DNA from: an uncultured delta proteobacterium
GTDB taxonomy: Bacteria; Myxococcota_A; Polyangia; Polyangiales; Polyangiaceae
Assembly: GCA_963850305.1 (NCBI GenBank)
Contig: CAWKKR010000005.1
Span: forward strand, 1 to 64,000
Direction of reading: 5' to 3'
Length of the DNA stretch: 64,000 nt
Shown: positions 1 to 64,000 of the stretch, one piece after another
Numbering within the stretch: position 1 is the stretch's first letter
How the letters are laid out: each line of letters opens with the position of its first letter
Position numbers and translations under genes: made by a program
Notes under the pieces: model-generated
Database searches by the model: none
What the model was told of the DNA's origin: nothing
The model's input: only the letters and a program-made list of their open reading frames with translations

Positions 1-987
1 TCTCGCGCAGCGGGAGCCAGAAACGTCATAACGAGCGGCCGGGTCGGCGGCTCCGCGATGGGGCGACTGCATCGCCAACGTGTCGCCGTCCGAAAAGTCT
101 CCGCCGCGAACGGCCCGCCTGGACGTTTCCACGTGATTGGCGCAATTGACGCACGGAACCTGGGGATACGGATCCACGTACCAATCGAGCACCCATTCGA
201 GGACATTTCCTGCGAGGTCGGACTGGCCGTATTTGCCGTCCCCCTTCGGCGATTCGGACCCGACCGCGTTCGTGCCACCCTGGACACAAGCGGTGATTGG
301 ATAGCGTTCACCGCCGTAATTCGCGTAGGTGCAATCGACCATCTCGGCGCTCGGCGGGTCCGACCACGGGTAGACACGCTGTTCGCTCCCCGCCGCTGCG
401 GCGTACTCCCATTCGACCTCGGTCGGCAAACGTCCGCCGTCCCAAACGCAAAATGCGAAGGCTTCGTACCACGTGATGCAGTTGATCGGCCGTGAGTCGC
501 CGGCTCCTGGTTGTTCCGTCCAGGTCTGCGTCTGAGCGTCGCACTGTATCGCGCTCGCGAGCGCGACTCTGTCGGCCGGCAGATCCGCGGTCCACGCCGC
601 GTCCCATCCGGGATCGGTCGGATCGTTCGGATTCTTCCCGCGGCCCGGCGCGATCATTCCCGGAGAGTACGCCGCTACGAAGTTCCGAAATCTGCCCACG
701 GTGATCTCGTAAGTGTCGAGCCGAAAGTCGCTCACGGTCGCAGGAAATTTCGGGTCGTTGGTGCGGTTGAAGGTGCCGCCCGGCACGACGGACGAACTGC
801 AGCAGTCAGTGTTCCCGTTCGGCCCGCACGTGGGTGCTAGACCGCGGCAACTCCTTCCCGAACCGGCGCCGCTGTCTGTCGCGTCCCCGCTGGAGTCCCC
901 TGCCGCGCCGCCGCCGCACGCGGTGAACAACCAGCACGCCAAAGGTATCGCGAACCACAGACACTCGACTCGCCCCGTGGCTTTCAT
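1..987 (-). CDS. FGE-sulfatase (SUMF1/EgtB/PvdO) family lipoprotein, 3' end runs off the window
   Basis: Manual translation from ATG 987: MKATGRVECLWFAIPLACWLFTAC (lipobox) ... FRLDTYEITVGRF ... PINCITWYEAFAFCVWDGGRLPTEVEWEYAA ... DLAGNVLEWVLD ... SGSRCAR. Absent from the ORF track because it is open at the edge. Confidence 0.9.
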   Translation of the reverse strand, partial: MKATGRVECLWFAIPLACWLFTACGGGAAGDSSGDATDSGAGSGRSCRGLAPTCGPNGNTDCCSSSVVPGGTFNRTNDPKFPATVSDFRLDTYEITVGRFRNFVAAYSPGMIAPGRGKNPNDPTDPGWDAAWTADLPADRVALASAIQCDAQTQTWTEQPGAGDSRPINCITWYEAFAFCVWDGGRLPTEVEWEYAAAAGSEQRVYPWSDPPSAEMVDCTYANYGGERYPITACVQGGTNAVGSESPKGDGKYGQSDLAGNVLEWVLDWYVDPYPQVPCVNCANHVETSRRAVRGGDFSDGDTLAMQSPHRGAADPAARYDVSGSRCAR

Positions 988-1456
988 GGTGCCCCCAAGA
1001 GTTGCCGATCCCGTTGCGTCAAAGTTAGCACGAGGCTTCGAACCCACCGGGACGTGGTGATGAAATCGGTTCCTTGTTCAACTCGGTGGCCCTCATGGAA
1101 AGGGCGCGGCTCCTTTGCAGCGGCGAGCGACGCGAGGGCGATCGTGAATGGAACAAATTCCGCGGATTCGCATCACCAGCTTCGCCTGGCACTCCGACGC
1201 GCGCATCGCGCGGGACTCTCGGCGTGCGCGTCGGAACCCCGCGTTGCACCGCCGCAGCGAAGCGAAAATATGTAACAGCTTCCAGTGCTTGGTCGTGCCC
1301 CCGGTGGTTCCGCTCAGATGGATCCACACGCTCGCGGAAATCGGAGCACGGTGGACTGAGTGCTGACACTCTGAGATACTCCTCGGGGGTCCTCGGGGCC
1401 TGCACGCAGTTTTAGGGACGCGCGAGTCCACTGACGCGCGTCTTGGAGGTACGGGG

Positions 1457-2719
1457 ATGTCCATTTCGCGACGACGACCTTGGGTTGAATGCGCCCTCTT
1501 GTCCAGCCTGCTTCTAGGGTGCAGTGGTCGCACCAGACGAGCGACGACGACCCAGCCGGCGAACGCGCGGGCGAACGCCAGCACTGCGCCAGATGCGAGT
1601 CCGCCGCCCATCACTCCAGGCCAATCCGTCGCGACGGCGCCTACATCAACAGCCACGCTCGGTGCTCCTTCTGCAGCGAAGCTGACAACGTGTGCGCCGG
1701 GCGGAGCGGTGGCGAATGCGGATGCTGACTGCAGGTCTGCACCGCTCGCTCAAACGACGACGTTCCCTCCGATGCAGTCGGTGGGACTGGGTCCCACAGC
1801 AACCGTTACCGCCGCCGCGCTATCGGGAGGCACGCTCTACGCGGGGTTCGAATGGACCACGTGCGCTCACGCAGGCTGTTCGACGTCCGCTGGGGTCTAC
1901 CGAACCGACGGCAGCACCGGTTGGCAAACCGTGTTCCCGAACGACGGCCGCGTCATACTGGCCACGTCGAGTTCTTCCGCCCTCTGGGTGCGCACGACAC
2001 CCCACCTCGTAGCGGCCGGCGAGCCCATTTACCAGGCGGTCGCGAATTCGTCCACCGCCGTAACCGCGTCGACGATTTCGACTGCGGGATACGCGACCGG
2101 GCTCGCACTCACGCCGACGTCCTTGTTCTCGATGACTTCCGCATCGGACTGGTCCTCGTCTGCACTGTACCGCGACGACATGGCCGCGAACGGCCATTGG
2201 GGCTCGTCCGCGCCCTTGCTCCTAATCCAAGGTCCCGCCGCTTCTCTCCGAACAAATGGCCAAGCGCTCGCGTGGGCCGAGGGTCTCGCCGGAGATACCA
2301 TCGTGGTCGGCGACCTAGCGGGAAATCGTCGATACGTCGTGCTGCTCCCTTCCGGTTCGGAGTACACGTCGCTGGAAATCGGGAGCAGCGCCGCCTTCGT
2401 AGCTTATAATCAGGAGAGCCCCACAGCTGGAGCAATCTGTGCTCTCGATCTCCAGACGGGAGCGGCTGCCGTGACCCTCGCCCTAGGCCCGGGGATCCAA
2501 GTGTGCCACATGGCCGTCAATTCGACGCGCCTGTTTTGGACCCAAGCGGCGGCAGAAGGTTCGCCGTGCACACAGGTCTGGAGCCAACCGTTGACCGGAG
2601 GAATGCCGAGCATCCTCGCGTGCAGCGCGGAAACCCTCGGGGATCTGCTCGTTGCAAACGACACCGCCGTATATTGGATCGACGACCAGGTTCGCCACAT
2701 AGATCCGAGCACCTTGTGA
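1457..2719 (+). CDS. Secreted lipoprotein, probable beta-propeller-like domain
   Basis: 420-aa ORF with LLLGC lipobox, Pro/Thr/Ala linker, and myxobacterial-type repeats (MAVNSTRLFWT, LVANDTAVYWI). Confidence 0.7.
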   Translation: MSISRRRPWVECALLSSLLLGCSGRTRRATTTQPANARANASTAPDASPPPITPGQSVATAPTSTATLGAPSAAKLTTCAPGGAVANADADCRSAPLAQTTTFPPMQSVGLGPTATVTAAALSGGTLYAGFEWTTCAHAGCSTSAGVYRTDGSTGWQTVFPNDGRVILATSSSSALWVRTTPHLVAAGEPIYQAVANSSTAVTASTISTAGYATGLALTPTSLFSMTSASDWSSSALYRDDMAANGHWGSSAPLLLIQGPAASLRTNGQALAWAEGLAGDTIVVGDLAGNRRYVVLLPSGSEYTSLEIGSSAAFVAYNQESPTAGAICALDLQTGAAAVTLALGPGIQVCHMAVNSTRLFWTQAAAEGSPCTQVWSQPLTGGMPSILACSAETLGDLLVANDTAVYWIDDQVRHIDPSTL

Positions 2720-2788
2720 TCAGAGCGTGGAAAAGCAAGGCAGGGGCATCGTTGGGTTCGGCAGTTTGATGCCGAAAGTGAGGACCAC

Positions 2789-4412
2789 ATGGGCTATCGC
2801 ATTTCTCTGAAAGTCGCCGTCATGGCGACCACGCCGTTACTGATGGCGCCGCTCTGCAGGTCGGTCTATCCGAACTGGCCCGTCAGCCCACCGGCGCCTT
2901 ACAATGTCGACGCGAGTTTCAACGCGACGAAGTTTCGCACGAATGCTCAATATGTCGAAACGAACGTGATGGCTTCGACACATTCGAACGGTGTGGTCGC
3001 GCTCGGCCTTGCCGCCGACTGGGACAATGTCGAACCATGCAACAAATGCCCCGGTGGCAATTGCACGAATCCCCCCGTGAGCTGGCCGGTGGGTTGGCCG
3101 ACTGCCAACGACGTCTCGGGTCGGCACCTCGAGACGCTCGGCGCGGATTCGTACCGATGCAACTTCAATTTCGCGTATCTGGACGCGTACCTCGACACAC
3201 ACGTGGATCCTTACGGGTCGCGCACCGCATACCGAAGTTTCGAAATTCAGCTCGCGCCGATCTTTTTCGATCATCGCGTGACTCCTCCGTACCTTTCGAC
3301 CGTCTTGTTCGACGAGCCGACCAAGACGATGTCGACGAAGTACAACCGAATGTGGGATCAGATACTTCCGCAGATCGCCCAACATACTAATATTACCGGT
3401 TCAGCCAACGTGGCAGCTATTGCCATTGGTAATGAGGTCAACGCCTACCTCAACCTGACAGGCGTCACGGATACCTGGGCCCAATACAGCCAGTTCTTGA
3501 CCGATGTGATCGCCCACATAAATTCAACCAATAGCTATACGACCGAAACCGTGAGCACTCAGTGTTTTGGAGGATGTGGTCTGTGCGACGCCGTGGGAGG
3601 AACCTGCACCGCGGCAATGCAGACAGAAGCCGTGAGCCTGATGGCTCAAACGGATTTTATGACGCTCACTTACTACCCCTACCCAGTCATTAACCCGAAC
3701 TCTACGGATCTCGATACTCGGATTGGGAGCGATCTCGGCGGCCTCGCGTTCATTGGACAAGTGCTCAACCGCGGAGTCGTTCTTCAGGAGGCCGGTTATC
3801 CCACGGCGGCGCTTCCTGGTGGCCCTACGCCCGCGGCCACCCAGAAAGCTTTCGTCGACTCGCTATTCAAAAACCTCGCGACTTACAGCGGTAACATCTA
3901 CGCAGCTGGTTATTTCTCAGTATATGATTACCCACCAAGCAACCCATTTTCCTCACGGGTTTTTTCCCGGACAATTCGGCCACGCCCAAGACTCAGAGCG
4001 ATCGGAACAATTTCAGAACCAAGATGGCGCCGAACAATTGCGCGATTAGCGCTGGCGGCGTCTGCTGTGCGATGGGCTGCATCGATTCTTCGAACAATCT
4101 CTTGTGCGGTGGCCCCAACTGCAGCGACCTTCCACCCAGCGCTCCACTCGGGGCCTCTCAATGTTGCGTGGGAACGATTCAGGGGGACCACCCGCCTGCG
4201 TGCAACTCCGCGATTCGAACGCGCCGTGCGCGCTCAATTGCAACACCAGCGTCTGCTGCAATACTGGATGCATGAACGGCGGGGTCATGCAATGCGGCGG
4301 ACCCCAATGCAGCGGTTTTTCTCGCCGAACGGGGCCGACCAGTGCTGCACGGGTAACATTCTGAGTAACGAGGCGATTGCGACTGAATCGATCGCGCGCG
4401 CCTTGCACCTAA
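2789..4412 (+). CDS. Secreted clan GH-A-like glycoside hydrolase with Cys-rich C-terminal repeats (frameshifted after ~3960; end approximate)
   Basis: Signal peptide; AIGNEVN (acid/base) and VVLQEAGYP (nucleophile) motifs. The tail continues in ORFs 4024..4275 and 4104..4364 as two Cys-rich units. Confidence 0.65.
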
Positions 4413-4470
4413 CCGCCAAGCCGTGTCGGGGAAAGTATCCGGTGCGCGGACCCCGTTCTTCCGGCGTGCC

Positions 4471-4571
4471 GGAGACCAGGGCGACCAACCCCGTCCTCGT
4501 CGTCGACCCGCCGCTCCCCGCCGTCCCACGACGGCCCCGGGCCGTCAAGGACGGCATTTTCGGGACATTTT
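4471..4571 (+). repeat. Structured ~100-bp interspersed repeat, copy 1
   Basis: GGAGACCAGGGCGACCAACCCCGTCCTCGTCGTCGACCCGCCGCTCCCCGCCGTCCCACGACGGCCCCGGGCCGTCAAGGACGGCATTTTCGGGACATTTT; near-identical reverse-complement copies at 5526 and 8286. Confidence 0.95.
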
Positions 4572-4625
4572 CGGAGAGGGCATGATTGGCTTGGCCGTCC
4601 GCGACACCTGGGCGATAGTGACAGA

Positions 4626-4775
4626 GTGAAGAAAACGTTCGCCTGGTCGACCCCTGCGAAGGCCATCGAGACCAAGGGCGATACTGGCGCAGACTGAGCA
4701 TTGCGGCGCGCGTGTCGGCTGTCGAAACCATCCGAGAAGCGAGCCTGGGCATCTACGATGAAGCTAACCCCCAAT
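4626..4775 (+). pseudogene. Small partner protein of the nucleotidyltransferase (TA-like pair), frameshifted; limits approximate
   Basis: RYWRRLSIAARVSAVETIREASLGIY resembles the small 'YWxxLsxxERlxAvExlR' proteins typically found just upstream of this NTase family. Confidence 0.5.
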
Positions 4776-5270
4776 GGCGAGAGTTCATCGGCTTGTTGTG
4801 CTCGCACCACGCGCGGTTCCTCGTCGTCGGCGCGCACGCCCTGGCAGCGCACGGTAGGCCTCGCGCGACGCAGGACATCGACATTCTGGTCGCACCGACG
4901 AAAGCGAACGCCCGGCGCGTGTGCTCCGCACTCGCCGACTTTGGATTCACTGCGCTCGCCAAGGAGGTCGACGCGTTCGCAACACCCGATTGAATGGCGA
5001 CGCTGGGAAAGCCGCCTCTACGCATCTACGTCATGACGAGCATCAGCGGCGTCTCGTTTCATCAGGCATGGCGCGGCCGGGTGAAGGCGATCCTCGACGG
5101 ACTCGAAGTCGGGTTCCTGGGGGCGCAGAGTTCGTCCGGAACAAGACGGCGTCCGGGCGACCCAGGATTTGCTCGACCTCGCGCTGCTGGAAGAGGTCGC
5201 ACCGAAAGCCTCGCGACCCCGGAAGACGGCGAGGAAGCGGCCGCGGGTCGTGCGGCGAGCCGAGCGCGGA
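4758..5270 (+). pseudogene. Nucleotidyltransferase (DUF6036/MNT-like); in-frame TGA at 4991 plus frameshifts; end approximate
   Basis: FLVVGAHALAAHGRPRATQDIDILV (GS..DxD-type motif), GKPPLRI.VMTSISGVSF, NKTASGRP.DLLDLALL, split over ORFs 4712, 4994, 4921 and 5169. Confidence 0.8.
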
Positions 5271-5445
5271 GGGAGTACCGGGGGGAGCAGTCGCGAAGCG
5301 AGCCGCGGGGGGCGGGCACTCGGGCACGCCCCCCAGGAAAAAAACCCACGCCGTCAGTGCCGTTCCACGGAGCAGTCGCGAAGCGAGCTGCGGGAACGGG
5401 CGTCGATCCGCCCCAGCGTTCCAGTGGTACGCCGCGCGGGCAGGA

Positions 5446-5523
5446 ATCAGCATGACCCACCGGGGTGATCAGGTTCACACCGGGGTGAAAATATGACACA
5501 CCGGGGTGATCAGCATGACCCAC
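5446..5523. repeat. Short direct-repeat array (CACCGGGGTGA x3; ATCAGCATGACCCAC x2)
   Basis: Visible directly, 20-21 bp periodicity, abutting repeat copy 2. Confidence 0.85.
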
Positions 5524-5525
5524 TC

Positions 5526-5627
5526 AAAATGTACCGAAAATCCCCGTCCTTGACGGCCCGGGGCCGTCGTGGGACGGCGGGGAGCGGCGGGTCGACGACG
5601 AGGACGGGGTTGGTCGCCCTGGTCTCC
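5526..5627 (-). repeat. Structured ~100-bp interspersed repeat, copy 2 (inverted relative to copy 1)
   Basis: Its reverse complement matches 4471..4571 except for a few bases near the A/T-rich end. Confidence 0.95.
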
Positions 5628-5675
5628 TCACGGATCGAAGGATGACACGAACGCGTCGCGGGCCGCCAACGCTCG

Positions 5676-6662
5676 TCACCTGCACTTCCCACCGACGCAC
5701 GCCGTCCCGGCCCCACACCTGGCGTCGCAGGCTCCGCAGTTCTGGGCGTCATCGCTTACCGGCAGGCACATTCCGTGGCAATAGGCGTCGCCGCCGGGAC
5801 AAGTGCAGCGGCCAAGCTCACAGGTCGAGCCGCCTGCGCAGACGTTATTGCATCCGCCACAATTGGCGTTGTTAACCGAGAAGTCGACGCACCCGCCGTT
5901 GCACACTGACTCGCCCCGCAAGGCACACGACACCCCCTTCGCGCATGCCCCAAGAACGCAGAGGGGCGGCCCGCCATCGTCCGGCGGGCAGACGCTATTG
6001 CAATACGAGGGGACAGATGGAGCACCGGGACCCCCAATTCCGCCAAGGCCTCCGCAGTGGCTGGCATTGGCGAGCGTGTCGATGCACACTCCATTGCAGA
6101 GCGTCTCCGGCACCGAAGGGAGACTCGCCGTGGGGCACGCGCATTGCCCTTCGACACAGATCTGACCTCCGGTGCAAGGGTTGCGGCACGTGCCGCAGTG
6201 GTCGGCGTTGCTGGCAAGGCTCACGCAGGCGCCGTCGCAGTTAGTCAAGGGGGCGCCCGCGTCCGTGGCGCATGTCGGCGAGCAGCGGCCGCGGAGGCAC
6301 ACGGCGCCCCCGCTGCAAGCCGCGCCGCACCCGCCGCAATTACCCGGGTCCGTCTCGACACTCGTGCACACACCGTCACAGTCGTCGGGGCGCGCCGGAT
6401 CCGTGCGCCTGCAGCGCCGAACGTCGAGCGCGCCGGCATCAGCTTCGCCGTCGGGCGCCGTCGAGGTACGGGCCGCGCGGCCCCCGTTCGCGAACGAGGC
6501 GTCCTGCGCGCGATCGCCGCCGATCGCACCGGCGCTACCACCCGTGGACATGGCACGACCTGGCCCGGCATCCGTCGCGTGCGCCGGCTCCGACGCGCGC
6601 CCGCAGGTCGTCGCAAGGAGCGGTAGGGTCAGGCAACTCAACCCAACAAGCGCCTTCCTCAT
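5676..6662 (-). CDS. Secreted Cys-rich repeat protein (Stig1/MXAN_6577-like repeats)
   Basis: Signal peptide, then repeated C-x-G-x-C-V-x4-D/N-x2-N/H-C-G-x-C-x3-C units. Confidence 0.85.
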   Translation of the reverse strand: MRKALVGLSCLTLPLLATTCGRASEPAHATDAGPGRAMSTGGSAGAIGGDRAQDASFANGGRAARTSTAPDGEADAGALDVRRCRRTDPARPDDCDGVCTSVETDPGNCGGCGAACSGGAVCLRGRCSPTCATDAGAPLTNCDGACVSLASNADHCGTCRNPCTGGQICVEGQCACPTASLPSVPETLCNGVCIDTLANASHCGGLGGIGGPGAPSVPSYCNSVCPPDDGGPPLCVLGACAKGVSCALRGESVCNGGCVDFSVNNANCGGCNNVCAGGSTCELGRCTCPGGDAYCHGMCLPVSDDAQNCGACDARCGAGTACVGGKCR

Positions 6663-8137
6663 TGCAGACTCAACTCATGGAAGATGACGTAAGGAGTATT
6701 GGCATTGTAGATACTACCGCCCCCCTGCAGTGACATTGTGTAAAGCTGGTTGCCGAAGCCGCTATTGGGTGGCGGTGGCGGATTCTGTCCTTGCACCCAT
6801 GGGCAGCCTGAGGCTATGCCATAGCCCCAGCGCAACGAATACGCTGTATCGGAGATGTAATGAGTGGTCTGGAGATTGGGGTTGTCGAGTCCGTACCCGT
6901 CCATGGTGACGTCCGTGTTCCAAGTGAGCGGACCACACGGGCCACACGGATTGTTGCACACCGGGCGCTCTACGATGTATTCGAACGAGTGCGACGTCGT
7001 AATGGTATTGCCATCGTAATGAATGATCTGATGCACGCTGTACCCTGTAGAAAAGTCGACGACCCATACGTTCCCACAGACCGCGAGGGGGATTCCGTCG
7101 TATGGTGGGGGGAAGTTCCCATTGCAATCGTCGTCGCCCGTTTGCACGACAATCTCATCTCCGGGCTTCACAGGGAAGGCGCAGGTCATTGACGCCGCTG
7201 CTGGAAAGTACTGCGTGTAGATGGAGGCCGAATTGTTCGGACACCCCAAGGCAAGCGCTAAGCCGGCTTGTATGATTGCATTGTCTGGCTGCCTGTCGGT
7301 TTCGGAAGCGGTCAGCGTGGACGCGGTGCCGCCGATGCCGCTCCAAATAAGGGAGATATAGGTGTTGTTTGCCGCATAGAATGAGGGGGCCTGGAATGCG
7401 GATACGCCCTGCCAGTAGTAAAGCTGTGGGTTCACGCCGGTATTTACCATAACTGGACCGGTCCAAAGAGTATTGATGACCTCGTCCTGGGTTACCATCG
7501 GTCCGCCACTCCGATTCAAATCGGCGACCCAGACTGGATCAACAATCTGCAACGGCTTCGACACCCATCTTTGCCATTCCGCGAACCGCTGCGGCTCCGC
7601 GCCCGGGTCCGGCCGCGGCGGGTAACCTTGCGCGTGAAGTTGCGCCTGCGTGAGCGCGAGGGGATCGCCGCTGAGTGCGGGTCGGGCTCCCACGACCGGC
7701 GCCGGGTTCTGATACGCGGTGTCGAGCGTGAATGTCGAAGGGTCGTCGAGATCGATAGTGTACGTCGCCCTTGCACCGCTACTCCACGTACTGCACTCAA
7801 TGCTGAGCGAGCTGCCCCACGAGACCGGCGGTTTGAAGAAACGCAAGACACCTTCTTGCTCGACGTTCACTGTCGCGGTTTGCGCTGACGCCGTACCCTG
7901 CTGAGAGATCCGACAGCGAGCGTTCGGGAGAACAGTCACCGCGATCGCCGACTTCGGTCCCTGACCGTCATCCGCACTGGGAAGCGGAGCCGAAGACGAT
8001 GCGTCGACACTCATCAGAGCGTTGGTCACGGGAGCGACTGATGCGGTCGATCCCGAGTCAATGCTGGAGCACGCGGATAGAAATGACGTCGCCACCGCCA
8101 TTGGCGCCAAAAGTCTCGCGCGCTCTTTGCTTATCAT
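6659..8137 (-). CDS. Secreted lipoprotein with G1 (eqolisin-type glutamic) peptidase domain
   Basis: Probable start ATG 8137 (MISKER...FLSAC lipobox); pro-region DPLALTQAQLHAQGYPPRPD; LIWSGIGG, IIQAG (catalytic Q), VKPGDEI, SFEYIVERP (catalytic E). Confidence 0.7.
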   Translation of the reverse strand: MISKERARLLAPMAVATSFLSACSSIDSGSTASVAPVTNALMSVDASSSAPLPSADDGQGPKSAIAVTVLPNARCRISQQGTASAQTATVNVEQEGVLRFFKPPVSWGSSLSIECSTWSSGARATYTIDLDDPSTFTLDTAYQNPAPVVGARPALSGDPLALTQAQLHAQGYPPRPDPGAEPQRFAEWQRWVSKPLQIVDPVWVADLNRSGGPMVTQDEVINTLWTGPVMVNTGVNPQLYYWQGVSAFQAPSFYAANNTYISLIWSGIGGTASTLTASETDRQPDNAIIQAGLALALGCPNNSASIYTQYFPAAASMTCAFPVKPGDEIVVQTGDDDCNGNFPPPYDGIPLAVCGNVWVVDFSTGYSVHQIIHYDGNTITTSHSFEYIVERPVCNNPCGPCGPLTWNTDVTMDGYGLDNPNLQTTHYISDTAYSLRWGYGIASGCPWVQGQNPPPPPNSGFGNQLYTMSLQGGGSIYNANTPYVIFHELSLQ

Positions 8138-8285
8138 CGGAACAAACTCCCTTGTGTTGAGCACGGAGCGGTCGCTCCTATGCCGGATTTGCCGTTGTAT
8201 TGGTTCCCCGGTAACGTGACGGCGTGGGTGCGAGCGTAACAGAGAGACGCGGAGGTCGGAAGGCTCGCTCTTCGTCGAGAGGCCA

Positions 8286-8369
8286 AAATGTACCAAAAAT
8301 CCCCGTCCTTGACGGCCCGGGGCCGTCGTGGACGGCGGGGAGCGGCGGGTCGACGACGGGGACGGGGTT
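8286..8369 (-). repeat. Structured interspersed repeat, copy 3 (truncated)
   Basis: Same orientation as copy 2; lacks the GGTCGCCCTGGTCTCC end and is joined to a transposase fragment. Confidence 0.9.
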
Positions 8370-8371
8370 TG

Positions 8372-8525
8372 GAGCACTTGCTCGCCCGGACACTCTGCTC
8401 GGCTGGTACCGGAACCTGGTGGCTGCGAAGTATGACGGCTCGGAACGCCGCGGTCCGGGGCGACCGCGCACGCGGACGACGCTCGCCGAGCTCGAGCTCA
8501 CGACGATCGCAACTCGCAACTCCAG
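8372..8525 (+). pseudogene. Fragment of an integrase-core (rve)-type IS transposase
   Basis: ARPDTLLGWYRNLVAAKYDGSERRGPGRPRT...LAEL matches the PdTLLrWhRxLVArKyDgS..rGPGRP segment of these transposases. Confidence 0.75.
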
Positions 8526-8564
8526 CACGCAAAAGTGCGCCCCCGTTCGACCGAAGCCGACCGG

Positions 8565-8694
8565 GGGCTTTGTCGGAGATACGAAGCCTCTCCGCGGGCT
8601 TTGTCGGAGATACGAAGCCTCTCCGCGGGCTTTGTCGGAGATATGAAGCCTCTCCGCGGGCTTTTCATCGGAGATACGAAGCCTCTCCGCGGGC
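8565..8694. repeat. Tandem repeat, 4 x ~31 bp (GGGCTTTGTCGGAGATACGAAGCCTCTCCGC)
   Basis: Head-to-tail copies with no spacers; each unit has a CGGAGA..TCTCCG hairpin. Confidence 0.95.
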
Positions 8695-8964
8695 AATCAG
8701 TACGACGGAGCGCTCGCGCCGGACATTCACTACTGTACGCGATTTTTGTTCGGGCACAAGCAGGCCGTCTTCTGGGCTCGGGCTCGACGAGCTAACTATG
8801 AGTGCCCGGATCCCGGAGCCAGCCGCCCCCCGACGGCTTTCGGATCGGGACGCCAGCGGTCGCGATGCAAGCGCGCTGGGCCGCATCGGTGAATCCGTGC
8901 CCGTGACGCACCGTCAGACCGGTATCAGGGCGGGCTTTCTGCCCTCGTGAAAGGATCGGTCCAA

Positions 8965-9150
8965 ATGAGCGGCGGAAAAGGCGGCGGCGGTGGCAAGGGT
9001 GGTGGTGGCTCCAAGGGCGGCAGCTCCGGCGGCGGGAGCAAGGGCGGCTCCGGCGGCGGAGGGACGCGCGGAGGCGGGAGCTCGGGCGGCAACTACCCGA
9101 GCACGACGGGCAACCCGTCGGGTGGCGGGCGCGGCAACGGGCCGCGCTGA
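8965..9150 (+). CDS. Small Gly-rich protein with PSTTGNPSGGGRGN motif
   Basis: AAGGA RBS upstream; MSGGKGGGGG...NYPSTTGNPSGGGRGNGPR. Confidence 0.65.
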   Translation: MSGGKGGGGGKGGGGSKGGSSGGGSKGGSGGGGTRGGGSSGGNYPSTTGNPSGGGRGNGPR

Positions 9151-9447
9151 GCAACCCTGTCGAGGCGCACGCGCGCTCAACGCCCGAAATGTTGGGCCCG
9201 CGTGTCGTCCTCCAAAGCGATCGGCGCAGCGTTTCTTCGTGCGCTACGCTCGCGGTAGCGCCAGGCCGCCCCCACCCCCCTTAGGCCGAGCTCGAAGACG
9301 CGAGCTCCGCTCCCGAGGCCGACCCCCTCCTCACTGCGTGTGCCTCGGGAGCGTGCGCGGCGCGGTTCTCCGCTCACCACAGCTCAAGCTGCTCGAGACG
9401 TTCGTCGGTTTTGCCGGACCGCCGCTCCGCAAGGGTCGTCGCCGCGC

Positions 9448-10020
9448 TCATCGTTTGCCTTGCTCGATCCGCCGTTCGCCCACGATCCACGGCAGCATCC
9501 GCGTGATGTTACGCGCGTCGTCGATGCCACGGTGATGCGCGCCCTCGAGCGGAAGGCCGCAGAGCTTCAGCGCCTCAGCCATCCCGGGCTTTTTCTTCAG
9601 CCCTTGCACTTTCGTGAACTCCGTCTTCAGATTCAGGTGCGGCGGCATGTTGTTCGGCACGCCGTGCAGCGTGCAGTCGCGTTCGAACTGGATGCGGTCG
9701 AAACGGCCCCAAGATCCGAACACGAGCGGATGCCGGTGATCGATGAGCCGAGAGCGCAGGCTGGCGAAGGCTTCGGGGAAAAGCGGCGCCCCGTCCACCA
9801 TCGCCTGCGTGATGCCGGTGAGCGTGGTCACGAAAGGGAGGAGTCTCGGACGCCGGACTGGACGTACGAACGATTGAAACTCGTCCACGACGGCTAGCGT
9901 CTGCGCGTCCGCGAGCACGGCGCCGATCTCGATGGTCTCCATCTGCGAGGGCGGTAGCGAGCCGTCGTCGCTGGTCGTCGCCTCGAGATCGATGACGAGG
10001 TAGAAGCGCGGGGCGGTCAT
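9448..10020 (-). CDS. DEDDh 3'-5' exonuclease (ERI-1/KapD-like)
   Basis: LVIDLEATT, ETIEIGAV, FQSFVRP, LTGITQ, SWGRFDRIQF, HHRGIDDARN; start ATG 10020. Confidence 0.92.
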   Translation of the reverse strand: MTAPRFYLVIDLEATTSDDGSLPPSQMETIEIGAVLADAQTLAVVDEFQSFVRPVRRPRLLPFVTTLTGITQAMVDGAPLFPEAFASLRSRLIDHRHPLVFGSWGRFDRIQFERDCTLHGVPNNMPPHLNLKTEFTKVQGLKKKPGMAEALKLCGLPLEGAHHRGIDDARNITRMLPWIVGERRIEQGKR

Positions 10021-10130
10021 GGCTCCCGCCGCTTCAGCCGCTCGATGCTCTCGATCGCGCGTTGCATTCGTTCGCGCCCGACGCTGTTCGCCGAGTGGAT
10101 CTTGATCGTCGGCGGTTCGAACGCTCGGCG
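10017..10130 (-). pseudogene. C-terminal fragment of a cyclic-phosphate-processing receiver (cREC) domain protein
   Basis: AFEPPTIKIHSANSVGRERMQRAIESIERL* overlaps the exonuclease start (ATGA); the N-terminus is replaced by an IS4 fragment. Confidence 0.65.
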
Positions 10131-10310
10131 TCGAGTCGGGACTTCGGCACCGTGGTGAACAAGACAACATAGCTTGCCGCTTCTCGGTCGAGGTCCGAGA
10201 CTCTCGTGCCGCGCTCGCGAACGAGTCGAGCGCGAGCCGTCTCGGCTTGCGGCTCCGGGAGGCGCATCACGACGAGCCGACCAGCGATCTTCTGGTCTCG
10301 TTCCTTGCAC
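10131..10310 (-). pseudogene. IS4-family transposase internal fragment
   Basis: GRLVVMRLPEPQAETARARLVRE...AASYVVLFTTVP resembles the IS4 DDE segment RLvaxRLPxxxAexaRxR...YvllxTnlP. Confidence 0.65.
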
Positions 10311-10319
10311 GACCACGTG

Positions 10320-10697
10320 TCTCCAATACTGAGCGAGAGCGACGCTCTCACGTGGTGGAACTACGCTGGCGGCAAAGCCAATCTCCTCCTTGCTCGCCTC
10401 GTGGAGACCGAGCTCGGCGGGCAGTGCGTCGTGCGCAACAGCAGCATCACTTGCAAAGCGGAAGCGGGGCGGAGCGTAGTCGCACTCGAGGAAGTCATCC
10501 GGAAGCTCGCGGTGGAAGGCCGACCGAATCTTCAGGACGCGCTTCGATTTGCCCAGTCGTGTCTCGGTAAACAGCGGCTCTCGAAGTTTCAGCCGTGCCT
10601 CCCGGAAGCGCAGCTCAATGAGTTCTTGGGTGAGGCATTGGATTATCGGGGGGCGGCGAAGGCATGTCAGCGTATAGAGGAGAGGCTATTAAGCTAA
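10320..10697 (+). pseudogene. C-terminal remnant of an Lhr-like DEAD/DEAH helicase (BrxHI-like)
   Basis: LTWWNYAGGKANLLLA and RLSKFQPCLPEAQL are typical C-terminal motifs; no helicase core upstream. Confidence 0.6.
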
Positions 10698-10722
10698 TGA
10701 GCGGGTTTAAAGGTAGGGATCC

Positions 10723-11440
10723 ATGAAGATGCTTTCGGGGTTCAAGGTAGTCGCCGCCTTCGACGAGATCGTCGATCGTGCTGAGCGCACGATTGTGATC
10801 GTCACACCGTATTTCGACCCGTGGCCGCATCTCGCCCAGATCCTCCTCCAAAAGCTGGATCGGAAGGTCCCTGTGGATATGCTCCTCCGCGGTGGTGAGG
10901 ACCGGGAGAAGGGTGCGACAGCCGCGGAGCACTTCGTTCAACGGGGCGCCCGCGTGCAGTTTCTCGATCGTCTCCACGCCAAAGTCTACTTGAGCGAGCA
11001 GCAAGCCCTTCTCACATCGATGAACCTCCTCAAGTCGTCGCGAGACTCTTGGGAAGCTGGCACCCTGTTCGACGCGACGGAGGACGCCGCGAGCTACCAG
11101 GAGATCGCGGCGCTGGCGGGTGGCCTCTTCCAGACGAATAAACCTTCCGGCCACGTCGGAAGGCATGAGGTCGCGAGGAACGTCCGAGGTGACAGGCGCG
11201 TCAGCCTCCGCGCGCCAGCGTTCGAAACGAAGCCAGGGGAGCGCCGCCGGTCACTGCATTAGGTGCGGAGAGTCCGTCAAACCCAATCCTGAGAAGCCCC
11301 TCTGTCGAGACTGCTTCGGGTTGTGGGCAGAGTACAAGAACGAGGACTATGCGGAACACTTCTGCCACCTGTGCGGCCGAGAGTCGGGCACTTCGGTGGC
11401 GAAGCCTCTGTGTCGTCCTTGCTGGGATAAGACGGCCTGA
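10723..11440 (+). CDS. PLD-superfamily (Nuc-like HKD) protein with C-terminal tandem zinc ribbons, one frameshift
   Basis: IVIVTPYF, LHAKVYLSE..ALLTSMNL in ORF 10723; GHCIRC..KPLCRDC..FCHLC..KPLCRPC in ORF 11120. Confidence 0.8.
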
Positions 11441-11897
11441 ACAGCAGTCGTTCGGTGTGGTTATTGATTGGCACGGTAACCGGACGACCGGTGCGCTCCG
11501 AGGCGCGCGTCGGCAAGGTACCGAGGGAGCTCGGACACGACGTGAAGTTGTTCTCGAAAACCTGGCGACACCTACCCGAGCAAAGCTCCCCCCGCCTCGG
11601 GAGACTGACACACCCTCTCAGGTGCGCCCGGACGATCACTCCCGAGGCATTTCCCACACGAGGCCCATGACCAACGAGAGTGATCTGCCCTCCGACGGTT
11701 GGTCCGCCGTGGCAGCCGCCCTCCGTAGCTGTGCATCGGCACTCGCCGAGCTCGCGACGGCGATGACGGTGCTCGTCGCGAACCGGAGGGTCGAGCGACG
11801 TCGGTCCCGAAGCGCCGCAGCCATGGCACGCTGTCGGTACTGCGTTTCGGCGAAACCAAGCGAGGTGGATGGGCACTTTTTGCGAGAAATAGTGGGG

Positions 11898-11926
11898 TTG
11901 ACAAGTCAGGAAACCCGCTGCAAGCT
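11898..11926 (+). promoter_or_regulatory. Sigma70-type promoter of the XRE-kinase-TPR operon, with a palindromic operator over the -35
   Basis: TTGACA-17 bp-CAAGCT, 6 nt before GTG 11933 (leaderless); TGAC-AA-GTCA palindrome at 11899..11908. Confidence 0.6.
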
Positions 11927-11932
11927 CTGGAC

Positions 11933-12226
11933 GTGGCATCCAAGCTTGGTTCGTTTCTTCGAGGTGCTCGGGAGACCCGAGGTCTCGGGATAAAACGTGC
12001 CGCCCCGGAGATCGGAGTCACTTATTCCTACTTAAGCAAGTTGGAAAATGGCCTCGTAACGCCGTCGGAAGAGACGGTGGGCAAGCTTGCGGAATATTAC
12101 GATCTGAATGCCGAAATGCTTGGAGTTCTGGCTGGACGTCTCCCCGACGATGTCGTGAAAATTCTGGAAGGGGACCCGGAAGGCGCGATCACTGACTTGA
12201 GGGCGCGCTTTGGCTCTAGCCCGTAA
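11933..12226 (+). CDS. XRE-family HTH transcriptional regulator
   Basis: LGSFLRGARETRGLGIKRAAPEIGVTYSYLSKLENG..PSEETVGKLAEYY. Confidence 0.92.
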   Translation: MASKLGSFLRGARETRGLGIKRAAPEIGVTYSYLSKLENGLVTPSEETVGKLAEYYDLNAEMLGVLAGRLPDDVVKILEGDPEGAITDLRARFGSSP

Positions 12227-13297
12227 CCAGATCCTTGCGTACGTGCCGACTTGTGCCCCTGTGAACGGGCTCTACGAGAATATTTCTGCCATCGACGGGA
12301 ATGGCGGAACGGGCTTTTTTTCAGTGGTCTTCCGGAGCACCGAATGCGTGACCGGACGCCAAGTTGCTCTCAAGTTTTTTGTAGATGGGAATGACACCTA
12401 CAGAAGGGCTTCGTTCGATCGCGAAGCGCGACTCTTGTCGACCATATTTCGCGGAGAACCTTTGTTCGTTCAAGCCATGCGTCCCCAGGAGAATCTAGTT
12501 CTCACTGTTCCCTTCCCCGGTTTGGGGAACGTTAATTGGGATCTGCCTTATGTGGCGTTCGAATGCGATTCCGAACGGGAACGTTGAGAAGTTCTGCGGC
12601 CGTCCTACGTCCGTTCACGAGATTTCACGGCGCCTCCGCGTTTTTCGTCGCATGTGTCGATGCGTTTCGAGGATGCATCATCTCGGGTGCGGGCACCGAG
12701 ACTTGAAGCCCGGGAACTTTTTTGTCGGTGCAGGCGACGTAATCAAACTCGGTGACTTTGGCACAGCGCGACTTTTCACTCCCTTGGAACCGTCTCTCGT
12801 CCAGATGTACGCCGGTCCGGTTGGCGATTTGCGTTATGCCGCACCGGAGGCTCTTGCGTGTCTAAACGTGAACACTGCGTTTTCGCAGCGTGCCGATGTC
12901 TACGCCCTGGGCGCGATCCTCTTCGAGATGCTGACGGGGCGACCCCTTTTTGAAGAGATATGGCGGAATATCGGCCAGCTTCACCAGTTCTCGCTCTCTA
13001 TGGCGACGGTCGGCGAGCAACAGAGGGAGAAGGTGTTTCTGGGGCTTATTGACAAGACGTCATGGTCGATCCCGCAAGTACGGGCGCTGAATCCGGACAT
13101 ACCCCGATGTGTGCACCACCAATTAGAATCAGGTGGTTGCGGAATTGGCTCAACTCGACTTTCGAAAGCGTGAACTGGGGCTCACCCATGTGCATCGGTT
13201 GACGCGCATTTGTGAATTACTATTACTGCAAGAAGAGCGACGACGCGCGAGAAGACTTCGCCGAGAACAGTCGCTAGGAGCTACGGTCGATGCTTGA
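12210..13297 (+). CDS. Cytoplasmic Hanks-type Ser/Thr protein kinase (two frameshifts)
   Basis: GGTGFFSVVF, VALKFF, FDRE, HRDLKPGN, KLGDFG, YAAPE, DVYALG across ORFs 12210 and 12550; manually read tail ends at TGA 13295-13297. Confidence 0.88.
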
Positions 13298-15067
13298 AAC
13301 CCTCACTGCGAACCCGCAGCCTCATCGTGTGCCCACTCGGGGACCGAGCCGCGTATTGCACTCAGCCCGAACACGGAGGAAGTGTTCCAGCAGGATGAGC
13401 CACTGCTTGTGGGCGGCCCACAGCTCAATATCGTGTCCGAGTCGAAATTGACTGTTCTCGGGAGTCCCGACGGTCTCGTTTCGAAGACGGCGGAGCGCGC
13501 ATTTTTTGAAGAACACTTCGTGCGGTACGAAGTAGAGGCACTAAAGAGGGCGCCGCTGGACCCGTCTCGTGCCGTTAGGGTGGCTATCGGATTTTTAGCG
13601 ACAGGTTCGGCCGAAAAGGCCCTGGAGGTTCTGGAGCCTTGAGTGAGACCTCCGACTATTGGGTGCGTCACTATTGCGGTATTGCAAAGGCAAGGCTTGG
13701 GCGGTGGAGCGAGGCCGAGTCGGCGTTCAAAAATTGGCAACGGAAAGAGCCTTGGACCATCGACCGTTTCAGGCGTGGGGGCGGACTTATGCAGCAGCGG
13801 AAATTTGTGGAGGCAAAAGAGGTTTTGGATCGCGCTCGCGAGAAGCCGGATGTGGATGCATTCACGCTCAATGATTGCGCCGTCGCGGCGATCGAGAATC
13901 GGGATTTGCGCGGGGCTTTGAGACTATTGCGGCGTGCTCTCCGCATAGATGATGCTTGCACGGTAGCGCTCAACAATGCGGCAGTATGCTATCAGTTGCA
14001 GGGTTTCAAAGAGAAGGCAAAGCGGCTGTATCTTGCTGCATTGCATACCGACCCTGATTGCGTGTCAGCGGTACATAATATTGCCGAGGCGTACATTTTG
14101 GAGCGGGATTTCGGCGCAGCCATTGGGCTGTTGGATGAGTACAGGAAGCGGCATCCAGCGGACATGCGCGTACTGGAGCGGCTGGCGTGGGCGCATGGGT
14201 GTCTGGGGAGTCGTGATAAAGCGATCAGCCTTTTGCGTGAAGGCGTGCAAATTAGCAGCGAAAAAATCCGACGCTGCTTAACAATCTCGGCGTAGCGCTG
14301 TGGGCAAAAAGTCGGCTGGATCTCGCCGAGCCTGTATATCGCAAGGCAATTCAGTTGGATGCGGTGAAGTTGGATTTTCGGCTGAATTATGCCTATTTGA
14401 TGGCGGCGCGGCAGAGGTGGGCAGACGTCTTAATGCTGCTTCCGTCGCCAGAGGAGATGCGCGGGAATGTTGATGCCGGTGTTGCTTCGTTAACGCGTTG
14501 GTGTGTCATGGGGCATGCGAAGATGCAAAGCGGGAATTGGTTGATGCAAGGAATGCATTCCCGGACGACCCAGGCTCATCACATGGCTGGGATTCTTGTT
14601 GGCCTCTCGCGTGAACGAGCTGGACGCTGCGATCTCGCTGCTGTCAGAAGGGAACAGAAAGCATCCGGCGGATTGAGTATCGTCAACAATCTCGCCTATG
14701 CCCTGCTAAAGAAGGGGAATCTGCCAGAGGCCGAGCAGTGCTGGAACCGCACAAGCCGCAAATCGATATGCCGACGCATCCGGTAGGAGTGTTGCTGCGG
14801 GCGACGTGGGGATTGCTGCGGATTCGTGAAATGCATTCGATGAAGGCATGCGGTTCTATGGATAGCCCGGCGGCAAGCTCATGGAAATCTGGCAGACCGA
14901 ATCGAAGAGAAGATGCTTGTTGAGCGGGGCCGGTACCTGTTGATGAACGGTAATGGCGGGAGGCCGAGGGTCTGTTAAAGAAGGCCATTCGAACCGGGGC
15001 AGACGTCGAATTTGAGCGCGAAGCAGGAGAATTGCTGGCGTTTTGTGGTGCCCGAGGGAGTGCGTGA
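13290..15067 (+). CDS. Large TPR-repeat protein (multiple frameshifts)
   Basis: AGGAG RBS and ATG 13290 overlapping the kinase stop; TPR helices (ALNNAAVCYQLQG, AVHNIAEAY, LNNLGVAL, VNNLAYALLKKG) in ORFs 13382, 13639, 14355 and 14738. Confidence 0.8.
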
Positions 15068-15115
15068 GCGGTCGCGGCCAAGTGCACGTCTAGTAGGCGG
15101 TTCGACTCCGTGCGC

Positions 15116-15860
15116 TCAGTTTCTGACACGGTGAAAGTCGTGATTCCCGCCACTTCCGCGACGTTTACAACTGAAGGCGTCTCCTTGGGGATTCGAACCC
15201 CCGACAAAGACGGCGCGCCCGAGGGGCGTCCTCGTCGACGCGGACGACGCCGTGGCCGTAAGGGCCTCTAAGAGCAATCCCTCGCCCGCACCGCGCTCGT
15301 GCAGCGTCTCGCGCTCCATGTACCCGCGTGCGACCCGTTCGGACCGGTGTCGGGTCGTGCCCATGATCGTGTCCAAATCCTTCCCATGCCGGGCGGCGGT
15401 CGTGATGAAACCCGAGCGGAGCGAATGCGCTCCGAAATCGCTTAAGCGAGGCCCGCCAACCTCGCGTACAGCGAACGCGGTCGCGCACCGCCGACGGCGA
15501 AAGCCGCTCGCCGATTTGCTGGTGCTGCCCAAGCTGCCGGAAGATCGGGCCCTCGACGATGCTGCTCGCTGCGAGCCAGGCGTCGAGCGACCGCATCGGG
15601 CAGTGCTCAAGAAGGTTGTGAAGAAGATCGGAACCTCCTCGCCCCGGCGTTCCTGGTCCGTCTTGCTCAGCGCGACGAACACGACGCCACCCTTCGGCGC
15701 GCGTGTGACGTCGGCACTCGAGCGCAACGAGTTCGGCGTCGTCGAAGCGCCGCACACCAACCGATCGTCGAGGAGCGCTGAATCCGTATCGTTGCGTACC
15801 GAGGTCGCTGCGCCGTCACCGGGAATGACTGCCCCGACGTTCTAGAAGCGGCTCACATTC
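15116..15860 (-). pseudogene. Cre-like tyrosine recombinase/integrase remnant (N-terminally truncated, frameshifted)
   Basis: ELVAL, SKTDQERRG, CPMRSLDAWL..EGPIFR, FGAHSLRSGFITTAA, TRHRSERVARGY (H-x-x-R, H and Y catalytic residues). Confidence 0.85.
15176..15202 (-). mobile_element. att-like core identical in form to a tRNA 3' end (tRNA-Glu-like)
   Basis: Minus strand GGGGGTTCGAATCCCCAAGGAGACGCC = T-arm + acceptor strand + discriminator G + CC; no 5' tRNA half present. Confidence 0.7.
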
Positions 15861-16114
15861 GGCCGTACAGGGGGCCACAATCCAACGCAACGACGAACGG
15901 TTTGCTCGTCCGAATCTGCACGGTTACTTTCGCGACGACATCTGCGAGTCACTCTGGCGGCTCGGACGCAGCCAATGGTTCGCGGTGGACGTTCCGTAGA
16001 GCGGCCCATCGGTCGGCCGCAATCGTGGCGCCTAGAGTGCACGATCTGCGCGTTGCCCTCGAACAGTCGAGAACGCCGTCGGCAGAAGTGAGGAGCCCTG
16101 TCGGTTCGAGTGAG

Positions 16115-16130
16115 CGGTATCCTCCTTGCA
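16115..16130 (+). promoter_or_regulatory. Sigma54 -24/-12 promoter
   Basis: CGGTATCCTCCTTGCA (GG-N10-GC), ~100 bp upstream of the STAS gene. Confidence 0.6.
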
Positions 16131-16233
16131 CCGTGGGTGTAGCGCATGTCGGGACGGATTAAGACGAAGCGCGAGCGGAGCCGTCATCCCAGTGCGGTCC
16201 GCGTGACGCCCGAACTCAGCAAAGGAGTCTGCG

Positions 16234-17004
16234 ATGCTCGAGAAACTGAGCGATATCCCGCAAGGGCTCGACGGCGTGAGAGCCGTCGGAAGGCTATCCA
16301 AGGAGGACTACGAGAAGGTGCTCGAGCCGCTTCTCGGCGAGGCGCGACAAGTCGGTCGTCGCGTTCGGTTCCTCTACGAACTCGGTCCAGACTTCGAGGG
16401 ATTCACCGCAGGCGCGGCGTGGGAAGACGCGAAGGTAGGTCTTCAATACCTGAGGCTCTTCGAGGCATGCGCCATCGTCACCGATCTTGATTGGATTCGA
16501 GACGCGACGAAGGTCGCAGGCTTCATGATGCCGTGCCCGGTCCGGGTCTTTGGGAACAAAGAGCGCGATAAGGCGATCGAGTGGCTCCGTTCGCTCCCCG
16601 AGGGCGCCGCCGTGACTCACCGTCTCATGGCCAACGCTGGCGTGATGGTGGTCGAGTTGACGAAACCGTTGCGGGCACAGGATTTCGACGCCATGGCGCT
16701 CACGGCGGACGCGTGGATCGAGGCCCACGGCACCCTTCAGGGGCTAGTCATGCACGCCCGCGAGTTCCCCGGCTGGGAGAACGTGGGTAGCTTTCTCCGC
16801 CACGTCCAGTTCGTGCGCAACCATCATCGGAAGATCGAACGGATCGCCCTTGCAGTGGACGGCAGGTTGGCCACCCTGGCGCCTCACCTCGGCGAGCACT
16901 TCGTCCACGCGGAAGTGAGGGGCTTCGGCTACGGCGAGCTCGACGCAGCGATCGCATGGGCGAGCGGTTCTGCGAGCGGTAACGAGCCTCCGCGCACCGT
17001 ATGA
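16234..17004 (+). CDS. Tandem STAS/SEC14 (SpoIIAA-like) domain protein
   Basis: Two repeats: GRLSKEDY..FEGFTAGAAWEDAK..CAIVTD and LRAQDF..FPGWEN..IERIALAVD. Confidence 0.85.
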   Translation: MLEKLSDIPQGLDGVRAVGRLSKEDYEKVLEPLLGEARQVGRRVRFLYELGPDFEGFTAGAAWEDAKVGLQYLRLFEACAIVTDLDWIRDATKVAGFMMPCPVRVFGNKERDKAIEWLRSLPEGAAVTHRLMANAGVMVVELTKPLRAQDFDAMALTADAWIEAHGTLQGLVMHAREFPGWENVGSFLRHVQFVRNHHRKIERIALAVDGRLATLAPHLGEHFVHAEVRGFGYGELDAAIAWASGSASGNEPPRTV

Positions 17005-18221
17005 ACAGCGACAAGGACGCGCGCGTGGTCGTCACGATGAACGGTGGCTCGTCGAGCCTGAAGTTCAGCGTGACCACTGCTGCCGGCGCGCCGCGACGGT
17101 TGCTTCGGGGGGTCGTCTCATCAATCGGTGCCGAAGGGGCGACGCTCTCTCTCGAGAGGGTGGGCGGTGAGATGGAGTCGCAAGCCGTGCCGGGTATCGA
17201 TTACCCGGAGGCTGCCCGCATCGTCCTCTCACAGCTCGGACCGTACGGCGGCCCTGGGAGAATCGCGGTGGTCGGGCATCGCATCGTTCACGGCGGTCCG
17301 AACCACGATGGCGCAACCCGCGTCACTCCGAAGCTCCTCGAGGAGCTTCGGGCACTTGCATCCCTCGACCCCAATCATCTACCGGCGGAGCTCGCGATCG
17401 TCGAATCGACGACCGCGCGCGCGCCGTCCGTTCCACAGGTCGCTTGCTTCGACACTGCCTTTCACCGGACGATGCCGCGCGTGGCGCGGATGCTCGCGCT
17501 CCCGAGAAGGTACGAGACGTTCGGCGTTCGGCGATACGGCTTCCATGGGCTCTCGTTCACCTTCCTGATGGAGGAGCTCGCCCGTGTCGCCGGGGACACC
17601 GCAGCGCGTGGGCGAGTCGTGCTGGCGCACCTCGGCGCGGGCGCGAGTCTCGCGGCCGTGCGCGACGGGATGTGCGTCGACACCACGATGGCGTTTACGC
17701 CGACATCGGGTGTCATGATGGCGACACGGTCCGGGGACCTCGACCCAGGCCTGCTCGTTTGGCTCCTCCGACATGAACGCCTCACCGTCGATGCGCTCGA
17801 TGATCTCGTGAACCACCGCGCTGGGCTCCTCGGAGTCTCCGAGACGACGGGAGACATGCGTACTCTCCTTGCGTGCGAGTCAAACGACCCGCGTGCCCAA
17901 GAGGCGGTCGCGCTGTTCTGTTATCAGGTGCGGAAGGCGATCGGTGCCCTGGCGACCGCCATCGGCGGCCTCGACACGCTCGTTTTCTCGGGCGGGATCG
18001 GCGAGAAGGCGTCCGTGATCCGCGCGCGGGTCGGACAGAGCATGGAACACCTCGGCATCGCGATCGACGAACGGTCCAACGCTTCGAGCGCGCCGGTCAT
18101 TTCCCCGGATTCGAGCGCGTGCGTCGTGCGCGTGATTGCGACCGACGAGGAGTCCATCATCGCGCGCGAAGCGCTCAGTGTCGTCGCAGAGAGTGCGACC
18201 TCTCGCCAAGGAGCAAATTGA
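17001..18221 (+). CDS. ackA: Acetate/propionate kinase
   Basis: [58 protein letters not shown]. Confidence 0.95.
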
Positions 18222-20583
18222 TGGCCACCGGGATCTCGAGTGAGTTGCTCAAAAAGATGGACGCCTACTGGCGAGCCGCGAATTATCTCTCGGTCGGCCA
18301 GATCTACCTCCTCGCAAACCCACTCCTGCGCGAGCCGCTTCGCCTCGAGCACGTCAAGCCGCGCCTTCTCGGTCACTGGGGGACCACGCCGGGTCTGAAC
18401 TTCGTCTACGTGCACATGAACCGAGCGATCGTCGAGCGCGACCTCGACGCGATCTACGTCATCGGCCCCGGTCACGGCGGCCCGGGTATCGTCGCGAACG
18501 CGTATCTCGAGGGGACGTACAGCGAGGTCTATCCAGCATCTCGCGGGACGAAGAGGGAATTCGGCGCCTGTTCAAGCAGTTCTCGTTTCCAGGAGGCATC
18601 CCGAGCCACGTCGCTCCAGAGACACCGGGCAGCATCCATGAAGGCGGCGAGCTCGGCTACTCTCTGTCGCACGCGTTCGGCGCGGCGTTCGACAACCCGG
18701 AGTCTGCTCGTCTGCTGCGTCGTCGGCGACGGCGAGGCCGAGACCGGGCCCCTCGCGACGAGCTGGCATTCGAACAAGTTTCTCAATCCCGAGAGCGACG
18801 GCGCCGTCCTGCCCATCCTCCATTTGAATGGATACAAAATCGCGGGCCCCACCGTCCTGGCGCGCATTCCGCGGGCGGAGCTCGACTCGCTCCTTCGCGG
18901 ATACGGATGGGCGCCGCGCTTCGTGGAGGGGGACAACCCGGCGGAGATGCATGCAAAGATGGCGAGCGCGCTCGACGACGTGCTCGACGAGATCCGTCGC
19001 ATCCAGGGCGACGCCCGTCAACGTGGCATCACCGCAGCGCCCCTGCTGGCCGATGATCGTTCTCGTGACACCCAAGGGGTGGACCGGGCCGAAGGAGGTC
19101 GACGGGGTGCCAATCGAGGGGACGTTCCGCGCGCACCAGGTTCCGCTCGCTGCGCTCGCCGAGAAGCCGGAGCACCTCCGGCTTCTCGAACGTTGGATGA
19201 AGAGCTATCGACCCGAGGAGCTCTTCGACGAACGTGGCGGGCTCGTTCGCGAGCTTGCGGAGCTGCCGCCGAAGGGCGCGCGGCGCATGAGCGCGAACCC
19301 GCACGCGAACGGCGGGCTCCTCCGCGTCGAGCTCCGCGTGCCGGATTTTCGCAGAGTACGCGGTCGATGTACCCGCGCCCGGGACGACCGAAGCCGAGGC
19401 GACGCGCGTACAAGGACGGCTCTTGCGCGACGTGCTTACCGCGAACGCTGACGCGCGGAACTTCCGCGTTTTCAGCCCCGACGAGACGGCCTCGAACCGC
19501 TGGAACGCGCTCTTCGAGGTGACGAACCGCGCTTCCGTCGCGGAGATCGTCGCGGGCGACGATCACATCGCGCGCGACGGCCGCGTGATGGAGATGCTGA
19601 GCGAGCACCAGTGCGAAGGGTGGCTCGAGGGCTACCTCCTCACCGGACGTCACGGCTTCTTCGCGTGCTACGAGGCGTTCATCCACATCATCGATTCGAT
19701 GTTCAATCAGCACGCCAAGTGGCTGAAAGTGACGCGCGAGATCCCGTGGCGCCGACCCATCGCGTCCCTCAACATCCTGCTTTCGTCGCATGTCTGGCGT
19801 CAGGACCACAACGGCTTCAGTCACCAGGATCCGGGCTTCATCGACCACGTCGTCAACAAGAAGGCCGACGTGGTTCGGGTCTATCTTCCGCCGGACGCCA
19901 ACACACTCCTCTGCGTGACCGACCACTGCCTCCGCAGCGTGAATTACGTGAACGTGATCGTTGCCGGGAAGCAGCCGTCCTTGCAGTGGCTCACGATGGA
20001 GGCTGCCGTCAAGCATTGCACCGAGGGAGCGAGCATTTGGGAGTGGGCAAGCAATGACGAGGGGGACGACCCCGACGTCGTCATGGCATGCGCCGGCGAC
20101 GTGCCGACGCTCGAGACGCTCGCAGCGGTTGGCTTGCTCAGGGCGAGCTTTCCGGACCTCAAGATTCGCGTCATCAACGTCGTCGACTTGATGAAGCTTC
20201 AGCCTGCGAGCGAGCACCCACACGGGCTCTCCGACCGCGAGTTCGACACGATGTTCACGAAGGACCGGCCGATCATCTTCGCGTACCACGGCTACCCGTG
20301 GCTCATCCACCGACTCTCCTATCGCCGAACGAACCACAAGAACATGCACGTGCGTGGCTACAAGGAGGAGGGATCGACGACGACACCGTTCGATATGGTC
20401 GTCCGAAACGATCTCGACCGCTTTCACCTGGTGCAAGACGTGATTGATCGCGTGCCATCGCTGGGCTCGCACGCGGCACACCTCCGTCAACGGATGACGG
20501 AGAAATTGGTGGAGCATCGCGAGTACATCTCGGAGCACGGTAAGGATCTGCCGGAAGTGCTCGATTGGCGGTGGCCCACATGA
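18221..20583 (+). CDS. xfp: Phosphoketolase (XFP), several frameshifts
   Basis: [76 protein letters not shown]. Confidence 0.95.
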
Positions 20584-23042
20584 GCGCCGCCACGGACGCC
20601 GTGCGCTCCGGCGAGGATTCGTCCGAACCGGTTCTTCCGGCAACCGACCCGCGCGTCGGCCTCGCGCCCGAAGAGGTGACGCGCCGGCGCGTCGCATACG
20701 GCCCAAATGCGCTGGTCGAAGAACGTGTCTCCGTCGCGAGACGCTTGCTGACGTTCTTCTGGGGCCCGATTCCGTGGATGATCGAAGGCGCTGCAGTTCT
20801 TTCGGCGCTGGCCCGCAAATGGGAGGACCTGATCATCATCGTTTCGATGCTGCTCATCAACACAGCGGTTGGGTTCTGGGAGGAGTTCAAAGCCGACAAT
20901 GCCATTGCCGCGCTAAAGGCGCGGCTCGCACTTCGGGCGCGTGTCCTCCGCGGCGGCGCGTGGGGCGATATCGACTCTTCGGAGCTCGTGCCCGGCGACA
21001 TCGTATGTGTTCGCCTCGGAAACATCGTGCCGGCCGATCTGCGCCTCTTCGGAGACGGGTTTCTTACCGTGGACCAGTCCGCGCTAACAGGCGAATCGCT
21101 CCCCGTCGACCGCAAGGCGGAGGACGTCGTGTATTCCGGCTCCGTCGCGCGCACGGGGGAGATGAGTGGCCTCGTGACCGCGATCGGTATGGAGACGTAC
21201 TTCGGCAAGACGGCCCGCCTCGTGCAGACTGCGGAAACGCGTTCCCACTTCCAGAAGGCGGTCCTGCGGATCGGCAACTTCCTCATCGGCGTCACGGGCG
21301 CGCTCGTCGCGCTCATCCTGACCGTCGCGCTCTTCCGGCACGCGCCACTCCTCGAGACTCTGCTCTTCGCGCTCATCCTGACCGTCGCTGCGATCCCGGT
21401 CGCGCTCCCCGCGGTCCTGTCCGTCACGATGGCGGCCGGGGCGTCGAAGCTCGCGAACATGAAGGCCATCGTCTCGCGTCTCGTTTCGATCGAGGAACTG
21501 GCGGGGATGGACATTCTCTGCAGCGACAAGACGGGGACGCTCACCAAGAACCAGCTCACTCTCGGCGACCCGGTCGCGACGGGCACGGGCGAAACGGACG
21601 ACCTCGTCCTTGCCGCCGCTCTCGCCTCGAGGGAGAGCGATGGAGACGCGATCGACGCGGCAATCCTCGCGCACGCGAAGCCCCACGCGGAGTTCGAGGT
21701 CGTCCACTTCGAGCCATTCGATCCAGTGCGCAAGCGCGCCGACGCGGAAGTCCGGAGGGGCGACGAGAAATGGCGGGTGAGCAAGGGGGCTCCGCAAGCG
21801 ATCCTCGAACTCGTTGGCGCAAGCGACGCCTTGCGCCACGAGGTTGCCGAGCGCGTGGACGCGTTTGCGGCCTCCGGGTATCGCGTGCTCGGCGTTGCCC
21901 GGGATCGATGCGACGGGTGGAAGTTCCTTGGCTTGCTGCCGCTTTTTGACCCACCGCGGGATGACGCGGCCGCGACGATCGATGAGGCGCGCACCATGGG
22001 TCTCTCCATTCGCATGGTGACCGGCGATCACGTCGCCATCGCGCGCGAGACGGCGAGGAGGCTCCACCTCGGCGTGAATATCGCCGTGGCGGGAGAGGTG
22101 TTCGACGTCCACGGCAACGCGAAGGCAGCGGATGCGATCGAGCACGCCGAGGGGTTCGCACAGGTCTTCCCAGAGCACAAATTCGCGATCGTGAAGGAGC
22201 TCCAGAGGCGGGGACACATCGTCGGAATGACGGGGGATGGCGTGAACGACGCCCCCGCGCTCAAGCAGGCCGACGTCGGTATCGCGGTGAGCGGAGCAAC
22301 CGACGCCGCCCGCGCGGCGGCGGACCTCGTACTGACGGCACCGGGACTCTCCGTGATCACGCGCGCCGTGGAAGAAGCGCGCCGCATCTTCGAGCGCATG
22401 ACGGCCTATGCGGTCTTCCGAATCGCCGAGACGATCCGCGTCCTGCTCTTCATGACGCTCTCCATCCTCGTGTTCGACTTCTATCCCGTGACGGCTGTGA
22501 TGATCGTCCTGCTCGCGATCCTAAACGACTTCCCGATCATGATGATCGCGTACGACAACGCGCCCGTCGCGCCGCAACCCGTGCGCTGGGATATGCAGCG
22601 CGTGCTGACGATGAGCATCGTGCTCGGCGTGCTGGGAGTCGTTGCGTCGTTCGGCGTCTTCTGGTTCGCGCGCGACTATCTTCACCTCTCGCGCGACATG
22701 GTCCGCACCGTCGTGTTTCTCAAGCTCCTCGTCGCGGGTCACATGACGATTTATCTCACTCGCAATAGCGGACCACTCTGGCAAAGGCCGTGGCCCAATT
22801 GGAGGCTGGTCGTCGCTGCCGAGAGCACCCAAGTGATTGGGACGCTGGGCGCGGTCTATGGATGGTTCGTGTCGCCCATCGGCTGGAATTACGCGCTCGC
22901 CGTGTGGGCTTACGCGATCCTCTGGCTTTTCGTGAACAGCGTCGTGAAGATGGGCGTGTATCGCCTGCTCCGTCTCGAGCCTTCACAGCAAGCTCGACAC
23001 CTTGCGCGAGTCGGGAAGCCGCTACAGGTATTCGGCAAGTGA
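20580..23042 (+). CDS. Plasma-membrane proton-efflux P-type ATPase (P3A, Pma1-like)
   Basis: [79 protein letters not shown]. Confidence 0.95.
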
Positions 23043-23076
23043 AGCGCACCCACGCTGCCCGGTGCCGGAGGAAGAG

Positions 23077-25614
23077 ATGAACAGGCTACTGCCACGCAAG
23101 CTCCCCGAGAACCTCGACGCGCTCACGTCGCTCGCGCTCGATCTGCGCTGGACCTGGAGCCACGCTGGCGACACCTTCTGGCGAACCGTCGACACCGCGA
23201 CTTGGGAGCAGACGCAGAATCCGTGGTCCCTCTTGCAGGCCATTCCTCAGCGCCGGCTCGAGGAGCTCGCGCGCGATTCGGAGTTCTGCTCGAAGCTTTC
23301 GGAGCGCGCGAAGGAGCGCCGCGAGTACATGACCGGACCTTCGTGGTTCACCACGAACGGCGCGAGGTTGAAGAACGAGCGCATCGCATATTTCAGCATG
23401 GAATTCGGATTGGGAGAGGCGATTCCGCTCTACGCGGGCGGGTTGGGCATTCTCGCGGGCGACTATCTCAAGACAGCGAGCGATCTGGCGCTTCCGCTCG
23501 TGGGTATCGGGATCCTTTTTCAGGAAGGGTATTTCCGACAGGCCATCGACGCCGCCGGCCATCAACGCGAATCGTACCCATACAATGACCCCAATACCCT
23601 TCCGATCCAGCCTGTCGCGGCGAAGGACGGGGACTGGCTGCGCGTCCCGATCGAGCTGCCAGGCCGGACGCTGTGGCTCCGGATCTGGCGCGCGAACGTT
23701 GGGCGCGTAGATCTTTACCTACTGGATAGCAACGAGCCGCTCAATGCCGCCGTGGACCGTGCGATCACGGGTAAGCTCTACGGAGGCGATAAGGAAGAGC
23801 GGCTCCTTCAGGAAATCGTTCTCGGAATCGGAGGATGGCGTGCTCTCCACGCCCTCGGGCTCGAGCCGAGCGTGGCTCACCTGAACGAAGGACATGCTGC
23901 ATTCGTCGTCCTCGAGCGCTCGCGGCGCTTCATGGAGCGGCATGGCGTGTCGTTCCGCGAGGCACTCTGGGCGACCCGGGCGGGAAACATCTTCACGACG
24001 CACACGCCCGTCGCCGCCGGATTCGACGTGTTTCCGCCCACATTGGTGGGAAAATATTTCCCGCCATTCGGGTATCCGGGCAAGCTGGGAATCTCTTCGC
24101 GCGATCTCCTCGCCCTCGGCCGCCGAAACGCCGACGACGTGAATGAGCTGTTCAACATGGCGTACCTCGCCATGAGAGGCTGCGCACGCTCGAATGGCGT
24201 GAGCAGACTGCATGGCTCGGTGAGCCGACGCCTCTTCGTCGATCTCTTTCCCCGGTGGCCCGAGCGTGAAGTTCCGGTCGATTACGTCACGAACGGCGTT
24301 CATGTCCCGACGTGGGATTCGCGAGGCGCCGACGCGATTTGGACGAGGTCGTGTGGGAAGGAGCGTTGGAGCGGTTCCATAGAGCGACTGCGAAGCGTGA
24401 TCGCGACGATAAGCGACGACGAACTGTGGAAAATGCGCAACGAGGAACGCGCGGCGCTGATCTCGTACGCGCGCGAACGGCTCACCCGTCAGCTCGTGCA
24501 GCGGGGGGCGGAACCCGGCATAGCGGCCACGACGGCGCACGTCCTCGATCCCGCCGTACTCACTCTCGGTTTCGCCAGGCGTTTCGCCGAGTACAAGCGC
24601 CCCCAGCTACTCTTGCGTGATCCCGATCGCCTCATCCGGCTCTTGAACAATTCGGCGCGCCCGGTACAGATCGTCATCGCCGGAAAAGCGCATCCCGCCG
24701 ACGAGGCGGGGAGGCGGATGGTCACCGATTGGATCACGTTCGTGAACCGCGCGGACGTGCGGCACCGGGCGGTCTTCATCGAGGACTACGACATCACGCT
24801 CGCGACCCGACTCGTCGCCGGCATCGACGTGTGGATCAACACGCCGCGCCGGCCGTGGGAGGCGTGCGGAACGAGCGGAATGAAAGTGCTCGCCAACGGC
24901 GGACTGAATCTCTCGGAGCTCGACGGCTGGTGGGCAGAGGCGTATACGTCTGAAGTCGGCTGGGCGCTCGGCGCGGGCGCCGGCGCGCCCGACGACGCGC
25001 GCGATGCCGAGGATCTGTATGCGCTGCTAGAGCAGCAGGTTGCGCCCGCGTTCTACGAGCGCGACGGACGCGGCGTGCCGCGCCGATGGCTTGCGCGCAT
25101 CCGGGCCAGCTTGGCGCAGCTCGCGCCGACGTTCAGCAGCAACCGAATGGCGTTGGAGTACGCGGAGCGTTTCTACGCCGATGCCGGCGAAGCACTCCGT
25201 CTCCGTGCGCGAAATGGAGCGGAGATCGCAAGGGACCTTTGCACGTGGGAATCGACCTTGGCGGCGCAATGGAGCGACGTGCGTGTCGACGCGAAGACCG
25301 CAACCGGACGAGAGGCCGCCACGGAGTTCCTGGCTGAAGTGCATCTCGGCGTGATCGAACCGGAGATGGTCCGCGTCGAACTTTTTGCCGAGCCCCTCGG
25401 CGACGAAGAGCCCTTCCGCCAAACGATGCAGGAGGTGGTTCGCGAAGGCACGTCGTTCGAGCGCCTCTTCGCAACGACCGTGGTCACGAAGCGTGACGTC
25501 CGCGACTTCACGCCGAGGATCGTTCCCGCTCACAGCGACGTGCGGATCCCTGCGGAATGCTCACTCATCGCGTGGGCATCCGAAGGCTTCTCATCGGTTC
25601 GTGAGAGCGAATAG
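23077..25614 (+). CDS. glgP: Alpha-glucan (glycogen) phosphorylase
   Basis: YFSMEFG, YAGGLGILAGD, HLNEGHAAF, FTTHTP, TNGVH, ARRFAEYKR, AGKAHPAD, EACGTSGMK. Confidence 0.95.
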   Translation: MNRLLPRKLPENLDALTSLALDLRWTWSHAGDTFWRTVDTATWEQTQNPWSLLQAIPQRRLEELARDSEFCSKLSERAKERREYMTGPSWFTTNGARLKNERIAYFSMEFGLGEAIPLYAGGLGILAGDYLKTASDLALPLVGIGILFQEGYFRQAIDAAGHQRESYPYNDPNTLPIQPVAAKDGDWLRVPIELPGRTLWLRIWRANVGRVDLYLLDSNEPLNAAVDRAITGKLYGGDKEERLLQEIVLGIGGWRALHALGLEPSVAHLNEGHAAFVVLERSRRFMERHGVSFREALWATRAGNIFTTHTPVAAGFDVFPPTLVGKYFPPFGYPGKLGISSRDLLALGRRNADDVNELFNMAYLAMRGCARSNGVSRLHGSVSRRLFVDLFPRWPEREVPVDYVTNGVHVPTWDSRGADAIWTRSCGKERWSGSIERLRSVIATISDDELWKMRNEERAALISYARERLTRQLVQRGAEPGIAATTAHVLDPAVLTLGFARRFAEYKRPQLLLRDPDRLIRLLNNSARPVQIVIAGKAHPADEAGRRMVTDWITFVNRADVRHRAVFIEDYDITLATRLVAGIDVWINTPRRPWEACGTSGMKVLANGGLNLSELDGWWAEAYTSEVGWALGAGAGAPDDARDAEDLYALLEQQVAPAFYERDGRGVPRRWLARIRASLAQLAPTFSSNRMALEYAERFYADAGEALRLRARNGAEIARDLCTWESTLAAQWSDVRVDAKTATGREAATEFLAEVHLGVIEPEMVRVELFAEPLGDEEPFRQTMQEVVREGTSFERLFATTVVTKRDVRDFTPRIVPAHSDVRIPAECSLIAWASEGFSSVRESE

Positions 25615-25651
25615 TGAGCCTATCACAAGCAATACACACCTGAGGTCACCC

Positions 25652-26204
25652 ATGGAAGCGAAGCCAGAGAGCAATTGCGTCGCCATTTTCGATCATCACC
25701 AGGACGCGGAACTTGCGATCGGCGAGCTCCAACACGGAGGCTTCGACATGAAGAAGAAGCTGTAGATTGTCGGTCGTGACTACCACACTGAAGAGCACTC
25801 CGTCGACTTCTACAACGCAGGCGACCGCGTGAGGTACTGGGGTAAGCTCGGAGCCTTCTGGGGCAGCGTGTTCGGGATACTGTTTGCGCCCGCGTTCTTC
25901 TGGGTTCCGGGCGTCGGCCCTATCCTGACAAGGGGGGCCTCATCGGCTCCCTCCTGATGGGCACGGGCACCGTCGAGGGTGCCGCCGTCGGGGCCGCGGT
26001 CGGAGGAGGCACGAGCGTGGCACGAGCGTGCTCGCCGCCGCGCTCGCCAGCCTGGGCATCCCAAAGGACAGCGTGATCCAGTACGAAGCCGACTTGAAGT
26101 CGAACAAGTTCTTGCTCATCGCCAGCGGCACCGCCGCCGAGGTGGAAGGCACTCGCGCAATCCTCGCCGAACGCGGCGGACGGGTGCAGGTCCACCAGCG
26201 CTGA
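25652..26204 (+). pseudogene. General stress protein/DUF1269-like membrane protein, disrupted
   Basis: VAIFDHHQDAELAI..LQ..GFDMKK, GRDYHTEE, WGKLGAFWG, LASLGIPKDSVIQYE; in-frame TAG at 25763 and an 11-bp tandem duplication at 26008..26029. Confidence 0.8.
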
Positions 26205-26275
26205 CGCAAGGTGCCCGCGCGCTGGATCGGAACCCTCGCTGAAGTCTCTCTCGGTTTGGCTAGACTAAGACTAAA

Positions 26276-27328
26276 CTACATGGAAGGCTTTGCGGGCGCC
26301 AAGTAAGTCAGCAACGGGATCACCTCGACCGTGACCTCGCATCTACAGGAGGTCCTCTCGGCAACCGCGGCGCCGATTGTGGCGGCCAGCGTGTCTGGGA
26401 CTTGCCCTCCGACGCGGCGGCGCACGATGACCTCGAGCCGTACTTGGTGGTCGTCGAGCAAGGTGACGTTCACGGTGCTGCCGACGGAGACGAACCCGGG
26501 TACGACATCGAGCATCTCGGCCACCGTCTCACGGATCCGCTTCTCCATTGCGAGGTGTCGCGGGCGAATTCCGCGAATTGCCAGAATTCCGAGGCTGCCC
26601 GCGATATCGAGCCCCGCGACGTTCAGAAGCAGCAGGTAGAACGCCGCCAAGCTGTGCTGGGGTTTGCCGAGCGCCAGACCGATGCCGATGACGGCGGCCG
26701 GCGGGACCAGCGAGATGGCTATCTCGACGCCAATCACGGCGTCGATCACCTGGCCCCACGGCGTCTCGACGATGTGAGGTTGTGCGGTCAGCGCCAGGGA
26801 CGCTGCCGCGCCCGCGGCAACGGCAATGATCGCCGCCAACACGACGTCCCGCGGGGTTGGCATCGCGCGCAAGAGGATCTCATGGGTTATCGCAATGCCG
26901 TCCACGCTCTGGTGCAGAATCGTGGTGATGACGATGGCGACGCCCGTGCCGATCACGAGCAGTCCCACGAGCTGCTTGAGCAAGCCTCGGGCGAGCACTC
27001 CCCAGTTAAGGAACAGCGCGCCGATGCAGACCGCGCGGGAGGGCGCCATGAAGGGAGCAACGCACATCGCGCCGATCACGGCCGCCGCGCTGTCGAGCAG
27101 GAGCCCGGCAGTCGCCATCACTGCAGCGACGACAACCATCGCCAGATAACCACCGGTCATAGTGGCGCCCGAGATGGCGCGCTGCTCGAGGATCGTGTGG
27201 TAGTTGGGGACTCCCCACACGCCGTTGCCGCGCCCCGGGAACGATTCATCTCGCAGGATTGGCTCGGCCGCGCGGGCAATGGGCGCCGTCCCGTCCGCTG
27301 CGCTCACGCGATCTTCGTCCAGGTTCAC
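26276..27328 (-). CDS. DUF389 family membrane protein
   Basis: ATAGLLLDSAAAVIGAMCVAPFMAP and GVEIAISLVPPAAVIGIG signature segments. Confidence 0.88.
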   Translation of the reverse strand: MNLDEDRVSAADGTAPIARAAEPILRDESFPGRGNGVWGVPNYHTILEQRAISGATMTGGYLAMVVVAAVMATAGLLLDSAAAVIGAMCVAPFMAPSRAVCIGALFLNWGVLARGLLKQLVGLLVIGTGVAIVITTILHQSVDGIAITHEILLRAMPTPRDVVLAAIIAVAAGAAASLALTAQPHIVETPWGQVIDAVIGVEIAISLVPPAAVIGIGLALGKPQHSLAAFYLLLLNVAGLDIAGSLGILAIRGIRPRHLAMEKRIRETVAEMLDVVPGFVSVGSTVNVTLLDDHQVRLEVIVRRRVGGQVPDTLAATIGAAVAERTSCRCEVTVEVIPLLTYLAPAKPSM

Positions 27329-27450
27329 GAGTGCGTCACTCGAGGTGAACGGTCGCTAATTCGATTGTCGACTTTTGGATAGCTCATTCCAAGGTCCTCG
27401 AGCGTGGAGACGATGAGCTGATGAGCTGCACCGTGACCAGATTGCGGTAC
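27325..27450 (-). pseudogene. C-terminal remnant of a polyphosphate kinase 2 (PPK2) family gene
   Basis: YRNLVTVQLI/IVSTLEDLGMSYPKVD, interrupted by an 8-bp duplication (ATGAGCTG x2 at 27413..27428). Confidence 0.55.
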
Positions 27451-27683
27451 TATGTCAGCGGCGCCCACGGTCTCCCACCAAACTAGTCTCCCGTATCGAC
27501 CGACCTGGGACCTCGATGGGGTAAGCGCGGCAAAGAATGCCGCGCCCGCAGGGCCTCGACGCAGCCTTTGCGCGGCTGCGCGCCGTTTGCGTCTCTCGAT
27601 CAGCCGGCGACTTGGCAGCTCCCCGCGAGGGATGACGGAGGTGTTCGATCCAGGAGATCTGGTCTCGCTCCCCGTCACTTCTG

Positions 27684-27699
27684 CGGCATGCAAATTGCT
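27684..27699 (+). promoter_or_regulatory. Sigma54 -24/-12 promoter
   Basis: CGGCATGCAAATTGCT upstream of the USP-hydrogenase operon. Confidence 0.7.
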
Positions 27700-27830
27700 G
27701 GCTAGTCACGACGGCGGTCGTGAACCGGTGGGCTGCGCGTGGGCCCGTTTCTCGGTGAAATCGCATGGTCCGGCCGTCCACATCTCAATGGTCCGGTGCT
27801 CGATCGGCGTGGTCGTAAAGGAGAATCCGC

Positions 27831-28298
27831 ATGCGTGAGGCCGAGGAAGGCGTAGCGCCCGCGCGTCGGATCCTAGCCTGCGTAGATCTGTCGGAGTCGA
27901 GCAGCGCCGTTGCTGCCTGCGCTCGCCGCCTCGCGGCGCCCAACGGGAGGTTGGTCATCTTGCACGTGGCGATGGGCGAGCCCGACTTCGTCGGCTACCG
28001 GGCGGGGCCGGGCAGCGTGCGCGACAACATCGCCAAGGACCTCCGACGGGAGCATCTTGCCGTCCAGCGCCTCGCGGACGAAGTTCGCCTGAAGGGCCTG
28101 GACGTCACCCCTCTCACGGTGCAGGGCGGCGCCGCCGATAGGATTCTTGAGCACGCGGAGCGGCTGCACGTAGATTTCCTCGTCGTCGCATCGCGAGGGC
28201 GCGGAGCGCTGCACGACCTTCTCCTCGGCAGCGTGGGGCGAGAACTTCTCCAGAGGACAACGGTGCCCGTGGTGGTGGTGCCGTGGCACTCCGCGTAG
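27831..28298 (+). CDS. Universal stress protein
   Basis: [36 protein letters not shown]. Confidence 0.92.
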
Positions 28299-28304
28299 CT
28301 GTGT

Positions 28305-29502
28305 ATGTCCCCGTCCATTCCTCTGGACCTTGACCGGGCTCGCCACCCGTCCGATACGCGTGTGGTGCATCGTCACAAGCCGGGCGACCGCTCGCTCCTG
28401 TCCCGCGAGGGTCTGGGGGAGCTCCTCCGCCGCCTCCGCGACAATGGATACCAGCTCGTGGGTCCCACGGTTCGTGACGGTGCCATCGTGCACGCGGAGA
28501 TCTCCGGCATCGAGGATCTTCCTATCGGCTGGACGGAGGCGCAGGAGGCGGGCACGTACCGGCTGAAGCAGAGGTCCGACCGCGCCTTCTTCGGATATTC
28601 GGTTGGGCCGCAATCCTGGAAGCAGCTCTTCTTCGTGCCGCGCCTCCGGCTGTGGAAGCTGCGACGCAAAGAGCAGAGCTTCACCGTGGAGCAGGATGCG
28701 ACTCCGCCGCCGCGCCTTGCCCTCATCGGGGCTCGCGCGTGCGACCTCCACGCCATCCAGGTACAAGACCGGATCTTCCTCTCGGGTCCTCATGTGGATC
28801 CCGACTACGCTGCCCGTCGGCGCGACGTCTTCGTCGTGGCGGTCCAGTGCGGACAAGCCGGGGGCACGTGCTTCTGTGTCTCGATGAAGGCGGGACCGAA
28901 GGCCACATCCGGGTTCGATCTCGCGCTTACGGAGCTCTTCGAGCCCCACCGCTTCGTCGTCGAGGTGGGGACGGAGCGGGGTGCGGAGGTGCTCGCCGTT
29001 CTGGATGCCTCGCCGCTCTCCGATGCCGACGCTCTGGCAGCAGATGCCGTCAGCGACGCGACGGCGCGGTCCATGGGCCGTCAGCTGGACACGACCGACA
29101 TCAAGGAGCTCCTGTATCGAAATCCGGAGCACCCGCGCTGGGACGACGTCGCGGCCCGGTGCCTCGGCTGCACCAACTGCACGCTGGCGTGTCCCACCTG
29201 CTTCTGCGGAACCGTCGAGGACACGACGGATCTCTCCGGAGAGACGGCGGAGCGCTTGCGGCGCTGGGACTCGTGCTTCACGCTCGACCACTCCCACCTT
29301 CACGGGGGCAGCGTCCGCGCGTCCACTCGGTCGCGTTACCGCCAGTGGCTCACCCACAAGCTCGGCGAGCTGGATCGACCAGTTCGGGACGTCCGGCTGC
29401 GTCGGCTGCGGGCGGTGCATCACGTGGTGCCCGGTCGGCATCGACATCACCGAGGAGGTGGCCGCCATTCGAGCGACCGACGGCGTCGGAGCGGGCCAAT
29501 GA
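28305..29502 (+). CDS. hydB: Group 3b [NiFe] hydrogenase beta (Fe-S) subunit, frameshift near 29370
   Basis: [66 protein letters not shown]. Confidence 0.9.
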
Positions 29503-29956
29503 CCGAAGCGGAGCTCCTCAAGAATCATCCGTTCTCTCGGGGGCTGTCCGAGGCGCAAGTCGACCAGCTGGCGTGCTGCGCTCGTGCGATTTGCTCACGG
29601 CGGGAGCCGTCATCTTCCGCGAGGGCGGCGTGGCGAACGCGTTCTATCTGGTTCGCGAGCGGGCGCGTCGTGCTCGAGCAGCACGTGCCGGGGAAAGGTG
29701 AGGTCCAGCTCGAGAGCCTGACGGCGGCGACATCCTCGGCCTGTCCTGGCTGTCTCCTGGCGGCAATGGCAGCTCGACGCGCGGGCGGTCGAGCCCACCG
29801 AGACCCTCGCCCTCGACGCCAACTGCCTCCGGCGCGCATGGAGGCGGACCCGAGCCTCGGCTACGCTGTCGCGAAGCACGTCATCCAGCAGCTCTGCCAG
29901 CGGCTCGAGCGCGTCCGCCTGCAGCGGCTCGACGTCTACCGGCGACGGAGCGGTGA
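29499..29956 (+). CDS. Cyclic-nucleotide-binding domain protein within the hydrogenase operon (frameshifted)
   Basis: [47 protein letters not shown]. Confidence 0.8.
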
Positions 29957-30782
29957 CTTCTCGCTCCCACCCGATGGTGCCCGAGCCCTTGAGCGTGCTC
30001 GAAGCCCGGAGCGAATCCCACGACGTCGTCACGCTGACGCTCGAGGCTCGCCCGGGGCACGGCCGCCCCTTCCGCCGGGGCAGTTCAACATGCTCTACGC
30101 CTTCGGCGTCGGGCGAGGTGGCCATCTCGATCAGCGGCGATCCGCGGCGGTCGGACGAGCTCGTCCACACCATCCGCGCCGTGGGCTCCGTGACCGAGGC
30201 GCTGTGCCACCTCGGGCGCGACGGCGTCGTGGGCGTGCGCGGGCCGTACGGCGCGCCTGGCCGCTGGAGGCCGCGCACGGCAAGGACCTCGTCATCATCG
30301 CCGGCGGCCTCGGCCTGGCGCCGCTCCGCCCGGTGGTCTATCCGCGCCCTCGCAGCACCGCTCGGCGTACGGCAGGTCGTCTCCTCTACGGCGCGCGGAC
30401 GCCCGAGGACATCCTCTTTCGCAAGGAGCTGGAGCAGCTGGCGCGCCGAGCTCGACACTCAGGTCCTCGTCACCGTCGATCGCGCGGCGGTCGGCTGGAA
30501 GGTCGGGTGGGGGTCGTCCCGGCGCTGCTCTCGGAGGTCGAGATCGCGGCAGAAAACGCCGTCGCGTTCGTCTGCGGCCCCGAGGTGATGATGCGCTTCT
30601 GCGTGCGCGAGCTCGGGCGGCTGGGCTCGGCGACGAACGCATCTACCTCTCGATGGAGCGCAACATGAAGTGCGCCGTCGGCCTCTGCGGCCACTGCCAG
30701 TACGGCCCGAGTTCGTCTGCAAGGACGGGCCGGTCTTCCGCTTCGACCGCATCGGCCTCTGTTCTGCGTGCGAGAGGTCTGA
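29953..30782 (+). CDS. hydG: Group 3b hydrogenase gamma (FAD/NAD(P)-binding) subunit (frameshifted)
   Basis: [70 protein letters not shown]. Confidence 0.9.
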
Positions 30783-30785
30783 GCG

Positions 30786-31555
30786 ATGCCGAGCGCAAGC
30801 GGCCCAAGCTGGCCGTCTGGAAGTTCTCGTCGTGCGACGGCTGCCAGCTCCGCCTGCTCGACTGCGAGGACGAGCTCCTGGCCGTCGCCGGGGCCGTCGA
30901 CATCGCCTACTTTCGCGAGGCGACGAGCAGGAGCTCGAAGGGGCCGTACGATCTGTCGCTCGTCGAGGGCTCGATCACCACGCCGCACGACGCCGAGCGC
31001 ATCCGCGAGGTGCGGCGCCGCTCCAGGCACCTCGTCACCATCGGCGCCTGCGCCACGGCGGGCGGCATCCAGGCGCTGCGCAACTTCCGCGACGTGAAGG
31101 AACTCACGTCGCTCGTCTACGCCCGGCCCGAGTACATCGACTCGCTCGCGACGCTCGACGGCCATCGCCGACCACGTGCCGGTCGACTTCGAGCTGCGCG
31201 GCTGCCCGCCGAACAAGCGCCAGCTGCTCGAGGTGGTGAGCGCCTTCCTGCACGGCCGCAAGCCGAACATCGCCGCCCACAGCGCGTGCGTCGAGTGCAA
31301 GCTGCGCGGCAACGTCTGCGTGATGGTGGCGCGGCACGCCCTGCCTGGGCCCGGTCACGCACGCGGGCTGCGGCGCGCTCTGCCCGGGCTACGCCCGCGG
31401 CTGCTACGGCTGCTTCGGGCCGATGGAGGCGCCGAACACGGCTCGCTGGCCGGGCGTTCGCGCGCTCCGGGGTGTCGAGCGCGGACCTCGTGCGCGTGTT
31501 CCGCACCTTCAACGCCAACGCGCCGGCGTTCCGCGAGGAGAGCGCAGAGGCATGA
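30786..31555 (+). CDS. hydD: Group 3b hydrogenase delta (small) subunit (frameshifted)
   Basis: [61 protein letters not shown]. Confidence 0.9.
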
Positions 31556-32879
31556 GTGCAGAAGACCGAGAGCGAACGGCCGCGCGCCGGCAGCGACTCG
31601 GACCATCAAGGTCGACTACCTCGCGCGCGTCGAGGGCGAGGGCTCGCTCACCATCGGCTCGAGGGCGACGAGGCCGAGGTGCGCCTCGGGATCTTCGAGC
31701 CGCCGCGCTTCTTCGAGGCGCTCCTGCGCGGACGCGCTCATCGAGAGGCGCCGCGACATCACCTCGCGCATCTGCGGCATCTGCCCGGTCGCCTACAGAT
31801 GAGCGCCTGCCACGCGATCGAGGACGCGCACGGGATCCGCGTCGGCGGCCGAGCTCCGGGCGCTCCGCCGGCTGCTCTACTGCGGCGAGTGGATCGAGAG
31901 CCACGTGCTCCACGTGGTGATGCTCCACGCGCCCGACTTCCTCGGCTACCCGGACGCCATCGCGATGGCGAAGGACCACGGCGACGAGGTGAAGAACGGC
32001 CTGCGCATCAAGAAGGCGGGCAACGCCATCGTGCGCCTGCTCGGCGGCCGGGAGATCCACCCCGTCAACGTGCGCGTCGGCGGCTTCTACCGCGCGCCGA
32101 CGAGGGCGCGAGCTCGGCGCGCTGCTGCCCGAGCTGCGTGGGCCGCGAGGCGCCGCGGCGAGCTGCCTGAGTGGGTGTCCGCGCTTCCCCTTCCCCGACC
32201 TCGAGCGCGACTACGAGATCGTCGCGCTCCGCCACCCGCGACGAGTACCCGATGTGCGAGGGCCGCATCGTGTCGTCGAAGGGCCTCGACATCGCCGCTG
32301 CGGGACTACGACGCGACTTCGTCGAGGAGCACGTGCCCCACTCGAACGCGCTCCACTCGCGCATTCAAGGGCCGCGGCGCGTACCTCTGCGGGCCGCTCG
32401 CGCGCTTCAACCTCAACTTCGACCGCCTCTCGCCGGACGCTCGCAGAGGCGGCCGAGATCGGGCTCTCGCCGTACCGTGCAAGAACCCCTTCAAGAGCAT
32501 CCTCGTGCGGCTCGTCGAGATGATCCACGCCTTCGAGGACGCCGGCCGCGATCATCGGGGCTACGCGCCGCCGCCGACGCCGTTCGTCGAGGCCCCGCCG
32601 CGCGCCGCCACCGGCTACGCCGCCACCGAGGCGCCGCGCGGGCTCCTCTACCACCGCTACACGCTCGACGATGACGGGCACATCACCGACGCGAAGATCG
32701 TCCCGCCGACGTCGCAGAACCAGCGCACCATCGAGGAGGACCTCTTCGCCCTGGCGGCCGAGCTCGCCCGGCTCCCGAAGCGCGAGGCGACGCAGCGCGC
32801 GGAGCAGGCCATCCGCAACTACGATCCGTGCATCTCCTGCGCGACGCACTTCCTCACGCTGAACGTGGAGAGAGAATGA
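31552..32879 (+). CDS. hydA: Group 3b [NiFe] hydrogenase alpha (large) subunit (frameshifted)
   Basis: ARVEGEG, EPPRFFE, L1 [28 protein letters not shown]2 [10 protein letters not shown] plus C-terminal extension. Confidence 0.93.
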
Positions 32880-33343
32880 GAACGCGCACCCTCGTCGTGA
32901 GCGTGGGGCAGAGGGCCGCGGGAGACGATGGCGTCGGCATCGCCGTGCTCGATGAGCTCGGGCGACGAGACGTGCCGGAAGGAACGGAGCTGCTTCATCT
33001 CGTCGATCCGACGGACCTCGTCACCCTTCTGGAGCGCGGGGAGCGGGTCGTGCTCGTGGACGCCGTCCTCGGCTCACCCCCCGGCGTCGTGGTGGAGCTC
33101 GAGCCGGAGGAGCTGTCGGCGCGCGCGTCTCACCCCGCGTCCTCGCACGGGCTCGGAGCAGCGCAGGCCATTCGACTCGCCAGAGCCCTATCGTCGGACG
33201 ACGCGGCGCCGCACCTCAGGGTCGTGGCAGTCAGCATCGCTCGGCCGAATCGCTACCGCGTCGGCCTCTCACCCGAAGTGTCCGCCGCCGTGCCCGCGGC
33301 TGCCAATCGCGTGCTCGCGCTTCTCGAGGTGGACCGTGCATGA
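32876..33343 (+). CDS. Hydrogenase maturation protease
   Basis: [25 protein letters not shown]. Confidence 0.88.
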
Positions 33344-33677
33344 GTCGTCCCTGGCCAAGCAGATCCTCGATGCCGTGCTCGATCGCGCCCGTACCGCCCA
33401 GGCGGGGCGGGTACGACGGGTTCGCGGGTGGATAGCGGAGACCGAGGCCCTGTCGCCGCGAAGCCTCGGTTTCCACTTTGCGGCGCATGCGCGCGGCACG
33501 CTCGCCGAAGGTGCCGAGCTCGAGCTCCGGCTCGTTCACATCCAGGCACGGTGTCTCGCCTGCAAGACGACGTATGCGCCGGATCACCATCTGCTCCTGT
33601 GCCCCGCCTGCGGCAGCACGGACGGGGAGGAGCTCGGCAAGACCGGGCTCGGCATCGAGACGCTAGAGGTCGACTGA
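33336..33677 (+). CDS. hypA: Hydrogenase nickel incorporation protein
   Basis: GTG start giving MHESSLA; CLAC..CPACGS zinc site. Confidence 0.9.
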   Translation: MHESSLAKQILDAVLDRARTAQAGRVRRVRGWIAETEALSPRSLGFHFAAHARGTLAEGAELELRLVHIQARCLACKTTYAPDHHLLLCPACGSTDGEELGKTGLGIETLEVD

Positions 33678-33678
33678 C

Positions 33679-35964
33679 GTGCGTCGCCTGGCCGTCACCG
33701 TCGAGGGCACCGTGCAGGGAGTCGGGTTTCGCCCGTTCGTCTACGCCGCAGCCACGTCACGAGGCCTCTCGGGATGGGTCCGGAACGGAGCGGATGCCGT
33801 ACGGCTCGAAGTCCAGGGCCCCGATGAGAAGGTGCAAGGCTTCTTGGACGCGCTTCGGTCGCCCCCGGCGGCGGCACGAGTCGACCGAATCGACGCACAC
33901 GACCTCCCGGTTGGATTGCCCGGCGGCTTCGAGATCCTCGCGAGTGCGCTCGCGAAAGGAACAACACGCCCAACTCTCCCTGCAGACCTCGGCATTTGCC
34001 GAGAGTGCACGGCGGAAATGGATGACCCGCGCGCACGCCGCCACCGTTACCCGTTCACGAATTGTACGCAGTGCGGGCCGCGCTACTCCATCGCTCTCGC
34101 GTTGCCCTACGACCGGTCGCACACGTCGATGAAGGGGTTCCAGCTCTGCGCCGCATGCGTGGCGGAGTACGCCGAGCCCCGAGACCGCAGGTTCCATGCG
34201 CAGCCCATCGCTTGCCCCGCCTGTGGACCGAGCGTGCGCCTCGTGTCCCCCAGCGGTGCCGACCTCGCAGACGGTCGGGCCGCCATCGACGAAGCGGCAC
34301 GGATGCTGCTTCGCGGGGATGTCCTCGCCCTGAAGGGGCTCGGGGGATTCCAGCTCTTGGTCGATGCGACGAGTCAGGCTGCCGTCGCCAAGCTCCGGGA
34401 ACGAAAGCGACGCGAAGAGAAGCCGTTCGCCGTCATGTTTCCGTCCGCGGAGGCCGCTCGCGAGAGCTGCCTTCTTTCTGAGGACGACGAGACGGCGCTC
34501 GGCTCCGTCCAAGCTCCGATCCTGCTCGTCCGCCGACGCCATGAGGGGTGTCAGGTGGCAGCGGGAGTCGCGCCTCGAAACCCGTGGCTCGGCGTGATGC
34601 TGCCCTACACGCCGCTCCACCGGCTGCTGCTCGCCGCGACAGGCTGCCCGCTCGTCTGCACCAGCGGGAATCTCTCGGAAGATCCCATGTGTACCGACGA
34701 GCGCGAGGCGCGGGAGCGCCTCGATGGCATCGCCGATTGCTTCCTGGTGCATGACCGCCCCATCGTTCGGCCCATCGATGACTCCGTCGCGCGCATCGAC
34801 AGCCGCGGTCTCCAGATCCTGCGCCGGGCGCGCGGCTTCGCGCCTCTTGCGTTGCGGCTGCCGGGAGCCGATTCGCGCTGCATTCTTGCGACAGGGGCGC
34901 AGCAGAAGAGCACGGTCGCGCTCGCCACGGGCGGAGACGTCGTGGTGAGTCAACATCTCGGAGATCTCTTCACTGCCGAGGGGGTGGCTCTGCTCGAGCG
35001 CACGGCCCTGGATCTGATGCGCTTCTTCGACGCCGAGCCCGAGCTCATCGCCTGCGATCTCCACCCCGACTACGCGAGCACGCGTCTCGCGGAGAAGCTC
35101 AGCTCGCTCTTTCGCGTGCCTGTCGAGCGGGTTCAACACCACCACGCGCACATCGCGGCGTGCGTCGCGGAGCATGGCCTGAAGGGCCCGGTGCTCGGCC
35201 TTGCCTGGGATGGTGCGGGGCTCGGCACCGATGGGACCATCTGGGGTGGCGAGGCCTTGGTCGTCGATGGTGCGTCGTGCCGTCGCGTCGCACACCTTCG
35301 TCCGTTCTCGCTGCCCGGCGGTGAGGCTGCGATGCGCGAGCCGTGGCGATCCGCGCTGGGCTTGCTCTTCGAGATCTCGGGCCGAGGTGCCGTCGAGCAC
35401 GTCGAGATGGAGCCGTCTCGCGCTCGCACCCTGCTGTCGATGCTCGATGCTCGGGTGGCCTGCCCGCGGACCTCCAGCATGGGTCGGCTGTTCGATGCCG
35501 TGGCGTTCCTGACGGGGGTGCGTGAGCGAGCGGGGTACGAGGGTCAGGCGGCGGTGGAGCTCGAGCACGCGGCAGACGGCGTCACGGATCGAGTGGCATA
35601 CCCGCTCCTCCTCCGTCCCGGGGAGCCGGCGGTCGCCGACTGGGAGCCACTCGTGCGCGCGCTGCTCCGCGATCGCGCGCGGCACGTCCCGACGGGCGTC
35701 ATGTCGGCCCGCTTCCACGACGCGCTCGTCGACCTGGCGGAAAGCGTGGCGCTTCGGGTGGGCTTGCCACAGGTGGTTCTGTCGGGAGGGTGCTTCCAGA
35801 ATCTCCGCCTCATCGAGTCCGTGCGGCAGCGTCTCTCTGCACGCGGATTCGACGTTCGTTCACCGCGGAAGTATCCGCCCAACGACGGTGGCATTTCGCT
35901 GGGGCAGCTCCACGTCGCTGCGTGCAGAAGGGACTCGGGCGATGTGCCTCGGCATACCGGGTGA
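33679..35964 (+). CDS. hypF: Carbamoyltransferase HypF
   Basis: GTVQGVGFRPFVY, YPFTNCTQCGPRY, RRFHAQPIACPACGP, DLHPDY, QHHHAH, TSSMGRLFDA, PPNDGGISLGQ. Confidence 0.97.
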   Translation: MRRLAVTVEGTVQGVGFRPFVYAAATSRGLSGWVRNGADAVRLEVQGPDEKVQGFLDALRSPPAAARVDRIDAHDLPVGLPGGFEILASALAKGTTRPTLPADLGICRECTAEMDDPRARRHRYPFTNCTQCGPRYSIALALPYDRSHTSMKGFQLCAACVAEYAEPRDRRFHAQPIACPACGPSVRLVSPSGADLADGRAAIDEAARMLLRGDVLALKGLGGFQLLVDATSQAAVAKLRERKRREEKPFAVMFPSAEAARESCLLSEDDETALGSVQAPILLVRRRHEGCQVAAGVAPRNPWLGVMLPYTPLHRLLLAATGCPLVCTSGNLSEDPMCTDEREARERLDGIADCFLVHDRPIVRPIDDSVARIDSRGLQILRRARGFAPLALRLPGADSRCILATGAQQKSTVALATGGDVVVSQHLGDLFTAEGVALLERTALDLMRFFDAEPELIACDLHPDYASTRLAEKLSSLFRVPVERVQHHHAHIAACVAEHGLKGPVLGLAWDGAGLGTDGTIWGGEALVVDGASCRRVAHLRPFSLPGGEAAMREPWRSALGLLFEISGRGAVEHVEMEPSRARTLLSMLDARVACPRTSSMGRLFDAVAFLTGVRERAGYEGQAAVELEHAADGVTDRVAYPLLLRPGEPAVADWEPLVRALLRDRARHVPTGVMSARFHDALVDLAESVALRVGLPQVVLSGGCFQNLRLIESVRQRLSARGFDVRSPRKYPPNDGGISLGQLHVAACRRDSGDVPRHTG

Positions 35965-36190
35965 GGTGAAGAGCATCACGGAGGGTCCGCTCCGCACCGG
36001 CCAGGTGGCGTTTGGCGGCGTGCTCAAGGACGTGTGTCTGGCTTACGTCCCCGAGGCCAGCGTGGGCGATTTCGTCATCGTGCATGCGGGGTTCGCGATC
36101 AGCCTTCTGGACGCGGAGCGCGCCGAGCGAGTGTTCTCGTACCTGGAGGAGGTCGGTGCCATGAGCGAGGTCGAGGAGGAGGAACCATGA
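35942..36190 (+). CDS. hypC: Hydrogenase chaperone HypC
   Basis: [20 protein letters not shown]. Confidence 0.95.
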
Positions 36191-37302
36191 GGTACATCGA
36201 CGAGTATCGCGACGGTGACGTCGCGCGGCGCTACACCTCGGCGCTGCGCGCCCTTGTCACTCGCCCCTGGAACATCATGGAGGTCTGCGGCGGCCAGACC
36301 CACGCGATCGTCCGCTTCGGGCTGGACGAGCTGCTTCCCGAAGAGGTCACGCTCATCCACGGCCCGGGCTGCCCGGTGTGCGTCACCCCGGTGGCGATGA
36401 TCGACAAGGCGCTCGCCATCGCGGCCGTCCCGAGCGTCATCTTTTGCTCCTTCGGCGACATGCTGCGCGTGCCTGGCTCGGGGAGGGACCTCCTCGCGGT
36501 CAAATCGGAGGGCGGCGACGTCCGTGTGGTCTACTCGCCGATGGACGCTCTCGAATCTCGCCGAGGAGAATCCCACCGCGAGGTCGTCTTCTTCGCCGTG
36601 GGGTTCGAGACGACGGCTCCGGCGAACGCCATGGCGGCGTTCGAGGCGAGACGCCGCGGCGTTCGAAACTTCTCGCTGCTCGTCGCGCACGTGACCGTCC
36701 CCCCGGCGATGGAGGCCATCCTCTCGTCGCCTAGTTGCCGAGTGGACGGCTTTCTCGCCGCAGGGCACGTCTGCACCGTGATGGGTCTCACCGAGTACAG
36801 GCCGCTCGTCGAAAGGTTCCGGGTCCCCGTCGTCGCGACGGGCTTCGAGCCGCTCGACATTCTCCAGGGCATCACCATGTGCGTGCGCCAGCTCGAGGAG
36901 GGGCGCGCCGAGCTGGAGAATCAGTACGAGCGTTCGGTTCGCGCGTCGGGGAATCCGCTCGCGAAGGAGATGATTCGCGAGGTCTTCGAAATCGTCCCGA
37001 GGGTCTGGCGGGGTATCGGCAGCATCCCGGAGAGCGGCTTCTCACTCCGGGCGGCCTACGCGGACCTCGACGCCGAACGGAAGTTCGACGTGGAGGACGT
37101 GGGGGGGCGGGAATCGCCGGAATGCAGGAGCGGGCTCGTCCTCCAGGGGCTGCTCAAGCCGCCCGATTGCCCCGCGTTCGGACGATCGTGCACACCGGAC
37201 CATCCGCTCGGTGCCACGATGGTCTCCTCCGAGGGCGCCTGCGCCGCTTACTACCGTTACCGGAGGCTTCCCGAGTCATGTCCCCCCTCGACTTCGCGCT
37301 GA
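36187..37302 (+). CDS. hypD: Hydrogenase formation protein HypD
   Basis: [40 protein letters not shown]. Confidence 0.97.
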
Positions 37303-38330
37303 CGTGTCCCGCGCCCCTCGAGCTACACAAGACGGTGAAGCTCGCTCACGGGGGCGGCGGGAGGCTCACGCGCGAACTCATCGAGGAGCTGTTTCTGCCC
37401 GCGTTCGACGGCGGCGCTCTCCGCGAGCGTCACGACAGCGCCGTGCTCCCGTTCGGTGGCGGACGCCTCGCGTTTACGACGGACAGCTACGTCGTCCAGC
37501 CCCTGTTCTTCCCGGGCGGCGACATCGGCACCCTGGCCGTGTTCGGCACCGTGAACGATCTGGCGATGGCCGGAGCACGCCCCCTCTACCTGAGCGCCGG
37601 CTTCATTCTCGAGGAGGGGCTACCCATGGACGATCTGTGCCGCGTCGTCGCGTCGATGCGCGCCGCGGCCGAGGCGTGCGGCGTGGAGCTCGTCACGGGG
37701 GACACGAAGGTCGTGGATCGCGGCAAGGGAGACGGCCTCTTCGTGAACACCTCGGGGATCGGTGTCGTGCGCCCGGACGTGGCGATCCACCCCCGCCGCA
37801 TCCGGCCAGGAGATGCGATCGTCCTCTCGGGGGACGTGGGCAGGCACGGAGTCGCCGTGCTGTCGGTGCGTAAAGGGCTGGAGTTCGAGGGATCCATCGA
37901 GAGCGATTGCGCCTCGCTCGCGCCGCAGGTTGTCGCGCTGCTCGATGCCGGCATCGAGGTGCACTGCCTCCGTGACGCAACACGCGGCGGTCTCGCGACC
38001 GCACTCAACGAGCTGGCGCTGGACGCGGGTGTCAGCATCGAAGTGGTGGAGCGATCCATTCCGGTATCGGACGCGGTCGCGGGGGCCTGCGAGCTGCTCG
38101 GGCTCGATCCCCTCTACGTCGCGTGCGAAGGGCGGATGGTCGCGTTCGTTCCTGAGCCACACCTGGACCGTGCTCTCGTGGCTCTCCGCTCGTGTCCGCT
38201 GGGGTACCAGGCCGTCCGTATCGGGCACGTCGGGGCGAGCCCGAGCGGGCGCGTGACGCTCGAGACGAGGATGGGCTCGCGCCGCCTTCTCGACCTGCTC
38301 TCCGGCGAGCAGCTCCCTCGGATCTGCTAG
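37278..38330 (+). CDS. hypE: Hydrogenase maturation protein HypE
   Basis: [38 protein letters not shown]-terminal LPRIC. Confidence 0.97.
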
Positions 38331-38384
38331 GTGAGCAGGGCCTCCGCGGCGGGCACGCCGCACTGCCCGCCGAGAAGATCGAAT

Positions 38385-39663
38385 TCAGCGTTCCGCGCCG
38401 GAACGGACGGGGCCACGACGTCGATAGGGGATCCTATACAGCCGCTCCCTGGCTCGCAGCTCGCAGCCCGATCTGCGCGGCGAGCGCGTCATACTCCTTA
38501 CCCCGCGCTGGAATGCCAGCGAGAGGTGGCTCGCATGGGCGCGTATCCAGGGATCTCCCCCGTCCTCGACGACATAGCGTCCTCGAGGCTCGAGAAACGC
38601 ACGCGCTTCGAGAGCAAAATCGTCCGCCATACGACCGATGTCGGTGGTCGCGGTCTCCCCTCTGATGGCCGAGGCAAGACCCGTTCCGAGCGCGCGTGCT
38701 TCGGCGAGGCCGGCGTTGAGCGAGAAGCCGACTGCCGAAAGTGCGGTGTGTGCGGCGCTGCCCGCCAGCCAGACCTTGCCGCGGCCACGGTGCGTCGAGA
38801 CCTGGCTCGCGTACGGCATGACGGCAGCCCAGTCGATGTCGCCGATGGGTGCTTGAAACCACGGCGCGCGCGCCCGCAGGAGATCGCGCAAGCCCTCAGG
38901 CGTGAGTCTGTCCTCCGGATACGTTCCACCATCGACGATGGAAACTCCACTGCAGCATGCCGTGCGGAAGCGGGAACACCGAGCAGATGCCGTGCTCGCC
39001 CACGATTACCCGCGCTTCGTCACCCGGCGTCCACGAAGACGAGAGCTCGAAGACGACTCGAACCCCCGTCGTCCCGGCGCGTTCGTACCTGCCGCCCAGG
39101 AAGAGCCGCACGATCGAGTCCTCGCCGTCCGCCCCGATTACCCCGTGCGTCTCGTAAGAGAGCGATCGCGCTACCATTTCCTCGACACCCGCGATCGCGT
39201 AACCGGTGGACTCGCGATCCAGCTCGTCGACCCGCGCGATCAATGCCTCGCCCTTTTGCTCGAGCGAAGCCAGCCGCTGATGCGAGCTGACGAAGACGTC
39301 CCGCGAGGCCAGCACGTCGACCAGATGGTCGATGAGCGCCCGCTGAGGGAGCACCAGTGCGAAGGGATACGGTTCTTCGAGCTGGGAGAGCTCCAGCAGC
39401 GCGTGACGCGTCCCCTGTTCGTCCCAGAAGCCGACACGCTCGATACGCGCGCCGACCCCGAGCAACCCGTACACCGTACCGAGTTCGTGCAGCAAGGCCA
39501 GCGACTGCGGGTGCAAGAGCACTGCACCGGCACGCTGTTCTACCTGCCATCTCCGATCCACGATTGTGAGCCGAAGACCAGCCCGTGCGAGAGAGGCCGC
39601 TGCGCAAAGGCCCACGGGGCCCGCGCCCACGACGAGTGCATCCGTTTGGTGTCTGTGGAACAT
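38385..39663 (-). CDS. FAD-dependent monooxygenase (FAD_binding_3), frameshifted/degenerate
   Basis: LVVGAGPVGL, VIGADGEDSIVR in ORF 38896; VWLAGSAAH..GFSLNAGLAEA in ORF 38385. Confidence 0.8.
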
Positions 39664-39753
39664 CTCGAAACCCTCTAACTTGCCCCGAAATCTCTAGCAG
39701 GGCGCAGGCTACATCGTCCGTGCCATCTGTCGTCACGTTCATCGGCGAGGCAC

Positions 39754-40818
39754 TCACTCGGCCGGAACGAGGTGTCCGTGGGAGCTCGGCTCGAGACCCA
39801 ATTCACGGAGCTCCTGGGCGCGGGCACGCCGGACAACGCCGTTGACGTGCCCTGGAAGTCGTTCGTCACGAGACTCCGGTGGCGAGCGGTGGAGCCACGC
39901 TCCCGGGCGACCGTTCAAGCGTTCCAGGAGGATCTCCAGATCGCTCGTTCCCCGCAGGCTGTCGATCACACGCTCCGGGGTTCCCCAGTCCGACCATCCA
40001 CACCGCGACAGCCGAACGACCCGAAGCTTTCGAGCGTTTTGCAGAACGTCGCGCGAAAAATCGGCGGGCGCCATTCGCGCGTAGAGGTCCCGCAGGACGT
40101 CATTTGCGAACGATGTCCCGCGAAGGCAATTGAGGTTCGCGGTCTGCGAGGGGAGGTGCTCACCTGCAAGATCCCACAAGACGCGGGCCTGGGCGACGAT
40201 GACGAACGTGTTCCAGAGCGCGCCGGAGTCGAAGAGTGCCTCTGCTACTCGAGCGGCAGGCTTCTCTTCGAACCTGCAGACGCGGTGGGAGTCCGGGCAC
40301 TCATCCGGAGAGCCCACGATCCATCCGTACTGCGTCTCCGGTCCGTCCGGAACGGCGCCCAGCAGCACGACCGATCCGCTCCTGGCGACCGCTTCCGCGC
40401 GTCGGACCGATTCAATGAACGGCGTGACGTCCTGGACATAATGGTCCGAGGGGGTCACGACGACGATTGCCTCCGGGTCGCGCGAAATGACCCGTGCGAG
40501 CGGGAGCAGCAGGCCGGGCCCCGTTCCGAGGTTCATCGGTTGGGCGATGACATCGATCCCCGGAAAGCCCGTCACCCTGGTGCGCGCGAGGCCCTCGCGC
40601 TCTGCCTGCGCGACGACCACGGTTCGTTCGGGCGGAGTGAGCTCAGCGGTTCTGAGGAGTGTCGTTTCGAGCAAGGAGCGCTGCCCCTGGAGAATGGCGA
40701 ATTGCTTGGGCAGAGCTTCGCCGTGAAGGGCGCGCGTCAGTGACTGGAGGCGCGTTCCGTCTCCGGCCGCAAGAACGATTGTCCAGAGGTGCGCCACCGC
40801 TCGTCCGTTTCGTTGCAT
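39754..40818 (-). CDS. Sugar-phosphate nucleotidyltransferase (mannose-1-phosphate guanylyltransferase-like), paralogue 1
   Basis: IVLAAGDGTRL, PKQFA, QPMNLGTGP, PSDHYV, ETQYGWI, FEEKP, ALWNTF, WSDWGTP; start ATG 40818. Confidence 0.9.
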   Translation of the reverse strand: MQRNGRAVAHLWTIVLAAGDGTRLQSLTRALHGEALPKQFAILQGQRSLLETTLLRTAELTPPERTVVVAQAEREGLARTRVTGFPGIDVIAQPMNLGTGPGLLLPLARVISRDPEAIVVVTPSDHYVQDVTPFIESVRRAEAVARSGSVVLLGAVPDGPETQYGWIVGSPDECPDSHRVCRFEEKPAARVAEALFDSGALWNTFVIVAQARVLWDLAGEHLPSQTANLNCLRGTSFANDVLRDLYARMAPADFSRDVLQNARKLRVVRLSRCGWSDWGTPERVIDSLRGTSDLEILLERLNGRPGAWLHRSPPESRDERLPGHVNGVVRRARAQELRELGLEPSSHGHLVPAE

Positions 40819-40856
40819 CAGACCGTTTCCCTTCTTCCCCGGAGGTCCGTCCCGCT

Positions 40857-40872
40857 TGCAGTACGCATGCCA
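40857..40872 (-). promoter_or_regulatory. Sigma54 -24/-12 promoter
   Basis: TGGCATGCGTACTGCA on the minus strand, ~40 bp before ATG 40818. Confidence 0.65.
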
Positions 40873-41279
40873 TGGCGCGTCGTGGGGGCCTGCTCCGCGA
40901 TCCGAACGAGCCAGGCGCGGTGCCCGGTGCAGCGGATGGTGTTGTTGGCCCCAGGGCGGAAAGGGCCGCGACGTGTCGGCGGGGGGCGCGTGTCGTCCAC
41001 GAGCCTCTACGGCGTCGCCTTGCAGCGCAGCCAAGCGTGCAGCGGAGGCCGTCCCGTAGCGATAGACCGGCGCGCAGCAACTGCACTCGGACGCAAGGCA
41101 TTCATGAACGTCGCTGCAACGGCTCGTGCCGTTCACCGAGGGTTCGGCCCCGCGTGGGAGAGCCACTAGCGCCGCGCGGAGCTTACCGCGGGGGCGGGGG
41201 GGCCTCGCGGCGAAGCCGGCGCCCGAACTCCTCAGCGGGGCTTCGGACGGGGGGCACCAGTTCTCAGCGCGTGTCGCAG

Positions 41280-41295
41280 TGGCACGCGCTCTGCA
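41280..41295 (+). promoter_or_regulatory. Sigma54 -24/-12 promoter
   Basis: TGGCACGCGCTCTGCA upstream of the PII-like gene. Confidence 0.7.
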
Positions 41296-41377
41296 GAGTG
41301 GCTGCCGCGCTCCGTTCCGGGCAGTGAGCGTGCCCAGCCGCGCCTGCTAGTCAAGGGCGGAGGACAACAGGACCACG

Positions 41378-41689
41378 ATGAGAATCGTCAAAGCAAAACT
41401 CGTCACGATCGTCTTCCCCTTCGGCACAGGTGCGCGACTCACCAAAGACCCAAAGCAGCTCGGCGCGTCCGGCTACACGACGATGAGGGTGGACGGCTTC
41501 GGCAATCGAGGAGCGCGGAAATATGGCTTGACCGACGGCGCGAACGTCCGCCTGGAAGCGATAGTGACTCCGGAAGTCTGCGATCGCATCTTGAAGCATC
41601 TCGGAAGCCACTACGCGGATATCGCGTTCGTTGCTCATGCGCACGACGTCGAAGCGATCCCCGCCGAGCACTTCGAGCCGTCCGAGTAG
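41378..41689 (+). CDS. PII-like (SbtB/GlnB-fold) signal protein
   Basis: KLVTIV..LGASGYT..DGFGNRG..ANVRLEAIV..DVEAIPAEHF. Confidence 0.75.
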   Translation: MRIVKAKLVTIVFPFGTGARLTKDPKQLGASGYTTMRVDGFGNRGARKYGLTDGANVRLEAIVTPEVCDRILKHLGSHYADIAFVAHAHDVEAIPAEHFEPSE

Positions 41690-41692
41690 CCA

Positions 41693-42870
41693 TCACGAGC
41701 CCGCCGTCGCGGTCGAGTCGTTCGTGTCGCGGCCGCGCGGCCCGGAGAGCGAGCTCACGCGAACGCGTCGTCGGAACAGCGCGACGGAAACGCTCAAGAT
41801 CACGGTGCCGAGGAGCGCCAGCGCGAGCAGTTGCGGTGCGACGTCGGCGAGCGTCGCACCTTTTAGCAAGCAGCCCCGCAGGATCTCGATGAAGTGGCGC
41901 ATCGGGATGAGCAGCGTCAGCGGCTGGAGCCAACCCGGCATGCTCGCGATCGGCGACATGAATCCCGAGAGCAGCATCGTCGGCAGCATGAAGGCGAGCG
42001 CGCCGAGCATGGCCTGCTGCTGCGAACCGCTGAGCGTCGCGATCAGGATTCCGATGCCCAGCGTCGAGAACAGGTAGAGGAAGCGCGCCGAGCCCGACGA
42101 CGCCGAGCGACCCGCGAATGGGCACGTCGAACAGCACCGAGCCGAGCAGGAGGATCGCCAGCACGTCGATCAGGCCGAACAGGATGAACGGCAGGCACTT
42201 GCCGGTCAGCAGCGTCGCGGGATGGATCGGCGTCACCATGATCTGCTCGAGCGTGCCGGTCTCGCGCTCGCGCGCGAGTCCCATCGCGGTGACGATCGCG
42301 CTCACGTTGAGCAGCAGCGATGCGAGGATGCCCGGCACCATGTAGACGGGCGTCTTGAGCCGCTGGTTGTAGAGAATGCGCGGCGTCGACCGGCGCGACC
42401 GCCGCGCAAGGGCATGGCCTCGGCGACGCCGAGAAACTCGGTCGCGTCGGCCGCGGCGACCTGGGCGCGCACGCGAATCGGTGCCGTCGACGAGGACTTG
42501 CACCTCGGGTGCCTCGTCGCGGGCGAGCCGGCGTTGCGTAGCCTCGGGGCACGATGATCGCCGCCGCGGCGTCGCCGGACTCGAGCTCGACCTGCGCGGC
42601 GTCCGGGTCGAGCACCGCGGCTTGCTCGCGAAAAGTGCCTTCCGCGAAGAGCGCATGGACGAGCGCGCGGCTGACTCGCGTGCGGTCCTGGTCGCACACC
42701 ACGGTCGGGATGTGGTCGACGTCGAGGTTCACCGCATAGCCGAACCCGACGAGCTGGATGGCCGGCGCGGCGATCAGACGTGAAGACCATGCGGCGGTCG
42801 CGCAGCGTCTGGATCAGCTCCTTCTGCGCAACGTTGCAGAGCGACCTCAGCCAGGCGGTCACGCGCTCAT
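41693..42870 (-). CDS. ABC exporter permease (YbhR-like), frameshifted
   Basis: KELIQTLRDRRM, VCDQDRT, YMVPGIL, ARERETGTLEQIMVTPI, LLSGFMSPI. Confidence 0.88.
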
Positions 42871-43981
42871 GCGAGCCTCCGCCGAAACCTGTCGCACCGC
42901 GAGCACGAGGACCGCGCGCGCGAAGGCGGCGAGCGCGAGCAGCTGCGGCGCGAGCACCGCGATGCCGTTCCCCTTGAGGAATACGCCGCGGAGCGCGACG
43001 ATGTAGTAGCGACCGGGAACGACGGTCGAGAGCGCCCGGAGCGGCCACGGCATGTTCGCGATCGGGAACATGAACCCGCCGAGCAGCGTCGTCGGCAGCA
43101 TCGAGATCATGATCGAGAACTGCGACGACAGGAGCTGGCTCTTCGTGGCGACGCTGACGAGCAGGCCGAGTGCCGAGCATCGCGAGCTGGAACAAGCAGC
43201 GAGCAAAAGAACAGCAAGGCGAGCGAGCCGCGGATGGGCACGTCGAACATCCACGACCCGAGCGTGACGACGAGCAGCGTCTGCACCATCCCGAGCACCG
43301 CGTACGGCAACAGCTTGCCGACGATGATCTCGGCGCGCCGCACCGGCGTCGCGAACAGCTGCTCCATGCTTCCGCGCTCCCACTCGCGCGCGACGGTCAG
43401 CGCCGTGAGCAGCGCCGACACCATCGACAGGATCAGCGCGATCACGCCGGGCACGATGCCGTAGGCCGACCGCATCGCCGGGTTGAAGCGGGTGCGGATC
43501 GCGGCCGAGTGGCGCGGCGCGGCGCCGCGGACCGGCGAGCGACTGGAGCGATGCCGAGCGCGTCGCCGAGCGCGATCGTCGCCGTCGAGCTGTCGCGCCC
43601 GTCGACCAGGAGCTGCGCGCCGGTCGGCTCGCCGCGCAGCAGGTCGCGCTGGTAGTCGCGCGGGATCACGAGCGCCGCCTGACGCGCGGCCGCGGCGGAA
43701 CAGCGGCTCGGCCTGCGTCCGCGTCCTCGAGCCGAGCCGCGCACGACGAACTGGCCCCCGGCGACCAGCGCCTCGGCGAGTCGCCGGGACGCGCGCGTGT
43801 GGTCCTGGTCGACGACGGCGATCCGCGATGTGATCGACGTCGGTCGAGATCCCGTAGCCGAACAGGAGGAGCATCACGACCGGCAGGCCGAGCGCGAGGT
43901 AGAGCACGCGGACGTCGCGGATGATGTGCAGGACTTCCTTGTGCGCGATGGCGGCGCGTGCGGCGCACGGCCGCGGTTCAC
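42867..43981 (-). CDS. ABC exporter permease (YbhS-like), frameshifted
   Basis: [38 protein letters not shown]. Confidence 0.88.
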
Positions 43982-44912
43982 GCAGCGCCTCCGACGACGG
44001 CGCAGGAACACGTCCTCGAGCGTGACGTCCGCGTCGGTCGACGCCTGCTCGCGGGGACGCCGCGCGCGCGAGGCGTCGCGGCAACGCGCGCGCGTCCGGG
44101 CCGTCCTCGCGCGACGCGCACGTGGAGCGCGGCGCCGAACGGCTCGACGCCGAGACGCCGGGCAGCGACGCGCAGCGTCCTCGGCGGCGCACGCCGCGCA
44201 CCTCGAGCATGCGGCCGGGCACGAACGTCCGCTTGAGCGCGCCGGCGTGTCGAGCGCCGCGAGGCGGCCGGCGACCATCAGGCCGACGCGATCGCAGTAC
44301 TCGGCCTCGTCCATGTAGTGCGTGGTGACGAAGATGGTCGTGCCGCTCGCGGCGAGCCGGCGGATGAGCCGCCAGAACGTGCGCCGCGCGTCCGGGTCGA
44401 CGCCCGCGGTGGGCTCGTCGAGGAAGACGATCCGCGGCTCGATGCAGGATCGCGCACGCGAGCGCGAGGCGCTGGCGCAGGCCGCCCGGCAGCGAGCCCG
44501 TGATCTCGTCGCGCGAGCGCGCCGAGCTCGAGCGCGCGGACGACCTCGTCGCGGCGCGCGCGAGCCGCGCGCCGAGGAGGCCGTAGGCGCCGCCGAAGAA
44601 CGCGAGGTTCTCGCGCACCGATGAGATCGAGGTAGAGCGAGAAGCGCTGCGACATGTAGCCGATCGCGCGGCGCACCGCGCGCGGATGGCGGATGACGTC
44701 GATGCCCGGCGACGCTCGCGCCTCGCCCGCCGGAGGCGGCGAGCAGGCCGCAGAGGATGCGGATCGTCGTCGACTTGCCGGCGCCGTTCGCGCCGAGGTA
44801 GCCGAAGATCTCGCCGGCGCGCGACCTCGAAGGACACGTCGCGCACCGCAACGAACGTCGCCGAACGCGCGGCCGAGCCCGCGCACGGAGATGGCCGGAG
44901 CGTCGCGCTCAC
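43978..44912 (-). CDS. ABC exporter ATP-binding protein 2, frameshifted
   Basis: [48 protein letters not shown]. Confidence 0.9.
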
Positions 44913-45839
44913 GGCGCGCTCCGCGGCCTGGCGTCGCGCACGCGCGACGAGGAACAGATCCTCGAACGTCGCGGCCGCGGGCGAGGCCGTGCGCGCCGAG
45001 CGCCGCGAGCTCGGCGAGCACTCGCGTCCTCGCTGCCGCGGCGCACGACGACGCTGAAGATGCTCGCCGGCCGCGGTGAACGCGAGCACGTCGTCGTCGT
45101 GCGCGATGGCCGCCTCGAGCGCGGTCGCGATCGCCGTGGAGCGCGAAGACGGGGTGCGGGAACGCGGCGAGCAAGTCGTCGCGGCGCGCCTTCTTCGAGC
45201 AAGCGGCCCTGGTGCAGCAGGCCCGACGCGGTGGCAGCGCGCAGCCTCGTCCATGTACGGCGTCGCGATGACGATGGCCATGCCCTCGGCGAGGAACTCG
45301 CGGAGCAGGTCCCAGAACTCGCGCCGGCTCACCGGATCGACGCCGTTCGTCGGCTCGTCGAGCAAGAAGCACCTTCGGCTCGTGCAGCAGCGCGCACGCG
45401 AGGGCGAGCTTCTTGTACATGCCGCCCGAGAGCGCCTCGGCGCGGCGGGTCGCGAAGGCGGCGAGCCGCGTGATCGCGAGCAGGCGCTCGCGCGCGTGCG
45501 GAACGCCTCGCGGGCAGGCCGAACATCTCGCGAAAGAACGCGAGGTTCTCGGCGACGGTGAGGTCGCCGTAGAGGCTGTACTGCTGCGGCATGTAGCCGA
45601 GCGCCTCGCGCACGGCGGCGCTCGGCTCGAACGGGTCCGGCCCGACGAGCCGCACCTGACCGGCGTCCGGATCGAGCAGCCCCGCGAGGATCCGCAGCGC
45701 GGTCGTCTTGCCGGCGCCGTCGGGGCCGACCAGCCCGAAGATCTCGCCGGCGGCGACGCGCGAGCGAGAGCGTCCGACGAGCGCGCGGCGCGCCGAAGCT
45801 CTTGCGCAGCGCGATCGCCTCGATGCGCGCGGCGGTCAT
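44909..45839 (-). CDS. ABC exporter ATP-binding protein 1, frameshifted
   Basis: GPDGAGKTT, GYMPQQYSLY, LSGGMYKKL, LLDEPTNGVDP, TPYMDEA. Confidence 0.9.
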
Positions 45840-46880
45840 CGGCTCCCTCGATCGCGACTTCGACCGGCATCCCGGAGCGCAGCCGCATGTCCGGGTTCGG
45901 GATCCGGACCTCGACGGCGTAGACGAGCCGCTCGCGGTCCTCGCGCGTCTGGACGTTGCGCGGCGTGAACTCGGCGCGCGGCGAGACGTAGTAGATGGTC
46001 CCCTCGAACGACGTGCCCGGGATACGCGTCGGCGACAACGCGCACTTTGCGCCCGGGCGCCGCGGCGGCGAGCTCGGTCGTTCGGGAGATAGAAGCGCGT
46101 GCGCGCCTCGGTAAGGTCGGTGATCGTGAGGACGATGGTGCCGGGCTGGACGGCCTCGCCGGGCTCGTGGACGCGCGTCGCGACCATGCCCGCCGCGCGG
46201 CGCGAGCAGCGTGCATTCGCGGACCGCGAGCTCGGCGCGCGACACCGCCGCCGCAGCGACGTCCACGTTGTGCTCGGCGACGATCGTCTGCGCTTTCGCG
46301 GCAGTACCGGAGGTCCTCGCTGCTCCGGCCTGGTCGCGTGTCGCGGCCTCGGCTGCGTGCTGCGCCGCGATCTGGCTGACCAGCGTATCGTGTGTGCGCG
46401 GGCGGCGTCGAGCGCGGCGGGGGCCAACGCCCCGGTGCCTACCAGCCGCTCGGTGCGACCGAGCTCGATCTTCGCAAGCCGCTCCTGCGACTCGAGGACG
46501 GCAAGCTGCGACGTAGCCGCGGCGACGTCGCTCACTGCGGCGAGGGCAGAGCGCCCGACCGAAGTGGCGGTAGCGCGCGAAGCATCGACCGTCGCGCCCG
46601 CGGCGGCTAGCTCCGCGCGCGTCTGCGCGAGGGCGGCGTCCTGGTCAGTGCAGTCGAGCTCGACGACCGCTTGATCCCGCTTCACGACATCGCCCTCGCG
46701 CACGTCGACCTTGACGATGCGAGTGGCGAGCCGGCTCGTCACATCGACGTCGACGCCTTCAATCACACCACTCCCGCCGGGCGCGCTGTTCCCTGCGGAG
46801 CGCAATTGAATCACGCGGACCGCGAGTGCGACGATCAAGCCAGCCGCGAGCACCGCCAGGGAGATGAGGGCGCGCCTCAC
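45836..46880 (-). CDS. HlyD-family membrane fusion protein (YbhG-like), frameshifted
   Basis: N-terminal TM, SGVIEG, VREGDVV, coiled coil, AEFTPRNVQT..RERLVYAV..LRSGMP. Confidence 0.9.
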
Positions 46881-46939
46881 CGGCTACCTCCGTCACGGTA
46901 CCGAGACAGGCCAGCGTTCCGTACGTGACGCGGCAAACG

Positions 46940-47920
46940 TCAGCTCGCATCTCGTGGGTTCGTCGCGCTGGGGAGAGGGGCTGCGGCGGTTCCTTTGAGG
47001 CGTGCGACCAGCGACCGGAACTGGTCGGTCCCCCGGAGGCTGTTCAACACGCGCTCGGGCGTTCCCCAATCCGACCACCCACACGGCAGCAATGAGACAA
47101 CCCGCAGTCCCCGAGCTCGTTCCAGTACGTCGCGCGAGAAGTCCGCGGCAGGCATACTCTCATACAAGCGCGTGAGGGTCGCCTCTTCGGAGTTTTCACC
47201 GACGACCCGGCGGTACGACTCGAAGAGTTGCGTCTGTACGGGAAGATGCTTTCGAGCCAGGGACCAGAAGACCTCTGCCGCTCCCGCCATGATGAAGGTG
47301 TTCCAAAGCGCGTGCTGGCGAAGCAGGATGTCGGCGACCTCTGGCGACGGTTTCTCGCAAAAGCGTGAAATGACGTCGGCGCCGGTCTTCTTAGCGGTGA
47401 TGATCCAACCGTATTGTGTCTCCGCTCTGTCCGGTACGGCGCCGACCAACGCGATGGAGCCCCGACGACGGGCAGTCGCTTCCGCCCGCAGCACGGAGTC
47501 TACCAACGGCTCTACGTCCCGCACGTAGTGGTCCGAAGGGACGACCACGACGCTTGCGCCTGGGTCCCGCGCCATGACTCGCGATAGCGGAAGCAGAATA
47601 CCCGGACCCGTTCCGAGATTGCGCGGTTGGGCCACGATGTCGACCGGCCCCTCGTCTACGAGCTGCTTGCGAGCGAGGTATTCTCGGTTCGCCGCGACGA
47701 CGACGATCGTCCGTTCGGGAGGACACCATCGCCGGGTGCGGTCCAACGTCGTCTGCAGCAGCGAGCGGCGGGGCTGGATCGCGGCGAACTGCTTCGGCAG
47801 ATCCTCGCCGTGCAAGGCCCGCGTAAGAGGGTGCAAGCGCCTACCATCACCGCCCGCAAGCACGATCGTCCACCGGGCATTTGCAGATGAGCTCACTTTG
47901 CTTTCCCTGAGGCTGCTCAT
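46940..47920 (-). CDS. Sugar-phosphate nucleotidyltransferase (ManC-like), paralogue 2
   Basis: IVLAGGDGRRL, PKQFA, QPRNLGTGP, PSDHYV, ETQYGWI, FCEKP, WSDWGTP. Confidence 0.92.
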   Translation of the reverse strand: MSSLRESKVSSSANARWTIVLAGGDGRRLHPLTRALHGEDLPKQFAAIQPRRSLLQTTLDRTRRWCPPERTIVVVAANREYLARKQLVDEGPVDIVAQPRNLGTGPGILLPLSRVMARDPGASVVVVPSDHYVRDVEPLVDSVLRAEATARRRGSIALVGAVPDRAETQYGWIITAKKTGADVISRFCEKPSPEVADILLRQHALWNTFIMAGAAEVFWSLARKHLPVQTQLFESYRRVVGENSEEATLTRLYESMPAADFSRDVLERARGLRVVSLLPCGWSDWGTPERVLNSLRGTDQFRSLVARLKGTAAAPLPSATNPRDAS

Positions 47921-47943
47921 GCTCCGTTCACCTCGCGGTCAAT

Positions 47944-47959
47944 TGCAAAGCCCGGTCCA
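47944..47959 (-). promoter_or_regulatory. Sigma54 -24/-12 promoter
   Basis: TGGACCGGGCTTTGCA on the minus strand just upstream of ATG 47920. Confidence 0.6.
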
Positions 47960-48488
47960 TTGTGACTTCGATACCGGTGCAGCCTCGGGAAGCACTTCCG
48001 GACCGAGATAGCTCCGTCGCCACCGCGTCGCGGATGCTCCTCTGATTTCCCTCAGCTATCCCCTCATGTCTTCGTGAGCGCTCGCAAAACCACTCGAATC
48101 ACGCTGAATCGTGACGTTCGAGCGCCTCGCGAGCGCCTCGTCGGTAAGAATGCTGATCCGGTGGAAATTCAGCTGGATCGAGTGCTCGGCTCGAAATATG
48201 AGGGGATCCCTGAGCTGATTTCCGTCGTCACGCCCGCTGCGAGCGACAAGTGGCTGGGGCTCACGGTACGCTACGTGGCCGCCTCGCGCACCGGAAGGTA
48301 CACAAAAGCTCGCCTGTTCCATTTAGGGCCGCGAATGCCTTCGCGACGACCACCGGGCACATCTCGTTCGCCTCGGCTCGCGCGCGCCCTGGGCGAGCTT
48401 TCGGCAGAACCCGCGTGGAGGCGCAGAACCTGCGCGTCCCGCGCTGCTGAGCCCGGCTCCCAGCAGTGCGGTGGCCCGCGTTCCGCAG

Positions 48489-48504
48489 TGGCACGAGAGA
48501 TGCT
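48489..48504 (+). promoter_or_regulatory. Sigma54 -24/-12 promoter
   Basis: TGGCACGAGAGATGCT. Confidence 0.7.
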
Positions 48505-48532
48505 CAAAGACCTCCCAGCGAGGGTATCGACA

Positions 48533-48916
48533 ATGAAGACCAAACAACTCAAGACGAGCAAGGCCCAAAGGGACTCGGCACGCCGGCACCGCCACGAGGC
48601 GGAGGCAGGTGCGGCCGCCGCGATCGCAGGTGCTGCCATGGGCTCGATGGCCGGCCCACCGGGCACGGTGGCCGGGGCAGTGATCGGCGGCGTGGTCGGG
48701 GTATTGGCATCCGGTGCCGCCGAGTCGAACGCGATCGAGCTCGCCGCAAAGAACCGGCGCCTGGATCGAGAGCTCGGCATCAGCGAAGGCGATATCGGCG
48801 CGCCGAATCTGAAACACCCCCCAGCAAAGATTGGCGCGTACTCGGCGGCATCGAGCGGCGGGGGCTCCTCATCGGACTCGGAGCCCGCAGAAGGACCTAT
48901 GCAGTCCCCCGAGTGA
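48533..48916 (+). CDS. Small glycine-zipper hypothetical protein
   Basis: MKTKQ..AGAAMGSMAGPPGTVAGAVIGGVVG; start chosen downstream of the sigma54 site. Confidence 0.7.
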   Translation: MKTKQLKTSKAQRDSARRHRHEAEAGAAAAIAGAAMGSMAGPPGTVAGAVIGGVVGVLASGAAESNAIELAAKNRRLDRELGISEGDIGAPNLKHPPAKIGAYSAASSGGGSSSDSEPAEGPMQSPE

Positions 48917-49298
48917 TCCATCTGTGGAAGGGCAAGCCAATCTGGTGGTTCCACGCGAGCTGGTCCGACGGCGTCAGCTCCTCACACATCCGGCCGGCCG
49001 CCCGCGCGTCTGGGAGCGCGTGCTCATCGTCGATCGCTCTCTGGCGTCGGCGCTCGAGTTCAGGCGAGCCTTGATCCAGGCAGTCATCGCAACGACAGCC
49101 GCGCAGACGTGTCCCGCTCGACGAGCGGTTCCACCGAGCAGTTCTCTCCTATGACCTCGTGGGCGGCAACGGTGTCGTGTTGGCAGCGGAGCTCCTGCTC
49201 GCCGGTCGCGTGGGCCAGGTCGAATTCGTCATTCCTGACGCCGTCGAGGCAGGCGTTCCGGGTGCCGCGTCGCCTGGGGGGCGGTCGGCTGGTGGCCC

Positions 49299-49314
49299 TG
49301 GTACCGCGAATGCT
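49299..49314 (+). promoter_or_regulatory. Sigma54 -24/-12 promoter
   Basis: TGGTACCGCGAATGCT upstream of USP 49370. Confidence 0.6.
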
Positions 49315-49369
49315 TTAGAACACACCGAGAGTGAGCAAAGCTAAAACCTTCTAGATTGGAGAAACCCCT

Positions 49370-50032
49370 ATGTCAGCAGCCAGAGCGCCCTACCTAGTAG
49401 TTGTCGGCATCGATTACTCACCAGCATCCGAGCTCGCTCTCGAACGCGCGTTCGAACTCGCCGAGCGCCAGCCGAACGCACAGATGCACGTCATTCTGGT
49501 TGGAGCGGGTAGCGAAGATGAGGTCCAGGTCGGCGAGGGCGATACTGGCGAAAAACTGTCCGCCGATCTGACCGCGAAGAAACTCCGGCAGTACGTCGAG
49601 GAGGAACTGAAGAGACTGCAGTCCAAGCCCTCTGAAAACATCGAGCACGTCGTGACGCACCTCGGGATTGGAGATCCAGCCACGCAAATCACGGAGCTCG
49701 CGGCGGAGCTTCAAGCGGACCTCCTGGTCGTCGGAACCCACGGGCGCGGGGGCCTTCGAAAACTGGTGCTCGGTTCGGTCGCGGACAAGGTCGTCCGTAT
49801 GGCTCACGCTCCCGTCTTGATCGTCCGCCCGAAGGACTACTCTGACGAGCCGTCCGTTCCCAAGATCGAGGCGTCTTGTTCGCGTTGCGCCGAGGTGCGA
49901 GCGCGAACCGCGGGAAAAGAGCTGTGGTGCGAGCAGCACTCCGAGGTTCACGGCAGGCGACACTCGTACCATTTCGCCCGAACCCGCGGTGCGCACAATT
50001 CCGGCTTTCTCATTGGACAATTCAAGCCGTGA
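49370..50032 (+). CDS. Universal stress protein with C-terminal Cys/His (putative Zn-binding) extension
   Basis: VVGIDYS, VVGTHGRGG..LGSVADKVVR..PVLIVR, then CSRC..WCEQH..H..H..H. Confidence 0.92.
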   Translation: MSAARAPYLVVVGIDYSPASELALERAFELAERQPNAQMHVILVGAGSEDEVQVGEGDTGEKLSADLTAKKLRQYVEEELKRLQSKPSENIEHVVTHLGIGDPATQITELAAELQADLLVVGTHGRGGLRKLVLGSVADKVVRMAHAPVLIVRPKDYSDEPSVPKIEASCSRCAEVRARTAGKELWCEQHSEVHGRRHSYHFARTRGAHNSGFLIGQFKP

Positions 50033-50209
50033 GCCGGGGGTCTACCCATCGCCAGAACCTCTTGCTCGCCCGCCCATCAAGTCCGGTTGCCGGCCGGGGC
50101 GGGGGAGAGGCGCATGACCGCAGCCTCGAGGGGCGCCCGTGGCGCCCCCTTGCAGCCTTGCCCGGGCGAGCACCGGAGCGGTGCGTGGTCGCTCAAGATG
50201 CCGGGGATG

Positions 50210-50240
50210 GGGTTTACCTGGGTTTACCTGGGGTTTACCT
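50210..50240. repeat. GGGTTTACCT x3 tandem
   Basis: Visible directly; overlaps the stop codon of the metal permease. Confidence 0.8.
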
Positions 50241-51026
50241 CGTAGCGCTCCTGCCTTCTTCGCCGCGGCGCCAACACAGACTCAGAATGAAACACGCGCT
50301 CGCGACGAGCACCACGAGCGGACCGGGCGAACGATGAAGGACGCTTGCTACGCAGGTGCCGGTCGTCGTTGCGACGACCGAGACCACCACCGCGATGACG
50401 AACATTCCGTCGAGGCTGAGTGCCAGACGCTTCGCGGTGGCCGCAGGGATGATCGCGAGCGAGCCGATGAGTAGCACGCCGAGGTACCGGAGCCCGAGGG
50501 CGATCGTCAGCGCGAAGACGAGCAGAAACGCGAGATTCAAGCGCGACACGTCGATGCCGCAGGTCGGAGCGATCTCCGGCGACACGAGCGTCAATACGAG
50601 CCGATGCTTGGCGCGCATCACGAAGCTCACGACGCCGACGACCACGGCGAGTCCGATCGCAGTCTCGACGCTCGTGAGCTGGCCAGTGCCCCCGAAGAGA
50701 GCCTCGATCAGCTCGTCTCCGGTCGTGAGAAGGCTGCCGACCGCGAGCGCGGTGGAGAACACGACGCCGATGACCGTTTCGGTCGCGAGGCGCGTCTTGC
50801 GCTCGACCCCCCAGACGAGCAACGCCCCGAGGAGGAGGGCGGTGAGGCCACCGATCACCGGTTGGATCCGTAGGAGCAGCGCGACCCCGATGCCTGGCAG
50901 GGCGATATGCGAGAGAGCGTCGGCCGCAAGGGTCATCCGGCGCATGACCGCGAAGCAACCGAGGAGACCCGCTGCGACGCCCGTGCCGATCGCGAGAGCC
51001 AGGGCGCCAAGCTCAGGGGCGGTCAT
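50235..51026 (-). CDS. Metal (Zn/Mn) ABC transporter permease (ZnuB-like)
   Basis: LGCFAVMRRMTLAADALSHIALPG, ETVIGVVF, ALFG, LGVLLIGSL.IIPA. Confidence 0.9.
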   Translation of the reverse strand: MTAPELGALALAIGTGVAAGLLGCFAVMRRMTLAADALSHIALPGIGVALLLRIQPVIGGLTALLLGALLVWGVERKTRLATETVIGVVFSTALAVGSLLTTGDELIEALFGGTGQLTSVETAIGLAVVVGVVSFVMRAKHRLVLTLVSPEIAPTCGIDVSRLNLAFLLVFALTIALGLRYLGVLLIGSLAIIPAATAKRLALSLDGMFVIAVVVSVVATTTGTCVASVLHRSPGPLVVLVASACFILSLCWRRGEEGRSATR

Positions 51027-51724
51027 GAAGGTGGTACCCGATGGGCGTGCCGTAGAGTTCTTCGAGCATCGCCGGCGTGAGGATTGTCCTGGGGGCCCCG
51101 AAACAGGCGGTTCCACGCCCGAGGCAGAGGACCCTGAAGGCGTACCGGTAGACGACGCTCAAGTCGTGCGAGATCGAGATGACCGTGAGCCCCTGCTCGT
51201 GCTGCAGCCTCTCGATTGTCGCGTTCATCGTCTCCGTTCCCGGTTCATCCACACCCGCTGTCGGTTCGTCCAATAGGAGCACCGTGGGCTCGCCGACGAG
51301 TGCCACGGCGACGAGCAGGCGTTGGAATTGTCCACCGGAGAGCGTCCCGATGGGCATTGCTGCACGTGGGTGCCGAGGCGTACGAGATCGAGCGCACGTG
51401 ACGCGTCACGCTCGTCGCCCGAGTCACCGCCACTTTCGCGCGAAGGAAGTCGTCGCCCGTCACCGGCAGATCGCGCTCGATGTCGAGTTTCTGCGGCACG
51501 TAGCCGACGCGCGTTCCCGGCGCCCAGCGAATGCTCCCTTCGTGCTGGATCGCGCCGATGAGCGCCCGGAAGAGCACCGTCTTGCCCGAGCCGTTGGGGC
51601 CGATGATCGCGAGGAAGCTTCCGCGCGGGACGTCGAACGAGAGCGCGTCGAGTACTTTCGTTCGGCCGAAGCGCACCGACAGACGGTCGACGTGCAGAGC
51701 GTTCGGAACGGTCGCACTCTCCAT
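51013..51724 (-). CDS. Metal ABC transporter ATP-binding protein (ZnuC-like), frameshifted
   Basis: GPNGSGKT, GYVPQK, LSGGQFQR, LLDEPT, ISHDL. Confidence 0.9.
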
Positions 51725-51734
51725 GCGGCCCGAC

Positions 51735-52322
51735 TTATACGCGATCGCGGCGGTCCGTCGCGAGCAACAGGTAGCTGTAAGCGCCGATCGTTTCCTGCTG
51801 TTCGACGCTCCAGCCCGCGTCATGCAAGGCCTCAGCGGTTGTGGCCACGGGCACCCGGTGCGAAAGCGGTGGCCCCGGCGGCTGCTCTACGTCCGTTCTC
51901 CAGTCGACGATTGCAAGGCGACCTCCGGGGCGGAGGATTCGCCTCGCCTCGACGAGCGTGGCCGCCGGCTCGTCGAGCTCGTGCCACACGTTCGCTAGCA
52001 GCTCCAGGTCCACACTGGCGTCGAGCAGCATCGTATGGTTCGCCGCGGCGTTTACCAAGGTGATTGGCAGGTCCGCAACTCTGGCTCTGAGGATCTCGAG
52101 CATTTCGGGCTGCAGATCGATCGCAAAAACGCGGCCACCAGGCAGGACGGCAGCGGCCATCCGCAGCGCGAAATATCCTGTCCCGGCACCCACGTCAGCG
52201 ACTGTCATCCCAGGGCGAAGCGCGAGGCGTTCGACCACGCCGGCCGCGGGCAACCATCGCTGGCGTTCGGGACCATCGAGCCGGTCTGCATGCTCGTGTC
52301 GAAATATGCGTTCGTGGGGCAT
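51735..52322 (-). CDS. Class I SAM-dependent methyltransferase
   Basis: VADVGAGTGYF, AIDLQPEM, ILRPGGRLAIVDW; start ATG 52322. Confidence 0.9.
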   Translation of the reverse strand: MPHERIFRHEHADRLDGPERQRWLPAAGVVERLALRPGMTVADVGAGTGYFALRMAAAVLPGGRVFAIDLQPEMLEILRARVADLPITLVNAAANHTMLLDASVDLELLANVWHELDEPAATLVEARRILRPGGRLAIVDWRTDVEQPPGPPLSHRVPVATTAEALHDAGWSVEQQETIGAYSYLLLATDRRDRV

Positions 52323-52801
52323 TACTCGAGCAGGCTGCGCAGCATCCACGCGGTCTTCTCGTGCACCTGCATGCGCTGCGTGAGCAGATCGCACGTCGGC
52401 TGGTCGCTGGCGCCCTCCGCCGCCTTGAACACCTCGCGTGCCGTGCGCGCCACCGTCTCGTGGCCGTCGACGAGCCGGCGGATCATGTCCTCGGCCTTCG
52501 GCACGCCGTCTTCTTCCTTGATCGCGGACAGCTCGACGAACTGCTTGTACGTGCCGGGCGCCGTGAACCCGAGCGCGCGGATGCGCTCGGCGACGAGATC
52601 GACCGCGAGGGCGAGCTCGTTGTACTGCGTCTCGAACATGAGATGCAGGGTCTGGAACATCGGCCCCGTGACGTTCCAGTGGAAGTTGTGCGTCTTGAGG
52701 TAGAGCGTGTAGGTGTCCGCTAGGACACGAGACAACCCTCCCGCGAGCTCTTCTCGCTTGTTAGCGTCGATGCCGATGTCGATCTTCATCTTGTGATCCA
52801 T
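52322..52801 (-). CDS. dps: DNA starvation/stationary phase protection protein Dps
   Basis: [47 protein letters not shown]. Confidence 0.97.
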
Positions 52802-52878
52802 GGGTTCACCTCAGTGTTGACAGAGGACAGCTCGCCGCCGGTCCTGGTGGTCGTCTTCTCACTCCTCGTTCGTGATGT

Positions 52879-53331
52879 TCATGGGCGCCCTTCGACATGA
52901 ACCACGACATCGATGCCGTGCCGCACACTCTGCGTGACCATGCAGAAGTCCTCGAACGTGCCGATGCAGGCTGCGAGCGCGGGATCGTCGGGGGCGACGT
53001 CCATGTGAAGCGTGACGTGCACCTCGCCGATACGAAGACGCCGGGCCTCGTTGCGGACGATCTCCATCGCGACGTCGGCGCTCACACCGCTTGCCGCTTG
53101 GTTCGCCTTCTTCACACAAAAGACAAGGCTCGCGGAGAGACGGTTCCCGATTGCCGCAGCAAGCAGACGCGCCGCGTTGGGAGCCGTGTCGCGACCGAGG
53201 GGTGGAGGCTCGTCCAGCAGGAGAGGAGCGAACTGCTCCTTGTCGAACTTCACTCGGAACTCGAACCCATCGACCTGTTCCAGGTGCACAGAGAACCGGC
53301 TCGCGAAGGTGTTCACGGATTGAACCGACAT
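52879..53331 (-). CDS. OsmC-family protein
   Basis: LLDEPPPLG..PNAARLLAAAIGN.LSASL, FEDFCMVTQSVR. Confidence 0.85.
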   Translation of the reverse strand: MSVQSVNTFASRFSVHLEQVDGFEFRVKFDKEQFAPLLLDEPPPLGRDTAPNAARLLAAAIGNRLSASLVFCVKKANQAASGVSADVAMEIVRNEARRLRIGEVHVTLHMDVAPDDPALAACIGTFEDFCMVTQSVRHGIDVVVHVEGRP

Positions 53332-53342
53332 GCGCGTATTCC

Positions 53343-53355
53343 TAGTCTAAGTCTA
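53343..53355. promoter_or_regulatory. Putative Fur-family (PerR/FurA-type) operator upstream of osmC-dps
   Basis: TAGTCTAAGTCTA, one mismatch from the palindrome TAGACT-N-AGTCTA, ~12 bp before the osmC ATG. Confidence 0.45.
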
Positions 53356-53356
53356 G

Positions 53357-54799
53357 CACTACTGCCACAAACTTTTCCATCGGCCCACATTCGTGAGATC
53401 CACGGGGCATGGCCCAAAAGACCTCGGAAATCGGGACGGCGTACCGCCTCGAGCAGTTCTTCGACGGCATCGGCAAGCACCTGAAGGATTGGCGCAAGAA
53501 GGAGTCGTTCGCGATGTACGCGCTCGGGATCCTCGGCGACGGTGAGCGCAAGAGCGCCGAGCCCATCGCCGCGCGCGCCTGCGGCGACGAGAGCCGCACG
53601 GCCGCCGTGCACCAGAAGCTCCTCTACTTCCTGGCGTGCAGCCGCTGGGACGATCGCGCGGTCCGAGTGGACGCCGCTCACTACGCGATCGACGCCGTGC
53701 AGGAGCGTGGGCCGATCACGACATGGATCATCGACGACACCGGATTTCTCAAGCAGGGCGAGCACTCCGTCGGCGTGCAGCGGCAATACACCGGTTCCGC
53801 AGGCAAGATCACCAACTGCCAGATTGGCGTGAGCCTCGCGGTGGCGAGCACACCGAGCAGATTGCCCGTCGACTTCGAGCTGTACCTTCCGGAGTCGTGG
53901 ACGGAGGACCATGCGCGACGACGCGAAGCTCGCATCCCCGATGACGTTCCGTTCAAGACCAAGATCGAGCTCGCGCTCGACATGATCCGGCGCGCGAAGG
54001 AGCAGGGCATCCCCGGCGACATCATGCTGGCCGACAGCGCGTACGGCGACAGCACTCACTTTCGGAACAGCGTTCGCGAGCTCGGCTTCGACTTCGCCGT
54101 GGGCGTGCACCACACGCTCGGCGTCCTCCGCCTCGATCGCAATGACCGCGTCAACACGCAAGCCGCAGTCGGTTGGCGAGGTCGTCGCGGCGCTGCCGAA
54201 AAAGGCCTTCCGCAAGGTCACGTGGCGCGACGGCACCAAAGGCAAGCTCAGTGGTCGATTCTGCTTCGTGCGCGTGCACACCACGCACGATGACGGCATC
54301 GCTCTCTCGCTGCGCGAGCCGCTCTGGCTCGTCGCCGAGTGGCCCGAAGGCGACGAGAAATCCAGCAAGCACGTGCTCACCACGCTCCCGCGACGCATGA
54401 GCAAGAAGGAGATCGTCCGGCTCCTCAAGGAACGCTGGCGCACCGAGAGGATGTACGAGGACCTCAAGGGCGAGCTCGGGCTCGACCACTTCGAGGGTCG
54501 CTCGTTCCCCGGCTGGCACCACCATGTCTCCGTCGTCCTCTGCCTGTTACGCCTTCGTGGTCGCTGAACGCGCCCGCGGCTTTCCCCCCTCGGCCTCCGG
54601 GGCGCGTCGCCACCGTGCGCTCTCGGTCGCGGCCTGAACGCCACTTCGCCGACTCGTTCATCACCGTCCGCCTCGCGATCGCCCTCTACCTCGCCCGCTG
54701 GCTCCCGCGCTGCCCGCTCTGCCATCACCCCCATGCACCGTCACGCTGCTCGATCGAACGCTTCACACGACTCTGCTGAAAGAGTCCGTGGCAGTAGTG
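53357..54799 (+). mobile_element. IS701-family insertion sequence, complete ends
   Basis: Terminal IRs CACTACTGCCAC (53357..53368) and GTGGCAGTAGTG (54788..54799), flanked by a CTAG target duplication (53353..53356 and 54800..54803). Confidence 0.92.
53409..54779 (+). CDS. IS701-family DDE transposase (two frameshifts)
   Basis: ERKSAEPIA, IIDDTGFLKQG.HSVGVQRQYTG.AGKITNCQ, LYLPESW, ADSAYG, RWRTERMYEDLKGELGLDHFEGRS..GWHHH. Confidence 0.93.
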
Positions 54800-55330
54800 C
54801 TAGTCTGAGGGGGCAAAGTTCGACGAATCCTGCCACGAGCCGAATCAGGCTGACGAGACCGAATCACGCGCGTACCGACGAAGATGATCGAGGATCCGGA
54901 CCCCGGCGCGCTTTGCACGCCGCGACCGACGGTTCCTTCACTACGACTCATGGCTGCTGCCTCAGCGCAGCCTCCAGGCAACGTCCGCGCCACGGCGGGC
55001 GCTCGTATCCTCGAGGCGAGGGTGGACCGTTTTCGGTCTCTCGCCGAAAGAGACGACGGCGCAATGCTTGCGCACCAGCGCGCGGATTGCGCCGTCCAAG
55101 GGCGAGAGCGATGGGGTGAGCTTCGAAATCGCTGGCTCTGCTCTCGACCCGGCTGCGGCCGACCGAAGGGAGCATCCGTCGCCACCCCGTCGCCGTCGGT
55201 CTCGCGCCATCGCCTTTTGGAGCACGTACAGAGCTTCTCTCCCTGTTCGGCTGAGAGGAGCACCCGCCGCAAGACCGGCCGCTCCGTCAAGAACCACTTC
55301 TTCACCGAGCGCGTGAACTGACCCGAAGTA

Positions 55331-55346
55331 CGGCACGCCAGATGCA
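55331..55346 (+). promoter_or_regulatory. Sigma54 -24/-12 promoter
   Basis: CGGCACGCCAGATGCA upstream of the SPFH gene. Confidence 0.65.
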
Positions 55347-55381
55347 CACATCGGAACCAAATTCCGGCAAGAGGTGCAGAG

Positions 55382-56302
55382 ATGTTGAGGACAAATTCAT
55401 TTGCGACAATGCTGTTCTTCCTAATCCTCGCGGCCGGAGCGGCGGTCGCGTACGCGCTCAACGGCCCGGAGCTTCTCGCGAACGCTGCGGTTCTCGCCGT
55501 GGCGTTGGCGTTGGCGCTGACCGTGTCGGTTTCGGTGAAGATTGCCGCGCCTTGGGATAAGGCCGTCGTGCTGCGCTTGGGGCAATTTCGGGCGCTCCGC
55601 GGACCCGGTCTGTTCTTCATCATCCCGGTGGTCGACACCATCCCATACTGGATCGACACTCGCGTGATCACGTCCTCATTCAAGGCGGAGAAGACCCTGA
55701 CGAAGGACACTGTTCCCGTCGATGTCGACGCCGTGCTCTTCTGGAAGGTCATCGATCCGGAGAAGGCGGCTCTCGCAGTGGCCGATTACACGACCGCGAT
55801 CAACTGGGCGTCGCAGACGGCGCTTCGCGACGTCATCGGCAAGACGGTTTTATCGGACATGCTCGAGGGCAGAGGCAAGATCAGCGGTGAATTGCAGCAA
55901 ATCATCGACCAGCGCACGGAGCCCTGGGGCGTCAACGTCATCAACGTGGAGGTCAGGGACGTATTGATCCCGCCGGCTCTCGAGGATGCGATGTCGATGC
56001 AGGCGCAGGCAGAGCGCGAGCGCCAGGCTCGGGTGATCCTCGGGGACTCGGAACGTCAGGTCGCCGAGAAGTTCGGCGAGGCGGCGAAGACCTACCACGA
56101 CGATCCGATCGCTCTGCACCTCCGCGCAATGAACATGCTCTACGAGGGACTCAAGCAGAACGCAACGATCGTCCTCGTGCCGAGCTCTGCCCTGGACACG
56201 ATGCAACTCGGCAATCTCGCTGGAATAACGGCACTATCGATGGGCTTGGGAAAGAACGGCGCGAGCAAGGAGCCCGAACCCGCGGTTCAGCATCACGCCT
56301 GA
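55382..56302 (+). CDS. SPFH/Band 7 (stomatin/slipin) family membrane protein
   Basis: AVVLRLG, GPGLFFIIP, LTKDTVPVDVDAVLFW, QTALRDVIG, AMSMQAQAERERQA. Confidence 0.93.
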   Translation: MLRTNSFATMLFFLILAAGAAVAYALNGPELLANAAVLAVALALALTVSVSVKIAAPWDKAVVLRLGQFRALRGPGLFFIIPVVDTIPYWIDTRVITSSFKAEKTLTKDTVPVDVDAVLFWKVIDPEKAALAVADYTTAINWASQTALRDVIGKTVLSDMLEGRGKISGELQQIIDQRTEPWGVNVINVEVRDVLIPPALEDAMSMQAQAERERQARVILGDSERQVAEKFGEAAKTYHDDPIALHLRAMNMLYEGLKQNATIVLVPSSALDTMQLGNLAGITALSMGLGKNGASKEPEPAVQHHA

Positions 56303-56429
56303 CCTGTTGTATTCCGCGAAACTGACCGACGGTCGGGGTGAACGTCCTGCCGCGGGCGCTCGCTCGATGCTGGCGACACGGACGTATTCTGCTTGCCATT
56401 GTGTGTTTGAACAGAAATGGAGCGAGGCG

Positions 56430-56692
56430 ATGATGAACGGCTACTGAGAACATTGGTATTCTGGAAGGGGTTGGTTCTTGATGGTTCGGGATCTGCTGCT
56501 GCTTCTCTCGAAGACATGGGGAATTGGCGCGATTCACGAGCGAGTTCATCGAAAATTTGGCGATGGGTCGCCCGGGGAAGGGCGTGGTGCGGCATTCGCA
56601 ACGAGAGATATGCGAATGGCGAAGTGAGTAGCGACGAGTTTCTTCGATGCGAAGTGGTAATTCAGCCCGCCAAGAACCGAGGCACCACCTGA
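56430..56692 (+). pseudogene. Degenerate small membrane protein with SHOCT domain
   Basis: MMNGY..GWFL.. start and IRNERYANGEVSSDEF (SHOCT-like L.ERYA.GEI..EEF); stops and frameshifts. Confidence 0.5.
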
Positions 56693-56726
56693 TACGAAGC
56701 AAATGTTGTATATACGGAGGTTCCCG

Positions 56727-59178
56727 ATGGCTTGGACGCGACCGCTCAAGAACGTGACGCTCGACGACGTGCCGATCGTCGGCGGCAAGAATGCATCGCT
56801 CGGCGAGATGCTTCGCGAGCTCACGCCGCTCGGTGTGAAGGTGCCCGACGGGTTCGCCGTCACCGCAGATGCCTACCGGCACTTCTTGCGCGGCGCCGGT
56901 CTCGAGGCTGCGATCGACGAAGAGCTGCGCGGTCTCGACAAGCGCAACGTCGACGATCTCGTCCGCCGCGCCGAACGCCTCCGCGATCGGATCGCGCACG
57001 CGCCGATGCCGGGCGATCTCGTCAACGGAGATCGAGGCGAGCTATCGCGCGACTCTCCCGCGCCTACGGCGAAGACGCGACCGACGTCGCCGTGCGCTCG
57101 TCCGCCACCGCCGAAGATCTTCCCGGGCGCGAGCTTCGCCGGGCAGCAAGAGACCTTCCTCAACGTGCGCGGCGCCGCGTCGGTCATCGACGCCGTTCGA
57201 AAGGCGTTCGCGAGCCTCTTCACGGCGCGCGCGATCAGCTATCGCGAGGACATGGGCTTCGCGCACACCAAGGTCGCGCTCTCCGTCGGAGTGCAGAAGA
57301 TGGTGCGTTCCGATCGCGCCAGCGCCGGCGTGATCTTCACGCTCGATCCCGAGACCGGCCATCGCGGCATCGTGCTCGTGACGTCGAGCTTCGGGCTCGG
57401 CGAGAGCGTCGTCCAGGGGCGCGTCGCGCCCGATCAGTTCGTGGTTCACAAGGCGACGCTTGCGCGAAGGGTTCGCGCCCGCTCGTGTGGAAGAAGCTCG
57501 GCACGAAGGAGGTGCCGCATCGTCTACGACCCGGACGGCCACAAGCAGGTGCGGAACGAGCCCGTTCCCGTCGAGGAGCGCGCGCGGTGGTCGCTCTCCG
57601 GACAGCGATGTGCTCGCGCTCGCCGCGTGGGCGCTCCAGATCGAGGACCACTACACGAAGAAGCATGGCGCCGACACGCCGATGGACATCGAGTGGGCGA
57701 AGGACGGCGTGAGCGGCGAGCTCTTCATCGTCCAGGCACGACCCGAGACGGTGCACAGCCGGCGTGCGCATCCGACGGTCCGACTCTACGCGATGAAGGG
57801 GCGCGCCACGCCGATCCTCGAAGGGCTCGCGATCGGCGACGGAGTCGCGTCGGGCAAGGCGCGCGTCCTTCACGATCCCCGAGCGATCGGCGCAATGAAG
57901 CCCGGCGAGATCCTCGTCACCGAGATGACCGATCCCGACTGGGAGCCGATCATGAAGACGGCCGCCGGCATCATCACCGACCGCGGCGGTCGGACCTCGC
58001 ACGCGGCGATCGTCGCCCGCGAGCTCGGCATTCCGGCATTCGTCGGAACGAAGCGACGCGACGAAGCGCCTCGGCGACGGCACGGCGATCACGCTCTCGT
58101 GCGCAGAGGGCGAGACCGGGCGCGTGTACGAAGGGACGATCCCTTTCGACGTCCAGGAGATCGATCCGCGCACGCTCGGGCGACCCCGCACGCAGATCAT
58201 GCTCAATGCGGGGAATCCCGAGCACGCGCTCCACGTATCGCTTCTACCGAGCGACGGCGTCGGGCTCGCGCGGATGGAGTTCGTGTTCGCGAGCTGGGTC
58301 GGCGTGCACCCGCTCGCGCTCACGCGCTACCGACGCTGCCGCGAGCGTGCAGAGGCAGATCGATACGCTGACCGCCGGATACGCGGACAAGACGCGCTAC
58401 TTCGTCGAGCGCCTCTCACAGGGCATCGGGACGATCGCCGCCGCGTTCCACCCGCGCCCCGTCATTCTCCGCTTCAGCGACTTCAAGACGAACGAGTACG
58501 CGAAGCTCACGGGCGGCGCGTCGTTCGAGCCGAGCGAGGAGAACCCGATGCTCGGCTGGCGTGGCGCGAGCCGCTACTACCACCCGAGCTACAAGGAGGG
58601 CTTTCTCCTCGAGTGCGCGGCGGTGAAGCGCGTGCGCGAGGAGTTCGGGCTCACGAACCTGAAGCTGATGATCCCGTTCTGCCGCACGCCCGAGGAAGGC
58701 AAGAAGGTGCTCGAGACGATGCGCGAAGCGGGGCTCGTTCGCGGCGAGACGCGGGCTCGAGGTGTACGTGATGGCCGAGATCCCCTCGAACATCATCCTT
58801 GCCGAGCGCTTCGCCGAGATCTTCGACGGCTTCTCGATTGGATCGAACGATCTGACGCAGCTCACGCTCGGCGTCGATCGTGACTCGACGACGGTGGCGC
58901 CGCTCTTCGACGAACGGAACGAAGCCGTGAAGTGGTCCTGCGCGCGGCTCATCGAAGCCGCGCACCAAGCGCATCGGAAGGTCGGCATCTGCGGCCAGGC
59001 GCCGAGCGACTACCCCGATTTCGCGGCGTTTCTCGTCGCGCGCGGGATCGACTCGATCAGCCTGAACGCCGACGCGCTCGTGCGCACCACGCTACGGGTG
59101 CTGGCGATGGAGAAGGAGCTCGCACAAACGCAGGCCGCGCTCGAAGCTCTCCCGACCGTCGCGCACGGCGCACAGTGA
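56727..59178 (+). CDS. ppsA: Phosphoenolpyruvate synthase (frameshifted)
   Basis: VGGKNASLGEM, AVRSSATAED, SFAGQQET, MDIEWAKDG, QARPET, GGRTSHAAI, SDFKTNEY, EENPMLGWRG, FSIGSNDL, GICGQAPSD. Confidence 0.95.
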
Positions 59179-59254
59179 GTGCCGACGACGACGAACGAGC
59201 TGCACGCAAAATCTTCTCGGCACCGAGTGTAACGCTCGATGTCTGGAGAACACG

Positions 59255-60307
59255 ATGGAACGAGAGAAATTGTATAAGCTGCTCCGCGACATGCTGCTGG
59301 CTCGGACCTTCGAGGAGCATGCCGCGGAAGAATACACGAAGGGCAATATCGCCGGCTTCCTACATCTCTATCCGGGAGAGGAAGCGGTCGCCGCGGGTGT
59401 CATCAATGCCGTCGGCCCATCCGACTACGTCGTCACCACGTATCGCGAGCACGCCCACGCTCTGATACGCGGCGTGCCGCCCGGAAAGGTGATGGCCGAA
59501 CTGTTCGGGCGCGTCGACGGCATGAGCGGTGGCATGGGTGGCTCGATGCATTTGTTCGATCGAGACCGGCGTTTCATGGGCGGCTACGCAATCGTCGGGG
59601 AAACTTGTCCGATCGCAATCGGCATCGCTTACGCGATCGCCATGCGCAATCTGCCCGAGGTCGTGGTCTGCTTCCTGGGTGACGGCGCGGTGAACCAGGG
59701 CACGTTCCACGAGTCGCTCAACATGGCTGGGCTGTGGCGGCTGCCGGTGCTCTTCGTGTGCGAGAACAACCACTACGCCATCGGCACGGAGATTCATCGT
59801 CACTCGGCCGTACCCGAGGTGCACAAGCGCGTCGCCGCCTACAACATCGGCGCAGAGAAGGTCGACGGCATGGACGTGCTCAATGTATTCGACACGACGG
59901 TTCACGCGTTGGCGCGCATCCGGCAAGGTGGCGGGCCGCAATTTCTCGAGTGCGAAACGTATCGATATCGCGGGCATTCGATGGCCGATCCCGGAACATA
60001 TCGGCCGGCCGTCGAGCTCAAGGCGTTTCAAGCTCATGATCCCTTGTCCGCGGCCATCAGGGAGCTCGAGTACGGCTACCCGCGCTCCGAGGAGCTTGCG
60101 GCAGCTGGGCTCGACAACATTTCACGACTGATGGAGCACGTGGTCAATACCGGACACGCGAAAGACGGAGAGGTGGAGCGCATCAGGGAGGAAGTCGAGA
60201 AGACGGTACAAGATGCCGTCCAGTTCGCGCTCAATAGTGCCCAACCAAGCATGGACGATGCGTGGCGGGCTTTTCGAAACAACCGGCGGAATGAAACCCT
60301 CGTCTAG
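59255..60307 (+). CDS. pdhA: Pyruvate dehydrogenase E1 alpha
   Basis: GFLHLYPGEEA, TYREH, GGSMH, GDGAVNQG.FHE..N, ENNHY, TYRYRGHSMADP. Confidence 0.95.
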   Translation: MEREKLYKLLRDMLLARTFEEHAAEEYTKGNIAGFLHLYPGEEAVAAGVINAVGPSDYVVTTYREHAHALIRGVPPGKVMAELFGRVDGMSGGMGGSMHLFDRDRRFMGGYAIVGETCPIAIGIAYAIAMRNLPEVVVCFLGDGAVNQGTFHESLNMAGLWRLPVLFVCENNHYAIGTEIHRHSAVPEVHKRVAAYNIGAEKVDGMDVLNVFDTTVHALARIRQGGGPQFLECETYRYRGHSMADPGTYRPAVELKAFQAHDPLSAAIRELEYGYPRSEELAAAGLDNISRLMEHVVNTGHAKDGEVERIREEVEKTVQDAVQFALNSAQPSMDDAWRAFRNNRRNETLV

Positions 60308-60322
60308 CAGGAGAGCCTCACG

Positions 60323-61342
60323 GTGCAGGAAATGCTCTATTGGCAGGCTCTGAACCGGGCCTTGGATCTCGAGATGGCGGAAGACGAGGCGGTCTTCACC
60401 CTCGGCGAAGACGTCGGTCTCTATGGTGGCAGCTACCGAGTCACGGAGGGCCTATACGCGAAATACGGCGAGTGGCGCGTGCGCGACACGCCGATCTCCG
60501 AGGGTAGCTTCACTGGCCTCGGAGTGGGGGCCGCCATGGTCGGGGCACGGCCCGTCGTCGAGATCATGACGGTGAATTTCGTTCTCCTCGCGCTTGACTC
60601 GATCATCAATGCGGCTGCGAAGATTCCGTTCATGTCTGGCGGTCAGTTTTCCATGCCGCTCGTCATCCGGATGCCCGGCGGGGTGGCCCGACAGCTGGGA
60701 GCGCAGCACTCGCAGCGTCTCGAGCACACGGTGATGAACGTCCCTGGTCTGCGCATCGCCGTTCCGTCCACGCCGCAGGATGCCTACTGGCAGCTGCGCC
60801 AGGCCATAGCCAGCGATGAGGCGGTCATCGTCCTTGAACATGAGCTCCTCTATTTTACAAGAGGGCCGGTCGACCTCGCCGGGGAGGCGCCGCCGATGCA
60901 TCGCGCTGCGGTGCGCGTTGAAGGCCGCGATCTCACGATAGTAGGTTACTCCCGCTCGGCGCTGCTTGCTCAAGAGGCCGCCGCGACGCTTGCCAAGGAG
61001 GGTATTCTCGCGGAGGTGATCGATCTGCGGAGCTTGAGTCCGATCGATTGGGATACGTGCGTTGCCTCGGTCGACAAGACGCACCGGTTGCTCGTGGTCG
61101 AAGAAGATTGCCGTTTCGCGGGCGCCGGCGCCGAGATCGTGGCAACGCTGGCCGAGCGTTGCTTTTTCTTGCTCGACGCACCGGCGCAACGTGTCGCCGC
61201 TCTCGATATGCCAACGCCCTTCAACGGAGCGCTCGAGGCCGCGAGCATTCCACGCGTGCCGGACATCGTCACAGCTGCTCGAGACCTATGCCGGCCGCCG
61301 TCACCGAACGCCACGCCGCAACGGGTAGTGCCGAAGAAGTAG
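60323..61342 (+). CDS. pdhB: Pyruvate dehydrogenase E1 beta
   Basis: GEDVG.YGG, DTPISE, RPVVEIM, GAQHSQ, EVIDLRSL. Confidence 0.95.
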   Translation: MQEMLYWQALNRALDLEMAEDEAVFTLGEDVGLYGGSYRVTEGLYAKYGEWRVRDTPISEGSFTGLGVGAAMVGARPVVEIMTVNFVLLALDSIINAAAKIPFMSGGQFSMPLVIRMPGGVARQLGAQHSQRLEHTVMNVPGLRIAVPSTPQDAYWQLRQAIASDEAVIVLEHELLYFTRGPVDLAGEAPPMHRAAVRVEGRDLTIVGYSRSALLAQEAAATLAKEGILAEVIDLRSLSPIDWDTCVASVDKTHRLLVVEEDCRFAGAGAEIVATLAERCFFLLDAPAQRVAALDMPTPFNGALEAASIPRVPDIVTAARDLCRPPSPNATPQRVVPKK

Positions 61343-61351
61343 GAGGCCGGG

Positions 61352-62905
61352 ATGAAGCAGACCGTCACCATGCCTGCGCTCTCCGACACCATGGAGGTCG
61401 GTCGCCTGTCGAAATGGCTCAAGCGACCCGGCGATCGCGTGAACCGAGGCGAGGCGATCGCCGAAGTCGAGACCGATAAAGCGGTCATGGACGTCGAGGC
61501 GTTTCATGACGGGTATTTGGCCGGGCCTCTGGCAGAGCTCGATAGCGATCTCCGGGTCGGCGCGCCCATCGCCAACATCGTCGATACTGTGGAGGAGGTT
61601 CGGGACGGAGCCGAGCAGAGCGAATCGGCGGCGCTTCAGCCCGCTCCTCCCAAGCCGCCGACGGTTCCGACCGCCGCTCCTCCGTCTTCCGAGACAATCG
61701 CACCGTTCTTGTCCTCCGCCGCGGGGGCTTCACCTTACGCCCGTGCCCTCGCGCGGGACCTCGGCGTCGATCTGACGAAGGTTCCGCGAGGTTCGAGCGG
61801 CCCACTGCGCGCGGCGGACGTGCTGCGAATGGCACGCCTGACACCGGAGCCGCACCTCGAGGAAGGACCGCCTCATCGCATCGAGCGGATCTCTAGCCTT
61901 CGCGAAGCCGTCGCGCGGAACATGGTCGCCAGCGCCGGCACGCCAACCTTCCGCGTGACCGCGCTTTTGCCTCTCGGGCCTTTGCAATCCGCGGCCAGGA
62001 GCGAGAATATGTCGCTCACGCTCCTGCTCGCCCGGGCGTGTGCGCTCACCATCAATCGCTTTCCGGCTTTCAATGCGGCCTACACCGAGGACGGCCTTGC
62101 ACGACGAGAACAGGTCGACATCGGCATCGCGGTGGAGATTCCGGATGGCCTGATTACGCCCGTACTCCGTGACGTGGGACGGAGACCGCTCGGCGACCTC
62201 GTCGAAGATTGGAAGTCGCTGCGCGAGAAGCTGAAGACGCGGCGACTCGACGCACGGGACTACAGGGGGGCGACGTTCTACCTCTCGGATCTCGGCGTCT
62301 TTCCCGTCGTGGAGAGCTTCGACTCGATCGTCCCTCTGGGCGCGTCCGCGATTTTGTCCGTGGCCGCGGCCGGAGCAGAAGGGGCAAGGTTCACGTTGAG
62401 CTGCGACCACCGCGTCGTCTACGGCGCCGATGGCGCTCGCTTTCTGACGGCGCTCGGTGAGTGGCTGTCCGACCCGAAGAAACTCATGACCGATGGCGCG
62501 AGCGGAAACGGCCGGTCGCTGCCGCTTGTCCAGAAGAAGGAGGAACGAATGAGCGCGAACTATCCGGAACGGCATGCGCAATTGGAGGCTCTCTTGGCGC
62601 AGATGGCCAAGACATTGCCCGGACCGACGGGCGCGTTCGCGCGCCTGCATCGAGAGTCCGTCGCCGAAGGGGCCCTGAGTACGAAGATCAAAGAGCTCAT
62701 GGCGCTGGCCATTGGCGTCGCCACGCGGTGTGAGGGATGCATCGCGTTTCATGTCCATGACGCGCTCAAGGCCGGAGCAACGCGCGCCGAGATCTTGGAA
62801 GCCCTGGGCGTCGCCATCATGATGGGCGGCGGCGCTGCCGAGATGTACGCCTGCGACGCTTTCGAAGCGTTGAGCCAGTTCGAGAGCAGGAGCGGCCAGA
62901 AATAG
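61352..62905 (+). CDS. pdhC: Dihydrolipoamide acyltransferase (E2) read in-frame into a CMD/AhpD-like domain
   Basis: Lipoyl domain (VETDKA), PSBD (ASPYARALARDLGVDL), catalytic DHRVVYGADGARFL; no stop before the CMD domain. Confidence 0.88.
   Translation: MKQTVTMPALSDTMEVGRLSKWLKRPGDRVNRGEAIAEVETDKAVMDVEAFHDGYLAGPLAELDSDLRVGAPIANIVDTVEEVRDGAEQSESAALQPAPPKPPTVPTAAPPSSETIAPFLSSAAGASPYARALARDLGVDLTKVPRGSSGPLRAADVLRMARLTPEPHLEEGPPHRIERISSLREAVARNMVASAGTPTFRVTALLPLGPLQSAARSENMSLTLLLARACALTINRFPAFNAAYTEDGLARREQVDIGIAVEIPDGLITPVLRDVGRRPLGDLVEDWKSLREKLKTRRLDARDYRGATFYLSDLGVFPVVESFDSIVPLGASAILSVAAAGAEGARFTLSCDHRVVYGADGARFLTALGEWLSDPKKLMTDGASGNGRSLPLVQKKEERMSANYPERHAQLEALLAQMAKTLPGPTGAFARLHRESVAEGALSTKIKELMALAIGVATRCEGCIAFHVHDALKAGATRAEILEALGVAIMMGGGAAEMYACDAFEALSQFESRSGQK
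62549..62905 (+). CDS. Carboxymuconolactone decarboxylase/AhpD-like protein (own RBS and ATG, in frame with E2)
   Basis: AAGGAGG-5nt-ATG; GALSTKIKELMALAIGVATRCEGCIAFH..GAT..EILE..AIMMGGG. Confidence 0.85.
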   Translation: MSANYPERHAQLEALLAQMAKTLPGPTGAFARLHRESVAEGALSTKIKELMALAIGVATRCEGCIAFHVHDALKAGATRAEILEALGVAIMMGGGAAEMYACDAFEALSQFESRSGQK

Positions 62906-62976
62906 CCGCCGGTGACGCGCCGGGGGAGAATTAGCAAAGAACCACGAGCAGGAGCCCGGTACAGTAGGCGCTCGGA

Positions 62977-64000
62977 ATGGATCGCATCGAGAACCGCACG
63001 TTCGACGAGCTCGAGCTGGGAGACACGGCTAGCCTCGTTCGAACCCTCACCCACAAGGACCTCGAGCTTTTCGCGATCATGTCGGGGGATGTCAATCCCG
63101 CGCATCTGGACGAGACTTTCGCGAAGAGTGACATGTTCCACAGGGTGGCGGCGCACGGCATGTGGGGCGGAGCGCTCATCTGCGCGCTGCTCGGAACGGA
63201 GCTCCCGGGTCCGGGGACGGTTTACGTCGACCAGTCGCTTCACTTTCGCCGCGCCGTTGGCCTCGGGGACACGATTACGGTGACAGTGACGGTAACCAAG
63301 AAGGCCGAAGAAACGCACCAGGTCGTCTTCGATTGTCGGGGCACGAACCAAACCGGCGAAGAAGTCATCAGCGGCACCGCAGTAGTCGTCGCGCCGACCG
63401 AGAAGGTCTCTCGCCCGCGCGTCGTTCTCTCCGACCTCGAGTTGCAGAGCAAAGGGCGACGCTATGAACGCCTGATCGAGATGACCCGCGGCCTAAACCC
63501 GATCCGCACGGCCGTCGTTCACCCGGTCGACACGCCATCCCTGCTCGGCGCCGTGGAAGCGGCGCGGGCTAGGCTCATCACGCCGGTGCTGGTTGGACCG
63601 GAGGCCAAGATCCGTACAGCTGCCGCGCAGGCGCGACTCGATCTAGCGCACTACGAGCTCGTCCCGACGGAACACAGCGACGCGGCAGCGGCAGAAGCCG
63701 TCTCAATGGCTCGCTCCGGCAGGGTCGAAGCGCTGATGAAAGGCGCGCTCCATACCGACGAACTCCTGCACGCAGTCGTAGACGCCACTCGCGGTCTGCG
63801 CACGGCCCGGCGCATGAGCCACGTCTTTGCGATCGACGCACCCGCCTATCCGAGAGCGCTCTTCGTCACGGACGGCGCGATCAACGTCTACCCCACCTTG
63901 GCCGACAAGCGCGACATCGTCCAGAACGCGATCGACTTGGCCCACGCGCTCGGCATCGCCGAGCCTCGGGTCGCAATCCTCTCGGCGGTCGAGATGGTCA
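62977..64000 (+). CDS. Bifunctional MaoC enoyl-CoA hydratase/phosphate acetyltransferase, runs off the window
   Basis: Manual translation from ATG 62977: MDRIENRTFDEL..FAIMSGDVNPAH..AHGMWGG..LPGPG; then ALMKGALHTDEL..RRMSHVF..TDGAIN.. Confidence 0.93.
   Translation, partial: MDRIENRTFDELELGDTASLVRTLTHKDLELFAIMSGDVNPAHLDETFAKSDMFHRVAAHGMWGGALICALLGTELPGPGTVYVDQSLHFRRAVGLGDTITVTVTVTKKAEETHQVVFDCRGTNQTGEEVISGTAVVVAPTEKVSRPRVVLSDLELQSKGRRYERLIEMTRGLNPIRTAVVHPVDTPSLLGAVEAARARLITPVLVGPEAKIRTAAAQARLDLAHYELVPTEHSDAAAAEAVSMARSGRVEALMKGALHTDELLHAVVDATRGLRTARRMSHVFAIDAPAYPRALFVTDGAINVYPTLADKRDIVQNAIDLAHALGIAEPRVAILSAVEMV

Follow-up and report, generated by a model that had tools for sequence, protein, structure and literature searches.

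A rare XRE-kinase-TPR operon family proposed as a candidate defence module

We describe a three-gene operon encoding an XRE-family repressor, a soluble Hanks-type kinase and a TPR protein, and the rare family of such operons to which it belongs. Our preferred reading, to which we assign a probability of about 0.55, is that it constitutes a horizontally moving defence module, abortive or toxin-antitoxin-like, in which the TPR protein would gate a toxic kinase. The operon lies in the 64,000-nucleotide stretch of DNA analysed here (the window), part of the host genome G000. Reading of the open reading frames and Pfam searches confirmed the three co-oriented, overlapping genes proposed in a first-pass annotation, with overlaps of 17 nt between the XRE and kinase genes and 8 nt between the kinase and TPR genes. 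The A/T-rich character ascribed to this block was equally borne out: among 609 sliding windows of equal length (mean 0.655, sd 0.034) none has a GC fraction below its 0.560, and the operon stands at 56% GC against 66% for the genome. No second copy of the operon was found in G000. The features of the locus are as follows.

10206..10697, + strand: C-terminal piece of an Lhr/BrxHI-like helicase (PADLOC BrxHI, E 7e-12)
10723..11440, + strand: protein with a PLD domain and, in another frame, a zinc-ribbon tail (PLDc_2, E 6.6e-10; DZR_2, E 8e-4)
11895..11916, + strand: operator palindrome over the -35 box TTGACA (11898-11903), 12/14 to the consensus, right half degenerate
11921..11926, + strand: weak -10 box of sequence CAAGCT, 17 nt downstream of the -35 box and 6 nt upstream of the GTG, aligning with TATACT-like boxes in homologues
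11933..12226, + strand: XRE-family HTH repressor, 97 aa, intact (Pfam HTH_31/HTH_3), 35-49% identical to 26 cognate XREs
12210..13297, + strand: soluble kinase of the Hanks type with two +1 frame breaks, near 12578 and near 13128; read-through length about 361 aa
13290..15067, + strand: TPR protein, about 595 aa in relatives (TPR_2, E 2e-15), at least 9-10 frame breaks, without enzyme domain
15116..15760, - strand: frameshifted tyrosine-recombinase-like remnant (motif by eye; 55% identical paralogue on contig C6)
15188..15205, - strand: att-like tRNA 3'-arm fragment (weak; 18-nt exact match to a tRNA-Arg on contig C11, E 0.018)

The XRE matches HTH_31 with an E-value of 1.7e-12, and the C-lobe piece of the kinase matches Pkinase with an E-value of 1.5e-23. 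The kinase displays GxGxFS loop, VALK, RE, HRDLKPGN, DFG, APE and DVYALG motifs, together with a Gly-Asp P+1 loop, an activation-loop tyrosine and a basic C-terminal tail. The flanks had been described as a helicase tail and a PLD nuclease on one side and an integrase remnant with an att core on the other. The helicase tail and the PLD gene held up; the integrase remnant is recognisable by its motif, which we take to be tyrosine-recombinase-like, with no match in Pfam or NCBIfam nor to the integrase ORFs of four family loci, and the att core proved weak. The PLD gene also gives weak matches to DrmC, below cut-off.

Frameshift-aware alignment to the family profiles located two single-base insertions (+1 shifts) in the kinase gene and nine single-base deletions (-1 shifts) in the TPR gene, the latter between profile positions 68 and 592, with no nonsense codon in either gene. 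A further shift near 13340 was seen by eye, giving a total of about 12 single-base frameshifts. The phosphoketolase gene 3 kb away carries four similar breaks in 2.35 kb, and rpoB, elsewhere in the genome, is unbroken. Since the damage consists of indels only and also affects this metabolic gene, a local assembly error is suggested; the break rate of the TPR gene (nine in 1.5 kb) lies above that of the phosphoketolase gene. The window copy may be a decayed pseudogene or a working gene that was mis-assembled.

Using the read-through kinase as query, we recovered about 20 full-length relatives, mostly of 320-380 aa and 30-46% identical to it, the proteins P0003-P0005 reaching 43-46% identity over 92-97% of the query's length. 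A family profile derived from 17 of these relatives was scored on 159 fetched loci. Among the matches listed, 49 loci (five of them duplicates or near-duplicates of others) scored at least 200 bits and the remainder at most 165 bits; the family thus delimited is a distinct one. Among representatives at 50% identity, single-domain proteins of the family type fill about 140 of the top 150 rows. Named hosts fall in three phyla, including Thermodesulfobacteriota, Acidobacteriota and Ignavibacteriota. Its members are rare: 40 relatives yielded none, and samples of two phyla contained the family in 0/400 and 1/400 further genomes, with five candidates scored per genome. When 400 genomes from the host phylum were searched for the family XRE, only weak matches resulted, in six genomes, at 61-72 bits versus 118 for the window protein. 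GC is lower in the operon than in its flanks at 17 of 18 loci; this, together with absence from most sampled genomes yet hosts in three phyla, marks the module as mobile. All three genes are present in the later finds L302/L307 and L331, and intact natural copies include L098, L110, L302 and L331.

A homologue of the window XRE was found upstream of the kinase at 44 of the 49 loci, the five misses being four contig edges and a 5'-truncated remnant (L116). Downstream, a homologous TPR gene of about 600 aa is present at 39 loci; the ten others each have at most 239 nt of downstream sequence, and among those of the 49 loci with enough flank no kinase lacks its TPR gene. Because the TPR profile derives from these very genes its score is circular, and it is the end-to-end alignment that matters. 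The gene order, whose conservation in homologues had been put forward as a check, is near-invariant. The genes overlap at 14/16 XRE-kinase and 18/26 kinase-TPR junctions, and pairwise identities measured for the XRE, the kinase and the TPR protein are correlated with one another (Mantel rho 0.69-0.77), an indication of co-inheritance only. A conserved fourth gene was sought beside the family loci and rejected, the largest neighbour cluster comprising three RM methylases.

Analysis of the upstream regions revealed the palindromic consensus GGGTTGA-N8-TCAACCC, which contains TTGACA and covers the -35 box. Upstream of the XRE gene, at a distance of up to 150 nt, matches of at least 12/14 occur at 31 of 36 family loci (omitting loci with less than 120 nt upstream and six duplicates) versus none of 105 control kinase upstream regions; six of the 36 loci have the palindrome twice. 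A palindrome in the operon promoter, a trait of type II toxin-antitoxin systems, is thus present at the sequence level. In homologues, a -10-like box follows 17 nt beyond the -35 box, in most cases separated from the start codon by just a few bases. A consensus promoter scanner found no promoter at the window operon, whose transcript is probably leaderless. G000 alone contains nine sites at 12/14 or better, so the window operator counts by its position only; none of the nine exceeds 13/14, and an XRE regulon in this genome was rejected. Conservation marks the palindrome as an operator and supports autorepression of the operon by its own XRE, which would bind there. The autoregulation first attributed to the XRE thus finds direct support in the sequence, and nothing pointed to the antitoxin role attributed to it at the same time.

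To describe the genomic context, 149 of 174 greedily picked neighbour ORFs were scanned with Pfam and 110 with PADLOC. Counts refer to the 19 distinct loci whose flanks amount to 3 kb or more. At a Pfam threshold of E <= 1e-12, RM or BREX genes lie beside 4/19 loci and integrase or transposase genes beside 7/19, for a union of 10/19; PADLOC adds L088, L090 and L008, which brings defence-like neighbours to 7/19. No RM, BREX, integrase or transposase neighbour was found at 18 control loci, a random draw from 67 loci of generic kinases; these controls were matched in no respect beyond being generic kinases, and their 141 ORFs were scanned with Pfam alone. This comparison upholds the suspected enrichment of defence and mobility genes around the operon. 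One Uma2 gene at the control loci was left uncounted. One family operon (L096) is flanked by two RM gene sets. At seven of the 19 loci (L103, L095, L004, L099, L102, L118 and L100/101) all neighbours are housekeeping or unannotated genes, and among the loci examined no family operon is nested inside a single defence system. An intact operon was found in a 214-kb provirus (G431), amid tRNA genes and a permuted tmRNA; an att duplication around this copy was rejected, as no tRNA-His repeat of at least 12 nt occurs on the far side. A search of viral contigs by the operator motif alone returned 54 stretches, two of which, both one sequence, carry the operon and gave this provirus copy, and the other 52 gave no family XRE match. 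A kinase peptide-pattern search of the viral contigs recovered generic kinases only among its best 80 matches, and neither GenBank phages nor PLSDB plasmids gave a family match.

The catalytic Lys, Glu, Asp and Asn residues and the Asp of DFG are kept in 132-133 of 133 family kinases, and the HRD motif in 131; given this conservation, the family kinase is probably active. No transmembrane stretch above a KD19 of 2.0 was detected in any of the 133 proteins, 15 of which exceed 1.8, and no extra domain was found, in line with the initial view of a kinase with all its catalytic motifs and neither transmembrane nor sensor domain. The activation loop carries a tyrosine in 129/133 family kinases. In the P+1 loop, 94 of 113 family kinases have Gly-Asp, versus Gly-Thr/Ser in 109/109 generic kinases, a substitution that predicts an unusual substrate specificity. 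The short P+1 motif gave no kinase match in the PDB.

The last 30 residues of the kinase bear a net charge of +3 to +10 in 26/26 proteins, and the first 70 residues of the TPR protein are net negative in 26/27, this N-terminal arm being richer in Ser/Thr (0.166 vs 0.091). The AlphaFold model of the L098 TPR protein (pLDDT 91.6, pTM 0.82) displays unbroken helical repeats from residue 61, preceded by a partly ordered N-terminus with three short predicted strands (pLDDT about 55-85). The best Foldseek matches listed for this model are helical-repeat solenoids, with no enzyme domain among them or in the model. The most conserved polar residues form a C-terminal patch within the final repeats (N474, Y477, T516, G518, Q555, K556 and E560), and the repeat array is variable, with a mean identity of 27%. 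Searches of the ESM Atlas returned only generic kinase and TPR clusters.

The layout had been thought to lack a named precedent. That view had to be revised: the kinase and TPR protein are homologous to the PADLOC candidate PDC-M71A/B, the single TPR match in each of three homologues being PDC-M71B and the kinase giving a weak PDC-M71A match. Comparison with three true PDC-M71 loci, one of which ends near a contig edge, revealed a common plan, in which the gene for a soluble kinase, about 350-380 codons long, overlaps a TPR gene downstream of it. Both kinases have a glycine-rich loop ending in FS and the Gly-Asp P+1 loop GD-x-x-Y-x-P-P-E, and the TPR proteins have an NNLAY...ATRGL module in common at the C-terminal end (18% identity over 334 columns in hhalign, probability 98.6), so that the conserved C-terminal patch is partly common to both. 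The Gly-Asp loop and this module point to shared ancestry. The differences are as clear. Against the family kinase profile, PDC-M71A reaches 64-87 bits where a family member run alongside reaches 422, and it has HQD where the family has HRD; PDC-M71B has about 500 aa versus about 600; and the family XRE and operator are missing at 3/3 PDC-M71 loci, with best operator scores of 10-11/14. Conversely, the family kinases match PDC-M71A with E-values of 4e-12 to 4e-13, weaker than their matches to mad6 and PD-T4-6, which does not indicate orthology, and the best PDC-M71B stretch takes in roughly 105-110 of the model's 515 positions (E-values of 2e-18 to 2e-23), as opposed to 349-382 bits over nearly the whole model for true members. 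PDC-M71B gave no match in G000, whose copy is frameshifted. A quick tree joins PDC-M71A to the family with an SH-aLRT of 96, on a long branch that leaves the placement unsure. The family therefore appears, from sequence comparison, to be a distant sister branch of PDC-M71 and not a member. PDC-M71 is itself only a prediction. It comes from the PADLOC PDC set, whose class, in the accessible part of Payne et al. (bioRxiv 10.1101/2024.01.29.577857), derives from cassettes lodged within BREX or DISARM systems or within RM of type I; the label PDC-M is not present in the accessible main text.

The family shares the Hanks-type fold with Stk2, PD-T4-6, MAD6 and PglW, likewise kinases in a defence setting, and matches them generically. 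Its NCBIfam scores fall far below cut-off (70 vs 460 for MAD6, 29 vs 990 for PglW), the PADLOC matches to Stk2 and PD-T4-6 cover the kinase core only, which does not amount to a family-level match, and no NCBIfam equivalog fits the kinase or TPR protein by name. To our knowledge, none of these four has a dedicated TPR partner plus an XRE, and few kinase-based anti-phage systems have been characterised. HipBST comprises, as described in the accessible part of PMC10627512, a regulator, a kinase toxin and a separate protein inhibiting the kinase; the plan is similar here, but with a Hanks-type kinase, which matches Pkinase and not HipA, and a third protein of 600 aa with TPRs. KKP is, in the accessible part of PMC11341870, a prophage-borne Ser/Thr kinase module with anti-phage activity, whereas no phosphatase or second kinase recurs beside the family loci. 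The NTPase of Avs/STAND proteins occurs neither in the TPR protein nor as a recurring neighbour. The family falls outside HipBST, Stk2, KKP and Avs; by analogy, its mode of action would resemble that of abortive systems or of tripartite toxin-antitoxin systems with a kinase. The literature searched, subscription journals excepted, yielded no description of an XRE-kinase-TPR layout and no kinase anti-phage system with a separate TPR partner. Judged by their accessible parts, PMC13092281 concerns a HipA-type kinase and PMC7159879 other systems.

We propose that the XRE would repress its own promoter by occupying the palindrome across the -35 box, keeping operon expression low. The kinase and TPR protein, made together from overlapping genes, would form a complex in which the TPR protein holds the kinase off, and the acidic TPR arm may pair with the basic kinase tail. 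During infection, a phage protein could bind the TPR superhelix, or the supply of TPR protein could stop, and the kinase would be freed. By analogy with Stk2, KKP and HipBST, it would then phosphorylate host or phage proteins and arrest the cell. Synteny, coupling, catalytic motifs, mobility, context, kinship with PDC-M71 and the charge pattern support a defence module of this kind. The housekeeping or unannotated neighbourhoods of 7/19 loci, the lack of nesting in one defence system and the lack of a match in the phage and plasmid sets count against it. So do the partly ordered TPR N-terminus predicted by the model, which is unlike a typical disordered antitoxin, and the kinase-before-TPR order, which is less common for toxin-antitoxin pairs.

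TPR arrays act as pattern receptors in Avs proteins, and the family kinase might, in the same manner, be silent alone and switched on by a TPR receptor once this has bound a phage protein. The contrast between the conserved C-terminal patch and the variable repeat array would suit such a receptor. So would locus L007, where the kinase and TPR genes are each interrupted by near-identical copies of one mobile element, although this fits either logic. We nevertheless consider this activation doubtful: tight autorepression and translational coupling are typical of toxin-inhibitor modules, and no kinase is found without its TPR gene where the flank suffices.

It is decidedly unlikely, in our estimate, that the operon is a selfish addiction or lysogeny-control module serving its carrier element, with no direct anti-phage effect. 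Integrase or transposase neighbours are as frequent as defence-like ones, one copy resides on a provirus, and KKP controls virion production in its prophage (accessible part of PMC11341870), yet many copies are bare three-gene insertions amid housekeeping genes, with no element to stabilise, and the sister PDC-M71 came from a defence-embedding screen. Least probable of all would be a role in accessory signalling, with the TPR protein as a substrate scaffold and a kinase that may phosphorylate the XRE and so tune a stress response. Such a role would suit a host with about 100 kinase-like candidates and an XRE whose HTH family elsewhere adjoins an IrrE-type metalloprotease, the pairing of a distant relative with this stress protease being seen at L319. 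It sits poorly with the absence of a conserved fourth gene and of a regulon in G000, the sporadic distribution and the low GC.

Together with PDC-M71, the family might represent an unrecognised superfamily of bacterial immune kinases gated by a TPR inhibitor or receptor, in which the kinase may have tyrosine or dual specificity by convergence on Wee1-like chemistry in the service of antiviral defence; we hold this to be quite unlikely. The proposal of such a specificity derives from the non-canonical Gly-Asp P+1 loop and, in the present family, the near-invariant activation-loop tyrosine. The Asp after the P+1 glycine is a motif resemblance only to Wee1/Myt1, in which, in the accessible part of PMC3818516, an EGD triplet is exclusive to subdomain VIII of the Wee1 family (also in the accessible part of PMC8668995). 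Membership of Wee1 was rejected: Glu precedes the Gly in 0/108 family kinases, replaced by Pro, Val or Arg. Wee1 is likewise absent from the best 60 of 812 PDB relatives of the kinase, which PknB and MAPK types lead.

The family brings to light an unusual substrate-binding loop and, through its intact natural copies, offers a compact test case with operator, repressor, kinase and partner. PDC-M71 would gain a second branch, one for which existing profiles give weak and incomplete matches only. The name PDC-M71 also appears in a preprint on ecology, where it serves to indicate calcareous grassland.

In the 214-kb provirus G431 (contig C1, retrieved as loci L302, L307, L326 and L327), a permuted tmRNA and, in the stretches read, eight tRNA genes surround the operon. 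Locus L007 carries two copies of an element of about 2.4-2.6 kb (7711-10009 and 11326-13929), which are 99.7% identical and lie in opposite orientation; one interrupts the kinase gene and the other the TPR gene, and an 816-aa ORF is contained in one of them.

Analysis of the DNA 3′ of the TPR gene revealed one and the same three-gene cassette (237, 146 and 216 aa) in two loci, L088 (3121-4930) and L096 (10896-12710), adjoining type I RM genes in both. Searches of Pfam, PADLOC, PHROG and NCBIfam gave no match to this cassette, which is possibly another candidate for a role in defence.

In L319 (708-1427), a distant relative of the window XRE is followed by a gene for an IrrE/ImmA-type metalloprotease, a pairing that hints at the origin of the regulator. 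Two exact matches to the operator pattern of the family (GGGTTGA-N8-TCAACCC), spaced 1.3 kb apart, occur on a 178-kb viral contig (L299/L300), and the family XRE was not found near these sites.

The kinases of about 310 aa in loci L128, L015, L019 and L144 form a separate family, without relation to the XRE-kinase-TPR operon. Their gene lies downstream of greA and enolase in L128 and L015, and is followed by a TPR gene in L144.

The window contains the following other features:

5676-6662, minus strand, lipoprotein-like protein with STIG1-like cysteine repeats
6659-8377, minus strand, protein with a weak peptidase A4 match
8561-8697, tandem array of four repeats, each about 31 nt long, with 81-100% similarity between them
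8947-9150, plus strand, small glycine-rich ORF
9448-10170, minus strand, DEDDh-type exonuclease (RNase_T, E 8e-17)
18221-20574, phosphoketolase gene interrupted by four single-base frameshifts

The exonuclease and the glycine-rich ORF are located immediately left of the island. Next to the frame-broken phosphoketolase gene, the ORFs for acetate kinase and a P-type ATPase are intact.
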